Positions 1 through 6,757 of a DNA stretch of 6,757 nt are shown one piece after another. Under the pieces are notes generated by a model. The model ran no database searches. It saw nothing but the letters and a program-made list of their open reading frames with translations, and was not told where the DNA came from. The position numbers were made by a program, and so were the translations under genes. The DNA lies in IMG/VR virus record IMGVR_UViG_3300030111_000059. The stretch is one strand, 5' to 3'. How positions within the stretch are numbered: position 1 is the stretch's first letter; every line of letters begins with the position of its first letter. The DNA is from a virus.

Positions 1-90
1 AAATCCTCACCCGTTCGTTTTTTTCGCGATGAAGCGAGCGAAAAAAGCCGCTGCGGCTTGCGGTTTGCCCCCTGACCAAGGGAGAAATCA
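1..90. repeat. Direct terminal repeat, copy 1 (identical to 6668..6757); marks circular closure of a 6,667-bp genome
   Basis: Base-by-base comparison: aaatcctcacccgttcgtttttttcgcgatgaagcgagcgaaaaaagccgctgcggcttgcggtttgccccctgaccaagggagaaatca occurs at 1..90 and again at 6668..6757, exactly at the two window ends. Confidence 0.95.
17..48. other. Hairpin-forming inverted repeat GTTTTTTTCGC / GCGAAAAAAGC with a 10-nt loop, in the intergenic region (second copy at 6684..6715 inside the terminal repeat)
   Basis: Pairing read directly: 17-27 pairs with 38-48, about 11 bp plus one G-T, loop gatgaagcga. It is non-coding. Such hairpins in the ssDNA form are typical of inovirus intergenic regions. Confidence 0.5.
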
Positions 91-200
91 GTGATTGTCA
101 CGTTTTGAATCTAAAAGCGTATTGCCGATATCAGCGACTATGGCGAGAACGACGACAAAAAGAAGCCAGTATCCCAAGAAGGACATGGAATTTTCCATTT

Positions 201-572
201 TCAACTGCCTTGATACATGTGGGAATTCGGAGACGATGCCGCAACCTTGCTGGCCAAGGTCGATAACCAGACCTGCTGTTCTAGCTGATCGGGTGTGACT
301 GGACCACCAGACAGACGCCTAACCGCAATCTCACGGGCCTTGTCCTGGAGCATACAAACAATGGCAGTGTTCTCAGCCTCCGTAAGCAGAACGGCACCGG
401 GAACGAGCTTTGACGTAACGTTACCTTGCGCTAACTTCTGGCGCTCACGATAGGCGCGCTGTTTCTCGGCTGGCGTCATGGCTTTACCAGTCGAAGGGCG
501 ACCACGGCGCTTGCGCTGGGGAGGCTCATCCAGGGGGAGTGGATGAGTAGCTTTATCTGTCGGGTCGATCAT
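201..572 (-). CDS. 123-aa basic protein, putative DNA-binding or replication-regulatory protein (function unproven)
   Basis: ATG at 572 overlaps the stop of the upstream gene as ATGA (569-572), suggesting translational coupling. The N-terminal basic stretch is QRKRRGRPSTGKAMTPAEKQRAYRERQK. From memory this resembles the RGxP...MTxxEKQ...R basic motif of small plasmid copy-control regulators (CopB/RepA2, RepB-RCR_reg-like); this needs an HMM check. It is the last gene before the intergenic region. Confidence 0.6.
   Translation of the reverse strand: MIDPTDKATHPLPLDEPPQRKRRGRPSTGKAMTPAEKQRAYRERQKLAQGNVTSKLVPGAVLLTEAENTAIVCMLQDKAREIAVRRLSGGPVTPDQLEQQVWLSTLASKVAASSPNSHMYQGS
415..424. promoter_or_regulatory. 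Third copy of the 10-bp palindrome GTAACGTTAC (operator-like), inside the 123-aa gene
   Basis: Exact 11-mer GTAACGTTACC shared with 840..850 and 903..913. It lies in codons Q-G-N-V-T-S of the 123-aa ORF. Confidence 0.45.
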
Positions 573-808
573 GCTGCCGCTTCCTGAGCTTTCCAGATTG
601 CAACGTCTACATCATCGAAGTCCTCGATTTGCAAAAGCCCAGCCGCATACAGGGCTTGTGCGAAACCGCGCAGCCGGTCCGGCTTTAGCTCGCCGTTGAT
701 CGCGTCGTCTAGGTAGGTTTCGAGCACTTCATTTAACAGGCTCGTTCTGTCACGGCCTAGAAAGTGGCACAAATCGTTAAAAGCGGGGAGCAGGTTAAGG
801 CGTTTCAT
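569..808 (-). CDS. 79-aa ribbon-helix-helix (CopG/Arc-like) DNA-binding protein with an acidic C-terminal tail
   Basis: ATG at 808 is preceded by AAGGAG with a 6-nt spacer. The N-terminus MKRLNLLPAFNDLCHFLGRDRTSLLNEVLETYL fits the RHH pattern: a short beta strand, helix, G-x-x-R-S/T-x-L-L/I-x-E-x-L-x-x-Y-L. The C-terminus IEDFDDVDVAIWKAQEAAA is acidic. The 173-aa version in the ORF track is an upstream extension that runs through the promoter/operator region and into zot. Confidence 0.7.
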   Translation of the reverse strand: MKRLNLLPAFNDLCHFLGRDRTSLLNEVLETYLDDAINGELKPDRLRGFAQALYAAGLLQIEDFDDVDVAIWKAQEAAA

Positions 809-833
809 CACAGTCTCCTTGGTTCGTGCCCTA

Positions 834-863
834 ATTATAGTAACGTTACCGCAAATGTGATAA
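834..863 (-). promoter_or_regulatory. Candidate sigma70-type promoter for the 79-aa/123-aa operon
   Basis: Read on the minus strand: -35-like TTATCA (863..858), an 18-nt spacer, then a perfect -10 TATAAT (839..834). The predicted start is about 19 nt upstream of the ATG, so the leader contains the AAGGAG RBS. The palindrome GTAACGTTAC (840..849) directly abuts the -10. Confidence 0.5.
836..857. promoter_or_regulatory. 22-bp operator-like repeat, proximal copy (core palindrome GTAACGTTAC at 840..849)
   Basis: tatagtaacgttaccgcaaatg matches 899..920 (tatagtaacgttaccataaatg) at 20 of 22 positions. The core is a perfect 10-bp palindrome. Confidence 0.6.
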
Positions 864-898
864 TTGCATGTTGCTATCAGAGCAGAGCGTGCAATAGA

Positions 899-920
899 TA
901 TAGTAACGTTACCATAAATG
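899..920. promoter_or_regulatory. 22-bp operator-like repeat, distal copy (core palindrome at 903..912), overlapping the zot stop codon
   Basis: Same repeat as 836..857. The core centres are 63 bp apart. The TAA inside GGTAACG (911..909 on the minus strand) is the zot stop codon. Confidence 0.6.
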
Positions 921-2186
921 GCCGGGCTTGCCTGATCCGACCACGACAATATCCGAAGTAGAGGAACCCTCGAACTGGGCACCTCTGCCCATGCGATCAG
1001 CTCCAAGGCTATCGACGGTGCGTCGATCGACACGGCCACGGATGTCGATAGGCCACGATCTGGCGACGTAGGCGACGGATTGTTTCTCAAGCAAGAGACC
1101 GTATCCGGTCCTGGTCACAGTCCAGCCCAGGGCCTGAATCTCACTCACGCGAAAGCGTTCCTTGATGTGATAGGACGAGTCGAGCAGTTCGATCTCGCCC
1201 ATCAGTTCGCGTCCAGGCTTGTCGCTGTCCATGATGGCGGTCGCCCTGATCTGATACTGCTGGGCCATCTTGTCCAGGTAGTCGATTGGCGGCGGCAGGG
1301 CTTCGGCAGTCTGATCGGCATGCTCAGGTTTGGCAGTGACCAGGGCAGATGCCTGCATGCTCGGTGGCTCTGGATTGGTGAGGCCGGCCGATGGCTGCGG
1401 CCGCTCGACGGTGACAGCTTGCGACGGCTGAGTCGAGGCAACCGCGCCACCCGTGCCGGTGAAAAATCCATACAGGTGATACACGGCATAGAAAGCGCCG
1501 ACGAAGACGAACGGCACGCCCAGCGAGAGCAGCTTGGAGTTCTTGAGCACGTTGGTGCGCTCGGTCTGGTAGACGCTACCCTTGACCGTTTCGCGTCGGT
1601 GACTGGAGTAGAGGCCAAAGTAGTTCGTTTCATAGGAACGCACGCCAGAGCCGATCTTGACAAACTTTCCCTTAGCCTGTTTCTGCCACTGCTCCCACTT
1701 GTACTGGTTGGGGCGTCCGATGGCCTGAAGCTTGAGGAAGTAGATGATGTCCTCGATCCGGCTGCGGATGATCTTGTGAACGTCATCGCGGTCCTGACCC
1801 ATGATGACGATTTCGAGCCCTCGGTGACGATGCTCGGTCCAGAACTTCTGCTGATTGAGCGGGAGCTTATAGTTCCCGCTGGGAAAGTAGTCCTGGATTT
1901 CATCCCAAACAATCATCGCGTTGTCAGGCGTCTTGTCGGCGAACTCGTTCTTAACGCGCTCAACGTCACCGGCTGCGCCATCCTGCTCGGCAGGCTCGAC
2001 GTAGATCAGCAGCATGCGGACGTATTCGACAGGCTCGTCCAGCAGCTCGGCGAACTTCTCCCAGTTGATGCCACGAATATTGGTAACAACCTGACGTCCA
2101 GCTTTCAGGGCGGGCAGGATGTGAAAGACGCACGCCTCGTAGCTTTTGCCAGCACCTGGAAGACCTTCATGAAAGTGAATGGCCAT
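909..2186 (-). CDS. Zot-like / pI-type inovirus assembly ATPase (425 aa)
   Basis: The N-terminus MAIHFHEGLPGAGKSYEA contains Walker A (GAGKS). MIVWDEIQ is a Walker B-like motif. There is one central TM segment, LLSLGVPFVFVGAFYAVYHLYGFF, then a P/A/Q-rich linker and a C-terminal domain of about 130 aa. ATG at 2186 is preceded by GGAGG in the end of the upstream gene. The position after the pIII- and pVI-like genes is canonical. Confidence 0.92.
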   Translation of the reverse strand: MAIHFHEGLPGAGKSYEACVFHILPALKAGRQVVTNIRGINWEKFAELLDEPVEYVRMLLIYVEPAEQDGAAGDVERVKNEFADKTPDNAMIVWDEIQDYFPSGNYKLPLNQQKFWTEHRHRGLEIVIMGQDRDDVHKIIRSRIEDIIYFLKLQAIGRPNQYKWEQWQKQAKGKFVKIGSGVRSYETNYFGLYSSHRRETVKGSVYQTERTNVLKNSKLLSLGVPFVFVGAFYAVYHLYGFFTGTGGAVASTQPSQAVTVERPQPSAGLTNPEPPSMQASALVTAKPEHADQTAEALPPPIDYLDKMAQQYQIRATAIMDSDKPGRELMGEIELLDSSYHIKERFRVSEIQALGWTVTRTGYGLLLEKQSVAYVARSWPIDIRGRVDRRTVDSLGADRMGRGAQFEGSSTSDIVVVGSGKPGHLW

Positions 2187-2189
2187 CGG

Positions 2190-2483
2190 TTACCACCTCC
2201 CGAGCGTGATGGCCTTGCGGCCGAGGCGGAACATGTAGGCAGAGGCAATCATCGCGAATGCCTGCGTCAAGCCTGCTTCGGACATAAAGTAGCCGATGAA
2301 CTCCATAACAGGGCCCATCTGGTCGGAGATGGGCGTATCCATGAAGTCAGGCGGCGTGATCGTTTCGAGTACCGAGACGATGGCGTCTAGCAGGTCCTTG
2401 AGGATCGCGACGGGCTTGTCGTCCAGGTACTCGGTGGCGTCGTCCCAAAGACCTTTCCAGAAGGCCAGCGTGAAGAATTCCAT
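2190..2483 (-). CDS. 97-aa pVI-like minor virion protein (call is mainly positional)
   Basis: ATG at 2483 is preceded by GAGGTG, which overlaps the stop of the pIII-like gene. It ends 3 nt before the zot ATG. Its small size and hydrophobic C-terminal half (FIGYFMSEAGLTQAFAMIASAYMF) fit, and it occupies the slot between the adsorption protein and the Zot/pI gene. Confidence 0.6.
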   Translation of the reverse strand: MEFFTLAFWKGLWDDATEYLDDKPVAILKDLLDAIVSVLETITPPDFMDTPISDQMGPVMEFIGYFMSEAGLTQAFAMIASAYMFRLGRKAITLGRW

Positions 2484-2491
2484 GGGTCACC

Positions 2492-3871
2492 TCAGAGCAG
2501 AGCAATGCGGAATGCGAAGAAGCCAGCAGCGGCCAGAATGACGGCCTTGATGGCATTCCATGGGATATCGCCGTTGCATAGCTGATCAATGTCGATATCA
2601 AAGACCCAAACCGAGACCGACCAGCGAGGACAGGAGCCCGTAGCACGGAACGTCAGAAAGCTGCTGGTCTGCGACGCAACTGGGGTCTGCTGGACCTTGC
2701 CGACGAATTCGGTCAGCACGGATCCAAACGTATCGCCGGTCGGCGTGTACCAGTCCTGACCCTCTCCCCCGCCACCAGCGCCGCAATCGTCACCGGTGCA
2801 ATCACCTACACCGTCACCGTCACTGTCCGGGTTGCCCTTACCGGGGCAGGCTTCACCCTTGCAAGTGGACGATTCGCCGGTCTTGTTCCCGTTGGCGTCC
2901 TCGGTAGTGGTCTTGGTGGTCTCAGCCTTGGTAGTCGTGCAGTTGTTCACGCCGACACACTTGGTCACGGTCGCGATGTCTTTCTTGGTCGTCTTAACCG
3001 AGCCATCCGCAAGAATCTCTTTCGTAACCTCGGTGCGAATGTCGATCCCGTTTTTCTCGGGCAGCTTGGTCGTACAGAACTCGGAACCGTCCTCGAGAGT
3101 GGCGCAAATCTGGCCTTCAACTTCGTCGGTCTTGCTCGAAGTGCAAACCTCTTTCGAACCATCGGCAGCATAGATGCACGGCTGCTCATCCTTCAGGTTC
3201 TGCGGCTCAGGCGTCTCAATAGTGTCTTCAGGCACCAGATCGGAACCAGTGGGAGCGCCCTGCGGGCATTCAACGCCTGTATATCTACCAGTGCCCCGGC
3301 AAAAGTAGTTGCCATTGACGCGCGCAACACAGTCTCGTCGGGTAGTCTCAACAGCACAACCGGAAAAGCAGGCCCTCATACCGGGAAAGAACATGGGCTT
3401 TCCGTTAATCTCCCTGGTCATGCCAAACCCGTCATCGGACGTGCCAGACTTAGACCAGTTCATATCTTGGCCTTCCTTGTCCAAACATGCGTTGTCAGGC
3501 GCAGAGCAGGAGCCGATTGACGGATCATATTCGGTGCCTTCAGGACAAGACGTACCGCGACGATCAACGTAATACTGTTTCTTTTCAACGAGGTTGACCG
3601 AACCGTTAAACAACGGGCAAGAATCGACAGAATATTGAGAGGCCCAGCATTGTTGATATACGCACTGGGCTCTAATTTCGGAGACATCTTCAGAACGGAG
3701 ATATTTTAAATTCGGAGTTGATCCGGCAGAGCAGGCAGCAGCCTTATCAGGATATTGATTTAAGCTGCTGTTATTAAAAATCCAGTAATACGTTTGGGCA
3801 CTGGCAGGAGCATGCCAAAACAGCACTGGAATTAAGAAGCTGAAAAACCAACGATGATGGCGACCGCGCAT
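2492..3871 (-). CDS. 459-aa pIII-like adsorption / minor coat protein
   Basis: N-terminal signal peptide MRGRHHRWFFSFLIPVLFWHAPASA followed by QTYY (A-x-A site). The remaining sequence has 24 Cys. A D/G-rich linker (NPDSDGDGVGDCTGDDCGAGGGGEG) is present. The C-terminal hydrophobic anchor is AIKAVILAAAGFFAFRIALL. This architecture and the position after the major coat gene are typical of inovirus pIII. Confidence 0.8.
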   Translation of the reverse strand: MRGRHHRWFFSFLIPVLFWHAPASAQTYYWIFNNSSLNQYPDKAAACSAGSTPNLKYLRSEDVSEIRAQCVYQQCWASQYSVDSCPLFNGSVNLVEKKQYYVDRRGTSCPEGTEYDPSIGSCSAPDNACLDKEGQDMNWSKSGTSDDGFGMTREINGKPMFFPGMRACFSGCAVETTRRDCVARVNGNYFCRGTGRYTGVECPQGAPTGSDLVPEDTIETPEPQNLKDEQPCIYAADGSKEVCTSSKTDEVEGQICATLEDGSEFCTTKLPEKNGIDIRTEVTKEILADGSVKTTKKDIATVTKCVGVNNCTTTKAETTKTTTEDANGNKTGESSTCKGEACPGKGNPDSDGDGVGDCTGDDCGAGGGGEGQDWYTPTGDTFGSVLTEFVGKVQQTPVASQTSSFLTFRATGSCPRWSVSVWVFDIDIDQLCNGDIPWNAIKAVILAAAGFFAFRIALL

Positions 3872-3909
3872 AATGCACCCCAGAAGAACAGACCGAACTG
3901 AATGAGCAT
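3832..3909 (-). CDS. Possible 25-aa hydrophobic micro-ORF (MLIQFGLFFWGALCAVAIIVGFSAS), candidate minor virion or membrane protein
   Basis: Translated by hand; not in the ORF track. ATG at 3909 is preceded by GGGGG with a 6-nt spacer. The whole product could form a single TM helix. It overlaps the pIII-like start by 40 nt in another frame. The evidence is weak. Confidence 0.3.
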   Translation of the reverse strand: MLIQFGLFFWGALCAVAIIVGFSAS

Positions 3910-3919
3910 GTAGAACCCC

Positions 3920-3949
3920 CGAAACAAATGAGGCCCCCGAAGGAGCCTC
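3920..3949 (-). terminator. Intrinsic terminator or attenuator downstream of the major coat gene
   Basis: The minus-strand RNA is GAGGCUCC-UUCG-GGGGCCUC (8-bp stem including one G-U, UUCG tetraloop), followed by AUUUGUUU. It starts 17 nt after the coat gene stop. Ff phages have a terminator after gene VIII. Confidence 0.6.
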
Positions 3950-3966
3950 TAGCAGTGCAGCAACGG

Positions 3967-4101
3967 TTAGCGGAACCAGCCGATAACCTTGTTAAAGCCC
4001 CACTTGGCAACGCCCGGCAGGACCTTGATTGCGGCAATCGCGGTGATGGCGGCGACGATGGTTTCAGCGGATACAGCAGCGGTGATGGCGGAAAAATCCA
4101 T
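3967..4101 (-). CDS. Major coat protein, 44 aa, no leader peptide (MDFSAITAAVSAETIVAAITAIAAIKVLPGVAKWGFNKVIGWFR)
   Basis: Translated by hand; not in the ORF track. ATG at 4101 is preceded by GAGGAG with a 9-nt spacer. The layout is an acidic N-terminus (D2, E13), a hydrophobic core, and a basic/aromatic C-terminus (K33, W34, K38, W42, R44). That is the classic inovirus coat design. It lies immediately upstream of the pIII-like gene. Confidence 0.8.
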   Translation of the reverse strand: MDFSAITAAVSAETIVAAITAIAAIKVLPGVAKWGFNKVIGWFR

Positions 4102-4107
4102 GCGGTG

Positions 4108-4380
4108 TTACTCCTCGACGGTTAATGGTTCGGCGCGTGAGTTGATGTAACTCACAACAACGCCGAATCCCCAGGCGGTCAGCCAGAGGATCAGGGGCAG
4201 AGAAAACCCAGCCATGAAAGCTGACTGGATCGTCTCGGGATCGGGCATTGCAAAAAGAGCCGCCAGCGTCGGCGTTGCGGCGTATTCCTCAGCAGTCATG
4301 AGCGCGTAACCGGCGCAGGCAGGCGAGTACTCGCCAACCACACGGATCGAATCGGCTACGACCTCAACACAGAGACTCAT
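4108..4380 (-). CDS. 90-aa hypothetical membrane protein (C-terminal TM segment)
   Basis: ATG at 4380 overlaps the stop of the 32-aa ORF as ATGA. The TM-like segment is AGFSLPLILWLTAWGFGVVVSYI. Its last codons (GAG GAG TAA) provide the RBS for the coat gene. I recognise no functional motif. Confidence 0.6.
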   Translation of the reverse strand: MSLCVEVVADSIRVVGEYSPACAGYALMTAEEYAATPTLAALFAMPDPETIQSAFMAGFSLPLILWLTAWGFGVVVSYINSRAEPLTVEE

Positions 4381-4475
4381 GGCCGCAGCTCACGACGAAC
4401 GAAGGACAAAGCAACGACACCACCAGCAAGGGTGGCGAATAGCCAGAACGTGGCCGAGAGGCTGGCGGCAAACAT
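4377..4475 (-). CDS. 32-aa hydrophobic micro-ORF (MFAASLSATFWLFATLAGGVVALSFVRRELRP), pVII/pIX-like by size and position
   Basis: Translated by hand; not in the ORF track. The start overlaps the upstream stop as TGATG (4477..4473) and the stop overlaps the downstream start as ATGA (4380..4377). It has a single TM-like helix with a basic end. Ff pVII and pIX are 33 and 32 aa and sit between gene V and gene VIII. Confidence 0.55.
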   Translation of the reverse strand: MFAASLSATFWLFATLAGGVVALSFVRRELRP

Positions 4476-4807
4476 CAGGCGGTAGCCGGCTGCTGTTGAC
4501 GGGATACGGCGAACAGGTTCACGTTTTGAACCTTGGTCAAGCCGGTAAGCGTCAGGGTCGCTTTACCCTGCGCACCAGGACGGCTTCCAAAGTCCAAATC
4601 GAAGAGCGCGGGCAACTTGGCGTCGCGCAAGCGGTCAATCAGCGCACAATCGGCGCTAACCTTGGTGGGTTTGAATCCGAAACTACCGGCGGTATCTTCG
4701 CGGTAGTCGTTGACGTACCAGACGGAAAGACCCTTGCGAATTTCGCCGGTTTTTTCGTCGGGCATTTCCCAGCTATCACACGAAAGGATAAGGGCGCGCT
4801 CTGCCAT
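4475..4807 (-). CDS. 110-aa putative ssDNA-binding protein (gene V analogue; call is mainly positional)
   Basis: I prefer the ATG at 4807, preceded by GAGG with a 9-nt spacer, over the TTG at 4822 used in the ORF track. It is the first gene of the structural block after rep. The size and soluble, strand-rich-looking sequence are consistent with this call. I saw no diagnostic motif by eye. Confidence 0.55.
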   Translation of the reverse strand: MAERALILSCDSWEMPDEKTGEIRKGLSVWYVNDYREDTAGSFGFKPTKVSADCALIDRLRDAKLPALFDLDFGSRPGAQGKATLTLTGLTKVQNVNLFAVSRQQQPATA

Positions 4808-4842
4808 GACAAGAAACCTCAATTAATGGTCGGGGCACCTGA

Positions 4843-4862
4843 ACGTCAAGTGCACTTGACGT
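4843..4862. promoter_or_regulatory. Perfect 20-bp palindrome ACGTCAAGTGCACTTGACGT, candidate operator in the divergent gap between the HTH gene and the structural operon
   Basis: I checked the reverse complement by hand and it is identical. Each half carries a TTGACG (-35-like) hexamer facing outward. It lies in the 85-bp gap between the minus-strand ATG (4807) and the plus-strand ATG (4893). Confidence 0.6.
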
Positions 4863-4892
4863 AAAGTAGCCTTAACTATTGCGGGAGTCAAC

Positions 4893-5270
4893 ATGCACGA
4901 AAAGAGCCCACCAACCACCGTCGAGTGGTTGGATTTGGTGAAGGAGCGTTGCGGGGTCCGGAGTGACTACAAACTGGCCGAGCTACTGGGCGTCACACGC
5001 CAAGCAATCAGCCAGCAGAGAGCGGGAAAGCAGTGCATGTCGATCATCTCAGCAGTGCGAGTTGCAGAGGCGCTGAGGCTGCCTTCGCAGGCCGTGATTG
5101 CTGGCGTGATGTACTACGGAGACCGGGAGACGAATCGCGGATTTTGGGCGGATCGATGGGCCCGTGCATGGCCAGCAGTTCAAAGACGAATCGGGCAACC
5201 GCCTCATGGCCACCAGTCTCAGCCAATCGGAGCAGAACAGCGCGCGCCTGATATGGCTGGCGAAGGATGA
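4893..5270 (+). CDS. XRE/Cro-CI-type helix-turn-helix transcriptional regulator (125 aa), candidate phage repressor
   Basis: ATG at 4893 is preceded by GGGAG with a 5-nt spacer. SDYKLAELLGVTRQAISQQRAGK is a classic HTH (helix, G-V-T turn, recognition helix QAISQ). It is the only plus-strand gene. Its 3' 227 nt overlap the 3' end of rep. Confidence 0.72.
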   Translation: MHEKSPPTTVEWLDLVKERCGVRSDYKLAELLGVTRQAISQQRAGKQCMSIISAVRVAEALRLPSQAVIAGVMYYGDRETNRGFWADRWARAWPAVQRRIGQPPHGHQSQPIGAEQRAPDMAGEG

Positions 5271-6414
5271 TCCGCCACTGATCGCGAGTGACCTGCGAGA
5301 CGCGCAGAGCGGTGGCAATCTCCTCCTGGTTGATTTCCTCATCGGTCTGGTCCGCGATCTGGAAAAGCGCCTTAAGGCCGGGCGTCCACCGAAGCTGGTT
5401 ATAGCCCTTGAATGCCGCCGAGAACTCGGCAAACAGAGCGCCGGAACGGGCATCGCCTTCGGCGTAAGAGCGCAGCAAATCGAACGGCGTGCGACCCTTG
5501 CCAGTCCCGCGCTTGGAGTTCGCCTTCGTTACTTCGCTGGCCGCTTCCCATCGGGGTTCGGTGCCCCACTTGGCGACATACTCCGCAGCCGACTCGGCCT
5601 GCTGAATGTGCACGCCACGCTCCCTGGACGGAGCCGGAAGACCAGCAGCAACCGACGAGGTTTTCCAGACGGCAAACAGCAGGCGATGAAGCATGGCGCG
5701 CTGGCGAACCGTCAGCGGCTCGGGGAAAAGCCAGAGTTCGTGGAAGTGTGGGTGCCAGCCATTGGCGTTACCGTGCGTTACCTCTAAGGCCCGGATCGAA
5801 CCCACCACGTCGAACAACTCGCGAAGGTGCTTGTAGTCGCGATGCTCGCGCATTTTCTTGGTCGCTACACGGAGCTTGCCCATAAGCTCGGAAAGCACAT
5901 CCATGCGCGCATGGCGCACAGTGAGCGTGACCATTTCGACCCCGCCACCGGCTGAAATGTGCGTGTCGATTGCCTGACGCACTTCCAGTTTGCGACGTTC
6001 CGAGATTTTGGCGGAGCAGATCGGGCAGGACCAGACAGAGGAGCAGGTCTGGAGCCCCGAGTAGTGAGCCTTGCCGGTGGCGGAGTCCTTCAGGATGCCG
6101 ACATAGCCGTCCTTGTTCGTGAGCGTCCGAATGCAGTGCCTGACGCGATGATCTGGCAGGAGCCGCCGAGCGGCGTCCTGGAGCGAAAAACGCGCTTCGC
6201 GGGCCTGTTCTGGCGTGAACTCGGGTACAAACTCACGACGCTTGTTGTCGAACGTAAACCGTTGAATTTCCCCGGTTTTCTGGTCGACAACCTCCTTAAT
6301 TCTGGCCGCGAATTTCGCAGTAGTAACAAGGGCGCCTCCGGCGGCCCGCGCTTCGCTTGCGGGCCCGCCCGGATGCGCCTTTCGCGCCTGGGCGCTTTCT
6401 GTTATAGAATCCAC
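5044..6414 (-). CDS. Rolling-circle replication initiator, HUH endonuclease superfamily (456 aa)
   Basis: HUH motif HPHFHELW (5731..5754). Candidate catalytic Tyr motif AAEYVAKW (Y279 at 5578..5580). Cys cluster CSSVWSCPICSAK (C124-C133 at 6016..6045). The motif order resembles pC194/pUB110/pIJ101-type Rep proteins. GTG start at 6414 is preceded by GAGG with a 7-nt spacer. It is the first gene after the intergenic region, as in Ff gene II. Confidence 0.85.
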   Translation of the reverse strand: MDSITESAQARKAHPGGPASEARAAGGALVTTAKFAARIKEVVDQKTGEIQRFTFDNKRREFVPEFTPEQAREARFSLQDAARRLLPDHRVRHCIRTLTNKDGYVGILKDSATGKAHYSGLQTCSSVWSCPICSAKISERRKLEVRQAIDTHISAGGGVEMVTLTVRHARMDVLSELMGKLRVATKKMREHRDYKHLRELFDVVGSIRALEVTHGNANGWHPHFHELWLFPEPLTVRQRAMLHRLLFAVWKTSSVAAGLPAPSRERGVHIQQAESAAEYVAKWGTEPRWEAASEVTKANSKRGTGKGRTPFDLLRSYAEGDARSGALFAEFSAAFKGYNQLRWTPGLKALFQIADQTDEEINQEEIATALRVSQVTRDQWRIILRQPYQARAVLLRLAETGGHEAVARFVFELLAMHGPIDPPKIRDSSPGLRSTSRQQSRPAKAASAPLQLALLR

Positions 6415-6436
6415 TTCAGGACCTCGACCGTCCGAG

Positions 6437-6487
6437 CCCCGCGAATCGTTTAGCCGGCAAGCAAACGAGCAATTCGCGGGGTTTTTT
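6437..6487 (+). terminator. Plus-strand intrinsic-terminator-like hairpin plus T6 tract, 23 nt beyond the rep start codon
   Basis: CCCCGCGAAT (6437..6446) pairs with ATTCGCGGGG (6472..6481). An inner CGTTT/AAACG helix follows, then TTTTTT at 6482..6487. On the minus strand the same hairpin would sit in the rep leader, preceded by an A-run. Confidence 0.55.
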
Positions 6488-6506
6488 ATTGCCTTGCCGT
6501 CAAGCG

Positions 6507-6535
6507 ATCTTAACGGCTCCGTGTCGCCTATCCAA
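6507..6535 (-). promoter_or_regulatory. Weak candidate rep promoter
   Basis: Minus-strand reading: TTGGAT (6535..6530), a 17-nt spacer, then TAAGAT (6512..6507). The match to consensus is only moderate, at 3/6 and 4/6. Confidence 0.25.
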
Positions 6536-6538
6536 CAC

Positions 6539-6555
6539 CAAGGGCTTTGCCCTTG
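6539..6555. other. Small hairpin CAAGGGC-ttt-GCCCTTG
   Basis: 7-bp perfect stem with a 3-nt loop, read directly; intergenic. Confidence 0.4.
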
Positions 6556-6576
6556 TCATCCCACTCTTCGCCAGAG

Positions 6577-6619
6577 GGTCAGAGGGCAGGGGAGAAAAGC
6601 TTTCCCCTGCCCTATGACC
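6577..6619. other. Strongest hairpin of the intergenic region (about 18 bp); candidate packaging signal or origin stem-loop
   Basis: AGGGCAGGGGAGA (6583..6595) pairs with TTTCCCCTGCCCT (6601..6613), giving 13 bp with one G-T and loop aaagc. After one mismatch it is extended by GGTCA (6577..6581) pairing with TGACC (6615..6619). Confidence 0.5.
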
Positions 6620-6667
6620 TAAGCTTGATCTGGTCGGAGGAGGGTCAAGGGTCGGCGCAAGCGCCTC

Positions 6668-6757
6668 AAATCCTCACCCGTTCGTTTTTTTCGCGATGAA
6701 GCGAGCGAAAAAAGCCGCTGCGGCTTGCGGTTTGCCCCCTGACCAAGGGAGAAATCA
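6668..6757. repeat. Direct terminal repeat, copy 2 (identical to 1..90)
   Basis: See copy 1; exact 90/90 identity. Confidence 0.95.

Follow-up and report, generated by a model that had tools for sequence, protein, structure and literature searches.

Downstream of the assembly gene zot, a small filamentous phage carries a minus-strand cassette that is probably an autorepressed three-gene accessory operon resembling acr-aca operons. The window, as the whole 6,757-nt stretch analysed is termed here, is a circular genome of 6667 nt, with bases 1-90 recurring at 6668-6757. A reading made from the sequence alone had described the cassette as self-contained and independently promoted in the accessory slot after zot, a description that the present analysis supports, but its layout resembles that of an anti-defence locus rather than the toxin-antitoxin pair then proposed. 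A sigma-70 promoter, with the palindrome GTAACGTTAC in its spacer and a further copy 63 bp upstream, would direct transcription of genes encoding, in order, an acidic 79-aa protein, a basic 123-aa regulator and a 36-aa peptide, with translation of the regulator coupled to that of the 79-aa gene through an ATGA overlap. The regulator would dimerise through a C-terminal helical hairpin and, with its basic N-terminal helix reading two GTNAC half-sites, would shut off its own promoter, a step that may be aided by looping or by a roadblock at a third copy of the palindrome within its coding sequence. There would be a burst of expression on entry and then repression, as in an acr-aca operon, with the regulator-promoter unit forming a core conserved in many inoviruses and some small plasmids and the promoter-proximal position serving as a slot into which various small genes can be exchanged.

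Genes, promoter and operators of the cassette

The 79-aa ORF (569-808, minus strand) and the 123-aa ORF (201-572, minus strand) have ATGA at 569-572 in common, as reported in the sequence-only reading, and dN/dS values of ~0.2 for the former and 0.05-0.08 for the latter identify both as real genes. Their products had been called acidic and strongly basic, consistent with calculated pI values of 4.47 and 9.83, respectively, and the motif RKRRGRPSTGKAMTPAEKQRAYRERQK is indeed found in the 123-aa protein. Absent from the earlier account is the 36-aa single-TM peptide ORF MENSMSFLGYWLLFVVVLAIVADIGNTLLDSKRDNH (88..198, minus strand), which begins 2 nt past the regulator stop codon and is called as a gene in the related genomes L001 and L002. 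The position of a small hydrophobic peptide ORF after the regulator is kept in four related phages; in L010, L011 and L012 it is occupied by unrelated TM peptides of 28 to 31 aa. A terminator-like hairpin, AAGCCGCAGCGGCTT, followed by a T-run (38..59, minus strand, with the hairpin at 45-59), was located by consensus scan only and probably marks where the cassette transcript ends. Scanning the window for Rfam families and tRNAs gave no hits.

The cassette promoter (834..863, minus strand) is the best sigma-70 match in the window in a consensus scan, agreeing at 10/12 consensus positions, with TTATCA as the -35 element (863..858), an 18-nt spacer and TATAAT as the -10 element (839..834). A Shine-Dalgarno sequence, AAGGAG (815..820, minus strand), is positioned 6 nt ahead of the ATG of the 79-aa gene. 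The perfect TATAAT abutted by a palindrome that had been noted previously is present, the palindrome being GTAACGTTAC at 840-849. This predicted operator, O1, is inside the promoter spacer, a position that predicts occlusion of RNA polymerase. The autoregulation proposed at the same time is retained as probable. The distal copy, O2 (903..912), overlaps the zot stop codon, has TATATC (902..897) immediately after it when read along the minus strand, and lies 63 bp upstream of O1 within a 33-nt repeat unit (888-920) that is 82% identical to 825-857, the two units having the same 63 bp spacing. The internal copy, O3 (415..424), is 425 bp from O1 in the 123-aa gene, where it spans codons for G-N-V-T. 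All three exact copies of GTAACGTTAC in the window are inside the cassette, as compared to 0.07 expected, and three were reached in 0/200 shuffles. No further copy was found anywhere in the window with up to 2 mismatches, including at rep, the structural-gene promoter and the HTH gene.

This arrangement is maintained in relatives. The promoter region is kept as ATTTAyG-GTAACGTTAC-TATAAT, a promoter and operator pair is directly upstream of the regulator gene in ~50 viral loci, and the 63-bp-spaced operator pair is also present in ~40 related loci, mostly positioned at -111/-48 relative to the family gene, and at -340/-277 in loci with an inserted gene. The internal site also recurs, at +139 to +148, and its distance from O1 shifts from about 190 bp to 425 bp on cargo insertion. 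Retention of the NVT tripeptide for protein reasons alone was rejected, as unique regulator genes contain 24 NVT motifs, 21 of them written with the exact palindrome codons, (GT)AACGTTAC, even though GTT accounts for only 32% of Val codons. An extra operator in coding sequence downstream of the promoter operators is reminiscent of lac O2 and gal OI, an analogy that suggests looping via the internal site, and the O2-O1 spacing of 63 bp corresponds to six helical turns. The window differs from these precedents in that the internal site is within the repressor's own gene and its distance from O1 varies with the cargo. A different sequence, GCTGAACGTTCAGC, upstream of the regulator genes of L086 and L088, was considered as an operator and dropped, as its flanking sequence has no promoter and is apparently the 3′ end of an upstream ORF.

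The predicted regulator, its family and the exchangeable slot

In an AlphaFold2 model, the 123-aa protein has a disordered N-terminus, a basic helix at residues 34-48 (AEKQRAYRERQK) and a confidently predicted helical hairpin (65-87 and 94-112), with pLDDT values of 83-95. The C-terminal hairpin probably mediates dimerisation, judging from the model, and the protein is predicted to be an autorepressor that binds GTAACGTTAC. The roles assigned in the sequence-only reading are reversed: DNA binding is likely to fall to the basic 123-aa protein, and the acidic 79-aa protein is exchangeable cargo. We infer DNA binding and repression by the regulator, and likewise whatever the peptide and the 79-aa protein may do.

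The 123-aa protein belongs to a large, unannotated family present in inoviruses and small plasmids, with 157 members identified by protein search and 119 viral loci by locus scan. Conservation is confined to the N-terminal ~50 aa, which contain the basic helix, and the C-terminus is variable and predicted to be dimerising. The N-terminus matches only PHROGs of unknown function (10506, 6334, 9651 and 23279), and scans of Pfam, PHROGs, NCBIfam and PADLOC returned no functional annotation for either the 79-aa or the 123-aa protein. The Pfam families suggested for them earlier (RHH_1/CopG, RepB-RCR_reg and toxin families) matched neither. For the regulator there is no HTH or RHH match in Pfam or NCBIfam, and no toxin family or fold was found by Pfam, NCBIfam, PADLOC or PDB sequence and fold comparison. 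The only matches in a profile search of PDB sequences were to Get2 peptides and are attributable to chance, Foldseek comparison of both models with the PDB gave nothing below E = 0.1, and hhalign of the regulator family against the 79-aa family was negative. A literature search for the palindrome and for phage 42-1, which has a homologue, found nothing relevant.

The operators of the family are short and palindromic, with cores of the ACGT type (AACGTT, TACGTA, CACGTG), and the sequence of the basic helix partitions with operator type. The helix variant AMTxAEKQR is paired with GTAACGTTAC in 45 of 46 cases, AL[ST]DAERAR with GTGACGCGTCAC in 12 of 13, and A[LM]SNAERQR with GTTACGTAAC in 13 of 20, the remaining 7 having none of the four exact sites. 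There are zero cross-type cases, in counts that are not phylogenetically independent. This partition is indirect support for the regulator binding its operator. Eukaryotic bZIP proteins likewise have a basic helix with a dimerising module, helical or coiled-coil, after it, and are directed to short ACGT-core palindromes, but the 123-aa protein has no continuous zipper, with a linker of ~15 residues intervening between its basic helix and the hairpin. There is no bZIP match in Pfam, and hhalign of the regulator family against GCN4 gave a probability of 0.2%. Searches for RepB-RCR_reg, CopG and bZIP, run at E = 10 on N-terminal fragments as well as on homologues from plasmids and phage, also returned nothing. 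The bZIP resemblance is one of architecture only, and is offered as an analogy.

In 48 of 66 unique promoter-regulator units, the regulator directly follows the promoter with no upstream gene. The other 18 have 1-3 small ORFs between promoter and regulator, from at least 9 unrelated families, mostly with pI values of 4.1-5.2 and usually with an ATGA overlap with the regulator. Because so many units are free of cargo, the regulator must have a role beyond cargo control, unlike a classical Aca. Presence of the 79-aa gene is polymorphic among close relatives. It is absent from L010, L011 and L013, in which Rep is 93-99% identical to that of the window and the orthologue of the 123-aa protein 94-96% identical; the L011 Rep is 99.3% identical, yet L011 does not have the gene. 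It is present, with 87-89% identity, in L012 and in a Stutzerimonas stutzeri UViG (L039), in which a search for the window's Rep gave no match. In L063, an element that shares 98% Rep identity with inovirus L008, the operator-promoter is followed first by a gene for a full-length homologue of AcrIC5 (PF22147, E = 2.1e-19; score 69.9 bits, cut-off 27), itself a validated type I-C anti-CRISPR (PMC7913775). This is the only one of ~15 cargo families with a match to a known anti-defence protein, and no anti-CRISPR match was obtained for the 79-aa gene of the window.

The 79-aa protein (569..808, minus strand) had been described as RHH-like with an acidic, probably disordered tail. The AlphaFold2 model has instead four helices (7-17, 23-37, 43-55 and 61-78; pLDDT 93.9, pTM 0.81), no strand and no disordered tail, and the N-terminal residues that would form an RHH strand are unconserved in remote relatives. 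With the 79-aa protein not RHH-like, the number of putative DNA-binding proteins encoded by the phage falls from the three counted previously to two. Foldseek searches of BFVD and the PDB with the model gave nothing below E = 0.1, tblastn found no match in annotated phages, and an exhaustive profile search yielded only 17 matches in 1.8 billion representatives, all unannotated. The alignment of the 79-aa protein has no stretch conserved enough to seed a viral scan. Remote relatives are encoded on Pseudomonas aeruginosa contigs, within small-ORF arrays; genes for KorA/KfrA-type proteins are present on the same contigs, and in L094 an AcrF3 gene is located 3.8 kb from such a relative. Most plausibly, the 79-aa protein is accessory cargo, a candidate anti-defence or host-interaction factor.

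Comparison with acr-aca operons

As in acr-aca operons, the cassette has a strong promoter with inverted-repeat operators over the core elements, in an arrangement kept in relatives, and places small, variable, unrelated and mostly acidic genes first and a conserved predicted DNA-binding regulator last. In one relative, L063, the slot is occupied by a bona fide AcrIC5 homologue (PMC7913775). Members of the regulator family also have operators at a neighbouring operon, with a further operator-bearing promoter driving an adjoining convergent RHH-coiled-coil gene in 56 loci; control of adjacent operons has also been reported for Aca proteins (PMC13551039). There are differences. By Pfam and NCBIfam comparison the window regulator is assigned to no named Aca family, having neither the HTH of Aca1-13 nor a detectable RHH match, Aca14 being an RHH protein (PMC13551039). 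Its family is mostly without upstream cargo, an operator is present inside its own coding sequence, and a small TM-peptide gene follows it. The host elements are, furthermore, inoviruses, in which a dedicated search, with Aca sought only via similarity to known systems and HTH domains, found no encoded anti-CRISPR (PMC6813254).

A broader proposal, which we regard as possible but put forward only tentatively, is that the 123-aa family constitutes an unrecognised class of Aca-like anti-defence regulators with no HTH or canonical RHH, which would place a basic helix on ACGT-core palindromes and, in small plasmids as in filamentous phages, mark the loci of anti-defence genes, with the 79-aa protein and the products of other slot genes being new defence inhibitors. 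Inoviruses are pervasive chronic phages with accessory genes that are mostly unexplained, and such a family would provide the first guilt-by-association anchor for their anti-defence genes. If the family does mark an anti-defence slot, GRPxTGxAMTxAEKQRxYRER together with an ACGT-core palindrome abutting TATAAT would be the sequence anchor, with which new genes for anti-defence or host manipulation could be sought in filamentous phages and small plasmids. A compact DNA-binding module in which the helix variant tracks operator type could also be exploited in studies of recognition codes and as a source of orthogonal repressors.

Alternative functions

The sequence-only reading had also likened the cassette to CopG-type copy-control operons. 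In a pMV158-style version of this proposal, a weaker rival to the acr-aca-like reading and one that we consider unlikely, the 123-aa protein would repress a promoter whose transcripts partly escape a weak terminator and extend across the intergenic region into rep, a gene of the Rep_1 family, and autorepression would thereby set the level of Rep and with it the copy number. The cassette is directly upstream of rep (~340 nt) on the same strand, across the circular junction, and no sigma-70-like promoter with at least 9/12 consensus positions was found upstream of rep. A small, predicted autoregulatory DNA binder just upstream of a same-strand RCR initiator is also the organisation of CopG/RepA-type operons of rolling-circle plasmids, such as copG-repB of pMV158. 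The 2.5-kb plasmid pAhy2.5 is made up solely of a homologous Rep (36% identity) and a member of the 123-aa family in the same order and orientation, adjoining the Rep_1-like rep gene, with GTGAC/GTCAC repeats flanking the -10 element of the family gene, and the homologue in phage 42-1 is annotated in GenBank as 'replication regulatory protein RepB'. CopG/RHH_1 and RepB-RCR_reg (PF10723) have no match to the window, phage 42-1 or plasmid homologues, or to N-terminal fragments, at E values up to 10. The window has no operator near rep, from which the cassette is separated by the terminator-like hairpin and intergenic region. Most relatives in the 123-aa family are antisense to rep, including the many with a Phage_CRI-type Rep, in which the regulator gene is on the opposite strand, and copy control leaves the exchangeable cargo slot unexplained.

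Operator specificities that diverge between phages otherwise almost identical are also the signature of immunity regions, and the regulator could be a type-specific repressor like RstR of CTXphi, with divergent operators conferring heteroimmunity and, in relatives, a switch formed with the convergent RHH-coiled-coil gene. There are at least four operator types with matching helix variants, L008 and L063 have Reps that are 98% identical but different regulators and different operators (GTAACGTTAC and GTTACGTAAC), and the second operator-controlled promoter drives the RHH-coiled-coil gene in the 56 loci noted above. In the window, however, that partner gene is absent, operators are present only at the cassette promoter and inside the cassette's own gene, with none at replication or lytic gene promoters, and a more obvious candidate for the immunity repressor is encoded by a separate HTH gene of the XRE type, which has a 20-nt palindrome of its own. 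For this phage we consider an immunity function improbable, more so than copy control.

Least probable, and only slightly less so than immunity, is an addiction or toxin module, with the 79-aa protein as antitoxin and the 123-aa protein as toxin or the reverse, or, in a variant, with the 36-aa membrane peptide as a toxic or exclusion effector held at a low level by the autorepressor. Small size of both genes, their overlap by 4 nt, an acidic and basic pair of products and a palindrome at the -10 element of the promoter do give the cassette the appearance of a type II toxin-antitoxin operon. A small hydrophobic peptide ORF keeps its place behind the regulator gene in the four related phages, and small inner-membrane peptides of the PfsE type mediate superinfection exclusion by Pf phages (PMC8764522). 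The paired genes are, however, not obligate partners, as near-identical phages, and most loci of the family, have the orthologue of the 123-aa gene but no 79-aa gene, and with the partner position filled by unrelated genes, one of them an anti-CRISPR. Neither product has a toxin or antitoxin match in Pfam, NCBIfam or PADLOC, the best scores being 12 bits (cut-off 27) and 13.5 bits (cut-off 50), the latter for a RelB-like match of the 79-aa protein. The predicted DNA binder is the second, basic protein, and the 79-aa protein is a folded four-helix domain that does not have the DNA-binding domain and disordered tail typical of antitoxins. The peptide-effector variant is speculation from position and hydrophobicity alone.

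If the regulator family does mark a slot for anti-defence genes, existing annotation would also be corrected, namely the 'RepB' designation of the phage 42-1 homologue and, in pAhy2.5, an ORF that had been assigned to the wrong strand.

Cassette promoter and gene content

The features of the cassette are real and non-random. The two ORFs (79-aa gene, 569-808; 123-aa gene, 201-572; both on the - strand), their ATGA overlap, the basic motif, the promoter and the palindrome were each found where the sequence-only reading had placed them. The promoter (863..834; TTATCA, an 18-nt spacer and TATAAT) is the top sigma-70 match of the whole window, and an AAGGAG ribosome-binding site is positioned 6 nt 5′ of the ATG of the 79-aa gene. 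The palindrome GTAACGTTAC is present in three exact copies (840-849, 903-912 and 415-424), against 0.07 expected and with three or more in 0 of 200 shuffles, and no additional GTAACGTTAC-like site was found elsewhere in the genome with two mismatches permitted. Each promoter copy forms the core of a 33-nt repeat unit, the two units having a spacing of 63 bp, and directly 3′ of each copy, on the coding strand, there is a -10-like hexamer, TATATC and TATAAT. Purifying selection acts on both the 79-aa gene (dN/dS ~0.2; pI of the product 4.47) and the 123-aa gene (dN/dS 0.05-0.08; pI of the product 9.83).

An ORF encoding a 36-aa hydrophobic peptide with a single transmembrane (TM) segment (88-198, -), overlooked in the sequence-only reading, starts 2 nt past the 123-aa stop codon and belongs to the cassette transcript, with a terminator-like hairpin (45-59) located 3′ of it. 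Unrelated TM peptides of 28 to 31 aa occupy this position in the related loci L010, L011 and L012, so that across four related phages the position is kept and the sequence is not. Such a peptide may be a further effector, with an exclusion or toxic function. Pf phages use small membrane peptides for superinfection exclusion (PMC8764522), and the resemblance of the 36-aa peptide to these is by analogy only.

The predicted regulator family and its operators

The 123-aa protein is a member of a large family lacking annotation (157 proteins, plus 119 viral loci), with the proteins mostly from 6.5-8.5 kb contigs or from Pseudomonas and Stutzerimonas genomes. Conservation is limited to the first ~50 residues (MIDPxDKxT..LPLD..KRxRGRPxTGxAMTxAEKQRxYRER), beyond which the members carry anything from a short helical domain to a long coiled coil. 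In the AlphaFold2 model the N-terminus is disordered, residues 34-48 form a basic helix, and residues 65-87 and 94-112 form a helical hairpin modelled with confidence. This N-terminus matches four PHROGs, all of unknown function, and nothing was found for the protein in Pfam, NCBIfam, PADLOC or PDB. In Pseudomonas phage 42-1 the homologue carries the annotation 'replication regulatory protein RepB'; neither this nor any other family member matches Pfam RepB-RCR_reg. In its basic helix, its predicted dimerisation module and the ACGT core of its palindromes, the family resembles bZIP factors, to which it has no detectable homology.

Small Aeromonas plasmids also carry homologues, with GTGAC/GTCAC repeats flanking their -10 elements. 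The 2.5-kb plasmid pAhy2.5 (NC_021159.1) contains only a Rep_1-like rep and a family gene (1973-2269, +), with GTGACTGTGAC...GTCACAGTCAC repeats upstream, around its -10; the RefSeq hypothetical ORF at 1955-2260, on the opposite strand, is on the wrong strand. On mobilisable Aeromonas plasmids (NZ_CP148751.1; 467-772, -), a family member is located directly upstream of, and overlaps, mobC, so that the regulator module also serves in relaxosome operons.

In most viral loci with the window's helix type, a pair of GTAACGTTAC sites precedes the family gene, at -111 and -48, with the same 63-bp spacing and a conserved ATTTAyG-GTAACGTTAC-TATAAT context; the pair is displaced to -340/-277 where the 79-aa gene separates the regulator gene from the promoter, as in the window, L012 and L039. 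An additional copy is often present within the regulator gene, at +139 to +148, where it encodes Asn-Val-Thr. Among unique regulator genes, 21 of 24 such motifs are encoded exactly as (GT)AACGTTAC even though GTT accounts for only 32% of valine codons, so the constraint acts on the DNA. Where the basic helix of a family member differs, so does the palindrome at this position in the promoter: GTTACGTAAC with A[LM]SNAERQR, CGTGACGCGTCACG with AL[ST]DAERAR and GTCACGTGAC with ALSGAERQRA. Helices and operators partition with zero cross-type pairs across unique units, in 45/46 for AMTxAEKQR with GTAACGTTAC, 13/20 for A[LM]SNAERQR with GTTACGTAAC and 12/13 for AL[ST]DAERAR with CGTGACGCGTCACG, counts that are not phylogenetically independent. 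As loci of one operator type differ in cargo gene, HTH gene and Rep type, the N-terminal module of the family is the sole constant candidate binder, and the comparative evidence for binding of the GTAACGTTAC sites by the 123-aa protein is thus strong. L008, a complete inovirus, and the related locus L063 have 98% identical Reps and regulators of different operator types (GTAACGTTAC versus GTTACGTAAC), indicating that the regulatory module is transferred as a whole from one near-identical backbone to another.

Exchangeable cargo in an acr-aca-like layout

The sequence-only reading described the 79-aa protein as RHH-like with a disordered tail. The AlphaFold2 model, from an alignment of few relatives, is instead a compact four-helix structure with no strand and no disordered tail (pLDDT 93.9, pTM 0.81), and the conserved core of the family (residues 24-69) leaves the N-terminal, would-be RHH-strand residues unconserved. 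No match was found in Pfam, PHROG or NCBIfam, and no fold match. The family is rare, with 8 close relatives, 17 matches among 1.8 billion representatives in an exhaustive search and ~50 members by profile search, nearly all from Pseudomonas. The P. aeruginosa relatives belong to long arrays of small ORFs that lack annotation; KorA/KfrA-type proteins are encoded on the same contigs, and in one such array (contig L094) an AcrF3 gene is 3.8 kb away.

In L010, L011 and L013, a 123-aa orthologue (94-96% identical) directly follows the GTAACGTTAC-TATAAT promoter without a 79-aa gene, although the L011 Rep is 99.3% identical to that of the window; in alignments with these loci a 63-bp promoter unit and the 79-aa ORF are cleanly present or absent together. 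Conversely, in L039, from a Stutzerimonas stutzeri isolate, a 79-aa gene (87% identity) precedes a regulator variant that is different and longer, and no match to the window's Rep was found in this locus. The regulator follows straight after the promoter in 48 unique units, and one to three small ORFs intervene in 18. These belong to at least nine unrelated families (50-86 aa, pI mostly 4.1-5.2) and usually end in an ATGA overlap. By these comparisons, the 79-aa gene is exchangeable cargo. In L063, the first gene behind the GTTACGTAAC-TATAAT promoter encodes a full-length homologue (PF22147, E = 2.1e-19, 69.9 bits; cut-off 27) of AcrIC5, a validated type I-C anti-CRISPR (PMC7913775); none of the other cargo families has a known match.

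The layout, in which a strong promoter with operator palindromes is followed first by small acidic genes that vary and finally by the gene of a conserved autoregulator, is the design of acr-aca operons, in which a burst of anti-defence expression is limited by the Aca protein (PMC9410906, PMC13551039). A neighbouring convergent gene, whose product of ~76-93 aa combines a coiled coil with an RHH-like N-terminus, is present in L008 (3526-3756, -) and 55 other loci and missing from the window; where the Rep of a relative is of the Phage_CRI type, this gene mostly has a GTAACGTTAC-bearing promoter to itself. Aca proteins, RHH-type Aca14 included, likewise reportedly control adjacent operons (PMC13551039). 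With both parallels, we read the cassette as an autorepressed accessory operon, and the best-supported interpretation from sequence comparison is a new variant of the acr-aca operon type, built on an undescribed family of predicted DNA-binding proteins. Under this interpretation, the 123-aa protein would act as a new type of Aca-like repressor and the 79-aa protein would be cargo, with anti-defence or host interaction the most plausible role. As most family members are without cargo, the regulator must also have a function of its own. No Acr emerged among the ten hypothetical proteins of inoviruses that Roux et al. tested (PMC6813254). Their Aca candidates were sought through similarity to known Acr systems and HTH domains (PMC6813254), so that a regulator of the 123-aa type would probably have been missed.

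The most serious alternative is that the cassette sets copy number through the downstream Rep_1-family initiator gene (rep; 5044-6414, -), which is on the same strand and has no clear promoter of its own, an arrangement with a precedent in the rep and family gene of pAhy2.5. There is, however, no operator at rep, a terminator-like hairpin separates it from the cassette, and in relatives with a Phage_CRI-type Rep the regulator gene is antisense to rep. An immunity function of the regulator would fit the diversification of operator types, but operators are absent from every replication or structural promoter. The type II toxin-antitoxin reading is not supported, as the three defining features tested, family membership (no match), antitoxin architecture (four-helix 79-aa model) and obligate linkage (123-aa orthologues without the 79-aa gene), all failed.

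Other features of the genome

Bases 1-90 of the window recur at 6668-6757, so that the window is a circular genome of 6667 nt. Identical contigs are present in rock-porewater and other metagenomes, and similarity to GenBank phages is restricted to the rep region (80% identity, 'blackswan219-6'). The - strand also encodes Zot (909-2186), an ssDNA-binding protein, an Inovirus_capsid coat protein and pIII-like and pVI-like proteins. An XRE-type HTH gene (4893-5270, +) is unusually placed, on the opposite strand between rep and the ssDNA-binding protein gene, convergent with rep and overlapping its 3′ end by 226 nt. A perfect 20-nt palindrome, ACGTCAAGTGCACTTGACGT (4843-4862), in the divergent region that separates the HTH and ssDNA-binding protein genes is a likely operator of the HTH repressor governing the structural operon. 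Just past the rep start, a plus-strand hairpin (6437-6490; CCCCGCGAAT...ATTCGCGGGG, then T6) could terminate an HTH-gene transcript antisense to all of rep. An 86-nt intergenic stretch (6534-6619), containing a 17-nt inverted repeat (arms 6577-6593 and 6603-6619), matches intergenic sequence of Pseudomonas aeruginosa phage 42-1 at 94% identity. It is a candidate for an origin or an attachment element common to otherwise dissimilar phages.

Follow-up and report, generated by a model that had tools for sequence, protein, structure and literature searches.

A conserved palindrome as putative autoregulatory operator of a small accessory operon in filamentous phages

Three palindromes at a two-gene operon

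The stretch of DNA analyzed here (the window, 6,757 nt) is the circular genome of an inovirus, 6,667 bp, plus a 90-bp overlap. On its minus strand, zot, which encodes a gene I-like assembly ATPase (909-2186 in the ORF table; Pfam Zot E = 1.5e-31), is followed by two small genes that form an operon. The first encodes a 79-aa protein (569-808, minus strand; ribosome-binding site AAGGAG at 815-820), and its stop codon overlaps the start codon of the second (ATGA), which encodes a 123-aa protein (201-572, minus strand). A sequence scan placed a terminator-like hairpin with a T-run at the end of the operon (41-59, minus strand), and an Rfam scan of the window gave no match. Regulation in filamentous phages is poorly understood outside Ff, CTXphi, and Pf4, and a recent description of integrase-less Pseudomonas inoviruses left the small genes unanalyzed (PMC10675462).

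An earlier reading of the sequence (the first-pass annotation) had described three exact copies of the palindrome GTAACGTTAC(C) in this region. We recovered all of them, at 415-424(5), 840-849(50), and 903-912(13), and a search of the window with up to two mismatches returned no copies beyond those at 415, 840, and 903. Two of the copies had been placed in 22-bp direct repeats; these are present (836-857 and 899-920, 20/22 identical) and belong to a longer direct repeat of 33 nt (825-857 and 888-920, 27/33 identical, 82%) that spans the regulatory region (825-920). The proximal putative operator (840-849) adjoins a TATAAT on the minus strand (834-839). A consensus scan predicts a promoter with this -10 hexamer, which is conserved in relatives, an 18-nt spacer that the palindrome fills up to the -10, and a -35 hexamer, TTATCA (858-863, minus strand), that is poorly conserved, relatives reading TTAGnn. 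The distal putative operator (903-912) lies 63 bp upstream of the proximal one, center to center, and contains the zot stop codon (TAA at 909-911, minus strand). The intragenic putative operator (415-424) lies 425 bp downstream, within the 123-aa gene and directly after the segment that encodes its basic helix, where it specifies G50(2 nt)-N51-V52-T53(2 nt). The abutment on the -10, the 63-bp distance, the shared stop codon, and the coding use of the downstream copy all agree with what had first been described. GTAACGTTAC is the sole 10- or 11-mer with at least three copies in the 6,667-bp genome and its sole recurring 10-bp palindrome, and in a literature search it was found only in unrelated oligonucleotides.

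The interval between the two promoter palindromes holds a conserved element, GATAGCAACATGCAATTA (861-878, minus strand), whose partner is CTAT at about 891-894; the consensus of the regulatory block in 29 relatives is TATCTAT-N14-GATAGcAACATgCAATTAg. We rejected a second promoter at the distal palindrome, where TATATC stands without a usable -35 and the promoter scan reported nothing. A MerR-type promoter was likewise rejected: the spacer is 18 nt (the MerR type has 19-20 bp and a centered operator), the dyad is flush with the -10 and off-center, and Pfam found no MerR-family protein encoded in the window. Tandem CGTTACC half-sites in rep (5766-5782) were uninformative because they are kept only in very close relatives.

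Conservation of the sites and their association with one protein domain

The first-pass annotation had proposed a check of the palindrome in related phages, and it proved to be perfectly conserved in dozens of them. In 53 non-redundant related loci we counted 151 perfect copies of GTAACGTTAC, 34 with one mismatch, and 145 with two, the ratio expected by chance being 1:30:405. Comparison of these loci shows very strong selection on the sites at the DNA level. The usual arrangement is of two copies, 63 bp apart and directly upstream of homologs of the 123-aa gene, with the canonical pair at -111 and -48 from the ATG and the proximal copy flush with TATAAT. The position of the proximal copy is invariant in 37/37 non-redundant relatives, and TATAAT stands next to it in 35 of them; in the window, and likewise in these 35 of 37 relatives, the site lies over the predicted core promoter of the operon.

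Other elements of the layout are more variable. The spacing of 63 bp occurs in 29/37 loci, and the helical phasing that had been read into it is not general: the 63-bp block is wholly homologous, and other lineages have spacings of 25, 26, 30, and 38 bp. The suggested link between the palindromes and the end of the morphogenesis operon did not generalize either, as zot ends at or in the distal site only in the clade of the window; in most relatives the upstream neighbor is a different short ORF, or zot on the other strand. The proposed multi-operator array on this promoter is supported by the behavior of the conserved sites, and the auxiliary sites upstream and downstream make a layout compatible with cooperativity or looping. 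The promoter module is found in different genomic contexts, and in chromosomal stretches of 10-18 kb (L084, L085) every copy is clustered at the phage gene. Intragenic copies in relatives are all in the frame xGT-AAC-GTT-ACx (21/21). They occupy at least six different positions, the preceding residue is only G, R, or S (all NGT codons), and they lie at the junction of a conserved N-terminal domain (N-domain) and highly variable C-terminal domains.

In the 123-aa protein, the N-domain (aa 1-55; 408-572, minus strand) includes G24-R25-P26 (495-503, minus strand), invariant in the family, with R23 in at least 90% of sequences. In the AlphaFold2 model, residues 1-33 are disordered and of low confidence, residues 34-50 form the basic helix (423-473, minus strand), and a separate, confident helical hairpin makes up the C-terminal part (aa 65-112). 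The N-domain family comprises 212 cluster representatives at 50% identity, and its range takes in Ralstonia phages and small Aeromonas plasmids as well as inoviruses of Pseudomonas, Stutzerimonas, and Halopseudomonas. Its only PHROG matches are of unknown function (phrog_10506 and others). Searches with the N-domain against Pfam, NCBIfam, and PDB profiles returned no characterized DNA-binding family, the PDB profiles giving only Get2 peptides (E ~0.06). For the 79-aa and 123-aa proteins, Pfam, NCBIfam, PHROGs, and PADLOC yielded no informative family and Foldseek against the PDB nothing significant for either AlphaFold2 model; a literature search for inovirus AT-hook regulators found none.

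All 43 palindrome-bearing loci in the phyletic profile have the N-domain; 5 have a Rep of the window type, 4 a C-domain and 3 an HTH protein of that type, and 2 have the 79-aa protein. Because it alone is common to all 43 loci, the N-domain protein is the sole shared phage-encoded candidate for the binder. We rejected Rep and the HTH repressor in this role, since both are represented by unrelated proteins in phages that have the palindrome. Most of these loci had been found via the N-domain itself, an ascertainment bias that a scan for the DNA pattern removes partly. A protein-independent scan of IMG/VR for GTAACGTTACTATAAT returned 62 contigs, 49 of them with an N-domain gene that mostly starts 42-330 nt downstream on the same strand; the remaining 13/62 are single-copy matches in unrelated contigs of 28-43% GC. 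With co-occurrence in 43/43 loci and in 49/49 inoviral contigs, the comparison shows an exclusive association of the palindrome sites with the N-terminal domain family.

Helix-site covariation and resemblances to known systems

Across the loci compared, the type of site varies together with the basic helix of the 123-aa family. Helix AEKQRAYRER.. is paired with GTAACGTTAC in all of ~50 loci, AERARRYRANKK with GTGAC-N0-3-GTCAC in 11/13, and AEKQAAYRKRRA with GTAACGCGTTAC in 9/9, while AERQR[LR]YRE is paired with GTTACGTAAC or GTTACGTTAC and AEKQARYRARQA with GTAAC-N1-GTTAC. In the group with GTGAC half-sites, Q38 is replaced by A and A40 by R, and we predict a recognition code in which Gln38/Ala40 go with GTAAC and Ala38/Arg40 with GTGAC. 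Pseudomonas phage 42-1 has GTGAC-type sites at the promoter, an intragenic near-site that encodes S-R-V-T, and another just past the stop codon; small Aeromonas plasmids have GT(G/A)AC-N1-GTTAC sites that encode (N/T)VTVT directly after the helix. Co-occurrence and covariation agree, if indirectly, with a binder encoded in the operon. Neighboring elements that are inherited together will covary without this being an independent sign of contact, and since the site-type groups are found in different host species, the same covariation could in principle arise from a host factor.

The layout recalls the autoregulated arrays of lac (O1/O2/O3), gal (OE/OI), and plasmid CopG at Pcr, in that the operon of the regulator has a short dyad over its core promoter and further copies of the same site at distances of tens to hundreds of bp, one of them in coding sequence. 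Unlike in those arrays, the proposed 123-aa binder has no HTH or RHH, and the intragenic site is part of the ORF of the proposed regulator itself, where it holds a conserved position just past the putative DNA-binding helix.

Eukaryotic bZIP proteins of the Pap1/Yap and PAR types recognize TTAC half-sites, and CREB recognizes TGAC. The N-domain family resembles them in its single basic helix per monomer, in the abutting 4-5-bp half-sites (GTTAC, GTGAC) of the palindromes, with GTTACGTAAC and GTGACGTCAC used by relatives of the window phage, and in the coiled coil that follows the helix in many members. Abutting half-sites of bZIP type across the family are GTAAC.GTTAC, GTTAC.GTAAC, GTGAC(N0-3)GTCAC, and GTAAC-GC-GTTAC, a resemblance at the level of the site only. 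An hhalign alignment sets the helix in bZIP register, with Y41-R42 at the (C/S/F)-R position, but its probability of 1.5-2.6% led us to reject homology as not significant, and the PDB profile search with the N-domain found no bZIP. Moreover, and unlike in bZIP proteins, the half-sites of the window group face the opposite way (GTAAC.GTTAC), and the C-domain of the window protein is a helical hairpin with no zipper. We conclude that the relation to bZIP is one of resemblance, not membership. The N-domain also resembles the AT-hook (HMGA; bacterial WhiB7) in its invariant G-R-P core flanked by K/R (KRxRGRPxTG) and in the AT-rich flanks of the putative operators (ATTTAyG ... TATAAT), and differs from it in that the motif is joined to a putative sequence-specific basic helix; the Pfam AT_hook profile matched 1/36 family members (E = 0.003).

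The homolog in phage 42-1 (OR621020) is annotated 'Replication regulatory protein RepB'. This annotation fits a small basic protein of a rolling-circle replicon, encoded beside non-coding control regions. In contrast to RepB, the putative operators are found at the promoter of the 123-aa-family gene itself and neither at that of rep nor at the origin. Membership in Pfam RepB-RCR_reg was rejected: the model failed to match the 42-1 protein at E up to 10, 36 family members at E up to 1, and the window protein at E up to 0.1. The RepB-annotated protein is not analyzed in the paper that describes phage 42-1 (PMC10675462); a literature search on filamentous phages of Pseudomonas turned up nothing about a 'replication regulatory protein', and a pUB6060/RepB lead in the literature was fruitless.

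Proposed regulation and alternative explanations

We propose, at a probability of roughly 0.6, that GTAACGTTAC is a putative autoregulatory operator of the two-gene accessory operon (79-aa gene, then 123-aa gene) after zot and is most likely bound by the 123-aa protein in dimeric form. Both binding and repression at GTAACGTTAC by this protein are what we infer from the pattern of sites and genes. The dimer would bind through its N-terminal domain, in which the AT-hook-like R-G-R-P motif is followed by the basic helix AEKQRAYRERQK, with one GTAAC half-site read per helix. Occupation of the proximal site, which reaches through the spacer to the -10, would block RNA polymerase and result in negative autoregulation. 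The distal and intragenic sites would serve as auxiliary operators, acting via cooperative binding or looping; alternatively, they may be roadblocks to zot read-through and to elongation. The 79-aa gene would be cargo expressed under control of the palindromes. As the promoter drives a slot loaded with varied small cargo genes, it probably governs accessory or 'moron' expression. A cis-element, a candidate regulator family, and a predicted recognition code are now defined, and the 123-aa protein, if it does bind, would be a bacterial analog, in compact form, of bZIP-like recognition by a basic helix.

The first-pass annotation had favored an RHH protein as the binder of the palindromes, and the 79-aa protein could be such a repressor, with the 123-aa protein as its partner or as cargo. 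Its gene is the first downstream of the putative operators, its N terminus (KRLNLL, then two helices) is readable as a beta-alpha-alpha unit, and its sole family match is RelB-like (NCBIfam E = 0.062), a very weak one at 13.5 bits against a cut-off of 50 bits. However, the gene is missing from 41/43 loci with identical putative operators, and the slot between the promoter and the 123-aa-family gene is filled by at least six unrelated small genes, at least five besides this one. The protein has only 8 homologs among 5.8 billion proteins, matches nothing in Pfam or PHROGs, and is predicted by AlphaFold2 to be a four-helix bundle for which Foldseek against the PDB found no RHH match (best E 0.13). 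We therefore set this proposal aside as highly improbable and read the 79-aa gene as cargo, not as encoding an operator-binding protein. Less probable still is a chance repeat, or a restriction or methylation target (AACGTT, or GTNAC twice) without regulatory role. In its favor are the AACGTT in the core and the dinucleotide shuffles of the window, in which some 10-mer is present at least three times, on either strand, in 697/2,000. Any 10-bp palindrome reaches three or more copies in only 3/2,000 (p ~0.0015). With 10-mers in three copies so common, the significance within the window rests on the palindromic nature of the repeat, and we regard conservation across genomes as the decisive evidence against chance. 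Phages normally deplete restriction sites and do not conserve them. Conservation, the fixed position relative to promoter and gene, and the large excess of perfect over one-mismatch copies effectively refute this explanation.

Two further explanations also bear on relatives in which a copy lies in a phage attachment site (attP). A conserved host protein, for instance a Pseudomonas-group regulator or a nucleoid protein, might bind GT(A/G)AC palindromes and be exploited by the phages for both the operon and the attP. The host groups (P. aeruginosa; the P. nitroreducens group; Stutzerimonas or other Pseudomonas) do differ in part in their site types, and phages with other promoter operators still have GTAACGTTAC in the attP. 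We consider a host protein unlikely nonetheless, as the sites are always found with the N-domain gene and track its basic helix, the copies in long chromosomal stretches all cluster at the phage gene, and small Aeromonas plasmids repeat the arrangement with variant sites of their own. The palindromes might instead serve mostly in recombination or mark module boundaries, whether as part of a XerCD attP or as short identity patches for module exchange, any role in transcription being secondary. This would suit the copy inside a dif-like site in many relatives, the intragenic copies at the junction of N-domain and variable C-domain, and the varied genomic contexts of the promoter module. We hold it to be distinctly unlikely: the window phage has three perfect copies yet no dif-like site (no XerC-arm match better than two mismatches, and none with an adjacent XerD arm); the placement flush with the -10 hexamer is invariant, and the attP-side copy also lies within a promoter-like TTCGCA-17-TTTAAT element that faces a ~90-aa gene. 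The autoregulatory operator remains the reading we prefer.

The attP copies nevertheless recall known systems. Like the XerCD-exploiting phages (CTXphi, phiRSS-type, XacF1; PMC4471427), relatives of the window phage reside as prophages between a dif and a dif-like hybrid site: one prophage end reads ATTAAAC-GTAACGTTAC-CCATTATGCGAA, and at the other stands a complete dif. As at the Xer accessory sites cer and psi with ArgR/PepA, a putative protein-binding palindrome lies over the XerD-arm/central region. The differences are that the window phage has no dif-like site and that the palindrome of the relatives' attP is also part of the promoter-like element. The position of the palindrome within the XerCD attP suggests a simple phage-protein gate on host-recombinase-dependent integration. 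A broader reading, which we offer tentatively and hold to be rather unlikely, would make the N-domain, with its AT-hook-like RGRP and bZIP-like basic helix, a previously unrecognized sequence-specific DNA-binding family of filamentous phages and small plasmids. Diversification of its specificity would have come about through a change of one half-site base (GTAAC versus GTGAC) and through changes in half-site spacing and orientation, and its operator would be deliberately set in the regulator's own frame (NVT, RVT, VTVT) and, in integrative relatives, in the XerD-arm/central region of the dif-like attP, coupling accessory-operon expression to XerCD integration and excision. Of note, some phages with a AERQRLYRERQK-type helix and other promoter operators retain GTAACGTTAC in the attP region, where the copy, at least, is not strictly tied to the helix type.

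Three palindrome copies around a two-gene operon

The window forms a circular 6,667-bp genome with a 90-bp terminal overlap (bases 1-90 equal 6668-6757 exactly) and, judged from gene content, is a filamentous phage. The minus strand carries a Rep_1-type initiator (5044-6414), an ssb-like gene (4475-4822), an Inovirus_capsid protein (3967-4101), g3-like (2492-3871) and g6-like (2190-2483) genes, and Zot (909-2186); an HTH repressor-like gene (4893-5270) lies on the plus strand. Downstream of zot, on the same strand, the 79-aa gene (569-808) and the 123-aa gene (201-572) are linked by an ATGA overlap into an operon that ends at a terminator-like hairpin (41-59). The closest GenBank phage, metagenomic 'blackswan219-6', shares 80% identity over rep and ssb only.

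We found the 10-bp palindrome GTAACGTTAC exactly at the three positions reported by the first-pass annotation (415, 840, and 903), with no further copy in the window even allowing two mismatches. It is the sole 10- or 11-mer with at least three copies in the genome and the sole 10-bp palindrome that recurs. Window-only statistics for this recurrence are moderate: a palindromic 10-mer occurred three times in 3/2,000 shuffles of the window, and any 10-mer did so in 697/2,000. Read on the minus strand, the region is CCATTTATG-GTAACGTTAC-TATATCTATTGCACGCTCTGCTCTGATAGCAACATGCAATTATCACATTTGCG-GTAACGTTAC-TATAATTAGGGCACGAACCAAGGAGACTGTGATG. As had been proposed, the proximal copy (840-849) directly abuts the -10 hexamer in a predicted TTATCA-18-TATAAT promoter, the distal copy (903-912) contains the zot stop codon, and the intragenic copy (415-424) encodes G50-N51-V52-T53 of the 123-aa protein. 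The 22-bp direct repeat described around the proximal and distal copies exists as a 20/22 match (836-857 versus 899-920), but its true length is 33 nt (825-857 versus 888-920, 27/33 identical).

Two CGTTACC half-sites also lie 10 bp apart in rep (5766-5782), and the genome holds 5 such heptamers where about 0.8 are expected. The rep pair is kept in very close relatives only and is thus uninformative; a weak extra target tying the regulator to rep is possible.

Conservation of the palindrome across relatives

Through homologues of the 123-aa N-terminus, we gathered 101 loci from IMG/VR and GTDB genomes, of which 58 carry GTAACGTTAC (167 copies over 946 kb), establishing that the palindrome is conserved in related phages. 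In 53 non-redundant loci, perfect, 1-mismatch, and 2-mismatch sites number 151, 34, and 145, against a chance ratio of 1:30:405. Copies usually stand at -111 and -48 relative to the ATG of the 123-aa-family gene, 29 of 37 non-redundant loci place them 63 bp apart (other lineages, 26, 25, 30, or 38 bp), and TATAAT directly follows the proximal copy in 35 of the 37. Mean column identity over the 63-bp block is 100% within the palindromes and 85% elsewhere. This conservation across genomes establishes that the sites are functional; GTAACGTTAC is a genuine cis-regulatory element on which selection is strong. A second conserved element lies between the operators (window 861-894, minus strand; consensus of 29 loci, TATCTAT-N14-GATAGCAACATGCAATTAG), an inverted CTAT...ATAG with a spacer of fixed length and variable sequence, which may be a second factor's site or an UP-like element.

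Scanning IMG/VR by DNA pattern with bare GTAACGTTACTATAAT, meant to lessen ascertainment bias, returned 62 contigs. The N-domain (residues 1-55 of the 123-aa protein) is encoded on 49 of these, mostly by a gene that begins 42-330 nt downstream in the same orientation; the remaining 13 are unrelated, 28-43% GC, with a single copy each. The positions of the sites, the selection on them, and their association with the N-domain are established by this analysis.

The intragenic copy is read as xGT-AAC-GTT-ACx in all 21 copies found in relatives, although these occupy at least six positions (+67, +130 to +148, +280, +301, +343, and +448) in proteins of different architecture, mostly where the conserved N-domain gives way to the highly variable C-terminal part. 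The residue preceding Asn is Gly, Arg, or Ser, precisely those with NGT codons; synonymous codons of conserved flanking residues vary freely, and of the Val codons in this genome just 32% are GTT. On this evidence the intragenic copy is constrained at the DNA level.

The candidate binder and its pairing with operator type

An earlier candidate for the binder of the array was the 79-aa protein, as a ribbon-helix-helix (RHH) factor. When window proteins were compared by tblastn with 43 loci, each at least 6 kb with at least two palindromes, the N-domain matched in 43/43 and the 79-aa protein in 2/43 (window-type HTH, 3/43; Rep, 5/43; C-domain of the 123-aa protein, 4/43). The sites go with the 123-aa gene rather than with the 79-aa gene or zot. 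For the 79-aa protein a four-helix bundle is predicted, without an RHH neighbor in the PDB; Pfam and PHROG gave no match, a single RelB-like match was sub-threshold, and a search of 5.8 billion proteins gave only 8 homologues. The 123-aa-family gene follows the operators directly in most relatives. Insertion of the 79-aa gene between promoter and 123-aa gene adds 229 bp to this distance in the window and a few other loci (sites at -340 and -277). Elsewhere this slot is taken by no fewer than five further unrelated genes, all small (62-83 aa; L016, L027, L031, L045-L048, and L009/L068), and where a slot gene stands alone its stop codon overlaps the downstream ATG. By its gene content the slot appears to be an operator-controlled insertion point for cargo ('moron') genes. 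The suggested link between the end of the morphogenesis operon and the cassette fares no better, as the distal site coincides with the zot stop only within the window's clade; other relatives have a different upstream neighbor or zot on the opposite strand. The multi-operator idea was thus right in outline, while its binder and its zot link are unsupported.

The N-domain is found in 212 among 1.84 billion cluster representatives at 50% identity, nearly always at the extreme N-terminus ahead of very different C-terminal domains. It has an invariant, AT-hook-like G24-R25-P26 in a basic context and a basic helix with invariant A35..Y41-R42. AlphaFold2 gives low confidence to residues 1-33 of the 123-aa protein, followed by a helix (34-50), an NVT-containing linker, and a confidently predicted helical hairpin (65-112). 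Across the family, operator type tracks the basic-helix sequence. AEKQRAYRER.. occurs with GTAACGTTAC in all of about 50 loci; AERARRYRANKK, of Pseudomonas aeruginosa prophages such as phage 42-1, with GTGAC-N0-3-GTCAC (11/13); AEKQAAYRKRRA, of the P. nitroreducens group, with two copies of GTAACGCGTTAC 33 bp apart (9/9); AERQR[LR]YRE with GTTACGTAAC or GTTACGTTAC; and AEKQARYRARQA with GTAAC-N1-GTTAC, coding VTVT. Phage 42-1 shows the full layout again, built from a half-site of its own: sites lie at the promoter, within the gene (CACGCGTCAC, coding S-R-V-T), and just past the stop (GTGACGTCAC). Small Aeromonas plasmids carry the same N-domain with GT(G/A)AC-N1-GTTAC sites upstream and directly after the helix; A. 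veronii pHS28 (L143, 1390-1600) and an A. hydrophila plasmid (L144, 2440-2630) have GTGAC/GTCAC-N1 promoter repeats and, right after the helix, GT(A/G)AC-N1-GTTAC coding (N/T)VTVT. Neither domain nor in-frame operator is therefore restricted to phages. Since GTAACGTTAC is found with at least five unrelated C-domains yet one helix type only, the N-domain is plausibly its specificity determinant. A change from Gln38/Ala40 to Ala38/Arg40 goes with A-to-G in the half-site, which would fit common Gln-adenine and Arg-guanine contacts.

Half-sites of bZIP proteins include TTAC (Pap1/PAR) and TGAC (CREB), and the single basic helix and half-sites of the N-domain recall bZIP recognition. Profile comparison was not significant (probability 1.5-2.6%), and comparison with solved structures gave no bZIP or other match, so we reject membership. 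The GenBank label of the phage 42-1 homologue, 'replication regulatory protein RepB', has no supporting Pfam match, and the paper on that phage did not analyze the gene or the repeats (PMC10675462). The candidate binder appears to belong to an uncharacterized DNA-binding domain family with some unusual features.

Proposed regulation and neighboring elements

As a promoter operator array, the GTAACGTTAC set represents an ordinary type of element and would work like classical autoregulated arrays with auxiliary operators; we found no literature on the palindrome. From sequence, we infer binding by the 123-aa protein, the sign of regulation, and looping: a dimer would bind each palindrome and, at 840-849, would keep the operon promoter from forming an open complex, so that the 79-aa and 123-aa genes would be negatively autoregulated. 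The 903-912 and 415-424 sites would be auxiliary operators that act through cooperativity or looping, or as roadblocks to zot read-through and elongation.

Many relatives have an extra perfect copy 274-307 nt past the gene, in a conserved ATTAAAC-GTAACGTTAC-CCATTATGCGAAG (for example L007 3790-3840 and L002 6000-6042, among many others, in the context ATTAAAC-GTAACGTTAC-CCATTATGCGAA). Prophage contigs have ATTATGCGAA at one end and a complete dif (TTCGCATAATsTATATTATGTTAAAT) at the other, identifying this element as a dif-like attP. The palindrome overlaps the XerD arm and the center of this attP. Read from the other strand, it falls in the spacer of a promoter-like TTCGCA-17-TTTAAT upstream of a convergent gene that encodes about 90 aa. 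This placement suggests that XerCD integration or the ~90-aa gene is a further target of the regulator in relatives. The window phage has no dif-like site and lacks the attP module.

A perfect 20-bp palindrome, ACGTCAAGTGCACTTGACGT (4843-4862), between the divergently oriented ssb-like and HTH repressor-like genes is probably the HTH protein's operator, a separate second regulatory dyad. The HTH and rep ORFs overlap antisense by 227 nt, and the HTH protein's PHROG match spans residues 8-91 only, so one of these ORFs is probably listed too long. Finally, a non-coding element (6534-6619) with a 17-bp-stem hairpin (6577-6619), a candidate origin or packaging signal, has no Rfam match and is 94% identical to phage 42-1 (OR621020, 849-935), a genome to which the window otherwise bears hardly any DNA similarity.

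Follow-up and report, generated by a model that had tools for sequence, protein, structure and literature searches.

Three conserved palindromic sites and a small helix-turn-helix protein: a probable repressor–operator module in an inovirus

What is the function of a perfect palindrome that separates a small helix-turn-helix (HTH) gene from the divergently oriented structural operon of a filamentous phage? The window, that is, the whole stretch of 6,757 nucleotides analyzed here, repeats its first 90 bases at its end and therefore represents a circle of 6667 nt. The genome is that of an inovirus and carries the following genes.

4893..5270, + strand: HTH gene, 125 aa, modeled as Xre/Cro-type, the proposed binder of the sites described below
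5044..6414, - strand: rep, GTG start, a rolling-circle initiator by its family match to Pfam Rep_1
4475..4807, - strand: 110-aa ssb-like gene, the first of the leftward operon, with the Shine-Dalgarno sequence GAGG at 4820..4817
4101..3967, - strand: major coat protein (Inovirus_capsid)
(-) strand: pIII-like protein
(-) strand: pVI-like protein
2186..909, - strand: Zot/pI
569-808, - strand: ORF79
201-572, - strand: ORF123

The HTH gene is the sole gene on the + strand; at its 3' end, it shares 227 nt (5044-5270) with the 3' end of rep, which is read from the other strand. The 110-aa protein has no match in Pfam, PHROG or NCBIfam, and its ssDNA-binding label is taken solely from its position after rep.

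The original prediction placed a perfect 20-bp palindrome with outward-facing TTGACG hexamers in the middle of the gap between the HTH and ssb-like genes, and the window bears out each of these points. The palindrome, O1 (ACGTCAAGTGCACTTGACGT), is identical to its own reverse complement, and the adjoining A4842 and A4863 add no further symmetry. TTGACG reads outward on both strands, at 4856-4861 (+) and 4849..4844 (-). The gap extends over 85 bp (4808-4892) from the ATG of the ssb-like gene at 4807 (-) to that of the HTH gene at 4893 (+); the center of O1 (4852/4853) is displaced from the center of the gap by about 2 bp, and O1 is separated from the HTH gene by 31 bp. No other palindrome in the window has arms of 8 nt or more; the runners-up reach 7 nt. 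Given the base composition, 6757 nt should contain 0.0077 palindromes with 10-nt arms, close to the value of about 0.006 given earlier. Under a first-order Markov model of the window, a palindrome with arms of at least 10 nt was present somewhere in 38 of 3000 simulations (1.3%), a frequency at which O1 might still be a chance feature. Rfam at a permissive threshold returned no match at O1 and one meaningless miRNA match at 6575-6621.

O1 does not stand alone. The recurrence of its half-site CGTCAAG at 6498-6504 had already been noticed; the half-site is indeed there, but it is the left half only of a complete second site, O2. A search for CGTYAAG-N4-CTTRACG with up to two mismatches found 3 matches in the window against 0.04 expected, and none of 200 shuffles reached 3. 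O1 and O2 match without a mismatch and the third site, O1', with 2. The three sites are as follows.

4843..4862, both strands: O1, ACGTCAAGTGCACTTGACGT, perfect 20-bp palindrome with the core CGTCAAG-TGCA-CTTGACG at 4844-4861
4859..4878, both strands: O1', imperfect, with the core CGTAAAGTAGCCTTAACT (CGTAAAG-TAGC-CTTAACT) at 4860-4877
6497..6516, both strands: O2, CCGTCAAG-CGAT-CTTAACGG, with the core CGTCAAGCGATCTTAACG at 6498-6515

Within each site, the half-sites are arranged in a 7-N4-7 layout with their centers 11 bp apart. O1' abuts O1 such that its first CG is the end of O1, and the two sites are 16 bp apart from center to center. O2 is located 83 bp upstream of the rep GTG.

The three sites are found at the same places in every relative that covers them. 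Their half-sites are conserved, and the 4 bp in between are free to vary (TGCA, TGCG, CGCG, CGAT and TAGC; the variants TGCG and CGCG occur at the center of O1 among relatives). Position 4 of the half-site varies between C and T only, with G/A on the opposite arm. In L009, both arms of O1 have changed in a compensatory manner to form another perfect palindrome, CGTTAAGCGCGCTTAACG, and O1' has a single mismatch. The O1' core is invariant in all 11 related sequences. None of the sequences shows a change in ACGTAAAGTAGCCTTAAC, which joins the outer bases of the O1 right arm to the O1' core. Because the whole 85-bp gap (mean column identity of 89%) and the rep upstream region (94%) are well conserved, conservation singles out the sites unsharply. 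Nevertheless, the invariance of this non-coding block next to an HTH gene whose synonymous sites are saturated indicates that it is under strong constraint. A chance origin of the palindrome, or its use by a host factor, is contradicted by the three copies, the conserved layout and the compensatory change. For host factors in particular, the gap contains no LexA box of the gamma-proteobacterial type, and the orientation of the half-sites, as read from the sequence, is opposite to that of the FNR box. Therefore, we regard both of these explanations as very improbable.

The sites travel with a defined set of genes. The module of rep, the HTH gene and the ssb-like gene (rep-HTH-ssb) recurs in five IMG/VR contigs, four short assembly contigs and a few JGI contigs. 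The nearest deposited phage, blackswan219-6, is 80% identical at the DNA level over rep-HTH-ssb only. A search of 185,579 species-representative genomes by protein and with the invariant 21-mer found no copy, and the viral collection yielded no contigs beyond these five. All three sites accompany this module and not the RepB-like ORF123. ORF123, which over its N-terminal 62 residues shares 52% identity with the protein annotated 'replication regulatory protein RepB' in Pseudomonas phage 42-1 and which has no Pfam match, was rejected as the binder of the sites because it is absent from blackswan219-6, which keeps rep-HTH-ssb together with O1, O1' and O2. At up to three mismatches, the motif is absent from PMBT54, phiE12-2 and Pseudomonas phage 42-1, and RSS-TH1 contains a single match with three mismatches at position 4322, which we take as chance. 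In three contigs (L004, L016 and L017), the proteins of rep-HTH-ssb are 90-99% identical to those of the window, and the structural proteins are far more distant (25% for Zot, 28% for pIII, 32% for pVI and 43% for the coat protein), which points to mosaicism, with the genes for replication and regulation swapped as one cassette.

The HTH gene within this module is a real gene under purifying selection, given its low dN/dS (0.05-0.2) at saturated synonymous sites; in comparisons with blackswan219-6, L007 and L009, dS is 1.6-2.0 and dN/dS is 0.07-0.11. Both frames of the overlap between the HTH gene and rep are open in all relatives. Conservation of rep is poor in the tail past HGPIDPP, where an indel is also present, and HTH codons 51-77 show a dN/dS of 0.11-0.19. 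The Pfam sequence model alone does not place the encoded protein because its match to HTH_3 (residues 27-64, E 0.0016) scores 18.8 bits, below the gathering cut-off of 23. Other comparisons point to a DNA-binding protein. The protein matches PHROG 4441 'HTH DNA binding protein' (2.1e-17) and PHROG 638 'transcriptional regulator' (3.6e-13). Over residues 5-70, it shares 47% identity with gp24 of Burkholderia phage phiE12-2, an 'HTH DNA binding protein', and over residues 11-85 it is 32% identical (E 2e-4) to ORF13 of RSS0-type Ralstonia inoviruses. An AF2 model was built from an alignment of four sequences, as the protein database holds just three homologue clusters; its pLDDT is 80.7 overall and above 87 for residues 10-100. 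The model contains six helices (residues 9-20, 25-32, 36-43, 51-61 and 65-76, and an extra helix at 82-100) and displays the five-helix HTH fold with its helix 2-turn-helix 3 element. The best PDB matches by Foldseek are C.BclI, P22 c2, C.AhdI, CylR2, HigA and 434 Cro, all of which are Xre-type proteins that act as dimers on symmetric operators, with a probability of 0.9-1.0 and a TM score on the target of 0.54-0.63, but with E values of only 0.04-0.5. A sequence search of the PDB gave weak matches only, the best being C.BclI at E 0.16. Thus, the 125-aa protein models as an Xre/Cro-type HTH protein, and the close relatives with the motif all have the same recognition helix, GVTRQAISQQR.

Which protein, then, recognizes the sites? 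Rep is always present with the sites, and the co-occurrence of genes and sites thus does not discriminate between Rep and the HTH protein as candidate binders. The sites could accordingly be imagined as recognition and nick sites of Rep_1, that is, a double-strand origin, or as single-stranded hairpins of the viral strand that serve priming or packaging. O1 and O2 of the window do fold as ssDNA hairpins of -7 to -8 kcal/mol, and CTTGAC resembles CTTGATA, the nick core of pC194-type replicons in the pC194/pUB110-type origins of Rep_1 initiators. However, the O1 hairpin is lost in L006 (-1.6 kcal/mol) and blackswan219-6 (-1.3 kcal/mol), where it is no better than shuffles, the O2 hairpin is lost in blackswan219-6, and O1' is not hairpin-like; the half-site motif persists in all of these sequences. 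The nick core is not found where an origin would place it: in L006, O1 and O2 lack CTTGA on the viral (-) strand, and in the window CTTGAT occurs on the + strand only and never on the - strand. Moreover, two or three origins flanking rep would yield deletion circles. The distant homologues of the HTH protein also argue against Rep. They reside in unrelated contexts, including contigs of 130-720 kb, without Rep_1 neighbors, and they still carry upstream palindromes: a perfect 8+8 inverted repeat occurs within 150 nt upstream in 10 of 43 (23%), compared with 39 of 846 control windows (4.6%; p = 5e-5). One of them, L048, has gaaCGTCAAC-AATC-GTTGACGgtc upstream, which has the 7-N4-7 layout and nearly the O1 half-site. 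Since symmetric CGT-N12-ACG sites precede the distant homologues in two lineages only (L043/L044 and L048), we consider these sites supportive but anecdotal. An origin or hairpin role thus appears improbable, and we infer that the HTH protein is the probable binder of O1, O1' and O2.

If the sites are operators, promoters are expected beneath them. In a scan of all positions on both strands with spacers of 15-19 bp (67,260 combinations), which used an approximate E. coli sigma-70 matrix that may not suit the host, the candidates ranked 2, 8 and 16 fall exactly under the three sites in the orientations that the genes need.

4863..4891, - strand: predicted P_L for the ssb-like gene and structural operon, rank 2 of 67,260; -35 TTGACT (4891..4886), 17-bp spacer, -10 TACTTT (4868..4863), predicted start ~4856
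4839..4867, + strand: predicted P_R for the HTH gene, rank 16 of 67,260; weak -35 CTGAAC (4839-4844), 17-bp spacer, -10 TAAAGT (4862-4867), predicted start ~4874
6507..6535, - strand: predicted P_rep, rank 8 of 67,260; -35 TTGGAT (6535..6530), 17-bp spacer, -10 TAAGAT (6512..6507, within O2), predicted start ~6500

Both hexamers of predicted P_L are invariant among relatives, as is the -10 of predicted P_R, the -35 of which is CTAACC in diverged relatives. Predicted P_rep is conserved, with TAACAT as its -10 in blackswan219-6. The predicted starts are all upstream of the respective Shine-Dalgarno sequences (GAGG at 4820..4817, GAGG at 6425..6422 and GGGAG at 4883-4887, the last of which is retained in the predicted P_R transcript). 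The -10 hexamers of P_L and P_R overlap in an invariant heptamer, TAAAGTA (4862-4868). Several coding-region sites also rank high with the same matrix (ranks 3-7), and a simple consensus scan missed P_L, P_R and P_rep altogether. The rank-3 candidate, TTGAAT-16-TATCTT on the + strand inside the ssb-like gene (4671-4698), was rejected as a promoter of the HTH gene, as its -10 is TGTCTT or TGTCGG in relatives. Relative to the predicted starts, the sites are positioned as follows.

O1: -6 to +14 of P_L; -31 to -12 of P_R
O1': -22 to -3 of P_L; -15 to +5 of P_R, covering both -10s
O2: -16 to +4 of P_rep

These candidates differ from the promoters proposed originally, in which the two TTGACG hexamers of O1 serve as the -35 elements of outward back-to-back promoters, both of them blocked by a single dimer bound to the palindrome. 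The hexamers each match TTGACA at 5 of 6 positions, and the leftward pair TTGACG-17-TTAATT ranks 13th in the scan. The remaining features of this arrangement do not fit sigma-70 promoters. The rightward hexamer has no -10 at 15-19 bp (its best pairing ranks 122, and the hexamer 17 bp downstream is TTGCGG, ATGAGG or AAAGGG depending on the relative). The -10 of the leftward hexamer is not conserved (CTAATT, CTTATA) and would place the start at ~4814, which is already downstream of the ssb-like gene's Shine-Dalgarno sequence. In addition, the left hexamer itself reads TTAACG in five diverged relatives. We therefore find it improbable that the TTGACG hexamers act as -35 elements; predicted P_L and P_R are likely the better promoter candidates.

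Based on these observations, we propose that three conserved operators lie over predicted promoters and are bound by the phage's own HTH regulator, forming a repressor–operator module, a reading to which we assign a probability of roughly 0.65. A dimer of the HTH protein would bind O1, O1' and O2 on the double-stranded replicative-form DNA. Occupancy of O2 would occlude the -10 and the start of predicted P_rep, and since O2 lies over this predicted promoter, the best one upstream of rep, replication is probably controlled as well. Occupancy of O1 and O1' would block predicted P_L, and with it the ssb-like, coat and assembly genes, and would also block predicted P_R, resulting in negative autoregulation. 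Replication and virion output would thus be kept low together, as expected for an immunity repressor or for a repressor of a carrier state with low production, and the regulator probably confers immunity to related phages. An opposite-strand regulator beside the replication gene, the arrangement of inovirus immunity modules, is present here and in the same layout in all relatives. The earlier proposal that one dimer at the palindrome switches both directions is retained in that O1 resembles a dimer operator, lies beside the HTH gene and is placed to affect both directions. As a minimal one-dimer switch, it is too simple, given that the gap holds two abutting sites and a third covers the predicted rep promoter. 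With O1 in the spacer of predicted P_R, our model contains no positive feedback to stabilize a switch.

Positive feedback is the central element of a different regulatory scheme in which the sites are still operators. C.BclI and C.AhdI, the controllers of restriction-modification systems, are small Xre-type dimers that act on two adjacent palindromic boxes upstream of their own genes. By analogy, the HTH protein could activate its own gene at a low dose and repress it at a high dose via the adjacent site. The best PDB sequence and fold matches are these two proteins, although the similarity is weak (PDB 2b5a and 1y7y, E 0.04-0.2); two abutting palindromic sites of unequal quality are found upstream of the regulator gene; and the weak -35 of predicted P_R could need help. 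However, O1 is centered at about -21.5 of predicted P_R, which is a repressing and not an activating position, and the 16-bp center spacing puts two dimers on opposite faces of the DNA. The site spacing and sequence differ from those of the restriction-modification controllers, and no restriction or methylase gene is found among the ORFs of the 6667-nt genome, every one of which has been accounted for. Hence, the likeness to C proteins is limited to the fold and the site layout, and we consider self-activation unlikely in comparison with plain repression by the HTH protein.

A more elaborate form of the repressor–operator module can also be drawn, although we regard it as doubtful. Here, the regulator and virion promoters would share the 7-bp -10 core TAAAGTA, making their occupancy by RNA polymerase mutually exclusive, and the abutting operators on opposite faces would set the balance between them. 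The HTH transcript, unterminated after its gene, would cross all of rep in the antisense direction and stop short of O2 at a terminator-like element that lies between O2 and the rep start.

6434..6487, + strand: strong hairpin followed by T6, -27.4 kcal/mol, z -4.2, terminator-like in the rightward direction only

In L006 and blackswan219-6, single-base deletions come in pairs that preserve the stem of this hairpin. If this scheme is true, one unit would repress replication twice, by the protein at O2 and by convergent transcription or a 1.2-kb antisense RNA.

Other elements of the genome were noted alongside the three sites. A second palindrome family, GTAACGTTAC, has three perfect copies (415-424, 840-849 and 903-912). 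Two of them, as extended repeats of the form ATAGTAACGTTACC at 836-849 and 900-913, lie on either side of the promoter that ranks first in the window (TTATCA-18-TATAAT, 863..834, - strand), which is located upstream of ORF79; the remaining copy lies inside ORF123. A second regulator, either ORF79 or ORF123, probably uses this family as its operators. Apart from a very weak resemblance to RelB antitoxins, no family match was obtained for ORF79. Neither ORF79 nor its promoter and repeats (809-908) have a counterpart in any related contig, and ORF123 follows Zot by just 77 bp in L002; the ORF79 region looks like an insertion specific to this genome. An 86-nt non-coding element at 6534-6619 is 94% identical to a non-coding segment of the otherwise unrelated P. 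aeruginosa inoviruses 42-1 and 62-2 and holds a hairpin with a 17-bp stem (6577-6593 / 6603-6619). The element may serve as a packaging signal or complementary-strand origin, and its identity hints at a Pseudomonas-like host. Terminator-like hairpins on the - strand are located at 3930-3949, just after the major coat gene, and at 45-59 / 6712-6726, after ORF123; they fit a long, attenuated leftward operon that ends before the rep promoter.

Why does such a module matter? The regulation of an inovirus decides whether a cell sheds phage quietly, overproduces it or resists superinfection, and to our knowledge it has been worked out for a few phages only, such as CTXphi, Pf4 and SW1. The present locus offers a testable case from an uncultivated lineage, with a 125-aa regulator, three sites of 18-20 bp and a specified coverage of predicted promoters. 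Because rep-HTH-ssb and its sites are common to phages with differing structural genes, they look like a cassette for replication and immunity that phages can exchange, and such a cassette would set the immunity groups within this set of phages. What is generally understood about phage repressors does not change: this would be an ordinary type of phage switch in a new phage.

How does this module compare with the known inovirus repressors? In the summary of Kimsey & Waldor 2004 given in PMC8402870, RstR of CTXphi acts at several operators at the rstA promoter, represses the promoter of the replication genes and sets immunity. As far as that summary goes, in both systems a filamentous phage carries several operator copies and encodes a small repressor opposite to its replication gene. 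They differ in that rstR is upstream of and divergent from rstA, whereas the regulator gene here is downstream of rep, antisense to it and overlapping its 3' end. Unlike in CTXphi as summarized there, the regulator faces the ssb-like gene and the structural operon, with an operator pair in that gap and a separate copy for rep. In the Ralstonia phages, RSS0 ORF13 and RSM3 ORF15 have been discussed as immunity or repressor factors, and the reverse-oriented repressor of the RSM phages is located between pII (rep) and pV (ssb), which is the position of the HTH gene here (PMC3816273). No operator is described for RSS0 ORF13 or RSM3 ORF15 in that paper, and we found no inverted repeat upstream of ORF13 in RSS-TH1. 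Unlike the HTH gene, RSS0 ORF13 carries a dif-like attP and lies in a large intergenic region (PMC3816273); a search for an integration function in the present phage found none. Upstream of phiE12-2 gp24, we found just a weak 17-nt inverted repeat.

The Pf4 switch uses divergent overlapping promoter regions that are bound by a phage repressor, and Pf4r confers immunity and controls replication indirectly (PMC7379572, PMC8402870). The present phage resembles Pf4 as an inovirus with divergent overlapping promoter regions, which are predicted here. However, Pf4r is P2 C-like, binds to non-palindromic repeats (PMC8402870) and needs a second regulator, XisF4, in contrast to the palindromic sites found here. 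The repressor of the Pseudomonas inovirus 42-1 showed no similarity to the HTH protein. PMBT54 (L011), the Rep of which is 32% identical to that of the present phage, also has a small antisense gene for a DNA-binding protein, ORF2, between rep and ssb that overlaps the rep 3' end (PMC10534721), but ORF2 is annotated as a MatP_C domain-containing protein and not as an HTH protein. The repeats upstream of its ssb, beside the antisense ORF2 (1760-1800), are direct and not palindromic, consisting of tandem TCGTGTT(T/A) units (TCGTGTTTTCGTGTTATCGTGTTTTCGTGTTGACG), and are a possible analogue of the operator described here. The region upstream of PMBT54 rep shares no motif of at least 9 bases with its counterpart here. 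Thus, repressors encoded opposite to the replication gene are already known from CTXphi (RstR), RSM (ORF15), RSS0 (ORF13) and Pf4 (Pf4r with XisF4), and what is specific to the present phage is the three-site layout, a -10 core predicted to serve both divergent promoters, and a regulator gene that overlaps rep in antisense.
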